From contig JAJRTK010000459.1 in NCBI GenBank assembly GCA_024278345.1, positions 1-49,649 of the forward strand: a stretch of DNA of 49,649 nucleotides, given 5' to 3'. The notes beneath the pieces are model-generated. The model did not search any database. It had not been told where the DNA came from and saw only the letters and a program-made list of their open reading frames with translations. Positions 1-49,649 of the stretch are shown here, one piece after another. Position 1 is the stretch's first letter. The number at the start of each line of letters is the position of its first letter. The DNA comes from a bacterium (GTDB lineage Bacteria; CSSED10-310; JAJRTK01). A program made the translations under genes and the position numbers.

Positions 1-342
1 ATCGTGGGCGTGTACATTGGCAGCCGCGACCGGAGTGGAGCTCGTGGTCTGTGGCGGTCTCTGCCGGCGGTCTATCGTCAGTGCGCCACGGCCTACACCG
101 ACTTTTGGTCGTCGTACGAGGCAGTTTTTCCCAGCAGTCGCCATCGCCCAAGCGAGAAGAGGAGCGGCAGAACCAGCCTCATCGAACGCCTGAACAACAC
201 GCTCAGGCAGCGCATCTCGCGACTCGTGCGCAAGACCCTGTCGTTTTCCAAGAAGCTCTCCAACCATATCGGCGCTATCTGGACCTTTGTTCATCACTAC
301 AATGCCACCATCCGAGCCAAAAGCCGTGTCATCACTACCTAA
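1..342 (+). CDS. IS1-family transposase (InsB-like DDE), C-terminal part, truncated by window start
   Basis: Motifs YTDFWSSYEAVFP and IERLNNTLRQRISRLVRKTLSFSKK...HIGAI are characteristic of IS1-family InsB. Confidence 0.92.
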   Translation: MVGVYIGSRDRSGARGLWRSLPAVYRQCATAYTDFWSSYEAVFPSSRHRPSEKRSGRTSLIERLNNTLRQRISRLVRKTLSFSKKLSNHIGAIWTFVHHYNATIRAKSRVITT

Positions 343-353
343 TCAGGACTACC
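1..353 (+). mobile_element. Right end of IS1-family insertion sequence
   Basis: After the transposase stop, the reverse complement of 330-353 reads GGTAGTCCTGATTAGGTAGTGATG, a GGTAG-starting IS1-type terminal repeat; the left end is outside the window. Confidence 0.75.
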
Positions 354-597
354 GAAAAATGTTATCGCTGCCGGTTCCGAATCCTCCCTGAAGGAGCCGA
401 AGAGTATTGAGTATCCCCTGCCGGGAAATCCGCATTAATCCCACTTCTCAAATCATGCGACGGACTTTTGGTTCGAAAATTCGGGTGCTTTTTCATACCA
501 CAGGACGTGTTTCCATAACTCCCAAACTGGCCGCTCGGCTCAAGTCATTAATATAACAGGGATTTCCCCACCGGACGAGCTTCGGACTTCGTCCAGA

Positions 598-629
598 GAA
601 AACAGAGAATCAGGGGGAAAACAGAGAAT
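598..629 (+). repeat. 13-bp direct repeat GAAAACAGAGAAT x2 (possible integrase arm sites)
   Basis: Exact copies at 598-610 and 617-629, with degenerate GAGAAT copies nearby. Confidence 0.5.
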
Positions 630-721
630 GAAAGGCTGGAGAATGGTAGAAATGAGGCGGGTGGAGAGGGGGCGGTCGTCGATGTGAAAACCACCCAAAC
701 CCTTTGAATACAAGGAAAAAT

Positions 722-775
722 AGAAAACCCGTCACCCCGTAGAAGACCTGCGGAGAGACGGGTTGTCTTTTTTCA
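722..775 (-). terminator. Putative intrinsic terminator hairpin downstream of tmRNA
   Basis: AACCCGTC...GACGGGTT stem flanked by A/T tracts on both sides, directly 3' of ssrA. Confidence 0.65.
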
Positions 776-780
776 GACGA

Positions 781-1140
781 TGGAGGCGGCGGGAATCGAA
801 CCCGCGTCCGAAGACCTTCGGCAAACTGAACGTCTACATGCTTATCCCGCCTTTTAGTGTCTCCGCCGCGGGGCCTGGCGGGCTGGCGCGGCGACGGATG
901 AAGCCCGAAAAAGTTCGCCGTAGGAGCCTCGGGCAGGGCTCCGCGAGCTATCTCGATTTAATAACAGTCGATCCCGATCCGTCGAGAAAAAACCGGGCGA
1001 CCGCGCTGCCTTTATTTAGGCGGCGAGAGCCAATTCAGGTTCGTTGGCACTTATTGTTTTGCCGCTTTTTTACGGGGCCAGCGGCGTCCCCGACATGCAG
1101 TCCAGACCTCAATTATCCCCGTCGAAGCCTTGTCGCCCCC
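781..1140 (-). ncRNA. ssrA: tmRNA (SsrA), tag peptide (A)ANEPELALAA
   Basis: 5' end GGGGGCGACAAGGCTTCGACGGGG; 3' T-arm/acceptor GGACGCGGGTTCGATTCCCGCCGCCTCCA; tag ORF 1048-1016 encodes ANEPELALAA-stop; terminal CCA not encoded. Confidence 0.97.
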
Positions 1141-1149
1141 ATTCCTGTA

Positions 1150-1155
1150 ACTATA
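1150..1155 (-). promoter_or_regulatory. Possible -10 element (TATAGT) of ssrA promoter
   Basis: TATAGT about 10 nt upstream of the mature 5' end; no convincing -35. Confidence 0.3.
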
Positions 1156-1548
1156 AAGCACTGACTTAGAACCAACCTGTCCAACAACCCATGGGGTAGC
1201 AAAGTTCCCCGTGACTGGCATCGAACAGCCCGCTGGCGACGAAACAGATGGAATCGGCCATCCATCCAAAGAGGTCTTGACGGTCTCACGTGGAGGCGAT
1301 TTTGACGGCGGGTGGTGGGTTCGCTCCCTTGAACCCGACCCCTTCTTGGGCGGCGAACGGTTTTCCTTGGCTTGTTTTCCCGGCAAACAACCCGCTACAA
1401 TGCTTTTTGACGCGGGCGCCCTGGACAAAGGCGCGGTTGCCCTGGACAGGTGATTTTTGGCGACGCGGAAAGGGCTCTTGGGGCTGGCACTTTTGTGGGA
1501 GGCCGGACAAAAGAGGGCAGAGCTAGGAACGGGGAAAGAGGAGTAACC

Positions 1549-2112
1549 ATGGACGGGGCGAGGTGGCCAAAGTGGGTAGGCGGGGCGGGGATGGTATGGG
1601 GAATCATCGGCGTCCTTGGAGCCGTGCAATCGTTTTTGCTCTCGCCGATGATCGAAGCGCAGCAGAGTGCTTTGGTCAAGGTTCACCGCTCGCTGGAACG
1701 GCGGATTCTCGGCGGCGATTCGGGCTCGGAGGCTGGGAAGGAAGATGGCGGCCCGTCGTTTGACGAACGCCAGCGGCTGAAGCAAGGGATGAAGCTGATT
1801 CGGGAATTCGGACCGGTCCCTCCCTGGATCCATATCTGGATGCCGGGGTTGGGGCTGCTGGGACTCTTGGTGGCGGCCCTTTACATTTATGGATCGATGC
1901 TTTTGCTGCGAAGGGAGTATCAATCGATTTTCTTTTTCTACTTTGCAGCGGGCGCGGGCGCGGTCCTCGGCCTCTTGCGTGCAATGATAGCGGCGCTTTC
2001 GTTTTCTTTTTTGGGGCTTGGGTTATCCATGCAAGGGCTCTTTGCCACCACGGCCAATTTGCTGTTTTTGTACATCGTTACCAACAGCGACAAGAGGAAA
2101 CTGACACGGTAA
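1549..2112 (+). CDS. Hypothetical integral membrane protein (about 4 TM segments)
   Basis: GAGGAG RBS before ATG 1549; several hydrophobic segments. Confidence 0.7.
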   Translation: MDGARWPKWVGGAGMVWGIIGVLGAVQSFLLSPMIEAQQSALVKVHRSLERRILGGDSGSEAGKEDGGPSFDERQRLKQGMKLIREFGPVPPWIHIWMPGLGLLGLLVAALYIYGSMLLLRREYQSIFFFYFAAGAGAVLGLLRAMIAALSFSFLGLGLSMQGLFATTANLLFLYIVTNSDKRKLTR

Positions 2113-2185
2113 TCGAGCTCCTGGACAGATGACATCGCGCCGGTGAGGCTGACGCTTTCCGGCACCATCAACATTTTGGAAGACC

Positions 2186-5100
2186 ATGGACATCCGGGGA
2201 AAGAAGATGCTTGAATTTCGGAAGAGGGGCGCCGGAAAGTGGCGCATGGTTCTAGGCGGAATGGGGATTGCGCTGATGGCGCTAAGATTGCCAGCTCCAG
2301 CGGGGGCCGGTTCTTTCGTCATTAACGAGATCGTCGCTGATCCTCAGCAGGATTGGGGGCAGTCGAGCGGTGGGAGCGGAACGCCATTCGACGGTGTCCC
2401 CGGCGACGGAGCCCGGGGGGATACTGACGAGTATATCGAGATCAAGAACATCTCGGGGACAGCAGCGGCCCTTAGCGGTTACACGCTGATCATGGACGAT
2501 GGCACGGCAGCGGAGGACACCTTTGGGGGTTCGGGAAGCAACGCGCTGCATTACCGGATCTTTGACTCCGCCGGCACGTTGGTGGGATCAGATCCAGCCG
2601 TGGCGGTTCCCGCCGGGGGCTATCTGGTGCTGGGAAACCCCAGCGGAGCTCTTGGGGTCAGTGCCGTGCTCACGGTGACTCTCTTTGACACTTCCCAGCA
2701 AGTGGTGGAGATCGTCACGGTCCCGGCCAACGGCGCGAACGCCGGCTCCGTGGCGGACGAGGCCTATTCCCGGTTCCCTGACGGTGATCCCGATCCCAAC
2801 GCCGCATTCGTGCTTCGGAGCGCCACGCTGGGCAGGTCCAACGGGAGCTATTGCCAAATCGCCACGGGAGAAGCGGTGATCAACGAGGTCGTTGGCGATC
2901 CCATGAGTAATTGGGACCGATCAGACGACGCTGGGGTGATTCCCGGTGGAGAGACCCCCTTCAATGGCACCGCGGCGGCGACAGGCAAGATCAGCGAGCC
3001 CGACGAGTATGTGGAGCTGAAAAATGTCTCGGTGGGTTCCCTCGACTTTACGGGCTGCGTGCTGGATATGCTGGACAGCGCCTCTGGATCGGAATCGTTC
3101 CTCATGACCGGAACCGACGCCCCGGCCGACCCGTGGATCCGTGTCTTCGACTCGGCTGGGACCCTGCTTGGCACGGCGCCGAAGCTTGCCAGCGTGCCCG
3201 CTGGCGGGTACGTGCTGGTGGGCAATCCCCCCGGAGGAATGAACCTGGGCTCCAGCTCGTCTCCAACAGTGCTTGTTCTGCGGAATGGACCCGCGGCGGC
3301 CCGGGCGGCGACGGATATTGATCGGGTGAGCTTTGGCTCGGATGCGCCCAACCTCAACGCCAGTGGCCCGGGAGACGAAGCCATCGGGCGATTCCCCGAT
3401 GGGCGGGACACCGGCGTAGGTGCTGACGATTTCATGGCCGGAGCAGGCACGCCTGGCCGCTCCAACGGCGACGGTTCGCCGGCGCTGCCCGGTGAAGTGG
3501 TGATCAACGAAGTCGTGATCGTTCCCGGCAAGGACTACAACCAGAGCGGGGCCATCACGGGATCGGATCAGTTGCTGGAGTTCCTGAACAAGAGCGGCCG
3601 GACGCTGGATCTCACCGGCTGGCGGCTAAAGATGATCGACACGACCCCGGCGAGCCAACCGCTGGACAGCGCCGAAGCCATCACCTTCTCCGACCCGAAC
3701 GATCCCAACGCCAGCAGCTTTACCGCCTGGCGAAACGGCGTCTATATGGTGGTCCTGAACCCGTCGGGGGAGATGAACAGCGATGTTTACGTCCAGCTCT
3801 TGGATCTTGAGGGGACCCTGGTGGACGACGTGGAGATCGGCGGCAACACGCGGAACAAAGACTATGAAGGGGATGGCCCCGGGGACGGCGCACCGGAGAG
3901 CGGGGACAACGCCAAGGCTTACGGACTGGGCGACACGGGGATCGCACGGGAACCCGACGGCGTGGACACAAACAACGACATCGCCGATTTTCTGAAGCAA
4001 GAACCGACGCTGGCCCAGGAATTCCCGCCGGTGGGGGCGTCGAACACCATTGATCGGAGTGGCGACACTACAGGGCCGGGGCTGAACCTTGGAGCCACGA
4101 CGTCCGGAACGGGTTTCCCGGTATCCGGCGAAGCGGTGATTGCTTTCACGGAACCAGTGGCCACGACAGCGGTAAGCGACCTTTTGGTCTACCTCCAGCC
4201 CTCGGGGAGCGGGGGTCCTCCTGAGGGTTTCACGACGATTCTCAGTTTCATTCGGGGAGGAGACGACGATGAGATCCTGCTTCGTCCTCTGGGCGCTCTG
4301 GACTACAGCACGAGCTACGACATCGTAGTGGTGGCCGGCATCACCGACCGAGCTGGAAACGCCGCGACCTTCACCGGCGTCGTGTCGAGCTTTACCACCG
4401 AAGGGCCTCCCACCCAGCCGGGAAGCGTCGTGCTGAACGAAGTGGTCTCCGATCCACAACGAGACTGGAAAGGAACCGGCTTCGCCGATCCCAACGCACC
4501 CCAGGGCAGCAACGCCTCCAGCGACGAGTGGATCGAGCTCTACAACCGAAGCGGTGGAGCCGTCTCCAATCTTTCGGCCTGGACCCTCACCATGCTGGAT
4601 CGATCCAGAGCCGAGACTCTCCTTGGAGATTTCGCGGACGGACACTCGGTGACCTGCTTCAGCTCGGCAGGAGTGCCAGAAGCTGGCACGGGCTGCCTGA
4701 CGACTCTTGCCGCCGGTGCTTACCTGGTCATTGGCGACCCCCCCGGAAGCCTGTCGAACGATATCTACCTGGAACTTCGGGATGGCGCTGGATCGGTGGT
4801 GGACTCGGTGGAGATCGGCGGCAATACAGCCGCCACCGATTTTGGCGGAGACGGAGTGGACAACGGAGCCCCAGGACCCGGAGCCGACGGCGATGCCAAG
4901 GGGCTTTTTGACGAGGTCATGGCACGGGTCCCCAACGGTAGCGACACGGGGCAAGACGCCACGGACTGGGTACAACAGGCGGCGACTCTTGGGAAATCCA
5001 ACGCCGTGGGCCCCGCGCCAAACGATGGCGCCCCGGAATTGGTCTCCTTCGTCCCAAGCCAGACACTGGGCGGCGGGACAGGCCGGTGGCGGGTCGATAC

Positions 5101-6709
5101 CGACCTGGTCCTCACCTTCACTGAACCCATCGACCCCGCCTCGGTGGACAGCACGACCGTCACTTTGGCATCTGGAGGCGACAAGGTGAGCCTTGGCTTC
5201 GATTTCGCCGCCAACGAAACAGAATTGACCCTGAGCTTCGCCCGAGGGCTCCTCTTCGGCCGCATCTACACGCTGACGCTTCTTGGGGGCGCCGGCGGCG
5301 TCGCCGACCGGTCGGGGCAGCCTCTGGATGGCAACACCGTGCGGCAGCTCACCACGGAGACCGCGCCATCGAGCCCGGCAAGCGTCGTCATCAACGAGGT
5401 GGTGACCGACCCACAGCACGACTGGAATGACTCGGTCTACCAGCAGGGAGCCCCCTTCGACGCCGATGCTCGCGACTACATCGCCACCAGCGGTGACGAG
5501 TGGATCGAGCTCTACAACCGGAGTCCTTCGACGGTGGATCTCACCGGTTACGTTCTGGTGATGAAGGACTCAGATTACCAAGGCTACACCATCGCCGGCG
5601 GCCGCGCGGCTTCGGAGCATTATACCGCCGGCAGCGGCTCTGGCGTCCTTGCCAGCGACGGTTACATGGTGTTGGGCGATCCCACGGGGACGCTGTCAGA
5701 TGACATTTTCGTGGCGCTGCGAAGATCGGATGGGACTCTGGTGGATGCGGTTCTTGTGGACGGGGCCGCGGACACCACGGCGGACGAAGCTTTTGCTCGG
5801 CTCCCCAACGGCAGCGATACAGGGGTGGATCGTCAGGACTTCGGAAAGACGACCGCCACGATCCTTGGGGAGAATATCGGCCCTGCGCCGGCGGAACCCG
5901 TCCGGCCTGGGGAAGTCCTCATCACCGAGGTCAACGTCGATCCCAAGAGCGACTGGAACGATTCAACCCAGGACCCGACGAACAACCCCGGGGTCCCGTT
6001 CGACCCCAACGCGGCCACGGGCGCCGATATCGACATCACCAGCAGCGACGAATACGTGGAGATCGCCAATGTCAGCGGCCGGACCCTGGACCTCACGGGC
6101 TGGACACTGGTGATGGTCGATTCCAGTCCGACCCTTTACTCCATCGGCGCCTCTTCCGCGGTGGAATACTTCTTCGGTACGGGATGCACCATCGACGCCT
6201 TTGCCGACGCCTGCATTCTGGTGGTGGGAAACCCGTCCGGGACGCTGAACAACGACGTGTACGTCGCCCTCCTGGACCCGGCGGGAGAAGTCATCGACAA
6301 GGTGGAGATCGGAGGCCGGAGTGCCACGAACAACTACGAGGCCGATGACGACTATGACGGGGAGGTGGACGAGGATCCGGTGGATGGCGAGGATACCGAC
6401 GGCGACGGACTGGTGGACGAAGACCCGGAAAATCCTGACGAGCCGCCTGGCGACGGTATTCCAGCCGGCGGAAACGGAAAGTCCATCGGCATCTTCGACG
6501 AGGCCTTCCTCCGCGTCGCCCGAACCGGTGTGGATCAGCAAGACTGGATTCGGGGCTTCGGAAAACCCGGACAAGCGGATCTTGATCCCATCCGACCGGT
6601 GCCCATGAACGCCGTGCCAAGAATCGTCTGGCTCCTGCTCTTCTTTCTCCTGGCCGGGGGAGCGGTCCTTCGGATCAGAAGGCGATCAACGAGGGGAACA
6701 AGTCCGTAA
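2186..6709 (+). CDS. Large surface protein with six lamin-tail domains, two Ig-like (Big_5-type) domains and a C-terminal membrane anchor
   Basis: Signal peptide; six repeats starting V(I/L)NE(V/I)V..P with DE(Y/W)(I/V)E.xNxS..DLTG; FTEP-containing Ig modules; DxDxDG acidic stretch; C-terminal TM plus RIRRR. Exact start uncertain. Confidence 0.85.
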   Translation: MDIRGKKMLEFRKRGAGKWRMVLGGMGIALMALRLPAPAGAGSFVINEIVADPQQDWGQSSGGSGTPFDGVPGDGARGDTDEYIEIKNISGTAAALSGYTLIMDDGTAAEDTFGGSGSNALHYRIFDSAGTLVGSDPAVAVPAGGYLVLGNPSGALGVSAVLTVTLFDTSQQVVEIVTVPANGANAGSVADEAYSRFPDGDPDPNAAFVLRSATLGRSNGSYCQIATGEAVINEVVGDPMSNWDRSDDAGVIPGGETPFNGTAAATGKISEPDEYVELKNVSVGSLDFTGCVLDMLDSASGSESFLMTGTDAPADPWIRVFDSAGTLLGTAPKLASVPAGGYVLVGNPPGGMNLGSSSSPTVLVLRNGPAAARAATDIDRVSFGSDAPNLNASGPGDEAIGRFPDGRDTGVGADDFMAGAGTPGRSNGDGSPALPGEVVINEVVIVPGKDYNQSGAITGSDQLLEFLNKSGRTLDLTGWRLKMIDTTPASQPLDSAEAITFSDPNDPNASSFTAWRNGVYMVVLNPSGEMNSDVYVQLLDLEGTLVDDVEIGGNTRNKDYEGDGPGDGAPESGDNAKAYGLGDTGIAREPDGVDTNNDIADFLKQEPTLAQEFPPVGASNTIDRSGDTTGPGLNLGATTSGTGFPVSGEAVIAFTEPVATTAVSDLLVYLQPSGSGGPPEGFTTILSFIRGGDDDEILLRPLGALDYSTSYDIVVVAGITDRAGNAATFTGVVSSFTTEGPPTQPGSVVLNEVVSDPQRDWKGTGFADPNAPQGSNASSDEWIELYNRSGGAVSNLSAWTLTMLDRSRAETLLGDFADGHSVTCFSSAGVPEAGTGCLTTLAAGAYLVIGDPPGSLSNDIYLELRDGAGSVVDSVEIGGNTAATDFGGDGVDNGAPGPGADGDAKGLFDEVMARVPNGSDTGQDATDWVQQAATLGKSNAVGPAPNDGAPELVSFVPSQTLGGGTGRWRVDTDLVLTFTEPIDPASVDSTTVTLASGGDKVSLGFDFAANETELTLSFARGLLFGRIYTLTLLGGAGGVADRSGQPLDGNTVRQLTTETAPSSPASVVINEVVTDPQHDWNDSVYQQGAPFDADARDYIATSGDEWIELYNRSPSTVDLTGYVLVMKDSDYQGYTIAGGRAASEHYTAGSGSGVLASDGYMVLGDPTGTLSDDIFVALRRSDGTLVDAVLVDGAADTTADEAFARLPNGSDTGVDRQDFGKTTATILGENIGPAPAEPVRPGEVLITEVNVDPKSDWNDSTQDPTNNPGVPFDPNAATGADIDITSSDEYVEIANVSGRTLDLTGWTLVMVDSSPTLYSIGASSAVEYFFGTGCTIDAFADACILVVGNPSGTLNNDVYVALLDPAGEVIDKVEIGGRSATNNYEADDDYDGEVDEDPVDGEDTDGDGLVDEDPENPDEPPGDGIPAGGNGKSIGIFDEAFLRVARTGVDQQDWIRGFGKPGQADLDPIRPVPMNAVPRIVWLLLFFLLAGGAVLRIRRRSTRGTSP

Positions 6710-6742
6710 CCCCGGCCGAAGCTTCATCCGGAGGTGGAAACG

Positions 6743-6826
6743 GGGCGAGTGGCGGCGGCCGGGGGGAACTCGCGCCGTAGGCGTGGGTCGTGCCGACGGG
6801 AGCGGACCCCAACACAAAAAAAAGAA
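6743..6826 (+). repeat. Dispersed structured motif (family C), copy 1
   Basis: GGCGAGT-[hairpin]-GGGAGCGGA-N3-CAAC-N2-A-tract; first 20 nt identical to 22691-22710. Confidence 0.6.
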
Positions 6827-6967
6827 CGCCTTTTCTTCCCCGGAAAGGGGCCCATGCGCCGGCTTGAACCTTGCTGCTTCGCGGTCCATGGGCTCTGCTT
6901 CCTGAAATGGCTCAGGATCCCTTTTCCGGATCCCGGAGTTTTCATCGAGGAGGCACCCCTGGCAGAG

Positions 6968-7252
6968 TCAAAACATGAGGGAAAGCTCTTCCAACCTGCC
7001 CAACTCTCTGTAAAGCTCTCGCACTTGCGCCGCCGACGCGGCCACGACTTCCAACGTGACACAGAGGTGCCGGCCTTTGGAGCTGGAGCGGGTGCTGAGC
7101 CTTGGGTCTCCCGCAACCCCCGTCACCTGGAGAACCACGGCACGAACCCTTTGAGAAAAAGTCGTCGATGACTTGGAAAAGAGCTTGATAGTGAACTGGC
7201 CCGGGAAAGAATGTGCCGCCTCCAACGCCTCGATGGAGGGAAGGTTGTCCAT
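6968..7252 (-). CDS. DUF493/YbeD-family protein
   Basis: 94 aa with H.FP..FTIK and SSKG.H.CVTL motifs of the YbeD-like fold. Confidence 0.8.
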   Translation of the reverse strand: MDNLPSIEALEAAHSFPGQFTIKLFSKSSTTFSQRVRAVVLQVTGVAGDPRLSTRSSSKGRHLCVTLEVVAASAAQVRELYRELGRLEELSLMF

Positions 7253-7363
7253 GTCCGTGTCTCCGGTTATGCTAGTATCGGTAACCACCAGCGGTTTTTT
7301 CTTGCGCCCAAACAGCCAGCATTTTACAGTGGTTCGCAAACAAAGCACAACGGAGCCGGAACC

Positions 7364-10300
7364 ATGAAAAACCGCCAACCGACTCGTTCTACGGGATGCT
7401 CGATTTCTTCGGCCATCTCCTTGACCAGGGACTCCTTCCATTTCTGTTGTCTTCCGCTCCCGTCGGCGGCAATCCGTCCGCCGCCAGTCGCCTGTTTGAT
7501 CTTCGCGATTCTATTCTTCGGAGGCCCGGCAGAGGCGGTTCCCCACAAGGCGCCGAGCAGCGGGCTGGTAGCCCCGGTGACCACCACCTGGGCCGAAGTC
7601 TTTCGGCGGCAGGCCGAACTCCGGGCCCGTCCGGACCGGGAGAGACAGCCCAGTATAAGTCCGTACATCTCCCGTATGGAGTATCAGTATCCCGACCTCA
7701 TCATCGCCGAAAGAAAGAGGATCGCCGACTTCGAAGCGGCCGTGCGGCGGGCCATTGCCAATGGAGAGGAGCCGCCCCGGTTTTGGCAACCGTATGATCC
7801 GGAAGTGGACCAGATGGATGCTTCAGCGGAGGAGGTGCCGCCCGCGGGTTCTTCAGCGGAGGTCGGGCCGCCTGAAGGTTCCCGGTCTGGGCCCATCCTT
7901 GCTCCCAGTCCATACGCGAACTGGTCTGGGTTGAGCGATACAGGGAGGCCGTCCGATTCTCACTTGGCGGTGGGGCCGGCTCATGTTGGAATCATGGTCA
8001 ACAAGGAGCTGGCCTTCTACACCAAGGATGGGACCATGGTCCGGGGGCCGGTCAATTACGAGGCGTGGTGGTCCAGCGCGCCGGTGCCCAACGATCTCTT
8101 CGACCCGAAGATCGTCTACGACAGCCAGAACGGCCACTGGATCATGCTGGCCATCAACGGGCGATCTGGCGATCCCGAAACCTACTTTGCGATCTCCGTC
8201 TCCCAGACGAGTAACCCGGAGGGGGTCTGGTGGACCTGGTATCTCCGATCCGACATGGATGGAGGCACGGACACGGCGTTGTGGGCCGACTACCCGGGGC
8301 TCGGCTTTGACAGCGGCGACATGACCACCAGTACGACCACGGGAGGAGCCGTTTACATCACGTCGAACCAGTTCGATTCCAGCGGAAGCTTCCAATACGC
8401 CAAATTGCGGGTCGTCGCCAAGCACCAGCTTTACACGGGAGGCAATGTGGGCTGGTGGGATTTTTGGGGCTACAGCCACAACTTGATCCCGGTCTTCACC
8501 TGGAAACCGGCGGTCACCATGAGCTCCACGGGAACGAGCCCCACGGAGTATCTCATCAACTCCCTCTCCGCGGGCACCTTTGGAATCGCGAATTACGTGG
8601 TGAAATGGAGGGTGACCCAGCCGCTGTCAGCTTCGGGGCCCACGCTCAGTGGCGGCGACACCGTCAGTACCAATTCCTATAGCGTGCCACCGGCGGCCAA
8701 GCAGCTCGATGGTGGATCGACGATCCTCATTGACAGCAACGATTGCCGGACTCAGGACCTCCAGTACCGCGGCGGCTACCTCTATCTTGCCATCGGCGAT
8801 GCTTCGGACTTCGGCTCGGGAGACGTCGAGGCTGTCATCCACGTCTTCAAGATCAACGCTTCCAGCAACAACGTGGTTTGGGATAACCGGTACGGCGCCA
8901 ACAACCTGTACTACTCCTACCCGAACATCATGGCCGATGCCGATGGCGATGTCATCATCGGTTTTTCAAGGAGTGGCTCCACCATCTATCCGGAAGTCCG
9001 CGTCACGGGTCGTCTGAGCACCGACACCCAGATCCAGGGAAGCGCCCTGGTGAAAGCTGGCGAGGCGATGTACAACCCCACGACGGATCAAGTGGACCGT
9101 TGGGGAGACTACAACGGAGTGGGAGTCGATTGTGCCGGAGACGGGAAGGGCGGTTGGGTCATGAGCCAATACGGTGTCTCCAGCAATACCTGGGCCACCT
9201 GGGTGGGCGGCTCCAGCTTCGGGAGCCCCAACGTGCTCCATCTCAATGAGGGGGACTCCCTCTGGACCAGTACGGCGCCTCGGTACTTCACCTGGAAGAT
9301 CTATTCTTATGACTGGGCGGGAACAGCCATCTACAACAGCTTGGGAGGCGACAATGACCTGGCAGTCTCGGATACCTGCCCGTTCGGAGTACCCTATCAG
9401 TCCTCCACATACGGCACGGACGTCCGGGATTTCGTCGTGGCCAACGGCGCCCAATACGGGACGGTCTACCACCACTCCCGGGTAACGCACTACGGTGGAG
9501 CCTCTGGTTACCGGATCGAAGCACGAAACCAGGCGACGGATCGGAGCGTGGGAAGCACGGCCACCGACAGCCTGGCCTCCTCCGAGCTGATGGATCTCTT
9601 CGAGGTCACCCTCGTCAGTGGCAAGAGCTATGCCGCCGTGGTGGACATTCAAGACGGAACCGCGGACCTCGATCTTTGGGCCTTTAAAGGTACCAGGCAG
9701 AGTGGCCGAAGAGGCGACAACGACGGCAGTTCCCAAACCACGGGGGCGGGGCTGGACGAAACCTTGGCTTTTACAGCCAGCGAGAGCTCCAAGTGGGGAT
9801 TCGTAGTCCTCAACGAAAACTTTGGGAGCAGCAACTACACCTTCCGGGTCTGGCTTGCCCCTATTGTCGCTGCTATCGGTGACGAGACGATCGCCGGCGG
9901 TCTCGCCTATACAGGCCCCACGCCCAGCTTGACCGAGGGAACGCCTTCTGTTGCCTGGAGCCTCAGCACGGGCCCCACCGGCATGACCATCGACTCGGCC
10001 ACGGGCGTGGTCTCCTGGACTTCGCCAACGGCAGGCACCCACACCATCTCCATCCAGGCCGACAACCCCGCTGGCAGCGATAGCGAAAGCTGGCTCCTTA
10101 CCGTCCTGGCCACGCCGACGCCGACTCCTTCGGACACGCCTACCACGACATCGACACCAACCGTCACGGAGACCCCAACCCAAACCTTGACCCCGACAAA
10201 GAGCCCCTCTCCCAGCAACACGCCAACCATGACACTCACGCTGACGGGAACCATCACACCACTGGCCACGGCCACGGAAACCCAACTCTCTCCCACACAG

Positions 10301-10504
10301 ACCGGAACAGCAACGTGGACACCGATGGTCCCGCCATCCGCAACAAAAACCTCTTCACCAACACCAAAGGAACCGCAGGCAACCGCCACGGCCACGTCAA
10401 CTCCTCTGATCCGATCTGTAGACGCACCGCCCTCCACGGGGCTATTGCTCCTCTTGCTACCTCTTTTGGCACTCCCCTTGATCTTCCGGCGTGGGCCGGG
10501 GTAG
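7364..10504 (+). CDS. Secreted/surface protein: beta-rich N-terminal domain, PPC-like and putative Ig domains, Thr/Pro stalk, C-terminal TM anchor
   Basis: PSD.HLAVGP.HV..MVN, WADYP.LG and RWGDY motifs; GPTGMTIDSATGVVSW (He_PIG-like); TPTPT-rich linker; LLLLLLPLLALPLIFRR tail. Start uncertain. Confidence 0.8.
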   Translation: MKNRQPTRSTGCSISSAISLTRDSFHFCCLPLPSAAIRPPPVACLIFAILFFGGPAEAVPHKAPSSGLVAPVTTTWAEVFRRQAELRARPDRERQPSISPYISRMEYQYPDLIIAERKRIADFEAAVRRAIANGEEPPRFWQPYDPEVDQMDASAEEVPPAGSSAEVGPPEGSRSGPILAPSPYANWSGLSDTGRPSDSHLAVGPAHVGIMVNKELAFYTKDGTMVRGPVNYEAWWSSAPVPNDLFDPKIVYDSQNGHWIMLAINGRSGDPETYFAISVSQTSNPEGVWWTWYLRSDMDGGTDTALWADYPGLGFDSGDMTTSTTTGGAVYITSNQFDSSGSFQYAKLRVVAKHQLYTGGNVGWWDFWGYSHNLIPVFTWKPAVTMSSTGTSPTEYLINSLSAGTFGIANYVVKWRVTQPLSASGPTLSGGDTVSTNSYSVPPAAKQLDGGSTILIDSNDCRTQDLQYRGGYLYLAIGDASDFGSGDVEAVIHVFKINASSNNVVWDNRYGANNLYYSYPNIMADADGDVIIGFSRSGSTIYPEVRVTGRLSTDTQIQGSALVKAGEAMYNPTTDQVDRWGDYNGVGVDCAGDGKGGWVMSQYGVSSNTWATWVGGSSFGSPNVLHLNEGDSLWTSTAPRYFTWKIYSYDWAGTAIYNSLGGDNDLAVSDTCPFGVPYQSSTYGTDVRDFVVANGAQYGTVYHHSRVTHYGGASGYRIEARNQATDRSVGSTATDSLASSELMDLFEVTLVSGKSYAAVVDIQDGTADLDLWAFKGTRQSGRRGDNDGSSQTTGAGLDETLAFTASESSKWGFVVLNENFGSSNYTFRVWLAPIVAAIGDETIAGGLAYTGPTPSLTEGTPSVAWSLSTGPTGMTIDSATGVVSWTSPTAGTHTISIQADNPAGSDSESWLLTVLATPTPTPSDTPTTTSTPTVTETPTQTLTPTKSPSPSNTPTMTLTLTGTITPLATATETQLSPTQTGTATWTPMVPPSATKTSSPTPKEPQATATATSTPLIRSVDAPPSTGLLLLLLPLLALPLIFRRGPG

Positions 10505-10592
10505 GCCGTGCCTGGCGGAGACGTCGGGGTGAGACTCACCCGGATCTCTCGTGGTTTATCTGCCCCATTAGTTGGATGCAATGGCCTTTTGC

Positions 10593-10857
10593 GGGTATCC
10601 ACGCAAGGCGGGACATTCCCGGGACTGTGGAATCGCAAGCGTCCGGGCAACGCCTCGCTATCGCTCGGCGGGTCACGCCGCGCGTTATCCGAAGGTGGTC
10701 CGGGGATTCCATCCCCTGGCAGGGCTTCGCCCTGCACCCACCAGGGAGCACGCAAGGACCCGTTGCAATGAAAAGCAACGAGTTCCCCACCCACGTTTTT
10801 GTACGCCGCGCGTCTTTTTTTTGGTTTTGTTGCGTGTCCCGGCTTAGGTGGATACCC
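10593..10857 (+). mobile_element. MITE family A, complete copy (265 bp)
   Basis: Imperfect 23-bp TIRs GGGTATCCACGCAAGGCGGGACA / TGTCCCGGCTTAGGTGGATACCC; exact 9-bp flanking duplication GCCTTTTGC (10584-10592, 10858-10866). Confidence 0.85.
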
Positions 10858-11090
10858 GCCTTTTGCAGAGCCGAGGGCGGCTGTGCCCCCCCTACATGCC
10901 CCCCCCCGCGGGCAGCGCTCTTCGGTTTCGGATTGGAAGCTCAAACGAAAGGCGTGGTAAAGATTGCTGATGGGCAGCTTGACGGCAGGCACCATCTAAA
11001 AACTAGGAGGTGGTGGGCGGTACCAACCGAAGGAAGAATCGGCTCCGCTCCGCCCACCACCGATGACCCCCGCCGAAAATTTGGAGGCCA

Positions 11091-14000
11091 GTGATGATCC
11101 GGCAACCACGGCAACGGCAAGCCGCGACAGAACCTGCTTACGGGCCGCGAACTTTCTCTTCGGGAGATCTGCGCAAGACCCGGCCTCCAAGGTGGCCTCT
11201 TCTGTTACTCCTGGGGGTTTCGGCGGTTTCTCTGCCGGCATTTGCAGGCGGGCAGCCGGCTTTTCCCATGAATGGCCATGCGACGCTGAAATCGACGCGC
11301 TTAGCGGCCACGGGTCCGGGAGAAACCTTGCTCGATGTCTCGGATTTCGGCAGATACGCCATCACGGCGAAAAGCGCCCAGGGTGTGGCCTTGCAGATCG
11401 TGGACCGGATGAGCGGTCCCGGTAAGCTCCATGGAAAAGCGGGAAGGGAAGATGGTCGGCTGGATCTGTTTCTCGATGGCGGAAGTTACCTGGTGCGGAC
11501 CTTCGCCGCCGCGACGGGATCTGGCCAGGTAGAGCTGGAAGCCGCTGGTTTCCGGGAACGAAACCTTCAGCCTCTGCCCATCCTGGAGAAATACAAGCTG
11601 GTTCGGTCTCACTTGAGGGATCTGGAGCAGCGTTCCTATTGGCTTCAGGTGGGAGGGCGTGGATGGGTGACACTGGAGGGGGCGGGCCGGTATTTGGCGG
11701 ACCTTCGGCTTTGGCGAGATGGGAGCTGGCTGGTGGGCAGCGAGCCCGAAGTCACAAGGCTTGAGTCCGACCCAGAGCGCCCGCTGGTGAATTGTCGCTT
11801 GGCAGCCGAGCTGGAGCCCGGGCTCTACCTGGTGACGTTCTACGGTGGTCCGGGGCTTACCTGGAGCGTCGAAAGCAAGGACTCCCCGCTCTATGTTCGT
11901 TTCGGGATCCCGGAGCTCCCGGCAGAGGGCCGGCGGCGGTTCGAAGTGAGCTCGTTCGGCATCGATCGCTGGCTTGTTCCAGGGCGGAGCGACCATTTCC
12001 GGCTGGAGCTGCCCAAAGCCCGGGAGGCCCGGCTTGGGGTGGGCTGGTATACCACGGAGAACCTGTTCGAAAACGACATCTGGACCGGTGATCTCGACAA
12101 GCGCTCGAATCCCCCACTCATTGAACTGAGCGCGACAGCGGATTCGACGCGAACCCACCTGGTGACGGTTACCGGGCTGGCGGGACAGCCGTACGTCCTG
12201 GAGCATTTTCCCACATCCAAGCCCCCGACACTGGGGGGCGACAGCGGGCGGTTCTGGCTGGAGACTCTCTCATCGGGTGACCCGCGGGATTCCTTGGACT
12301 CTACCTCGCTCATCCTCCGCCGCCGGCAAGATAGGAAAAGAAACTGGAGTCAGGAGGTTGTGGCCCACACGGCCCTGGAGATGGGGGAAAACATAGGTTT
12401 CGTCAGGCGCTTCAACCTGCTGGGCACCAGCACGCTTTTCTTGGAGGTTCTGGATCGCGGGAGCTACGGAGTCTGGGTCGAGGGAAACGGCTCGGCCCTC
12501 GTCCGGATCGAGCCCTACTTTCCTGAGCCTCCGGAGCACTATTCACCGCCACCCTTTCAGGCAGAGGGAGCCGTCTTCGAGCTCGATCCGGGGCTACATG
12601 TCGTGACGCTGAAGGCCATAGAAACGGGAAGCATCGAGCTTGTCGTGGCCACGGCGGCGGGAAAAACCGGCGAAGCCAAGGCACCTGGCAAGGCGGAACG
12701 GAGGCGCATGGAAAGAGAGAATCCACGGCAGGGAGCCTCCATCTACCAGGCATTCGAGGTCGATGGGTCAGCGGATTATCAAATCGTTGGGAATCAGAGG
12801 CCCGGGATCATCCACGGTTTTCTGCAAAGGCCCCTCCCTCTGGACCTTCAAGCCGCCCTTCCCGTGGTTCAGAAAGGAAACAGCACTCTAGAGCTTCCCG
12901 TCCTTGTCCGAGAGGGATCGGTCCTTCACGTCCTGGGAGACCATGGCCAACCGGTGCCCTTCTCTCTCGATGGGACCCCGAAGAGTGGGGAGGCCCTGCT
13001 CTCTCCCGGTGGCTACCAGGTCTCCATTGAGAATCCCGAGAACACGCCTCTTGTCTATTCCCTGTACACCGTCCCTCTCCGCCTCGATCCCAAGACGCCC
13101 CTTTCCACATTGCCGCCTCGGGCCCTGGAGAAGCTCCCGAGCTTCCCGATCCTCCAAGCGGGAAAACCACTGGCGCGGGACCTGGGAGCCAGCCAAGAGG
13201 CGACATTCCTTGTGCGGGCTGACGAACCCCGACTCTACCAGATCCAAAGCACCGGTCTCCTGGCAACCAGTGGAACGCTTCGGACCCGGATGGTCCCCGA
13301 CCTGGCCAGGAAAGCCCGCAACGGAGTGGGCCGCAATTTTCTGCTGCAAGAATACCTTCGGGAAGGCGACTACCAGGTGACGGTAAAAACTCTTGGCCGC
13401 TCCGCGGGCCATCTGGGGTTGGAACTCTTGGAGACTCCCCTGCTCCAAGGCGGGGTCCTGCGTGAGGGAGAGCCATCGAGAATCCGGCTGAATGCCGGTG
13501 AAGCGGTGGAATACTGGTTCACGATCCCGGAACGTGCCTTCTACCGTCTTCGAGGAATCGGCCAGAACCGAAGCTTTCGCTGCCGGCTGGAGGATTCGGA
13601 AGGTTGGCCTCTCCTTCGCCCCGACAGCCCCGCCGACATCACTCGGGAGTTCGAGGCGGGCCGCTATCGCTTCATCCTGCTCCCCGAATCAGTGGAAACG
13701 CGACGCCTGGCACTCCTTGAAAAGAAGCCTGAAGCACCGAAGCTCACGGGCCACGGTCCTCATTCAGTTCCGCTCGGCAAGAAGGTCTCCCACGTGTGGC
13801 GGGAACCCGCGGGACAAGGCGAGCGGCTCCCCGATATTTGGGAGTTCAAGCTTCCAGCCCGAGCGGATTTGAGGATCCTTCCCGGCCGGGAAATGGAAGG
13901 CGAGCTAAAACAGTGGACGGAGAATCATTGGACCGGTCTCCACCAGGTTTCCCCGCGCGGTTGGCACGGGCGCCTCGATGCGGGCCGTTACCGCCTGGAG

Positions 14001-16487
14001 GTAGCCTGCACCCGCGATAACGATTTATGGGACTATGAGATCAAAGTCACGACGGAGCAACTCGTAGCGGAGACCTCGAAACCGTTAACCGCTCCGGGAG
14101 ATTTGGGCATCGCCATGGGAGAGAGCGGTCAGGTGGAGATTAGCTCCCTGTGCGACGACGATGTCAGTGGGACCTTGAGGAAGGAGGATGGCAAGCTCAT
14201 CGCCCAAAATGATGATCGGCCCAACGACTGGAACTTTCTTCTCTCCACCGCCCCGGGACCCGGGATCTATAACCTGACGGTGACGCCGGTGGGAGCGGAC
14301 TCGGCCAACTGTATCATCTCCATGCGCCGGCCTAAATGGACAGCGTTGCCGCCGGTTCAAGCTCCAGGCATCCTTCACGTGACCCCCGGCGACTCGATCT
14401 TGGAAATTCCTCTGGAGCTTCCAAGCACCAAGGAGCTCCTCCTTGCCGTCGCTGATTCCGCGACCCCCGTTGGAATCGCTCTGGAACGCCTCCAAGAAGG
14501 CAATTGGATCGAAGTCACTGGCGAGATGGCCAGGCAAGCGGAAAGCGGAGCCCCGCTGAAGGCCAAAGGTCATCAAGCACGGATCGAAGCCCTACTGGAC
14601 GGTCGTTGGCAACAAACGCGCCTGCGGGTCTGGTCTCCTGATGGAGATGGGTCACCGGTCACGATAGGACTCTACACTGCATCCCCGGAGGCCGTCCCCG
14701 AAGCAGAGCTGGAAAGAGGCCTCACATTGGCTGGAATTGGCGTTGACGCCCCTGTTCTGGCCGTGGCGGCAGTAGACCTGGAAGCACCGGGGATATTCCG
14801 GCTTCAATCGACGGGGAATGACCTGCGTATTTGCCAGCCGGGAATGGCGGTTTGCCAGAGAATCGAGGGGAAGCTGATCTCCCTTGGGAAGGGCAAGAGC
14901 TGGTGGATCCTGCCACCGTCGCCGACTCTTTCGGTGTCCGCGAAGAGGGTTCATCTGGAGAAAGACGAATTGAGTCTCTCCCTTGATGGGCTACCGCGCA
15001 TTGTTTGTGACGTCGCCCCAAAGAAGCCGGGACCATTCCTCGTGCGTGCCATGGCCCAGGTGGGACAGCCCGGCCTCGCGCTTTTGCCGGACCCTGGGGG
15101 AATCCTGCCGGGAAGTGGAAAAAGAGACCGAGAGGGCCAGATGGCCGTCAGCACCAGGAGCGCGGTGGTGGTCAGTCCCGGCGGGGAAAGGGGAGCCCTC
15201 TTGTTGTGGAATGCGGACGAGAGCCAGCCTTTGGGGGATCTGCGCCTCCGGCTGTGGAGTTTCGATCCCCCCACGGAAGAAGCCGTCGAATGGGGTTCAT
15301 GGAGCCGTCGTCTAGAGGCTGGCACAGCCCACCGCCTGGAACTGCCGGAGGGACTTAAACAGGTTCGCCTGGCTCTAGACGCGGAGGTCGCCGCGGCATT
15401 CTCCCAGAGCGGAAAGATCCTCAGCACGCATGTTGTGGCGAGCTCTCCTTCCCAAGAACTCCTGGAGACGACGGCCAGAACCGTGACGTTTCTCAACCCG
15501 TCCGAGACAGGCCGATTCTACTCTTTGGAGCTGCTGCCCCAAAACGACGGCCGCCAGTTGGTCGTCTCGCCCGCCAAGCCGTTTGAAGGAGGCTCCTGGA
15601 CCGGGGAAAAAGTTCGGCTGGAGGTCTCCGCGCCTAAGGCCAACAAGGGGAAAACGCGGCTTCGCATGGGAGGCTGCGCGGAGAATGCGCTTCTTGTGGG
15701 AGCTAATGGAACGGTAGCGAGAGGAATGGAAATGACCATCACGAGCTCCCTTTCCACCCTGCTTTTCCAAAGAAAAAAATGCCAAGTCATGGCTTGGATT
15801 GAAGAGGGGCAAATCGGGAGCTCTGGCCCCTGGCCAACAACCGCCGCGCCCATTGGGGCATCGGCGCCAGCAACGGGCCAACTGGAGCTGCGCTCCCAAG
15901 CCATGGCGATAGAGTTCGCGCCTCCCCGGGGAGCAACCGGTGCAACGCTGGTACTCTTCCGGACGGCAACCGCGGTTGCCTGCCGCCAAGGCTCCGGCCT
16001 CGCACCGATGATCACCTCCCATCCGGAGGGAGCCTGGCTTCCCATGTTCTTTCCCTCTGGCCGCGGGACTCTTGAGCTTCGGCCCCTGGAGGGCAAGAAT
16101 CTCTGGGGGTTCGGGAGCTTTTTGACGGTGCTGCCCGAAAGCCTGGGCGAAGGGCCCAACGGGGAGCTTTTTTTGGGCAGGGGCGAGGCACGTCTCTTTT
16201 CTTTCGAAGTCCAAAGGGCCGGCCCGGTAGGAATCGGAATTCAAAGTTCCTCTGGCACCGTAGAGGCCGATCTCTACGACCACCAAGGCAATTTGTTGGC
16301 AAAGGGTCTAGCCATGATGCCAAAACTGGAACCGGGCCTTCACTACATCGTCGTTTCTGTCCCCCCTGAAGGAGCTCCCGGCAACGCCCGAATTGCCATC
16401 GTGGGCCTTGAGCAGCCCGGTAGTGGGCCACCTCCAGATGTAGTCCACAACTATTTGGAAGCCGAACAGAGGAGGGGTGAACAATGA
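11091..16487 (+). CDS. Very large exported hypothetical protein (multiple beta-sandwich/PPC-like modules), neighbour of alpha-2-macroglobulin
   Basis: 1798-aa ORF, signal peptide RWPLLLLLGVSAVSLPAFA, repeated L..G.Y.(V/L) strands, QNDD motif; no recognisable catalytic motif. Confidence 0.8.
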   Translation: MMIRQPRQRQAATEPAYGPRTFSSGDLRKTRPPRWPLLLLLGVSAVSLPAFAGGQPAFPMNGHATLKSTRLAATGPGETLLDVSDFGRYAITAKSAQGVALQIVDRMSGPGKLHGKAGREDGRLDLFLDGGSYLVRTFAAATGSGQVELEAAGFRERNLQPLPILEKYKLVRSHLRDLEQRSYWLQVGGRGWVTLEGAGRYLADLRLWRDGSWLVGSEPEVTRLESDPERPLVNCRLAAELEPGLYLVTFYGGPGLTWSVESKDSPLYVRFGIPELPAEGRRRFEVSSFGIDRWLVPGRSDHFRLELPKAREARLGVGWYTTENLFENDIWTGDLDKRSNPPLIELSATADSTRTHLVTVTGLAGQPYVLEHFPTSKPPTLGGDSGRFWLETLSSGDPRDSLDSTSLILRRRQDRKRNWSQEVVAHTALEMGENIGFVRRFNLLGTSTLFLEVLDRGSYGVWVEGNGSALVRIEPYFPEPPEHYSPPPFQAEGAVFELDPGLHVVTLKAIETGSIELVVATAAGKTGEAKAPGKAERRRMERENPRQGASIYQAFEVDGSADYQIVGNQRPGIIHGFLQRPLPLDLQAALPVVQKGNSTLELPVLVREGSVLHVLGDHGQPVPFSLDGTPKSGEALLSPGGYQVSIENPENTPLVYSLYTVPLRLDPKTPLSTLPPRALEKLPSFPILQAGKPLARDLGASQEATFLVRADEPRLYQIQSTGLLATSGTLRTRMVPDLARKARNGVGRNFLLQEYLREGDYQVTVKTLGRSAGHLGLELLETPLLQGGVLREGEPSRIRLNAGEAVEYWFTIPERAFYRLRGIGQNRSFRCRLEDSEGWPLLRPDSPADITREFEAGRYRFILLPESVETRRLALLEKKPEAPKLTGHGPHSVPLGKKVSHVWREPAGQGERLPDIWEFKLPARADLRILPGREMEGELKQWTENHWTGLHQVSPRGWHGRLDAGRYRLEVACTRDNDLWDYEIKVTTEQLVAETSKPLTAPGDLGIAMGESGQVEISSLCDDDVSGTLRKEDGKLIAQNDDRPNDWNFLLSTAPGPGIYNLTVTPVGADSANCIISMRRPKWTALPPVQAPGILHVTPGDSILEIPLELPSTKELLLAVADSATPVGIALERLQEGNWIEVTGEMARQAESGAPLKAKGHQARIEALLDGRWQQTRLRVWSPDGDGSPVTIGLYTASPEAVPEAELERGLTLAGIGVDAPVLAVAAVDLEAPGIFRLQSTGNDLRICQPGMAVCQRIEGKLISLGKGKSWWILPPSPTLSVSAKRVHLEKDELSLSLDGLPRIVCDVAPKKPGPFLVRAMAQVGQPGLALLPDPGGILPGSGKRDREGQMAVSTRSAVVVSPGGERGALLLWNADESQPLGDLRLRLWSFDPPTEEAVEWGSWSRRLEAGTAHRLELPEGLKQVRLALDAEVAAAFSQSGKILSTHVVASSPSQELLETTARTVTFLNPSETGRFYSLELLPQNDGRQLVVSPAKPFEGGSWTGEKVRLEVSAPKANKGKTRLRMGGCAENALLVGANGTVARGMEMTITSSLSTLLFQRKKCQVMAWIEEGQIGSSGPWPTTAAPIGASAPATGQLELRSQAMAIEFAPPRGATGATLVLFRTATAVACRQGSGLAPMITSHPEGAWLPMFFPSGRGTLELRPLEGKNLWGFGSFLTVLPESLGEGPNGELFLGRGEARLFSFEVQRAGPVGIGIQSSSGTVEADLYDHQGNLLAKGLAMMPKLEPGLHYIVVSVPPEGAPGNARIAIVGLEQPGSGPPPDVVHNYLEAEQRRGEQ

Positions 16488-16540
16488 TTGGGAAACTTAC
16501 CAACAAAGTGGACCGCAGACCGTCCTTCCCCAAAAATCAG

Positions 16541-16717
16541 GGGTGTCCAGATAAGGTGGAACTTACGAAAAAGCAAGAAAACGCACGGCGCCCAACCGGG
16601 CAAAGCGAGAGTCGTTCAAGGCGATCCGTCCATCACCAGATCTCCCGCCCTGTTCCGGGCTGGGAGAAGCTGGGAAGAGGCTGCCAGAACGAATTGTCCC
16701 GCCTTGGATGGAACCCC
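16541..16717 (-). mobile_element. MITE family A, divergent inverted copy
   Basis: Ends GGGTGTCCAGATAAGGTGGAAC and TGTCCCGCCTTGGATGGAACCCC match the family A TIRs; flanking duplication eroded. Confidence 0.6.
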
Positions 16718-16753
16718 CAAAGAGAGGCCGGCACCGGGATTTAGGGCCAATGG

Positions 16754-19700
16754 ATGGGGACAGGGGTGAAAGGTGCGAGCAGCGGGCGACGGACTGCGCC
16801 CGATGTGAGCGGAACACAACTCTCCAAGCTCCCATTGGTTGCCCTGACAACCTTATTCCTTGCTGTTTCCAGCGGGACTTTTGTCATGGCGGCGCCAGTT
16901 GAAGCTCAGGGACCCGGCGCGAAAGCCACGGCCACCATCGTTCCCGACAACTTCCTGCGGCGCTGGGATCCCATCACGATCTTTTTCCCGGAAGAGCTTG
17001 GACCGGCAACGGGTGGACCGGAAGATGAGCCCCATCGCTTCGTATCACTGACTCCGGCGCATCCCGGTGCATACCGGTGGCTCGATTCTAGGACGTTACA
17101 GTTTCGCCCGGTCGAGCCTTGGCCTCCATTGGAGCAGTTCACCGTGGAAGGCGGCAACCGGAAGCTCTCTTTAGAGACACTGATGTCGCCGCCGGTTCGG
17201 ATGTTGCCCAGAAATGGCACGACCACCGGTCTTGCGCCCGTTGAGCGGATCACCTTGGAGTTTTCTGAGCCTCTTGATCCCGCGGATCTGGCCAAGATTC
17301 TCCGGATCGAGCTCCGCCCGTCGCCCGGGGTGATCTCTGCCGATTCCCGCTGGCTGGACGAGCGAGATTTCGAGATCAAGGTCCAGGAACGGAGCTCACG
17401 CTCTTCTCTGGCCAAATTCGTCATTCTCCTGCGCCACGCGATCCCCACGGCCACAAAGGTCGTTTGCCATTTTCGCCTATCCTTGGCCGATAGCGGCGAT
17501 GAATCTTTCATGAGCCTCTGGTTTAGGACTCCCGGGTCTTTCCAAGCCACGCGGCTCGGGTGCAAGGGCAGCATGCTTCCGCTCTCGCCGGGAGGCATTC
17601 GATACACAAGAGACCAGGCTATCTCCTGCGCCCCAAGCGACCGCGCCATCCGGGTCCGTTTCTCCGCGCCATGCCAGCTCGGCCCGGTGGAGGCCAGAAA
17701 CTTCGTGCGAATCAGCCCGGCCGTGGAGGGGCTTGAAGTGGCGGGCAAGGGCAAGGTATTGGAGCTACGCGGCAAATTCCACTCCGAGCAGCTTTATCGG
17801 GTGACTCTCCGCCCAACGAAGCTCACGGATGCGGCAGGCCGGTCGCTAGAGATGTCGGGTTCGAACGAGGTCTACCTCTTTTTTCCCAGGGAGGACCCGT
17901 ATCTCCGCTGGCTCAAGGCGAACGGAATCGCCGAGCGCTTTGGCCCGCAAATGGTCCCCTTGGAAGGTCGCGGCTTTGCCAAGGGCGATCTGAGGATCCA
18001 CAAAATCGATCCCCTTGACCGCTCTTTTTGGCCGATGCCAGGCCGCCGTGTGACCGTAGACGAGTCAAATCGCCCGCCCGGGCCCGGCGAAGAGCCCGCT
18101 CCCTTCAAGGAACCCGCGAGATCCATCTACACCAGCGAGATTTCGAAGCAGATTGCAGCCCTGGGTTCCCCCGCACTCTCGACGATTGTCTCTCTTCCCC
18201 TGGCCTCTACGGATCGAGCGGCCAGCTTCGGCCTTGACCTCAAGCCCTATCTTTCTAGGATTTCTGGAAAAGAGAAACCGGGAGCTTATCTTCTTGGCCT
18301 GAGGAAGCTCGACAAGTCAAGTCAACGTTCCTGGATGCGCCTTCAGGTCACCGATCTCAGCTTGACCACCGTGGAAGAAGCAAAGCGCGTCGTCTTCGTG
18401 GTGACCTCCCTCTCCACGGGTCGCCCGGTCGCCAAGGCCATCCTTCGCCTGGAAGGCGCAAAGCGTGATCGCCAGAGAAAGTATAGGTGGAAGACCCTTT
18501 TTTATGGAACGACCGATGCCCAAGGGCGCTGCGTCTGGCAGGCTCCGGGCAAAGAGCGGCGAAGCTCCTGGAAGATCAAGAGGCTTGTGGTCCGAAAAAG
18601 CGTTGATACGCTGGTTCTCAACACAACCGAGCCCCCCGAGGCCTATCATGACAATGTCTGGTCCAGGGACTACAGTACGTGGCTCCAGTGGACGACAAAC
18701 CAGCTTGTCTGGCGAGGCCCTCAACCGAAACCGATGGTTCATATTTTTACCGAACGTCCTCTGTACCGCCCCGAAGAGGCGGTACATATCCGGGGCTATG
18801 TTCGGCAATTCGACGCCGGGCGCCTCACGCCCATCGTTCCCGATGCAAAGCTAGTCGTTGAAGGTCCGGGCGAACTCAAATGGACGAACCCTGTCCAGTG
18901 GACTTCAAAGGGCAATTTCTACTTTCGTTTTCAGGAAAAGAAACTGCCCACGGGGCGGTACAGAGCCTACCTGGAAATGCCACGGGGCTACAGATACGAC
19001 TCCGTGACCTTCAGGATGGAAGCTTATCGCCTGCCGCGCTTCGAGGTGGAGCTTCACGCCCCCGACACAGTTCCCATGGACCGTGAGTTCAAGGTTCGCC
19101 TCACGGCGCGCTACTATGCCGGAGGCAGCGCAGCCAAGCTCCCGGTGAAGTGGCGGATCTCGCAGTTCCCCTACACTTGGACCCCCGACAAAAGAGAAGG
19201 CTACGCATTCTCTTCCGACAGCCGCTACTCCCGCACGAATAGATTCGAGGGGGGCAGTGTTGTAGAGCAAAGCACCACTGACGAAGGTGGTTCCGACCTC
19301 CTGAGCCTGAATCCCGCTGGCGAAGCGACGGCGCAACCCCGAAGCTACATCGTCGAAGCTACGGTAACGGGCGCCGATGAACAGACCGTCACCAGCACGC
19401 GGCGCATCCTGGCCCTTCCGCCATTCGTTCTTGGCATGAAGGTGGCGCGCTACCTGGAAGAAGGAACCGAGCTCAAACCCGAGATCATCGTCGTTGGACA
19501 CGATGAAAAACTCATTGCCGCCAAGAAGTTCACTCTCCGCCTTTACCACCGGCAGTGGCACTCTTATCTCGAAGCCTCGGACTTTGCCGATGGAGTCCCC
19601 CACTATCGGACCGATGTCGTGGACAAGCTCGTCCTGGAAAAGAGCCTCATCAGCTCTTCAAAGCCCCTGGAAGTTCCCCTAGAGATCGCGGAAGCCGGGG

Positions 19701-22618
19701 TCTATCTTGTGGAGTTGGAAGCAGCGGATCGCCTGGGCCGAACCCAGACCCTGAAGGTCGATCTCTTCGCAGGCGGCAAGGGCCCCGTTGCATGGAAACG
19801 CCCCGCGACCAAGAGCCTCACGGTCACTCCCCACCAAGGCAGTTACAAACCCGGGCAGCTTGCTCATCTCATCGTCCAAAGCCCCTTCCAAAAAGCCGAG
19901 CTTCTGGTCATCGTCGAGGCCCCCGAAGGCAATCGATACCAGTGGGTGCCCGTTCGCGGCGGCACCGCGAACTTCCAGCTCGAACTCCTCCCCACCTGGG
20001 CTCCGCGTCTCCCCATCCACTTAGTGCTCATGCGCCCGCGCCTCCCCAAGACCCACCCCGCCCAAAAGAGCGGTACCGATCTCGGCAAACCAACGACTCT
20101 CGCTTCCACCATTTGGCTCGATGTCGAGCCAATGGCGAATCGCATCGACATCGACCTGGACTACCCGGAAAAAGCCATGCCAGGGGAAACCGTGGAGTTC
20201 CGTATCCACCTCAGCACCCCTGACAAAACCCCGCTCTCCGGGGAGGTCACGCTCTGGCTCGTGGACCGCGCCGTCCTGGCCTTGGCCAAGGAGCAGCGCC
20301 TCGACCCAGTTCCGGATTTCCTGAGCCGAGTCGTTTCCTATCTCACTCTCCACGATACCCGGGGCCTGACCTTCGGCTGGCTCCCCTTGGCCCTCAAAAC
20401 CGGCGGTGGCTTCGGAAAGCGGAAACAAGAGCTCCTTGACCGAGTCACCGTGCGCAAACGCTTTAAGACCGTTCCTTACTACAACCCCACAATCCAGGTG
20501 GGCTCCGACGGAAGGGCTCTGGTCACGGTTCAGCTCCCGGATAACCTCACGACTTTCGCCGTTCGAGCCAAAGCGACGAGCGGGGCTCAGCGTTTCGGCT
20601 ATGCCGCGGGAGATATCGCCGTCCGCCTCCCGCTCATCGTCCAGCCTGCCCTGCCAAGATTCGTGCGGCCGGGAGATCGTTTCACCGCCACTGCTATGGG
20701 GCGCGTGGTGGATGGGCCGGGAGGCCCGGGAAACGTCCAAATCCAAACCCTGGGTGCCGGCGTCCTGGGAGAGCGCCAGAAACAGGTCAGTTGGAGACCC
20801 GACGAACCCCAGCGCCTGGAATTCCCGGTGGTGGTGGGAACGCCGCCGCTGACCGACGACGGAAAACTCCTCTATCAAGAGGTCGTCTTCCAGGTTGCCG
20901 TGGAGCGAATGGCCGATGGCGCCAAGGACGCCTTCGAGATCAAGCTTCCCATCCTCGAGGATCGTCAACCTGTCCGAACTAGCCTCTTCAAGAAACTCAA
21001 GCCCGGCAAATCCCTCAAATTGCCAAGGCTCAAAGAAAAAGCCAGACCGGGAACCCTGAGCCGGTCTCTCATGATCGCCAGCCGCCCTGCCCTGCTTTCC
21101 ATGCTTGGCGGCCTTGACTTCTTTCAGCGCTATCCCTACGGCTGTACCGAGCAACGGGCCAGCCGTCTCCGGACACAACTTGCGGTCCAGAAACTCCAAG
21201 GCCTCCTCCAGCGCAAAACCGCCGACAAGGAACTGGAACGTGCATTCCGTCAAACGCAGGACTGGATCATCTCCGCCACGGATGAAGACGGCCTTTGCGC
21301 CTACTGGCCCGGCTCCGGAAGCTCGGTCTTCCTCACCTCCTGGGTCGTTCTCACCTTGCTGGAGGCGGCACAAGAGGGCCTGCCGGTGGATCAAGAGCTT
21401 CAGGATCGCCTTCTCAAAGGCCTGGAGCGCTCCCTGAGATCGGACTCCCAACATCTCCTGAGCGGAGCCGTGGAATTCGAGAAGGCCTGGGCCCTGGCCG
21501 CCCTGGCCGCGGCGGGCCGCTTCCAGAGCGCCTATGCCGCCGAGCTCGCCCGGAAAGCCCGATACCTCGATACCGAAGGCACGGCCCAGCTCCTCCTGGC
21601 ACTGAGTGACGGCGGAGCCACCGACTCGCCCAGAATCCCCGGCCTCCTGGAGCAGCTCTGGCGTGACATCGAGATTCGCCTTCACCAAGGAAAAGAAGCC
21701 TACTCTGGCCTCCGCCGGGAGTGGAGCCCCGATGGCCGCATCCTCTCCAGTGAAGCCCGAGTCCTCGCCACCACTGCCCAGGCGCTGCTGCGCGTCGATC
21801 CAAAGAATCCCAGACTGCCCATGCTCACCAATGCCCTCATCACCCTGGGCCAAGACGATGGCTGGGGCTCCACCAATGCCAATGCCGCCGCCCTTCGGGC
21901 TCTCACCGAGCTTCTAAAGCCGCCCTTCGGCCCGCCAAACCCCCTTGCCATCAAGCTTCGGATCGGCGACTTCACTGAAGCTGTCACTCTCGATGAAAAA
22001 ACGCCACTCCTGCTACGAACCTTCAATGTCCGTGACAAGGGGAAGCTCACGCTTTCTAAGACAGCCCGCAACCCCATCGCCGTGAAGCTCGAAACCGAAT
22101 ACACACCGGCGAAACCCGGCTCGGAGGCATCTCCAAAGGCCAACGGCTTCGTCGTCCAACGAACGCAGTTTCGAATCCTTGAGGAGGGCGACCCTCCCGA
22201 GCGGCAGGACCTGAAAAAGGGCGGACGGACCATCAACTACACCATGGGCACCATCATCGAAGAACAGGTTCAGGTGGTCAACCCCAAGACACGCAACTAC
22301 GTCGCCATCGTGGTTCCCTTGGCCGCCGGCATGGAGCCACTCAACCCACGCCTGGCCACGGCACCTCCCGAGGCCAAACCCAGCCACGAACTCACCCTGG
22401 AACCTAGCTCCAGCGCCTATCTCGACCACCAGGTCGCCTTCTACTACGACACGCTTCCCAAGGGAACCTTCAATTTCTATTTCCGTACCAGGGCCACCAC
22501 TGAGGGGACTTTCATCCAACCACCGGCCCTGGCCGAAATGATGTACGATGCCTCGACCCGAGGCAATTCCGCTGGCGCCTCGATCCAGGTCACTCCACAG
22601 GAAGGGCCACCTCAATAG
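16754..22618 (+). CDS. Bacterial alpha-2-macroglobulin (MG2, A2M and thioester domains)
   Basis: FTERPLYRP (MG2), LPDNLTT, PRFVRPGD, thioester YPYGCTEQ (CTEQ at 21143-21154), WGST, C-terminal PPALAEMMY. Start uncertain. Confidence 0.93.
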   Translation: MGTGVKGASSGRRTAPDVSGTQLSKLPLVALTTLFLAVSSGTFVMAAPVEAQGPGAKATATIVPDNFLRRWDPITIFFPEELGPATGGPEDEPHRFVSLTPAHPGAYRWLDSRTLQFRPVEPWPPLEQFTVEGGNRKLSLETLMSPPVRMLPRNGTTTGLAPVERITLEFSEPLDPADLAKILRIELRPSPGVISADSRWLDERDFEIKVQERSSRSSLAKFVILLRHAIPTATKVVCHFRLSLADSGDESFMSLWFRTPGSFQATRLGCKGSMLPLSPGGIRYTRDQAISCAPSDRAIRVRFSAPCQLGPVEARNFVRISPAVEGLEVAGKGKVLELRGKFHSEQLYRVTLRPTKLTDAAGRSLEMSGSNEVYLFFPREDPYLRWLKANGIAERFGPQMVPLEGRGFAKGDLRIHKIDPLDRSFWPMPGRRVTVDESNRPPGPGEEPAPFKEPARSIYTSEISKQIAALGSPALSTIVSLPLASTDRAASFGLDLKPYLSRISGKEKPGAYLLGLRKLDKSSQRSWMRLQVTDLSLTTVEEAKRVVFVVTSLSTGRPVAKAILRLEGAKRDRQRKYRWKTLFYGTTDAQGRCVWQAPGKERRSSWKIKRLVVRKSVDTLVLNTTEPPEAYHDNVWSRDYSTWLQWTTNQLVWRGPQPKPMVHIFTERPLYRPEEAVHIRGYVRQFDAGRLTPIVPDAKLVVEGPGELKWTNPVQWTSKGNFYFRFQEKKLPTGRYRAYLEMPRGYRYDSVTFRMEAYRLPRFEVELHAPDTVPMDREFKVRLTARYYAGGSAAKLPVKWRISQFPYTWTPDKREGYAFSSDSRYSRTNRFEGGSVVEQSTTDEGGSDLLSLNPAGEATAQPRSYIVEATVTGADEQTVTSTRRILALPPFVLGMKVARYLEEGTELKPEIIVVGHDEKLIAAKKFTLRLYHRQWHSYLEASDFADGVPHYRTDVVDKLVLEKSLISSSKPLEVPLEIAEAGVYLVELEAADRLGRTQTLKVDLFAGGKGPVAWKRPATKSLTVTPHQGSYKPGQLAHLIVQSPFQKAELLVIVEAPEGNRYQWVPVRGGTANFQLELLPTWAPRLPIHLVLMRPRLPKTHPAQKSGTDLGKPTTLASTIWLDVEPMANRIDIDLDYPEKAMPGETVEFRIHLSTPDKTPLSGEVTLWLVDRAVLALAKEQRLDPVPDFLSRVVSYLTLHDTRGLTFGWLPLALKTGGGFGKRKQELLDRVTVRKRFKTVPYYNPTIQVGSDGRALVTVQLPDNLTTFAVRAKATSGAQRFGYAAGDIAVRLPLIVQPALPRFVRPGDRFTATAMGRVVDGPGGPGNVQIQTLGAGVLGERQKQVSWRPDEPQRLEFPVVVGTPPLTDDGKLLYQEVVFQVAVERMADGAKDAFEIKLPILEDRQPVRTSLFKKLKPGKSLKLPRLKEKARPGTLSRSLMIASRPALLSMLGGLDFFQRYPYGCTEQRASRLRTQLAVQKLQGLLQRKTADKELERAFRQTQDWIISATDEDGLCAYWPGSGSSVFLTSWVVLTLLEAAQEGLPVDQELQDRLLKGLERSLRSDSQHLLSGAVEFEKAWALAALAAAGRFQSAYAAELARKARYLDTEGTAQLLLALSDGGATDSPRIPGLLEQLWRDIEIRLHQGKEAYSGLRREWSPDGRILSSEARVLATTAQALLRVDPKNPRLPMLTNALITLGQDDGWGSTNANAAALRALTELLKPPFGPPNPLAIKLRIGDFTEAVTLDEKTPLLLRTFNVRDKGKLTLSKTARNPIAVKLETEYTPAKPGSEASPKANGFVVQRTQFRILEEGDPPERQDLKKGGRTINYTMGTIIEEQVQVVNPKTRNYVAIVVPLAAGMEPLNPRLATAPPEAKPSHELTLEPSSSAYLDHQVAFYYDTLPKGTFNFYFRTRATTEGTFIQPPALAEMMYDASTRGNSAGASIQVTPQEGPPQ

Positions 22619-22690
22619 ACCCACCAGCTTCCACAAGATTCGGGCGTGGATCGCCTTCAGAGCAACGAGCCCGCTCCCATGGGTGCTCAT

Positions 22691-22750
22691 GGGCGAGTGG
22701 CGGCGGCCGGACTGCCGCCGCCGCGAGCGGAACCCAACCCAAAGAAAAGA
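22691..22750 (+). repeat. Dispersed structured motif (family C), copy 2
   Basis: GGGCGAGT, perfect 9-bp stem GGCGGCGGC/GCCGCCGCC, then GAGCGGAACCCAACCCAAAGAAAAGA. Confidence 0.6.
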
Positions 22751-22830
22751 GCATCAGCCACTTTCCAGGAACGTGGTCGCTCCCGACGCAGCAGGACGGC
22801 TCTCCAATCACGCAGCGAGGAGGATAAACC

Positions 22831-24291
22831 GTGTCGATTCCCTACTTCGAACGCCTGTCAGGACTCGATTCCTCGTTTCTGCTCATGGAAAACCGGACCA
22901 TGCCGATGCACGTCTCGGCAACTCTTCTTTTCGATGGAACAAACCTCCTCCGGCCAGATGGCGGGCTGGACTTCCCGAGAATCCGGGATTATATAGCGTC
23001 CCGTCTCCACCTGGTGCCCCGGTACCGCCAACGGCTGGCCTTCACTCCCATCGAGGGCCATCCTGTATGGATCGACGACGATCAGTTCGACCTCGATTAC
23101 CACCTCCGCCACTCGGCACTTCCCAAGCCGGGCAACGAATCCGCCCTCCAAGAGCTCTCCTCCAGGATCATGTCGCAACCTTTGGACCGGAGTCGCCCTC
23201 TCTGGGAAATGTGGCTGGTGGAGGGGCTCCAGGACCGCCAAATCGCCCTGATCAGCAAGACGCATCACTGCATGATCGACGGGATTTCCGGGGTCGATTT
23301 GCTCCAGGCGATACTCCGCCCCTCCACTGAGCCGGTGGACGGTGACGACCCGCCAACCTGGACGCCGAGACCGGCCCCCTCGGCTCTCACTCTCCTGGAA
23401 GACACCGTTTGGCGCTGGAGCCGGCTCCCGCTCGATCTGACGAGGAGCGCCCTCCGCACAGCCTCTTCCTTGATCGCTCCCCGGGCCGCCCGACTCGACA
23501 AATCGGCTCCCGGCTTCTTCGGAGCCGGCCAACTTCTGAATCGAGGCAAAGCTCTCTGGCGCCTGCTGGGCCTCGGCCTGCTGCCCACGGCACGGACCCC
23601 GCTGAACCGTCCCATCAGCCCCCACCGCCGCTTCATCTGGCTCCAGACCGATCTCGACGTCGCCAGGCGGATCAAATCGGCTCTTGGGGGCAGCGTCAAC
23701 GACGTGGTCCTGGCTATCGTCACCGGCGCCCTCATCCGCTATTTCGAGGCCCGAGGATACCGAAGGCTTTGGACCCGCGACTTCCGAGTCCTGGCTCCCG
23801 TCAGCATGCACACCGACGAAGAGAAAGGCACCTTGGGCAACGACGTTTCCGGGTGGCTGGTCCGCCTGCCCCTGGGGGAAGCCAACCCACGAGAACGGCT
23901 GCGGATGATCCACCAGCAGACCCACAGGTTCAAGGAAACCAACCACGCCCTGGGTGCCGAATCCCTGACCAAAGCCTCGGACTGGTCGGGCTCGACCCTC
24001 TTGTCGCTGGCGATCCAACTCACGGCCCGCGTCCGCCCCTTCAATCTGGTGGTCACCAACGTTCCCGGCCCCAGCCTCCAGCTCTACCTTGCCGATGCCG
24101 CCCTCCTGGCCACATTCCCCCAAGTTCCCCTCTTCGAGAACCTCGGCCTCGGCATCGCCCTCTTCAGTTATGCCGGAAAACTCAACTGGGGTTTCACCGC
24201 CGACTGGGATCTGGTCCCGGACCTCGAAAAGTTCAAGTGCGCCCTCCTGGATGCCGTCCGCGAGCTGGAAGCCGAGGCCAAAAAGAAGTAA
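22831..24291 (+). CDS. Wax ester synthase/diacylglycerol acyltransferase (WS/DGAT)
   Basis: RLSGLD..FL..E, PMHV, LDRSRPLWE, catalytic HHCMIDG, NDVVLA, TNVPGP. Confidence 0.95.
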   Translation: MSIPYFERLSGLDSSFLLMENRTMPMHVSATLLFDGTNLLRPDGGLDFPRIRDYIASRLHLVPRYRQRLAFTPIEGHPVWIDDDQFDLDYHLRHSALPKPGNESALQELSSRIMSQPLDRSRPLWEMWLVEGLQDRQIALISKTHHCMIDGISGVDLLQAILRPSTEPVDGDDPPTWTPRPAPSALTLLEDTVWRWSRLPLDLTRSALRTASSLIAPRAARLDKSAPGFFGAGQLLNRGKALWRLLGLGLLPTARTPLNRPISPHRRFIWLQTDLDVARRIKSALGGSVNDVVLAIVTGALIRYFEARGYRRLWTRDFRVLAPVSMHTDEEKGTLGNDVSGWLVRLPLGEANPRERLRMIHQQTHRFKETNHALGAESLTKASDWSGSTLLSLAIQLTARVRPFNLVVTNVPGPSLQLYLADAALLATFPQVPLFENLGLGIALFSYAGKLNWGFTADWDLVPDLEKFKCALLDAVRELEAEAKKK

Positions 24292-24361
24292 CTCGGTCAC
24301 CGCACCGACTTCTCTTTTCCAACGATAACCAGGCAGACTCAGAAGCTCAGGAGCCCCTCCC

Positions 24362-24760
24362 ATGGCCTATCGCAATCCCATCCCCACAGTCGATATCATC
24401 CTGGAATTCGAAGGGCAAGGCATTCTGCTCATCGAAAGAAAAAACGAACCCCACGGCTGGGCGCTTCCCGGTGGTTACGTGGATTACGGCGAAAGCCTCG
24501 AACAGGCGGCCATCCGGGAAGCCAAGGAAGAAATCGGCCTCGACGTCAAGATCACCCGACAGTTCCACACTTATTCAGAACCGACCCGCGATCCCAGGCA
24601 GCACACGGTCTCCACGGTCTTCATCGTCCAGGCCCGGGGGCGGCCCAGGAGCGGAGACGACGCCGCCAAGGTGGCGTTCTTCCCCAGGGACTCGCTGCCG
24701 ACGCCTCTCTGCTTCGATCATGGACAGATTCTCGAAGATTACATCCGGGGCCGTTACTGA
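24362..24760 (+). CDS. Nudix hydrolase (ADP-ribose pyrophosphatase-like)
   Basis: Nudix box [23 protein letters not shown]; RDPRQH; FDH. Confidence 0.93.
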
Positions 24761-24826
24761 TACTCTGATTCTGAACTGCTTTCAGGGCAGCAAACCCGGT
24801 GTGGGCCGATGAAAAACCGGTCCACT

Positions 24827-25438
24827 CTACTGGAGCTCCGCCAACGCCTGCTTCGCGCTGTTTTGGATGAGCGTGTCCGGATCGGATATCGCCTCCTTGA
24901 GTCCGGCCATCACTTCGGGCGTCGAGATTCCAACCTGCCCCAAAGCCCAAATCGCCCTCCAACGCACAGCGGAATCCTCATCCCTACATAGCTCCAGCAG
25001 CTTGGGAGCCGCCTCCCCCGCCACGGGGCCCAAGAGCCCCAAAGCCTTGGCGACCCAGTATCTCACGTTGGGATCACCGTCGCCAAGGGCTCCAGCCAAA
25101 TCAGGCACCAACGGCTCGGCCTTCTGGCCTAGCAGCCCAAGAGTCCGAGCGGCGGCACTTCGCACCGTGGTCACCTCATCTTTCAACAGCTTTCCGATAG
25201 CCCTCACCAGCGCGGGACTCGAAGGATTGAGTTCCGCCATCCGGTGCAAGACCCGCTCCCGGACATAGGGATCGGGATCTTTCAAGGCCCTCTGTAAAAC
25301 GGGAAACGCCTTTCCTTTGTGACCATTCACAAGCCAGGTACCGATCGACTCCTCCTCGTAGAGTTTCACATCTTGCCGATCACAGGCTCCGAAGGCGAGC
25401 CCAAGCAATAACGAAACGATCCCAAGCCTCCGAAACAT
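24827..25438 (-). CDS. HEAT/PBS-lyase-repeat lipoprotein
   Basis: Lipobox-like LAFGAC; repeated L.D.D..VR..AA..LG units. Confidence 0.85.
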   Translation of the reverse strand: MFRRLGIVSLLLGLAFGACDRQDVKLYEEESIGTWLVNGHKGKAFPVLQRALKDPDPYVRERVLHRMAELNPSSPALVRAIGKLLKDEVTTVRSAAARTLGLLGQKAEPLVPDLAGALGDGDPNVRYWVAKALGLLGPVAGEAAPKLLELCRDEDSAVRWRAIWALGQVGISTPEVMAGLKEAISDPDTLIQNSAKQALAELQ

Positions 25439-25540
25439 CCCAATTTCCTCCTGGAGTTTCCCAACAATTCAGCCACCCCATGAGAGCCCGCAAGACTATT
25501 CGACCGTGCTCCTCGCCCAGGGCATTAATCTTGGTAAACC

Positions 25541-25601
25541 TTTTTTTTCTTAGCGTTGCGCTCCGCTCCCATCGGGCGCCGTCCGACACCCGCTTCTCGC
25601 C
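25541..25601 (-). repeat. Dispersed structured motif (family C), copy 3
   Basis: Minus strand GGCGAGAAG-CGGGTGTC ggac GGCGCCCG-ATGGGAGCGGAGCGCAACGCTAAGAAAAAAAA. Confidence 0.55.
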
Positions 25602-25901
25602 ATTGTCACCGCTGCTCTGGGCTCTTGCCCAGCTACCGGTCTTCTCCTAGTCTTACCATGACAACGGTCTACCATCCCACCGTGGATCTGGATTCCTCAC
25701 GGTGAATCTAACCGTGACAACCTGATTGTTCATTCCCGCTGTGGTCCTCGGCGGGAGCAGCTCCGTAACGATCAGCGGCAAGAAATCCGGGCTGGAATGT
25801 CAGACCCACAAACTTTCTGCTATCGGTAGGCAGGTGAAACAGGAATTTGCATCAGGCGACCTCACACGCCCGGCAAGAGAACCGGGTCAAGGAGCAAAGG
25901 G

Positions 25902-26099
25902 ATGTTTTCCATCGGATTTCCAGAGCTTGCATTGATTCTAGCCATCGTGCTCATCGTCTTCGGAGCTGGCAAGTTGCCCAACGCCCTGGCTCAGCTCAAG
26001 AAAGGACTGTCGGAATTCCAAAAAGGCGCACAAACTCCACCTGCCATCGAAGGAACGCAAAATCACGCCGCGCCACCGCAAGAGAATGAAAGCTCGTGA
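25902..26099 (+). CDS. tatA: Twin-arginine translocase TatA/E subunit
   Basis: [23 protein letters not shown]...KGLSEF; AAGGAG RBS. Confidence 0.9.
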
Positions 26100-26135
26100 A
26101 ACGGGACTTCCCGGCGAGTCTTCCGCAACCGCCAA

Positions 26136-27449
26136 TCACAGGTCAGAGGGCGCGGTCACACTGCCGCCCCGGTCGCCTAGCGAGGACGCCTGGAGCTGAG
26201 CGCTGGTTTCCGCGATGCCTTGCCGCACCAACGGGTTGATATTCGTGACCGACGTGTAGGCATCCAGCGCCTCAGCCCAACGCGCTTCCTTGGTATACCC
26301 CTCGGCCTCGACAATCCTTGAGATATCTCTTGAATAGGAATCCACCGACAGTTTCGCTTCGGACATTTTCAGGACTCCGTCCAACTGCCTAAGAACGCGT
26401 TGAACCGCCCAAAACCCCTGCTGGGCCACATCGAGCTCTCCTTCACCATAAGCCTTGATGGCGCGGCCCATCCGTTCCAGCACCGACGCCTGGACACGCT
26501 GGACCAGGAATTCCCGGGACCGAAGGTAGGCATCAACTTTCGTCTGGGTCCCTTCCGGTAGCTCTTGCCCTTCGCGCCACAACTCCGGGTCGGAAAGAAC
26601 GGCTTCGTACTCCATGAGAGCAGCCGTATAGCGCCGCCTGATCATGAAGTCGAGGGCAAACCCGAGGCGCTGCTCAAGGATTGAGTTACGGCTTCTCAAC
26701 ACACTTTCGAGTTGCTTCTGAGGATTGAGCTTCCGCCCCCCAAAACGCACGGTCACGGCATCAGTGGTTCCCGTGAGCGACTGGATCAGACCGGCAACGC
26801 GTCGCAAAAGCACAAGCGCTGAATTATAGCTCCCTCGGCGGAGCTGGCTCATGGCGCGAAGCTCAAGCAACCCACGAGCAAACCCCTCCCGGTATCTGGA
26901 AAGCCGTTCTTCCATCTCTTGGGACTTTCCGGCCACTTCCTCCTGCAGGCCCGCTAACACCTCTACCGCACCGTCAAACTCCCCCCGCCGTATCAGTCTC
27001 TCCAGGTAACCAACTCGCCTCTCGAAACTCTGCTCCGCCGCCGTCAGCCTCAGAACGCCGGAAAAACTATCCTTGCCTACCTCCAGCAACAAGGGCCCGG
27101 ATGTTTCAAAAAAGACGATTGTCCCCCCTTGGACCACGGGCAACGATGCCGTCACCCAATAATAGCCCGCCAAAAGACGAAAACGGGCATGCCCCCTAGG
27201 GTCCGTCAGCTTCTGAGCTAGCAGCCCGCCATTCCGGTCCGCCACGGCGACTTCCGCCTCTCCAGCCTTCCGAATCCAGGCCGACAGCCGATCTTCCGAC
27301 ACACCTTCCACGGAAATGGCCAAATCGACACGGTAAATCCGGCTCAGGTAGTTGATGGGGGATAGCGGGAAGTTCCAGTAATCCAACCCCGCGATCCCCA
27401 TGGCCAGCCCCAAAAAGACCACCGAATAACGAAGGAGAATCTGCTTCAT
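26136..27449 (-). CDS. Hypothetical membrane-anchored protein (N-terminal beta domain, then helical/TPR-like region)
   Basis: 437-aa ORF, N-terminal TM, TDPRG.A.F.L..G.Y motif, long helical C-terminus. Confidence 0.7.
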   Translation of the reverse strand: MKQILLRYSVVFLGLAMGIAGLDYWNFPLSPINYLSRIYRVDLAISVEGVSEDRLSAWIRKAGEAEVAVADRNGGLLAQKLTDPRGHARFRLLAGYYWVTASLPVVQGGTIVFFETSGPLLLEVGKDSFSGVLRLTAAEQSFERRVGYLERLIRRGEFDGAVEVLAGLQEEVAGKSQEMEERLSRYREGFARGLLELRAMSQLRRGSYNSALVLLRRVAGLIQSLTGTTDAVTVRFGGRKLNPQKQLESVLRSRNSILEQRLGFALDFMIRRRYTAALMEYEAVLSDPELWREGQELPEGTQTKVDAYLRSREFLVQRVQASVLERMGRAIKAYGEGELDVAQQGFWAVQRVLRQLDGVLKMSEAKLSVDSYSRDISRIVEAEGYTKEARWAEALDAYTSVTNINPLVRQGIAETSAQLQASSLGDRGGSVTAPSDL

Positions 27450-27813
27450 CAGTCCAACGCTTCCAGGCGATTCTGCACCAGAGAATCAAAGCCACTGAGA
27501 AACGCCCCTCCAAGCCCGGCATTCAGGTCAATTTCATCCCGGCAGATCAAGCCTTCTCCACACGAGCTGGCTTCGGTGCCGCCATCAGGACCAACCGCAA
27601 CGCGGCACGAAGGGTGATAGACGCCGCACCAACTCCAACCGCGACCGTTACACAACCAGCCAGCAATACGAGCAATCCCTCCATGATTCCCTCCGCCGTT
27701 CAAGTGGTTTTTGGCTGAAAGAGAACTCGTCTCACAATTCGTCACTCGCAAAAGTCGCGCCACCTTGCTCTTCCTGGCCACAAAACCCAACGAACCGCGG
27801 ACCAGCGGGCCAG

Positions 27814-27928
27814 GAGACCCGCCCGCAACGAAAGGGCACGGAGCGCCTGCGACCGCTGATTCCGGTTCTCCCCGAAGAAGGGCGTACGGGCCGAGAGACC
27901 CGCCCGCAACGAAAGGGCACGGAGCGCC
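27814..27928 (+). repeat. 34-bp exact direct repeat x2
   Basis: GAGACCCGCCCGCAACGAAAGGGCACGGAGCGCC at 27814-27847 and 27895-27928. Confidence 0.85.
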
Positions 27929-27945
27929 GTGACGTTGCCGGGGAC

Positions 27946-28069
27946 GGGTGCCGGAGGCCCCGGACGACCTTCGAGTCACGCAAACGTGACCCGCCGAGCG
28001 GCAGCGAGGCGTAGCCCGACCCCTTGCCACTTCACAATCCTCGAAGTGTCCCGCTTTGCGTGGATGCCC
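27946..28069 (-). mobile_element. MITE family A, partial copy
   Basis: Minus strand GGGCATCCACGCAAAGCGGGACA...CGCTCGGCGGGTCACG...CGAAGGTCGTCCGGGG aligns over about 120 bp with 10593-10715; second TIR not found. Confidence 0.8.
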
Positions 28070-28246
28070 TCTCATGGAAACCGACCTTGGCTACGTTCCG
28101 CTTCCATCGGTATCGACCCGTGCCTTTGGCACGAGTTCCCCGCGGCACCCGCTACTCGATCTTCGCCCCTCTTGCTCCACCGCCTTGAGCCCGGAGCGCC
28201 ACCGCTTGTGTCTGGTTTGACCTTGTTCGTGTTCGATTTGACACGA

Positions 28247-29050
28247 TCACCGAAACCGCTTGACGAGGCGGACGCGGTTCCCCGCAGGATTATAGATCAA
28301 CTCATCGGCAAACTGTCTCACCAGAAAAATTCCCCTTCCGGACGGAACGAGGAGGCGACCGGGGCTTGTGGGATCTGGAAGTGCATCAGGATCAAATCCC
28401 GGTCCTTCGTCTTCGATGCTGACACTCACTCCGCCAGCTTCCACCCGATAATTCACGGCTACCGTTTTGGTCGTGTCCCCGGCATTCCCATGCTGGAGAG
28501 CATTGGCCCCCAACTCTCCCAAACAAAGCTTCAGATCCACGAGTTCCTCGTCGGTGGCACGAGTGGAGTGGCGCAACATATCCATGAGAGTGTTGACCAT
28601 CCGAAAAAACTCGATGGAGGTGCGCAGGCAGACTGATCCTTCATGGGGGAGCCGCAATCCGGCAAAACGTCGAGCCTCCTGATCCAGCTCAGACACGAGG
28701 CCGGTAAGCTCCATCGGGGGGTGGATCGTGAGGTTCGCCCCCGCCCTGAGCACCTCACGAATTCTTGGATGCTCGGCATCGCCAAAGGCAACCACCATGA
28801 AAGGAAAGTAGAGAACCGGATCTCGTTTCCAACGCCGGATGAACTGGACGAGATCAAACTCGGCAAGCTCCCCGTCAAGAAGAACGAGCCGAGGAAATGG
28901 CGTCCGTCGGCCACGGGCTTCCAGCTCGGCCCCAGATGAGAAGAGCTTCACCTCAATTCCGATTTTCTCGAGGATTGCGAAGACATCTCGAAAAAAACGG
29001 TGCCTTCCCATTGCCATGAGATGCCAACAGTCTCTCACTGACTCACCCAC
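28247..29050 (-). CDS. RsbW/SpoIIAB-like anti-sigma kinase (HATPase_c_2) with N-terminal atypical receiver domain
   Basis: ELGANALQHGN, DEGPGFD, SGRGIFLV motifs; N-terminus has LVLLD and RAGA but no conserved KP. Confidence 0.85.
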   Translation of the reverse strand: MGESVRDCWHLMAMGRHRFFRDVFAILEKIGIEVKLFSSGAELEARGRRTPFPRLVLLDGELAEFDLVQFIRRWKRDPVLYFPFMVVAFGDAEHPRIREVLRAGANLTIHPPMELTGLVSELDQEARRFAGLRLPHEGSVCLRTSIEFFRMVNTLMDMLRHSTRATDEELVDLKLCLGELGANALQHGNAGDTTKTVAVNYRVEAGGVSVSIEDEGPGFDPDALPDPTSPGRLLVPSGRGIFLVRQFADELIYNPAGNRVRLVKRFR

Positions 29051-29931
29051 AGCGCTCTCTCTATACCGGCCAAGTCGTGGAGGACCTCGACATTGCCAAA
29101 ACCGCGACCGCGCGCGAGGGCTACCAAGTCCCCCATGAGCCCTCGGCCAGTTTCGAGAACGAGGACGCCATTTGGATCCAAAACCCGGGCAGCGTCAGCA
29201 AGAACTCTCTCCGTTACTTCGAGGCCGGATGGCCCACCGTCCAGAGCCAGGGAAGGCTCGTAAAGAGCCACTTCTGGCATGGTCTCCAAGACCTTCCTAC
29301 TGGGAATGTACGGTGGATTACAGACGATGAGATCCACCTTCTGAAGGGAAGGGCCCCAACAAGAAAGAAGATCGGCTGCCACAAACCGCACCCTGTCGCC
29401 CAGGCCATGGTCCAGAACGTTTTTCCTGGCATACGCCAGTGCTGGGAGGCTGCAGTCCACGGCAATCATTCTATCAAGCTGGAGCTCCATGGCCAGGGCA
29501 ACCGCCAGCGGGGCCGCCCCGCAGCAAAGGTCGATCACCGTCCGCAAGCGCCGAGTTCCAAGGCGCCGGCAAACAGAACTCACCAGCAGCTCCGTTTCAG
29601 GCCTAGGAATCAAGACACCAGGCCCAATACCCAGCTCCACGGACCAAAACGCTTTTCTACCGATGAGATAGGCCATAGGCTCACGACGGCAACGACGCTC
29701 CAACAGCCGATGATAGCGGTAGCGTGCTTCCGGTGGAACTTCTTTGTGCCACTGCGCGTAAAGGTGCTCCCTTGGCCCCTCCAACACCTTGGCAAGAAGC
29801 AAATCCGCATCGAGTCCCGGACTGGCGATGCCGTGCTTTCTCAATTCCCGGCGGCCAACCTGGAGAAGATCCGCGATAGAAGTCCCTGCCCCCGGAGCGG
29901 CGTTTCTGCACTCAAAGGCAGCCATACCCAT
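29035..29931 (-). CDS. prmC: Release factor N5-glutamine methyltransferase
   Basis: REPMAYLIG.K.FW, VLIPRPETE, NPPY, ALDGG; downstream of prfA. Confidence 0.95.
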   Translation of the reverse strand: MGMAAFECRNAAPGAGTSIADLLQVGRRELRKHGIASPGLDADLLLAKVLEGPREHLYAQWHKEVPPEARYRYHRLLERRCRREPMAYLIGRKAFWSVELGIGPGVLIPRPETELLVSSVCRRLGTRRLRTVIDLCCGAAPLAVALAMELQLDRMIAVDCSLPALAYARKNVLDHGLGDRVRFVAADLLSCWGPSLQKVDLIVCNPPYIPSRKVLETMPEVALYEPSLALDGGPSGLEVTERVLADAARVLDPNGVLVLETGRGLMGDLVALARGRGFGNVEVLHDLAGIERALWVSQ

Positions 29932-29997
29932 TCAGACGCCCTCCACGAATTGTAGCCCGAGGTTTTCACGCCCCACACGCGCGGCTCGCCCAACGAT

Positions 29998-31098
29998 TCA
30001 AGAGGCTCTGGCCTCTTCCTCCGCGAGCCGCTCTTCAAACGCCCTGGACAGGAGGATGGAAGAAACTTCGCCCAAAAAAGAAGCAAGCCCACCCTGAAGA
30101 ATGGAATCGAGTTTGTAAACCGTCACTCCCGCCCGATGATCAGTGACCCGGCCTTGGGAGAAGTTGTAGGTTCTGATCTTCGCACTCCGGTCGCCAGTTC
30201 CCACCTGACTCCGCCGCTGCGCGGAAATCTTCGCCTGCTGTTCGCGGCGAATCCGGTCCATCAAACGAGATCGTAGGATTTTGAGGGCCTTGGCCTTGTT
30301 TTTGTGCTGCGATTTCTCATCCTGGCACGTCACCACCAACCCCGTGGGCTTGTGAGTGATTCGAACCGCGGAATCCGTCGTGTTGACGGACTGGCCTCCA
30401 GGCCCGGAAGAGCGATAGAAATCGATTCTCAGCTCGTTGGGATCGATATCGACATCCACCTCTTCTGCCTCGGGAAGTACGGCAACCGTCACGGCGGAAG
30501 TGTGGATTCGGCCACTGGATTCCGTCGCCGGAACGCGCTGCACTCGATGGACGCCACTCTCGAACTTGAGGCGCTGGTAAACATTCTTGCCAGAAAGAAG
30601 AAGAATCCCTTCCTTGAGGCCACCGGATTCCGATTCGTTGAGGCTCATCATCTGAACACGCCACCCCGAAGTCTCAGCAAACCGGCTGTACATTCGCAGG
30701 AGCTCCATGGCGAACAAGGAAGCCTCTTCCCCGCCTGTGCCAGCCCGGATCTCCAACAAAACGTTCTTTCCGTCATTGGGGTCTTTGGGCAACAAGAAAA
30801 ACTTGAGCTTGGATTCCAGGAGATCACGCCGGGCCCTCGCTTCCTCCAATTCCTGGCCCGCCCATTGGGCAAGCTCTTCATCGCCTGCGCTGTCGGCAAG
30901 CATGGAGGAAGCCTCTTCTTCGGTTTTCACAACGGAGCGGTATTCCTGGAGGGTGCGATAAACGTCCCTCAGCTCGGCAAACTGCATCGCCAGCTCACGG
31001 TACCTAGAGGGAGTCCCGGCCACTTGGGGATCTCCGAGCGATGCTTCGAGCTCCTTGTATTTCCGTTCCACAGTGCTCAAATGGCGAAGAAGATCCAT
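29998..31098 (-). CDS. prfA: Peptide chain release factor 1
   Basis: GGQ motif (SGPGGQSVN), RF1 PAT tripeptide (QRVPATES), IRTYNF. Confidence 0.97.
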   Translation of the reverse strand: MDLLRHLSTVERKYKELEASLGDPQVAGTPSRYRELAMQFAELRDVYRTLQEYRSVVKTEEEASSMLADSAGDEELAQWAGQELEEARARRDLLESKLKFFLLPKDPNDGKNVLLEIRAGTGGEEASLFAMELLRMYSRFAETSGWRVQMMSLNESESGGLKEGILLLSGKNVYQRLKFESGVHRVQRVPATESSGRIHTSAVTVAVLPEAEEVDVDIDPNELRIDFYRSSGPGGQSVNTTDSAVRITHKPTGLVVTCQDEKSQHKNKAKALKILRSRLMDRIRREQQAKISAQRRSQVGTGDRSAKIRTYNFSQGRVTDHRAGVTVYKLDSILQGGLASFLGEVSSILLSRAFEERLAEEEARAS

Positions 31099-31334
31099 AT
31101 TCCTCCCCCAGGATTCTTGGGGTGTCGATTCTTACCCGGAACTCTCATCAGGGATCGTAACGAGGCAGGCTGAGGGGTAGTTCCACCAAGGACAAGGAGA
31201 GGCGAACACCGGCGGCATAGTCTTTTGCTACGTCGAGGATCCGACCGACGAGGACGCCGGTGAAAACGACGGGCAAGGCACCGCGGTAGAGTCGTGATGA
31301 GATATTCGGGCCTGCGCCCCACAAGGGCGGTTTT

Positions 31335-31556
31335 CTATTCTGTCTTGCTTTTCTCTTGGAACTTTCCGTATTTCTTGGCAAATTTTTCGATGCGGCCCGC
31401 CCTGTCGATAAACTTCTGGCGGCCAGTAAAAAATGGGTGGCAGGTGGAGCAGATTTCGATTTTGATTTCGGGAAGCGTCGATCTCGTTTCGACGACATTT
31501 CCACAAGCACAAGTGATGACACACTTCACGTAATCTGGATGAATGGACTTTTTCAT
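31335..31556 (-). CDS. rpmE: 50S ribosomal protein L31 (zinc-binding type A)
   Basis: [23 protein letters not shown]. Confidence 0.97.
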
Positions 31557-31617
31557 ACTGGTTTCCTCATATTCCACCAAGCGCCCCAGAAGCGCTTTCC
31601 TCAACAGCTGAACCATG

Positions 31618-31707
31618 GAGCGGCTCCGGTACCGTGAGGAGCTAGCACATTTCGAGGGTTGTATTACTGCTCGTAAACGAGCGGCTCCGGTACCGTGAGG
31701 AGCTAGC
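31618..31707. repeat. 29-bp direct repeat flanking a 32-bp unique insert (CRISPR-like single unit)
   Basis: GAGCGGCTCCGGTACCGTGAGGAGCTAGC at 31618-31646 and 31679-31707; period 61 bp; internal GCTCC/GGAGC palindrome. Confidence 0.85.
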
Positions 31708-32971
31708 TGTTCATGGTCTCGATAAATTCATCGTTCGTTCGTGTCTTACTCAGACGATCAAGAATAAAAGTCATGGATTCCTCCGTATCCATCGTACTGA
31801 GGAACTTCCTGAGAATCCAAGACCGATTCAATTTCTCCGGACTGGTGAGGAGCTCTTCCCGGCGGGTTCCGGAACGGCAAATATCGATGGCGGGCCAAAC
31901 CCGTTTGTCCGCCAGCCTTCTGTCCAGATGCAGCTCCATGTTGCCAGTTCCCTTGAACTCCTCGAAGATAACATCGTCCATTCGGCTACCGGTATCGATG
32001 AGGGCTGTGGCGATGATTGTCAAGCTGCCCCCATTTTCGATGTTTCTGGCCGCCCCAAAAAATCGCTTTGGCCCCCGCAAGGCGTTCGTGTCGATCCCAC
32101 CGGTCATCACTCTTCCACTGGCAGGCTGAAGCGTGTTGTGGGCACGAGCCAAGCGGGTGAGGCTGTCGAGCAGAATCACAACGTCCCGACCGCATTCTAC
32201 CATGCGCTTTGCCTTCTCGATCACCATGTCCGACACAGCGACGGAGCGGTCCGCTGGCTCGTCAAAGGTTGAAGAAATCACCTCCCCGCGCACGGAGCGC
32301 CGCATGTCCGTGACTTCCTCCGGCCGTTCATCGACGAGAAGAACCAGAAGTACGACTTCTGGATGATTCAAAGCGATGGCGTGAGCTATCGCCTGAAGAA
32401 GCATCGTTTTCCCGGTCCTTGGCGGCGAGACAATCAGACCGCGCTGTCCCTTTCCCACCGGGATGAAAAGATCCATAACCCGCGTCGATAGCCGATCCGG
32501 CGCACACTCCATGACCAGTCGCTCTTCGGGGTAGAGAGGCACGAGGTTGTCGAACTTCACCTGCTTGCCACGTCTTTGTTGCGGTTCCTCGAGATTGACA
32601 TTCTCCACGCGGAGCAGGGCAAAATATCGTTCATTCTCCTTTGGAGGACGCACCAAGCCCGCGATGGTGTCTCCAGTCCGCAACCCGAACTTCCCAATCT
32701 GAGACGGAGAGACATAGATATCGTCTGCTCCCGGCAGATAGTTGGAATGGGAATTGCGAAGAAAACCATATCCCTCGGGGAGCTTTTCCAGGACACCATC
32801 GGCGTAGATCTGGCCGTTGCTGTCGCTCTGGGCCTGAAGGATCTGGAAAACGAGCTCTTGCTTCCGCAAGTCACCGATCCCCTCGAGCTCAAACGAATGA
32901 GCGATCTCCGTAAGCACGGCGATACTCTTGGATTCCAAGTCCGAAATCCGCAGTACGTTCGTCTTTTCCAT
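31703..32971 (-). CDS. rho: Transcription termination factor Rho
   Basis: [47 protein letters not shown]. Confidence 0.98.
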
Positions 32972-33276
32972 GGCAAATGAACTCGTGGGGAATGGCGCAA
33001 AGACATTCTGCGCAAAAAACTGGCAATTTCTGGGCGACCATCGCAGAACGACAAGGCGCCAGGCGGGTTTCGGCGGGAAGGGGCCAAGCTGAGCTTGAGC
33101 ACGCTAACAGGCCAAGGAACCGGTGTCAAGAATCGGTCGATCTTGCGGAGCCGACAAATCGAAGCAGTCGTATTGCTAGACGACCGGAGGCACTCTATGC
33201 TAAAGCCCCTTCGCCAGGAAGCCAATCATCAGGTCGCCCGTGGTCACATCCTAGACTCGCCGGAGGTTGCCCGAAT

Positions 33277-34191
33277 ATGAAGTCAGCGGTTCTCGATGGC
33301 CGAACAATCGCCGCCTAAGTCCGAACGGAAATCGCATCGCGGATCCGCGACAGCGGTCTTCGTCCGAGGCTAGCGGCCGTCATCGTCGGAGACGATCCAG
33401 CGAGCATGCTCTATGTCTCAAACAAGCGCAAGGCCTGCGCCGAAGTTGGGATTGACTCCGAGACCCTGCACTTCCCAACGGGGACGACAAAAGAGGAGCT
33501 GATCTCCCGGATTAGGATCCTTGGCGCCGATGCCAGAACCCATGGCATACTCGTGCAACTTCCCCTCCCCGCTCACCTGAAAACTGAGGATATCATTGAG
33601 GAGATCCCCCCATCCAAGGATGTCGATGGCCTCCATTCCAGCAACGTTGCAAATCTGACTTTGGGGCGGCCTGGTTTTGTCCCATGCACCCCGGCGGGTG
33701 TCATGGAAATCCTCCACAGATCCGCCGTGCATCTCGAGGGAATGCACGCAGTGGTCGTCGGCCGTAGCAACCTCGTGGGGCGGCCCCTCCTGCAACTGCT
33801 CTTGCGGGAAAACTGTACCGTCAGTGTGTGTCACTCCAAGACCCGCGACCTTGGAGCCATCACCAAGCAAGCGGACCTCCTTGTGGCGGCTATGGGCCGA
33901 CCGGCGGCTCTCGGCTTCCGACAGATAAAAAAAGGTTCCATCGTCATCGACGTGGGTATCAATCGCCTTTCAAAAGAGGAGGCTCCGGCCCATTTTTTTA
34001 CCCGCGGCTCCCGAACCGCACGGATTTTGGAGAAGAGAGGGAAGGTTCTGGTGGGCGATGTCGATCCGTTTGCCGCGAAGGAGCTTGCGTCAGCTTACAC
34101 ACCGGTTCCCGGGGGCGTCGGTCCCATGACCATCGCCATGTTGCTAAATAACACTTATCTTGCCGCGAAAATGGCAGCGGAGCTCTCGTGA
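33277..34191 (+). pseudogene. folD: Methylenetetrahydrofolate dehydrogenase/cyclohydrolase with in-frame TAA at codon 14 (pseudogene or sequence error)
   Basis: GGAGG RBS, MKSAVLDGRTIAA*VRTEI...LAAVIVGDDPASMLYV in one frame; KDVDG, PCTP, GRSNLVG, TPVPGGVGPMT motifs. Confidence 0.85.
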
Positions 34192-34988
34192 ATGACCGAA
34201 CTCTGCGTAAACTCCTAGAGCAAGTGGCCTCCGGTTCCGTCGCTCCGGAGACAGCCGCCCGAAATCTTGTGGATCTTCCCTTTTCCGATCTCGGTTACGC
34301 CAAGCTCGATCACCACCGGGAGCTGCGACACGGTTTACCGGAGGTCGTTTTTGGTCAGGGAAAAGAACCGCACCAGATTGCCGCGATAGCAGCGGCGCTA
34401 CAAGAAAAAGGGCAAAACCTCCTGGTCACTCGTGCAGATTTAGCAGCATTCGAAGCTGTTCTGGAGCAGGTTCAGACAGCCGAATTCAATGCCACGGCCA
34501 AAACGATCACGGCTCAGGCCAGTCCTCCGCTCCAGCTCCCTGGAAACCTCCTCATCGCGGCAGCCGGCACGAGTGATCTTTTCGTCGCTGAGGAGGCTCG
34601 GGTTTGCGCAGCCGCTTTTGGGCTTCAAACCGAACTTTTGTGCGACGTGGGTGTGGCGGGAATACATCGCCTTTTCCGCCACCAAAAGGAGCTCAAACAG
34701 GCCGCCGTGGTCATCGTCGTTGCGGGTATGGATGGAGCTCTTCCAAGCGTTCTTGCGGGACTCGTTGGAACTCCAATCATCGCGGTTCCCACCAGCGTCG
34801 GATATGGCGCGAGCTTTGGGGGGATCGCGGCGCTTCTGGCCATGCTTAACTCCTGCGCCGCCGGAGTCACCGTGACGAACATCGACAACGGGTTTGGAGC
34901 GGCCTTTGCCGCCTACAGGATTCTCCGCGGGGCAAAGAAAGATGGAACAGCGCCTCGAACCGGCCCCCAACCGCCGCCATCTGGCTGA
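34188..34988 (+). CDS. larB: Nickel-pincer cofactor biosynthesis protein LarB
   Basis: DHHRELRHGLPEVVFGQGK, AGTSD, DVGVAGIHRL, PTSVGYG, NIDNGFGA. Confidence 0.93.
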   Translation: MNDRTLRKLLEQVASGSVAPETAARNLVDLPFSDLGYAKLDHHRELRHGLPEVVFGQGKEPHQIAAIAAALQEKGQNLLVTRADLAAFEAVLEQVQTAEFNATAKTITAQASPPLQLPGNLLIAAAGTSDLFVAEEARVCAAAFGLQTELLCDVGVAGIHRLFRHQKELKQAAVVIVVAGMDGALPSVLAGLVGTPIIAVPTSVGYGASFGGIAALLAMLNSCAAGVTVTNIDNGFGAAFAAYRILRGAKKDGTAPRTGPQPPPSG

Positions 34989-35043
34989 ACCGATGGCCAA
35001 GGAGTGGCCCTGTGACGGAAGCCTGAAAACAATGGAAGAACAA

Positions 35044-35100
35044 GGCGAGTAGCGCGAACGGCCGTGAGCGATGGGAGCGGAAGTCAACCCGAAAGAAAAA
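35044..35100 (+). repeat. Dispersed structured motif (family C), copy 4
   Basis: GGCGAGTAGCGC...GCGATGGGAGCGGAAGTCAACCCGAAAGAAAAA. Confidence 0.55.
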
Positions 35101-35182
35101 CGTCAATTTCAACACGACTCTCCCGTTGGAGAGTTGGTCGAAGCCCTTAGCCATCTGACCGGTGGCGAATCAGAGGAGAGTT

Positions 35183-35875
35183 ATGAAACCCCAGACACCG
35201 TCACTTCGCGAGATCCTGCTCAAAACTCTTGAGGACGGCAAGATCTCCAGAGGCGAAAAAAAGGCACTTCGGGAGCTGCTTGTAGACGAGTCACCGGACA
35301 AGAGGTCCGCCGACTTGAACCGGCACCTTGCCTTCGAACTTGCTCAGGATGCCTTGAAACATCCCCATGATCGGCGCGTCGTGCAGTGGCTCGAAGATGT
35401 AGTGAAACTGCTGGACAGGAAGAACGAACGCCAGAGTTCATTTCATTCCGAGGCTCTTTTCAGTCCGAGCCCCGCCTGTCCGAAGCGTATCGTAGAATTC
35501 CTTGAAAGCGCCAGGAGTTCTGTGGACATCTGTGTTTTTACTATCACAGACAATGATATTGCCCGCGGCGTCATGAAGATTTTTCAAAGAGGCATCGCGG
35601 TTCGGATCATCACGGACGATGACAAAGCTCACGATATGGGCTCCGACGTGAACCGCTTCCGCGAAGCTGGGATTCCCACGGCAGTGGACCAAAGCTCGTA
35701 CCATATGCACCACAAATTCGCCGTTGTCGATGAGCGGCTTCTGCTGACGGGCAGCTACAATTGGACCCGCGGCGCCGCACGGCAGAACGAGGAGAATATC
35801 GTCATTACAGAGGATCGCCGCCTCGTCCGGGCCTTTGTCCAGGAATTCGAGCGGCTGTGGAGCGAATTCGCCTAA
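35183..35875 (+). CDS. Phospholipase D-superfamily (single HKD, Nuc/Zucchini-like) protein
   Basis: MHHKFAVVD...TGSYNWT...NEEN motif; GAGGAG RBS. Confidence 0.9.
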   Translation: MKPQTPSLREILLKTLEDGKISRGEKKALRELLVDESPDKRSADLNRHLAFELAQDALKHPHDRRVVQWLEDVVKLLDRKNERQSSFHSEALFSPSPACPKRIVEFLESARSSVDICVFTITDNDIARGVMKIFQRGIAVRIITDDDKAHDMGSDVNRFREAGIPTAVDQSSYHMHHKFAVVDERLLLTGSYNWTRGAARQNEENIVITEDRRLVRAFVQEFERLWSEFA

Positions 35876-35992
35876 ACTCGGGTCCAAAAAAGAGTGCCCA
35901 GAGATCACGCCATGGGCACAGAACTTGAATGTTATGGAACAAGGGGGAATAATGGCGTCTCTTTCCGGTTCCAGCAAGAGGGAAACTGAGTC

Positions 35993-37333
35993 ATGAGACC
36001 TTTGACTCCGAAGGAAATCGTTCGCGAGCTCGACAAGTACATCATTGGTCAGTCCGCGGCCAAGCGGGCAGCCGCCGTGGCTCTGAGAAATCGTTGGAGA
36101 CGCCAGCAGGTTTCGCCGGAGCTACGGGAGGAGATTTACCCCAAGAATATCCTGATGATCGGTCCCACTGGTGTGGGAAAGACCGAAATTGCCCGGCGCT
36201 TGGCGAAACTAGCAAACTCGCCTTTCCTCAAGATCGAGGCTTCGAAGTTTACGGAAGTCGGTTACGTCGGTCGGGATGTTGAATCCATGATCCGAGATCT
36301 CACCGAGCTCGCCGTGAGTATGGTGCGAAAAGAAAAACAGAGCCAGGTGGAGCGAAGGGCGTCCGAGCTCGCTGAGGAGCGGCTCCTCGATCTTCTTCTC
36401 CCACCATCGCCCCCTATGGCCGACGAGGGATTGGAGAGCCGGGGAGGGGGAAGTGCGACGCGGGAAAAGCTTCGTGAGTCCTTCCGCAGGGGTGGCCTCG
36501 ACGACCGGTTTGTGGAGCTTGATGTTCCGGAAGGCCCGCCATCGACGAATTTTCAGGTGTTCAGTTCATCGGGGATCGAAGAAATCGGCATGCAGTTCTC
36601 CAAGCTATTGCCAGGGCTCTTTCCCAACCGAGTCGCGAAAAAGAAGGTCAAGGTGGGCGAAGCTTTTCGGCGTTTGACTCAAGAAGAAGCACAAAAACTC
36701 ATCGACAACGACGCAGTCATTCGCGAAGCGATCGAGCGGACCGAACAATCGGGGATTGTCTTTCTGGACGAGCTCGACAAGATTGCCGGGCCGCGAGCGA
36801 CTCAGGGGCCAGATATATCGAGAGAGGGAGTCCAGCGGGATCTTCTGCCGATCATTGAAGGAACCACCGTGACGACCAAATATGGGATGGTGAAGACTGA
36901 TCATGTTTTGTTCTTGTCAGCGGGAGCATTCCATGTGTCGCGCCCATCAGATCTCATCCCCGAGCTCCAAGGCCGTTTCCCCATTCGCGTGGAGCTCCGA
37001 TCTTTGACGGAAGATGATTTTTTCCGGATCATGACCGAGCCTAAGAACGCGTTGATCCGGCAATACCAGGCACTACTGGAGACCGAAGAGGTCGAGCTCA
37101 TCTACCGGGATGATGCCCTTCGCGCCCTGGCCAAGCTAGCCCAAAGAGTCAACGAAGAAACCGAAAACATCGGTGCGCGGCGACTCCACACTCTTCTCGA
37201 AAAGCTTCTTTCCGAGATTTCCTTCAACGCGCCTGACCTTGCTGGCAAGACGATTGTCATCGACTCAGAAATGGTGGAACGGGAGCTTGGCGGTATCATC
37301 GAGGATCAAGAACTCTCACGTTACATCTTGTAG
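35993..37333 (+). CDS. hslU: ATP-dependent protease ATPase subunit HslU
   Basis: [45 protein letters not shown]-terminal SRYIL. Confidence 0.97.
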
Positions 37334-37558
37334 GCTTGGGCTAAGGTGGATCACCTGGGTCGCGTGCAATTACCATGAAAGTACACGCAAAGCAGACATC
37401 CGTCTTGCCGTGAAAGTACACGCCGGCATGGAGACCGGAAGGCCTCCACGCGAAAAGATTAGGTGGCTAAAACACCGGAGGCTTCGGCGTCCTGCCTTTC
37501 ATCTTCCGGGGTGTTGGCCAGCCCTACATGATTGTTAAGTGAGTGCAAGGATGAAGAG

Positions 37559-38752
37559 TTGAATAGAGGGAAGACAAGGGTGCTACTTCTAGTTTTGCTT
37601 GTCACCACGGCCCGCTGTGGGAACAAGGATAATCCCGTGGCTCCGCTGAGTTCCGCGCCGAGCAATGTCCGCTCCCTGAAAGCTAGGCTGAGCTGCCAGG
37701 CCATCGTGCTGACATTTGAGGCACCGTCACAAAAGACGGATGGGAGTGAGCTGCCCTTGCCTTTATCTTTCGAGGTCTACCGGCGGCACTACATGCCACC
37801 GGCGAAGCCGACTCCGGCACCGACGCTTCAGGCCTCCCCTGTTCCGAGCGCTCTTCCCGCCAATGGACCGGAGGCTCCCCAAATACCCGCCGCCACAACC
37901 TCCAAACCGCCTGTACCCGCTCCCTTACCGAAGGGTGATTTTGGAAAAATTGCTTCTTTCACACTGGAGGCAGCGGAAGAGGCATCGGACAAGAGGCGAG
38001 AAAGTAAGAGTGTCCAGTGGATCGACGACGGAAAGACCGGGAGTTTTCAGCCAGGCCTGGTCTATCTTTACCAGGTGATTGTCGTCGATGCCGAGGGAGA
38101 AACGAGTAGCCCCTCAAACACGGCCCAAATCGAGTACGAAATGGTACCCGCGCCCCCGGAAAACCTCGAGGTTTCGTCGGAGTCCGAGGGAATCGCCCTC
38201 CGTTGGCATCCACGGCTTGCCGACTGTCTAGGCAACCGGCTGCAAAACCAGGACATTGCCGGCTACAACGTTTACCGATCAGTGGGAGAAACGCCAGGGA
38301 CAGAGGCAAGCATGGTCAATTCGGCTCCGGTAACCGAGTCCCATTACACCGATCCATCGATTCGGCTCGACGAAACTTACCATTATCGGGTACGAGCGCT
38401 GCTTGTCGGTTCATCCATCGAGAGTGACGATTCGGAAGTTGCCGCGATCAAGGTCCGCGATCTTTTTCCTCCAGATCCACCGGACGGGCTCTTGGCGACG
38501 CGATCTCGGCGAGCGGTGCGGCTACTTTGGAATCCGTCGCAGGCAAGTGACGTGGAGGGATACCACGTCTACCGCCGGGAATCACGGGGTCCGTGGGTAC
38601 GTTTGACGACGGAGCCGATCCAGCATTCAAGCTACCGAGATAGTGATGTGCGACCAAATCGTGCGTACGAGTATCATATCACTGCGGTGGATCAGTCAAA
38701 GCAGCATAACGAAAGCCAACCTACAACACCGGTGAAAGTCGATGGATTCTAG
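37559..38752 (+). CDS. Fibronectin type III-repeat lipoprotein
   Basis: Hydrophobic signal ending in C-GNKDNPVAP; FN3 motifs GYNVYR, Y.YRVRA, GYHVYR; start chosen at TTG 37559 (uncertain). Confidence 0.8.
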   Translation: MNRGKTRVLLLVLLVTTARCGNKDNPVAPLSSAPSNVRSLKARLSCQAIVLTFEAPSQKTDGSELPLPLSFEVYRRHYMPPAKPTPAPTLQASPVPSALPANGPEAPQIPAATTSKPPVPAPLPKGDFGKIASFTLEAAEEASDKRRESKSVQWIDDGKTGSFQPGLVYLYQVIVVDAEGETSSPSNTAQIEYEMVPAPPENLEVSSESEGIALRWHPRLADCLGNRLQNQDIAGYNVYRSVGETPGTEASMVNSAPVTESHYTDPSIRLDETYHYRVRALLVGSSIESDDSEVAAIKVRDLFPPDPPDGLLATRSRRAVRLLWNPSQASDVEGYHVYRRESRGPWVRLTTEPIQHSSYRDSDVRPNRAYEYHITAVDQSKQHNESQPTTPVKVDGF

Positions 38753-39524
38753 AGAATCCCCCCCGCTTGTCCTGTGGGGAGCCAGCGGTCGGATGGGGCT
38801 GGAACTCCAACGCCTCCTTTGCTCTAAGAGCCTTGGGAAATTGAAACAACTGGTGGTTTCTCCGGGATCGAAAAACCTGGGTTGCAGCGCATCGGGCGGT
38901 CAATTTTATGAGGCTCCAGGCCCTCTTGATCCCAGTGTTGAAGCCGCCATCGACTTTTCGAGTCCAGAGGGTCTTTTGGGTCTCCTGAGAGAGGCGCAAA
39001 CGGCAGGAATCCCCGTCGTCAGTGGAACGACAGGACTACAGGAACAGCACAGGCAGGCTCTAGTGGAAGCTGCGCTCACCATCCCCGTGTGCTGGGCTTC
39101 CAATTTTAGCCTGGGGATGCTGGCCGTGCATCGGGGCGTTCGTCTGTTCAAACGACTGTTGAAAGGGTTTGATATCGAGCTCGTAGAGTGTCATCATGGC
39201 GCAAAGAAAGATGCTCCCTCGGGAACTGCCCTGTCGTTGCTCTCGAGCTTGGATGCCGAAGAGCTTGAGTTTGGTCGCCACGGCAATAGAAGGAGACGCC
39301 CTGGAGAGGTAGGCGTACATTCGCTTCGAGGCGGATCCAATCCCGGCAGCCATTCGATTCATTTCCTTGGCGCCGGAGAAGATATTGTCCTGACTCATCA
39401 GTGCTGGAGCAGGGAGGTTTTTGCTCGCGGAGCCATCGCGACGGTGAACACCCTGCTTCGCAAAAAGGCTGGATTGTACGAAATGGCCGATCTTTTCACC
39501 AGCGACTCGCCCCTGTTTTTGTAG
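38742..39524 (+). CDS. dapB: 4-hydroxy-tetrahydrodipicolinate reductase
   Basis: GASGRMG, IDFS, SGTTG, ECHHGAKKDAPSGTA. Confidence 0.95.
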   Translation: MDSRESPPLVLWGASGRMGLELQRLLCSKSLGKLKQLVVSPGSKNLGCSASGGQFYEAPGPLDPSVEAAIDFSSPEGLLGLLREAQTAGIPVVSGTTGLQEQHRQALVEAALTIPVCWASNFSLGMLAVHRGVRLFKRLLKGFDIELVECHHGAKKDAPSGTALSLLSSLDAEELEFGRHGNRRRRPGEVGVHSLRGGSNPGSHSIHFLGAGEDIVLTHQCWSREVFARGAIATVNTLLRKKAGLYEMADLFTSDSPLFL

Positions 39525-39601
39525 GTAGGGGCGTGGGCAAGTGGCGATCTTTGGCTGAAACACGCTTGGATCCAGGCACGGACCAAGACGGAAGGAAAGC
39601 A

Positions 39602-40462
39602 ATGAAGCAAAAGAAGAAAACGGTTCCTGACATCGTTGGACGCAAGGGGGATTCGCAGCCTCTTGTCATGGTCACGGGCTATGATTACACGTCGGCGCGA
39701 CTCCTTGACATGGCTGGAGTCGATATCATTCTCGTGGGTGATTCGGCCTCGATGGTGATGCTAGGAGAAGAATCGACCCTACCTATTTCCCTTGACGAGA
39801 TCCTGGTTTTCACGCGCGGTGTCACAAGGGCGGCGGAACACGCCCTGGTGGTTGCGGATTTGCCGTTTTTGTCCTACGGGTTGGACAGCTCGGAAAGCGT
39901 TCGCAACGCCGGCAGGCTACTCAAAGAAGGAGGCGCCGCAGCCGTGAAACTCGAGGGAGGCGAAGAGCTTGTGGACCATGTCCGGCATTTGACACGGTGC
40001 AATATCCCGGTCATGGGGCATCTTGGGCTGACGCCCCAGTCTTTTCACCAGATGGGAGGACATCGGCTTCAAGGGCGAGACATCAAAGCGGCCAAAAAAC
40101 TGTTCAAAGATGCCCAATGCCTTGTAGAAGCAGGAGTTTTCGCTATTGTCCTGGAAGGGATTCCCGCCCTTGTAGCCGAAGCTGTCACTGGCTCGGTAGA
40201 GGTTCCTACAATTGGGATTGGAGCAGGCCCTGGGTGTGATGGGCAAGTCCTGGTCTGGCAGGATCTCCTTGGGATGAACTTGTCATTTCGGCCCCGATTC
40301 GTGAAACAGTATGCTCGTTTGGAAGAAACAATTTTGGACGCACTTGGCGGGTTTTGCCAAGAGGTGAGAGACGGCGGATTTCCGGTTGAACAACACTGCT
40401 ACCCCCTTCGGGACAAAGAGCTGGCAAGCTGGCTCGCCGCTCGTGCTCGGGACGACCGGTGA
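39602..40462 (+). CDS. panB: 3-methyl-2-oxobutanoate hydroxymethyltransferase
   Basis: LVGDSASM, AVKLEGG, MGHLGLTPQ, GIGAG.CDGQVLV. Confidence 0.97.
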   Translation: MKQKKKTVPDIVGRKGDSQPLVMVTGYDYTSARLLDMAGVDIILVGDSASMVMLGEESTLPISLDEILVFTRGVTRAAEHALVVADLPFLSYGLDSSESVRNAGRLLKEGGAAAVKLEGGEELVDHVRHLTRCNIPVMGHLGLTPQSFHQMGGHRLQGRDIKAAKKLFKDAQCLVEAGVFAIVLEGIPALVAEAVTGSVEVPTIGIGAGPGCDGQVLVWQDLLGMNLSFRPRFVKQYARLEETILDALGGFCQEVRDGGFPVEQHCYPLRDKELASWLAARARDDR

Positions 40463-40606
40463 AGATCCGAATGAGGTGTCCGGGTTTTGGTGACACCGCC
40501 CGATCCGCCTGGGGCCTGGCTCTTTCTTGACTTCATGGCTTCCAGCCCCTAGAGTTTGGTTGGCGAAAAAGACGGGTCTACGATTTCAACATAAGGAACT
40601 TTCGCT

Positions 40607-42439
40607 ATGGCCGTTCGTCTTGGTGAGCTTCTCCTCAAAGCGAATTTGATTACCAAAGATCAACTTCAGCAGGCAGTTCGAGAGAAAAAGCGAACGAAGG
40701 GGCCGCTGAGTGCCATCCTGGTTCTCAATGGTTTCGTCGATGAGGCGGACATCACAAACCTTCTAAGTCGGCAATACGGGATGCCATCAGTCGATCTCAC
40801 GCAGTTTGAAATCGACCCGAAAGTAACCAAGTTGGTGCCAGCTGCCGTGGCCCGCAAGCATCGCATCGTTCCATTCAGCAAGACCGGTTCGACGCTAACT
40901 ATCGCTCTGGCGGATCCCTCGAACATCTCGGCCATCGATGACATCAACTTTCTAACCGGCCTCAACGTCGAGGCCGTGCTTGCCTCTGAAATGGCGATTC
41001 TTCAGGCGATCGACAAGTACTATCGTGGTGGCAAAGGCCTTGCTCTTTACTCCAAGGCCGGCGAGGAGGGTGCGGCTTCTTATGCAGACGACGATTCCGA
41101 GTCGGATTCTTATGCTTCTCTTTTGGAGGAGGAGGGGGATGCCGAACCGGATGAAGTGCTCTTCACGGAAAGCGATTATGCTGATTTTACTGGTCTCATC
41201 GGGGACGCGGTAGAAGAAATCGAATTCGTTTCCGGAACGGATGACATCGACACGGATCTAACGGGCGCTGAAGAGGCGCCGATCATCCGGCTGGTCAACG
41301 GGATTCTTCTCAAGGCCGTGAAATTAGGAGTCAGCGACATTCATATCGAGCCTTATGAAAAGGTTTTTCGAATTCGCTACCGACTAGATGGAAACCTCTA
41401 CAAAGAGCTTCAACTTCCATTGGAGATCAAGAACGCCATCACCTCGCGCCTCAAGATTATGAGTGCCCTGGACATCGCCGAACGGCGCCTCCCTCAGGAT
41501 GGCCGGATCAAGCTCAAGCTGTCGAAGAAGAGGGATATCGATTTCCGAGTCTCAACTCTTCCCGTGTTGTTCGGGGAGAAAGTCGTTCTTCGCCTTCTGG
41601 ACAAGTCCAACTTGCAGCTCGACATGACGAAGCTGGGTTTTGACGAATACCAGTTGGATCGGTTTGGTGACGCGCTGGAGCAACCTTTCGGGATGATTCT
41701 GGTTACGGGTCCCACGGGGAGTGGTAAGTCCACGACTCTCTACAGTGCGCTGGCTCGGCTCAACAAGGACTCGACCAATATTTCCACGGCGGAAGATCCT
41801 GTCGAGTTCAGCATGTATGGCATCAACCAAGTCCAGATGCGTGAAGAAGTCGGGTTGAACTTTGCAGCGTCGTTGCGGTCGTTTCTGAGGCAAGACCCTG
41901 ACATCATCATGGTGGGCGAGATCCGGGACTTCGAAACAGCGGAGATTGCCATCAAGGCGGCACTTACAGGACACTTGGTGCTATCGACTCTCCACACCAA
42001 CGATGCGCCAAGCACTATCAACCGTATGTTAAACATGGGGATTGAGCCGTTCTTGGTTTCCTCGTCAGTGATCCTCATCGTTGCCCAGCGCTTGGCCCGG
42101 AAAGTTTGCCAGAATTGCAAGGAACCCCATGAAGTAGATATCGACACCCTCCTGGATTTTGGATTTAGTGAGGAAGAGGCGGAGAATTGCGTTCCTTACA
42201 AAGGGAAGGGTTGCAAAGTTTGTGCTGGAAAGGGCTATAAAGGCCGGATCGCGCTTTACGAAGTGATGAAGGTTGGCGATGATATGCGCGAGCTCATTGT
42301 CCGTGGAGCGACAAACCTCGAGCTGAGAGAGCTGGCCATCGAGGAGAAGATGGATACTCTCCGGAGAAGCGGGATTAAGAAGGTACTGCAGGGCCAGACG
42401 ACCCTGGAGGAAGTCGGGGCCGTCACTTTCTCCACGTAA
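40607..42439 (+). CDS. pilB: Type IV-A pilus assembly ATPase PilB
   Basis: MshEN-like RLGELL, SDIHIEPYE, GPTGSGKST, LRQDPD, tetracysteine motif. Confidence 0.96.
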   Translation: MAVRLGELLLKANLITKDQLQQAVREKKRTKGPLSAILVLNGFVDEADITNLLSRQYGMPSVDLTQFEIDPKVTKLVPAAVARKHRIVPFSKTGSTLTIALADPSNISAIDDINFLTGLNVEAVLASEMAILQAIDKYYRGGKGLALYSKAGEEGAASYADDDSESDSYASLLEEEGDAEPDEVLFTESDYADFTGLIGDAVEEIEFVSGTDDIDTDLTGAEEAPIIRLVNGILLKAVKLGVSDIHIEPYEKVFRIRYRLDGNLYKELQLPLEIKNAITSRLKIMSALDIAERRLPQDGRIKLKLSKKRDIDFRVSTLPVLFGEKVVLRLLDKSNLQLDMTKLGFDEYQLDRFGDALEQPFGMILVTGPTGSGKSTTLYSALARLNKDSTNISTAEDPVEFSMYGINQVQMREEVGLNFAASLRSFLRQDPDIIMVGEIRDFETAEIAIKAALTGHLVLSTLHTNDAPSTINRMLNMGIEPFLVSSSVILIVAQRLARKVCQNCKEPHEVDIDTLLDFGFSEEEAENCVPYKGKGCKVCAGKGYKGRIALYEVMKVGDDMRELIVRGATNLELRELAIEEKMDTLRRSGIKKVLQGQTTLEEVGAVTFST

Positions 42440-42648
42440 TGAGCTCACGGCAGAATTTTCTTAGCCAATTGGGAACGATCCCGTTATGCTCAGGGCCAAT
42501 GGAAATATCAGCCTGGCCTTGGGTCCACTGTCTTCGGCAGGCCTGGGGCTGCGACAAGACAAAACGGGAAGTCAGATTTTTGCAGGCCCTTAGGCTGAAG
42601 GGCCTGTTGTTGATACAGCCAATTGCTTTCGGCTGGAGGAGATGAACA

Positions 42649-43758
42649 TTGGCGACGATGCCTCAGCTACTCAAAATACTGATCGAACGAGGGGCGACCG
42701 ATCTTCATCTCACGACAGGATCCCCGCCGCAAATTAGGATCGACGGAAGGCTGTACCCATTGGAGATGGATCCGCTCACCGCCAAGGAGACAAAGCAACT
42801 TGGCTACAGCGTGCTGACCGATGCCCAGAAGCACCAGTTCGAAGAAAACAAGGAGCTTGACTTCTCGTTCGGCGTCAGGAATCTTGCCCGCTTCCGGGCA
42901 AATATTTACAACCAGCGCGGTGCCACCGCTCTGGCAATTCGGACAATTCCTTACGAAATCCGCAGTTTTGAGCAACTTGGCCTCCCGAAGGTTATCGCGG
43001 AGTTCGCCCACTACCCCAAGGGGTTAGTCCTGGTTACTGGTCCCACGGGAAGCGGAAAATCGACGACACTGGCGGCGATCATAAATAAGATCAACGAGGA
43101 GAGACACGACCACATCGTCACCATCGAGGATCCTATCGAGTATCTCCACCAGCACAAGAACTGCGTGGTGAACCAAAGGGAAGTGGGATCCGATACGAAA
43201 AGCTTTGCTGCTGCCCTTCGCTCCGTCCTCAGGCAAGACCCGGACGTTATTCTGGTGGGCGAAATGCGAGATTTGGAGACGATCGAAATGGCGGTTCGGG
43301 CTTCAGAAACGGGTCACTTGACCTTCGCAACTCTCCACACCAATTCGTCAGCCGAAACGATCAACCGCATCATAGATGTCTTCCCAGCCAGCCAACAACC
43401 CCAGATTCGAGCCCAGCTTTCTTTCGTGCTCCAGGGAGTCGTTTGCCAATCGCTTCTTCCAAAGTTAGGAGGAAAAGGCCGAGTGTTGGCCATGGAAGTG
43501 ATGGTGCCAAACAATGCGATCCGGAACCTCATCCGCGAAGACAAAATCCACCAGATCTATTCTTCCATGCAAGCTGGGCAAGGAAAGACGGGGATGGTGA
43601 CCTTCAACCAATCGCTCTACGATCTGGCGGTCCGCCGGCAGATATCGATTCAAGAAGCTATGGCACGCTCCCACAAGCCAGAGGAGCTCGAGCAAATGTT
43701 CAACCGCCTCGACGGGGGAACGATGGCCCAGAGCAGCCCCTCGCGATCAAGAAGGTAG
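42649..43758 (+). CDS. pilT: Type IV pilus retraction ATPase PilT
   Basis: GPTGSGKSTT, TIEDPIE, LRQDPD, AIRNLIRE. Confidence 0.97.
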   Translation: MATMPQLLKILIERGATDLHLTTGSPPQIRIDGRLYPLEMDPLTAKETKQLGYSVLTDAQKHQFEENKELDFSFGVRNLARFRANIYNQRGATALAIRTIPYEIRSFEQLGLPKVIAEFAHYPKGLVLVTGPTGSGKSTTLAAIINKINEERHDHIVTIEDPIEYLHQHKNCVVNQREVGSDTKSFAAALRSVLRQDPDVILVGEMRDLETIEMAVRASETGHLTFATLHTNSSAETINRIIDVFPASQQPQIRAQLSFVLQGVVCQSLLPKLGGKGRVLAMEVMVPNNAIRNLIREDKIHQIYSSMQAGQGKTGMVTFNQSLYDLAVRRQISIQEAMARSHKPEELEQMFNRLDGGTMAQSSPSRSRR

Positions 43759-43778
43759 TCTGGACAGGAGGGAAAAGT

Positions 43779-44990
43779 ATGGCGATCTATAAATGGAAAG
43801 GGAAAAACCGTGCAGGCAAGGAACAACAGGGTGAAATCGAAGCTGACAACGACGCCCAAGTACGAGAACACCTAGAAAATGCGGGTTTCTCCCAACTTAA
43901 GATCAAGAAAAAGCCTAAAGAATACGAGCTCGTCATCCCCGGCATTACCGGTGGAGTAAGCCTGAAGGACATCGTGGTTTTTACTCGGACTTTTTCGACG
44001 ATGGTCGATGCGGGTCTCCCTTTGATTCAGTGCCTTGAGATTCTGGGAGACCAGACTGAAAACCCATCCTTTGCCCGCACGATCAAGGACATCAAGGGCG
44101 ATGTAGAAGGCGGATCGACATTCGCGGATGCCCTTCGAAAGCACCCGAAGGTCTTCGACCGGCTCTACTGCAATATGATTGAAGCAGGAGAGACCGGAGG
44201 TATCCTCGACATCATCATGCAGCGGCTCTCAGTGTACATGGAAAAGAACATGGCCATCCGGCGAAAAGTCAAAGGTGCCATGATCTATCCGGCGGTGGTG
44301 GTCATGATTGCTCTGACCGTCGTGACCTTTCTAATGATCTACGTTATCCCCACATTCGCCGAGATCTTCGTCGGGCTTGGCACGACGCTGCCAGTTCCGA
44401 CCCAGATCATCATGGGCATCAGCGAGTGGATGCAGCACAATTTTATGACGATGTTCATTGGAGTCATCGTCATTGTCGTGGCCATCCGCCTTTTCTACAA
44501 AACGGAATTTGGCAAACGTCTATTGGATGGAATGATGCTCAAGGCCCCAGTCTTCGGGCCTCTTCTGCGAAAAGTCGCCGTGGCCCGTTTTACTCGAACT
44601 CTTGGGACACTGATCTCCTCGGGAGTGCCGATCCTGGATGGACTGGACATCACGGCACGAACCGCGGGAAACAAGGTGGTGGAAGAGGCAGTTCTTGAAA
44701 CCAGAGTTGCCATCTCGGAAGGCCGGTCCATTAGTGAGCCACTGTCGGAGACCGATGTTTTTCCTCCCATGGTGGTGCAAATGATTGCCATCGGCGAGCA
44801 GACAGGGGCCTTGGACTCAATGCTCAACAAGATCGCCGACTTTTACGATGATGAGGTGGATCAGGCGGTTTCCAACCTCACGCAGTTGATCGAGCCGATG
44901 ATGATCGTGGTTCTCGGTGTGATCATTGGCGGCATTGTCATCGCAATGTACCTGCCGATGTTCAAGCTCATTGGAGAACTCAACAAATAA
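43779..44990 (+). CDS. pilC: Type IV pilus platform protein PilC (T2SS F family)
   Basis: FTRTFSTMVDAGLPL, GETGG, AMIYP, GEQTGALD, MYLPMF. Confidence 0.96.
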   Translation: MAIYKWKGKNRAGKEQQGEIEADNDAQVREHLENAGFSQLKIKKKPKEYELVIPGITGGVSLKDIVVFTRTFSTMVDAGLPLIQCLEILGDQTENPSFARTIKDIKGDVEGGSTFADALRKHPKVFDRLYCNMIEAGETGGILDIIMQRLSVYMEKNMAIRRKVKGAMIYPAVVVMIALTVVTFLMIYVIPTFAEIFVGLGTTLPVPTQIIMGISEWMQHNFMTMFIGVIVIVVAIRLFYKTEFGKRLLDGMMLKAPVFGPLLRKVAVARFTRTLGTLISSGVPILDGLDITARTAGNKVVEEAVLETRVAISEGRSISEPLSETDVFPPMVVQMIAIGEQTGALDSMLNKIADFYDDEVDQAVSNLTQLIEPMMIVVLGVIIGGIVIAMYLPMFKLIGELNK

Positions 44991-45078
44991 GGCTCTGGGA
45001 AATGGTGAGGGTCCGGCGAGTTTTCCCCAAGGCTCGCCTTCCGTCCGGGGTCGCTGGACTCCCCCAAAAAGAGTAAGA

Positions 45079-46764
45079 ATGGAACCGCGATACGAGCTGC
45101 GATCCCGACTCCGGAGCCTCATGTTTATCCGAGCAGTTTTGGTAACCATTCTGCTTGGAACGACGACTCTACTTTACATCCGGACACAAGAAACGCCGAA
45201 CTTGGCGGCGTTTTGGCTTATCGCTCTCATCTATCTACTGACATTTTTCTATTCCCTTCTTCTGGACAAAGTCTCGAGACTCTCCCTCTTTGCTCTGCTG
45301 CAAATCCTGGGGGATCTCCTGCTGATCTCGGCGGTGCTGGTGCTGTCCGGGGGCACGGATAGTCCCATGTCCATCCTCTACTCGGTGAGCATCGTCACCG
45401 GGAGCATTCTCTTGGAAAAGCCCGGTGGCTATGCCACCGCCGCTCTGAGCTGTATTTTGCTGGGGTCTTTGGCACTCCTGGAATCGCAAGGAATGATCCC
45501 GGACGCGCAAATATACCCGTTCCCTCGGTACATTCTCTCTCTTAGTGATCGACTCTCGCAACTTTTTTCCAGTTTTTTCGGCTTCTTTATCATCGGTTCT
45601 CTCTCAGGGCATCTGGCAGAAAGACTTCGCAAAAGCAACGAGCTCTTGGAAGAGCGAAGCCAAAACCTCCTGGACCTGAAGCAGTTCCATTCCCTGGTTT
45701 TGCAGTCCATTGATTCGGGACTTGTCACCACGGATCTCCAAGGCAAAATCACGTCAGCAAACCGGGCTGCCCTGAACCTTGTGGGCTGTGATTTCCGGGG
45801 GCTAATGGGCAAGTCCATCGCCGATCTTTTTCCAGCATTGGGAAACGTGGAACTTGCCCCGTACCGGACCAAGCACCGGTTCTTCCAAGTCGTCCATTCC
45901 CTTCCAGATGGCAGGACTCGCCACATCGAGATAGCGCCAAGCTCCCTGGCCGATTCAACAGGGAAACTCGATGGCTCTATTCTCGTCCTCCGGGACGTCA
46001 CGGAACTTAAGAAGCTCGAAACCATAAAAAAGGAATGGGAGAAACTGTCGGCATTTGCAAAAATGGCGGCGACCATCGCCCATGAAATTCGCAATCCACT
46101 GGCATCGATGCGTGGCTCAATCGAGCTCCTCTCCCGGGAGCTCAAGCTGAGCGGCACGGAAAAGAGATTGATGGCCATAGTGTTGCGAGAATCCGACCGC
46201 CTCAATTGCCTGGTCAACGATTTTCTCAATGCACATCATTTGAAGCCTCCGAAACTCGAACTCGTCAACCTAGCCTATCAGGTCCAAGACATTCTTTTGA
46301 TATTGAGGAACGACGAATCCTGCCACAATATCGAGATCAAGATCGATCTCCATGCTCAGTCCATTCCGGTGCGTCTCGATGCCGGGCAGTTCAGGCAAGT
46401 CATGTGGAACTTGGTGCAAAACAGTGTGAGAGCCATGGCTTCCGGGGGCACTTTGACTATTTCGACTCGTCGCTGCCCGTGGCCACAGCGTTCAGGCCAC
46501 GAGGCGCATTCAGGGCGCGAGGCGATATGCTTGACGGTCCACGACAACGGACATGGGATCGATCCTGAAACCCTGATCAATTTGCTGGAACCTTCTTCCA
46601 GGAAATTCAAACGGTTATCGGGACTTGGCCTCTCGGTCATCCGAAGAATCGTCGCCGGTCATCAAGGGCACATCGAAATCGCCAGTGTACCTGGCCAGGA
46701 AACAGAGGTAAAGATCTTCTTTCCGCTCTCCAAGCTGTCTGAAAACGAAGCAACTGCCAAATGA
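45079..46764 (+). CDS. pilS: Sensor histidine kinase PilS (TM, PAS, HisKA, HATPase)
   Basis: About 6 TM helices, AHEIRNPL H-box, NLVQN, DNGHGI, GLGL; position after pilC. Confidence 0.9.
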   Translation: MEPRYELRSRLRSLMFIRAVLVTILLGTTTLLYIRTQETPNLAAFWLIALIYLLTFFYSLLLDKVSRLSLFALLQILGDLLLISAVLVLSGGTDSPMSILYSVSIVTGSILLEKPGGYATAALSCILLGSLALLESQGMIPDAQIYPFPRYILSLSDRLSQLFSSFFGFFIIGSLSGHLAERLRKSNELLEERSQNLLDLKQFHSLVLQSIDSGLVTTDLQGKITSANRAALNLVGCDFRGLMGKSIADLFPALGNVELAPYRTKHRFFQVVHSLPDGRTRHIEIAPSSLADSTGKLDGSILVLRDVTELKKLETIKKEWEKLSAFAKMAATIAHEIRNPLASMRGSIELLSRELKLSGTEKRLMAIVLRESDRLNCLVNDFLNAHHLKPPKLELVNLAYQVQDILLILRNDESCHNIEIKIDLHAQSIPVRLDAGQFRQVMWNLVQNSVRAMASGGTLTISTRRCPWPQRSGHEAHSGREAICLTVHDNGHGIDPETLINLLEPSSRKFKRLSGLGLSVIRRIVAGHQGHIEIASVPGQETEVKIFFPLSKLSENEATAK

Positions 46765-46850
46765 TACCGCAATAACGAGCATGATCCCGGCGACCACACG
46801 CCGGAAGATGAAAGTGAATGGCGCTGAGCGCCATAACCACGCCGTCGAAG

Positions 46851-47072
46851 ATGGATTCAACCATGTACTTTCATGGTAAGATGGATTTAACGGAACCTAT
46901 CAGATCCGGTTTACAAGTCCACGCCCTACAGGAACCCACTGTTCAAGTGCGTGAATCCCGTCCGGCACGCCACCGGCAAGATGCCGGTGCCACCAGTGCG
47001 GCCCCGCAGAGTGTAAAGCAAAGACACGACAATTTGATAGGTGCCGATTTAACCATGTACTTTCATGGTAAG
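46851..47072. repeat. Tandem 30-bp palindromic repeat interrupted by a MITE
   Basis: ATGGATTCAACCATGTACTTTCATGGTAAG followed, after removing the MITE and one TSD, by ATGGATTTAACCATGTACTTTCATGGTAAG. Confidence 0.75.
46892..47045 (+). mobile_element. MITE family B, copy 1 (154 bp)
   Basis: TIRs GGAACCTATCAGAT / ATTTGATAGGTGCC; 8-bp duplication GATTTAAC (46884-46891, 47046-47053). Confidence 0.9.
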
Positions 47073-47255
47073 GTGCCACAGCATCTGCCACAAGACTCCG
47101 TCGTGAGTGGTCCATGTGGAACAGGCCCTTTTTTTTTCTTCCGGGTTTCCCGTAGACTGGTGATGCTGCCGAGTATGCACGCCTATTCCAAGTGCTCAGG
47201 GTATTCTGACTGGCAAAGAGCGGTCCTTTCTTCTGGCTCACACACTGGATGTTCC

Positions 47256-48647
47256 ATGTCTAAGGCCACCCATTCCACCAAGCGTGTCCCGTCCATTCTG
47301 GTCGTGGACGACGAGCCAAGCATGCGTGAGTTCTTGAGCATTCTATTGGAAAAGGACGGCTATACGGTCCACACGGCGGCGGGAGGACGCCAGGCGCTGA
47401 GCCTTCTTGGGAAGCAAGCCATCGACCTCGTGATCACGGATATCCAAATGGAAGACATGGATGGCCTCGAGCTCATTGCTCAAGTCCAAGCCACGAATCC
47501 TCATTGTGGACTCCTGGCCATTACGGCTTATGGTTCGAGCCAGATTGGCCTCGACGCAATGAAGCTAGGCGCCTACGACTACGTCACCAAGCCGTTCCAG
47601 GTGGATGAGATCCGGATCATCGTCATCAAGGCATTGGAGAATATCAAGCTTCGTACAGGGAACGCGAACCTCAAGACCGAATTGGCCAGCCGCAGCCACC
47701 TTTACGACATTGTGGGAACGTCCGATGCGATGCAGCAAGTGTATCAGATCATCACTCGCGTGGCCGATCTGGACTCCACCGTCCTGCTGACAGGGGAGAG
47801 TGGAACAGGAAAAGAGCTCGTGGCTCGGGCGATCCATTTTTGGGGTCGGCGCCGTTCAGAACCGTTCGTGTCAGTCAATTGTGGGGCACTTCCCGAGACA
47901 CTGCTAGAAAGCGAACTCTTTGGGCATCAGAAAGGCGCGTTTACTGGTGCGTTCCGCCAAAAGCCAGGGCTCCTGGAAGCTGCGGACGGAGGCACTTTCT
48001 TTCTAGACGAGATCGGAGATACTCCACCTCTCATCCAAGTCAAACTTCTCCAAGCACTCCAAACGAAACGGTTCAAGCGAGTGGGTGGAGAAGCCGAATT
48101 ATCGGTGGATGTCCGCTTCATCGCGGCAACGAACAGAGATCTCCACAACTTGGTCCGGGAGGGACAGTTTCGAGAAGACCTTTACTACCGCCTCAACGTG
48201 ATCCCCGTTCATCTTGCTCCCTTGCGAGATCGCCGCGAAGACATCCCCCTCTTGGTGGGTCATTTTCTCAAGAGGTATGCCGAAAAGTGCAAGACCCACC
48301 CCAAAACTGTCTCCCCCACTGCGCTTGAAAGACTCCTCCGACATGACTGGCCCGGCAATGCCAGAGAATTGGAAAACACGATAGAAAGGGCCGTCGCCCT
48401 TACTGCTGGAGATGTCCTGGACATCCCGAGCCTCTCCCTTATCCACAACTCTCCACACGCGATGACGCTCCCCGTTCCAGAACTGGGCGACACTCCATTT
48501 AACCTCGAGGAATACTTGGCATCCATTGAGAAAAAGCTTATACGCCAAGCTCTTGAAAAGAGCTATGGCAAAAAGACCCAGGCCGCCAAGCTTCTTGGTC
48601 TCACTTTTCGGTCCCTTCGCTATCGGATCGAAAAGCTGGGAATCTAA
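47256..48647 (+). CDS. pilR: Sigma-54-dependent response regulator PilR (NtrC family)
   Basis: Receiver ILVVDDE...DIQM...TKPF, GESGTGKE, GAFTGA, WPGNARELEN, Fis HTH. Confidence 0.92.
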   Translation: MSKATHSTKRVPSILVVDDEPSMREFLSILLEKDGYTVHTAAGGRQALSLLGKQAIDLVITDIQMEDMDGLELIAQVQATNPHCGLLAITAYGSSQIGLDAMKLGAYDYVTKPFQVDEIRIIVIKALENIKLRTGNANLKTELASRSHLYDIVGTSDAMQQVYQIITRVADLDSTVLLTGESGTGKELVARAIHFWGRRRSEPFVSVNCGALPETLLESELFGHQKGAFTGAFRQKPGLLEAADGGTFFLDEIGDTPPLIQVKLLQALQTKRFKRVGGEAELSVDVRFIAATNRDLHNLVREGQFREDLYYRLNVIPVHLAPLRDRREDIPLLVGHFLKRYAEKCKTHPKTVSPTALERLLRHDWPGNARELENTIERAVALTAGDVLDIPSLSLIHNSPHAMTLPVPELGDTPFNLEEYLASIEKKLIRQALEKSYGKKTQAAKLLGLTFRSLRYRIEKLGI

Positions 48648-48668
48648 CAGGAATCCACGGAGACGACG

Positions 48669-49157
48669 ATGCATACACGAAACCTTCGATCCCAGCTCGC
48701 GGGCTGCGCCGGCAAAGCAGACTCCAAAGTGCCCGCCTACCTAAGCCTGTTGGTCCTGAGCGTCGGGCTTTATGTCGGCTGGCTCTACTTTGCGCCCTAT
48801 TGGAACCACAGGACGCTCCTTGATCACGTCAAGAACCAGGGTGTTCTCGATGCCTTCGTCAAGCGGCGCCCAAGCCCAGAGTCCGTAAGGAATAAGATTC
48901 TCAATGAAGTTCGGCGGCTAGGTATAGCGTTCGACCCCGAGCGGCACAAAGATTTCCTCCAGGTGACAAGAGTGTCCGGACTCACCTTCAAGATCGAGCT
49001 AAAATACCGCCAAACGATTACAGTACCAGGGTTCGAGCCCCAAACTTACGCCTACGAAATCATCTTTGACGGCAAAGACATCACCCGTGATATGACGAAG
49101 CTCCTTGGCGACAAGGAGGCCGCAGGCAAGGAGGATGACGAGGACGAGGATTTTTGA
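48669..49157 (+). CDS. DUF4845-like single-TM protein with acidic tail
   Basis: Basic leader, G, then hydrophobic helix ending in P-Y; family resemblance by eye only. Confidence 0.6.
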   Translation: MHTRNLRSQLAGCAGKADSKVPAYLSLLVLSVGLYVGWLYFAPYWNHRTLLDHVKNQGVLDAFVKRRPSPESVRNKILNEVRRLGIAFDPERHKDFLQVTRVSGLTFKIELKYRQTITVPGFEPQTYAYEIIFDGKDITRDMTKLLGDKEAAGKEDDEDEDF

Positions 49158-49162
49158 CGGAT

Positions 49163-49316
49163 GGAACCTATCAGATCCGGTTGACAAGTCCACGCACGAA
49201 AGGAACCCACCGTTCAATTCCGTGAATCCCGTCCAGCCCGCCACCGGCAAGATGCCGGTGCCACCAAGGCGGCGCTGCGGAGTGTAAAGCAAAAACGCGG
49301 GGATTTGATAGGTCCC
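49163..49316 (+). mobile_element. MITE family B, copy 2 (154 bp)
   Basis: Colinear with 46892-47045; TIRs GGAACCTATCAGAT / ATTTGATAGGTCCC; 8-bp duplication TGACGGAT (49155-49162, 49317-49324). Confidence 0.9.
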
Positions 49317-49573
49317 TGACGGATCGGCTCCTCCACGGGATTCTCCCAGTTCGGTCACGAATCAGTTTCAACGAATGGGGCATCCCGGGAGGCTCCCTGG
49401 TAAGCCGACCCATTGACAGACCGAAAGATGACCAAAGCCCCACAAGAGTGATGAAACGGTAGTGTACGGCAGAGTCGATTGCTGGCAGAATAACGGGCTG
49501 AGGCGGAACATGCAGGAAGCAACCGTGAAGAGAAGAGCCTCCTTGTGGGTGGGACATCTTCAACGCATCGTGA

Positions 49574-49649
49574 GGGTATCCACGCAAAGCGGGACAATGG
49601 GTCGCGGAAAAAAACTTGGCATCGGGCAGCGCCGCGCTCCGCTCGGCGG
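49574..49649 (+). mobile_element. MITE family A, left end (runs off window)
   Basis: GGGTATCCACGCAAAGCGGGACA and downstream CGCTCGGCGG match the other copies. Confidence 0.75.

Follow-up and report, generated by a model that had tools for sequence, protein, structure and literature searches.

The stop codon of rho in an uncultured bacterium lies within a 29-bp sequence that is present twice, on either side of a 32-bp insert, and this solitary repeat–insert–repeat unit (the rho unit) is probably the fixed scar of one off-target integration by a predicted type I-E Cas1e–Cas2e integrase. An earlier note on this DNA, made from the sequence alone, had proposed off-target Cas1–Cas2 integration, and that proposal is supported, mostly by evidence beyond the window (the whole 49,649-nucleotide stretch that was analysed), namely a type I-E locus elsewhere in the genome and sibling units at other sites. 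We infer the unit's shared origin with these siblings, the enzyme responsible and its neutrality; the structure of the unit itself can be read directly from the assembly.

Anatomy of the unit at the end of rho

The unit is on contig JAJRTK010000459.1 (here C400) of a metagenome-assembled genome of 550 contigs and 6.06 Mb, which is 87.9% complete and has a G+C content of 59.3%. The rpmE-proximal repeat copy occupies positions 31618 to 31646 and the rho-proximal copy 31679 to 31707. In the assembly the two copies are identical at 29 of 29 positions and start 61 bp apart, and each contains GCTCC and GGAGC arms of 5 bp, separated by 10 nt. Because the 29-mer is exact and is found again 61 bp away, the duplication cannot be due to chance. 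No other copies occur in the 6.06-Mb assembly at up to three mismatches, and no third copy lies within 400 bp even when as many as nine substitutions are allowed. The 32-nt insert between the copies (31647 to 31678) occurs once in the assembly. At 13/32 G+C (40.6%) it falls in the lowest 2.8% of random 32-mers from this genome, and it is only 16% identical to the adjacent 32 nt on each side. The earlier note had described an exact 29-bp duplication with a period of 61 bp, containing the rho TAG and a GCTCC..GGAGC palindrome, around an insert that is unrelated to its flanks and AT-rich; all of this is present as described.

Both neighboring genes score well above the cut-offs of their protein families. 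The longest minus-strand open reading frame (31703 to 32971) encodes the 422-residue Rho factor in an unbroken frame (665.6 bits with NCBIfam model NF006886, cut-off 315; 659.9 bits with TIGR00767). Its stop codon, TAG at 31703 to 31705 on the minus strand, lies inside repeat copy 2 together with the final two bases of the last sense codon. The next gene on this strand, rpmE (31335 to 31556), lies downstream and encodes the 73-residue ribosomal protein L31 (MKKSIHPDY...; NF000612, 105 bits against a cut-off of 70). The distance from the rho stop to the rpmE start is 146 nt, 61 of which are made up by the insert and one repeat copy.

Can the source of the insert, or an uninterrupted version of the site, be found? 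The insert had no match in the assembly (beyond itself), phages, viral contigs or genome contigs, and a search of plasmids returned only 13 partial, chance-level matches (best E = 9); the 29-mer likewise had no match among genome contigs. An att site or prophage remnant, which the earlier note had raised as a competing source, finds no counterpart here, as the insert had no match above chance level in these searches. Among 41 genomes, none was closer to the source than the same phylum, which is represented by 14 genomes including the source itself. A search of metagenome contigs with the last 80 residues of Rho yielded at least 579 relatives, the best among the matches listed being 64–66% identical. 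No empty site was found in this comparison, which covered genomes of the same phylum and metagenome contigs at that level of Rho C-terminal identity. The gene order is conserved, with rho followed by rpmE in 14 of the 15 relatives' loci examined, but the segments between them (41–365 nt, including ~20 coding nt, vs. 170 in the source) bore no likeness to the repeat or the insert and could not be aligned.

CRISPR-Cas systems of the genome and a relative

Does the genome encode an integrase of the appropriate class? Pfam Cas1 and Cas2 models matched several contigs, and classes were assigned with NCBIfam. A type I-E locus is present on one contig (C243). It encodes Cse2 (60 bits), Cas7e (287 bits), Cas5e (178 bits) and Cas6e (58 bits), along with Cas1e (284.5 bits; cut-off 215.6) and Cas2e (72.5 bits; cut-off 33.15), all of them in open frames. 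The absence of an I-E-type adaptation module, which the earlier note had listed against its own reading, is thus not what we found. Cse1 and Cas3e were not detected, and the Pfam Cse1 model also missed the Escherichia coli control. An interspersed element present in 231 copies on 172 contigs is found twice each on C243 and C400, and because both contigs carry this assembly-wide element, its distribution argues that they belong to one genome.

Other adaptation genes are also present. Contig C296 encodes a type I-C Cas1 (480.5 bits) and Cas3; C280 has a type I-B-like set comprising a Cas8b-like protein, Cas7b, Cas5b, Cas3, Cas1 and Cas2; and C377 encodes a 676-residue Cas1 fusion. Three arrays, located at the ends of contigs C71, C280 and C296, have 37-nt repeats and periods of 70–78 bp. 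The array scan recovered only arrays of this 37-nt-repeat kind and hence no native I-E repeat in the assembly: no array follows cas2e in the remaining 478 bp of C243, and a blastn-short search of the assembly with the I-E repeat of a relative gave only chance matches of 11–15 nt. That relative, a genome of the same phylum (G006), has a Cas1e 60% identical to the one on C243, adjoining 17 repeats at a strict 61-bp spacing. Its array repeat is conserved over 28 nt, with a varying 29th position, as compared with the 29-nt duplication at the rho unit.

Solitary units across the assembly

Is the rho unit the only one of its kind? To find out, the full assembly was searched for pairs of exact direct repeats, 20 bp or longer, around 18–70 unrelated bases, with flanks on both sides and no third copy nearby. 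The scan returned 44 candidate pairs, which resolved to 29 solitary units, one of them the truncated end of the true array on C296. The 28 units outside arrays comprise 6 with a period of 60–61 bp, 12 with a period of 70–75 bp, and 10 of scattered geometries (e.g., 29+18, 22+29, 49+44 and 98+40, given as duplication plus insert in bp). Four of the six short-period units have an exact 29+32 geometry: those starting at C252:30284, C364:10355, C400:31618 (the rho unit) and C486:488. The other two are near variants, 29+31 at C167:172 and 27+33 at C457:18185. After mismatch-tolerant extension, 11 of the 12 units in the longer band consist of a 34–41 bp duplication around a 29–38 bp insert, a geometry that matches the 37-nt repeats and 70–78 bp periods of the arrays on C71, C280 and C296. 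Three of the eleven are 37+35, and the rest include 38+34, 39+35, 35+35 and 34+37; four look older, with two to three mismatches between copies. The twelfth, on C36 (23+48), does not fit this long class. Each site has a different repeat sequence, and no third copy was found within 400 bp at any of the short-class units (0/6). Bands at the I-E period and at the periods of the genome's own arrays are not expected from unspecific duplication or from assembly error.

The short class also bears on how the rho unit should be parsed. The earlier note had divided it into a 28-bp duplication plus a 33-nt spacer beginning with a PAM-derived G. A true 28-bp duplication would give an exact 29-bp match in about one-quarter of events, yet the duplication is exactly 29 bp in five of the six units; therefore, 29+32 is the real geometry here, and the 28+33 parse is unsupported.

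Sibling units provide the comparisons with uninterrupted sites that the rho locus lacks. The C364 unit sits in a multi-copy element, and in the copy of this element on C445 the upstream sequence is followed by one repeat (28/29 identical) and then directly by the sequence that follows the second repeat on C364. The C326 unit (39+35) can be compared with a paralogue on C234 that has flanks 92–96% identical, a single repeat and no insert; the BLAST alignment of the two breaks exactly at the unit, where 39 bp align twice. Judged by these paralogues, the C364 and C326 units are insertions. The repeat of the C167 unit corresponds to the final 29 nt of an element present in ~300 similar copies, of which C167 alone has this end duplicated behind an insert of 31 nt. 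Two long-class inserts have matches within the genome: the C85 insert is identical to C79:7639–7673 (35/35), and the C291 insert matches C366 at 33 of 34 positions and also the end of C271. These two protospacers, the only two cases available, gave no consistent PAM. The six short-class inserts each occur just once in the assembly, and no viral contig matched the inserts of C252, C486, C255 or C239 (0/4).

What do the target sites have in common? Type I-E Cas1–Cas2 prefers cruciform-forming sites. When random genome 29-mers are ranked by predicted DNA fold, each of the six short-class repeats lands in the most structured quarter (0.001–0.25), the rho unit at the 14th percentile (−4.4 kcal/mol). 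The seven long-class repeats that are exact at 34–39 nt, out of the eleven units of that class, do not (0.29–0.97). Likeness to a known repeat is less consistent. The C486 repeat lies where an open frame ends and forms a GC-rich hairpin with a run of T behind it; it matches the I-E repeat of G006 at 18 of 29 positions in register, a value reached by none of 5,000 random windows. The other five short-class repeats match it at 12–14 positions (null mean 10.8), the rho-unit repeat at 12/28 (P ~0.31), bearing in mind that the reference comes from a phylum relative, no native I-E repeat having been assembled. A pattern common to the five 29-mers of this class was marginal (score 108 vs. a null of 97.8, SD 6.2; P ~0.06). 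In the long class, two of the seven exact repeats compared resemble a native repeat (for C291, 21/37 positions shared with the repeat of C71; for C326, 20/37 with that of C296; P ~0.001 each). Because only these two do so, a repeat-like target is, on this comparison, not a general rule in the source genome.

Taken as a set, these units lead us to favor, by a modest degree, a broader reading, in which the genome documents multiple natural off-target integrations by two or more Cas1–Cas2 systems. They would comprise six units of I-E geometry (29+32) and about eleven of the 37-nt type I kind, placed at gene ends, terminator-like hairpins and interspersed elements, with some inserts derived from the genome itself, and the I-E module may integrate mainly or only off target.

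Origin of the rho unit

How might the rho unit have formed? The ancestral site would have held one copy of the 29-bp, hairpin-forming sequence, starting two bases before the rho TAG. Cas1e–Cas2e loaded with a 32-bp prespacer would then have made two staggered strand-transfer attacks, on opposite strands, at the borders of the 29 bp, and gap repair would have left a copy of the 29 bp at each end of the insert. The rho–rpmE spacer would have grown from ~85 to 146 nt by this insertion, while Rho would have been left unchanged, because the duplicated stretch includes the stop codon. In duplication length, in insert length and in the presence of an I-E module in the genome, the rho unit has the properties predicted for a product of off-target integration.

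A mechanism unrelated to CRISPR, such as replication template switching, microhomology-mediated repair with 32 nt taken from another site, or an unrecognized integrase of small inserts, could in principle have produced the same structure, with the 61-bp period a coincidence. The searches made for the rho unit yielded no protospacer, PAM or empty site, its repeat has no significant likeness to an I-E repeat, and the off-band units indicate that other duplication processes act in this genome. We nevertheless regard such an origin as unlikely, given that 18 of the 28 units fall in two narrow bands (60–61 and 70–75 bp) equal to the relative's I-E period and the genome's own array periods, and that four unrelated sites share exactly 29+32. 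Template switching predicts a genomic donor of the insert, which the 88%-complete assembly does not contain. We know of no enzyme other than Cas1–Cas2 that inserts ~32 bp while duplicating ~29 bp.

Could the unit instead be a small loop in the assembly graph, absent from any cell? The assembly is fragmented (550 contigs, 88% complete) and rich in short interspersed repeats that break contigs, and the junctions are known from that assembly. Such an artefact is nonetheless very unlikely: the 29-mer and the insert are unique to the locus and offer no repeat to confuse the graph, and where siblings could be compared with paralogues, the insertions are clean and the flanks undisturbed. Nor would an artefact recreate 29+32 at four sites and about 37+35 at eleven, or produce inserts that match other loci.

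We give similarly little credence to the idea that the rho unit is functional today, either as a minimal CRISPR yielding one guide RNA or as an RNA structure that regulates rpmE. Its location on the transcribed strand between the co-oriented rho and rpmE, the continued identity of its repeat copies and the foreign-looking composition of the insert would all suit such a role. However, the repeat has neither significant I-E likeness nor another copy in the genome, so processing or recognition by Cas6e is not expected, and nothing shows the unit acting as a CRISPR. Folding of the 175-nt region is not significantly more stable than that of shuffled sequences (z = −1.62), and the region has no Rfam match (E up to 1). 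The rho–rpmE spacer contains no terminator-like site on the minus strand, the sole one found being on the plus strand at 31315 to 31329; a scan detected no promoter-like site; and the rho–rpmE spacers of 14 relatives hold no comparable element. The unit is most likely without function, a scar and not a working CRISPR.

Integrative elements that insert at gene ends restore the 3′ end of their target gene, and the duplication here does restore the 3′ end and stop codon of rho, as it would if the 29-bp copies were the attL and attR cores of an element since mostly deleted. This is extremely improbable, as only 32 noncoding bp, with no match in the collections searched, lie between the copies, no integrase or mobile-element remains are found between or beside them, and the identical geometry at other sites would be left unexplained.

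Several further readings were rejected. A canonical CRISPR array is excluded by the presence of only two copies, none elsewhere, in a repeat that overlaps the rho stop; a tandem duplication or minisatellite, by an insert unlike the 32 nt on either side and by Tandem Repeats Finder, which reported no 61-bp array. Internal duplication was considered on account of a 16/20 match between the repeat and rho codons at 31835 to 31854, which is too short and is broken midway. KpnI, NheI and NcoI sites in and beside the repeat raised the question of engineering, but the sibling units lack these sites, and the genome is an environmental assembly.

Integration by Cas1e–Cas2e, the reading we prefer, can be set against known systems. 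As with transposons and casposons, staggered strand transfer followed by gap repair would duplicate the target on both sides. Those elements, however, leave target-site duplications of 2–15 bp around kilobase-sized DNA that encodes its own transposase, whereas the rho unit has 29 bp duplicated around 32 noncoding bases. The unit shares with the canonical I-E array of G006 a 61-bp period, a repeat of I-E length containing an inverted repeat, and an insert of I-E length. It differs in consisting of two repeats and one insert, with no leader and no adjacent cas genes, and in having a repeat that is unique in its genome, overlaps a stop codon and resembles the I-E repeat only at chance level.

Off-target integration is a known kind of event, of which natural examples are scarce. 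Type I-E Cas1–Cas2 of E. coli is reported to integrate off target into the genome in cultures overproducing the two proteins, and such events may seed new arrays, termed "neo-CRISPR" (Nivala et al. 2018; PMC7054753, PMC11788318, bioRxiv 10.1101/148544). The rho unit resembles the E. coli events in its spacer-sized insert, repeat-length duplication of the chromosome, 61-bp period and the presence of an I-E module in the cell. It differs from them in being natural and part of the assembled consensus of an uncultured organism from a small phylum, and in having about 16 siblings, of two geometries, in the same genome. Evidence for natural off-target integration is called circumstantial, and limited to two other species, in a report citing Nivala et al. 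(2018). In an in vitro plasmid assay, Cas1–Cas2 of Pyrococcus furiosus, whose repeat is 30 bp, carried out full-site integration outside CRISPR repeats, at points separated by one repeat length (PMC6698737). The paired integration points on opposite strands of nonrepeat sequence in that assay parallel what we propose here, and its sites share several positionally conserved bases with the repeat; by comparison, only one of six short-class and two of seven long-class repeats in our genome are significantly repeat-like. Within the limited collection of literature searched, no publication described a single genome bearing many natural off-target units.

A set of about 17 units in one genome, which may stem from at least two systems, is of more interest than the single scar at rho. 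If the broader reading is true, the units would represent the first step in the de novo birth of CRISPR arrays in the wild, and would form a natural data set on the rules of site choice and on the cost of off-target integration. They bear on the origin of new CRISPR arrays and repeat families, on which features of DNA attract each integrase, and on what the adaptation machinery costs its host. They also carry a warning for annotation, in that solitary repeat–insert–repeat units may be neither arrays nor assembly noise. With regard to cost, the insertions sit where genes stay unbroken, as at the rho stop; several units lie at gene borders, and a 1,029-codon open frame on the minus strand, for example, ends inside the C297 unit.

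Solitary units elsewhere in the genome

How widespread are solitary repeat-insert-repeat units in the source metagenome-assembled genome (GCA_024278345.1)? A genome-wide scan recovered, besides the unit at window positions 31618-31707, five more with the I-E-like period of 60-61 bp, with a different repeat at each site. Three consist of a 29-bp duplication and a 32-bp insert (29+32; contigs C252:30284-30373, C364:10355-10444 and C486:488-577), while the others are 29+31 (C167:172-260) and 27+33 (C457:18185-18271). The C364 and C167 units are hosted by multi-copy interspersed elements. At C486, the repeat has the form of a terminator-like hairpin and agrees with the I-E repeat of a phylum relative (G006) at 18/29 positions.

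Eleven further solitary units have a period of 70-75 bp, as in the genome's own 37-nt-repeat arrays. These are 37+35 at C85:4617, C255:9404 and C297:5272, 38+34 at C291:4274, 39+35 at C326:11662, 35+35 at C254:10009 and 34+37 at C239:2167; at C405:2600, C262:2151, C111:15680 and C495:6079, the copies are 37-41 nt long with 2-3 mismatches between them. Inserts of two units match loci elsewhere in the genome (C85 to C79 and C291 to C366), and an empty paralogue, with one repeat copy and no insert, is known for one (C326, compared with C234). At C291, the unit contributes 72 bp to a 1632-codon open frame without interrupting it.

The window holds a second solitary direct repeat at 27814-27928 (34 bp exact, or 42 bp at 2 mismatches; insert 39-47 bp), which has a period of 81 bp and falls outside both classes.

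Type I-E cas genes and interspersed repeats

A type I-E cas locus running from Cse2 to Cas2e occupies C243:1-6232. The contig terminates in an interspersed repeat 478 bp past cas2e, and those 478 bp contain no CRISPR array. No I-E array was found across the assembly (~88% complete), nor were Cse1 and Cas3e, the Cse1 model having also missed its E. coli control.

Short interspersed repeat families are unusually abundant in this genome (e.g., on the window's contig, C364 and C243), the commonest 22-mers having 100-231 copies each, spread over as many as 172 contigs. Because such elements form the ends of many contigs, they probably explain the fragmentation into 550 contigs.

The rho-rpmE neighborhood

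Within rho, 31835-31854 matches the repeat core (31624-31643 and 31685-31704) at 16/20 positions. This segment lies 150 bp upstream and shares the reading frame (LLTSPE in rho vs. LLTVPE in the post-stop reading of the repeat); the match is probably due to chance. A second rho-like sequence (C11:35556-35777; 76% DNA identity to the window's rho) may represent either a paralogue or contamination, the latter estimated at 2.1% for this genome.

Directly past repeat copy 1, a minus-strand ATG (31614-31616) lies in frame with rpmE and would lengthen it to 93 codons. The start is likely at 31556 instead, judging from an upstream GAGGA motif and an N-terminus typical of L31.
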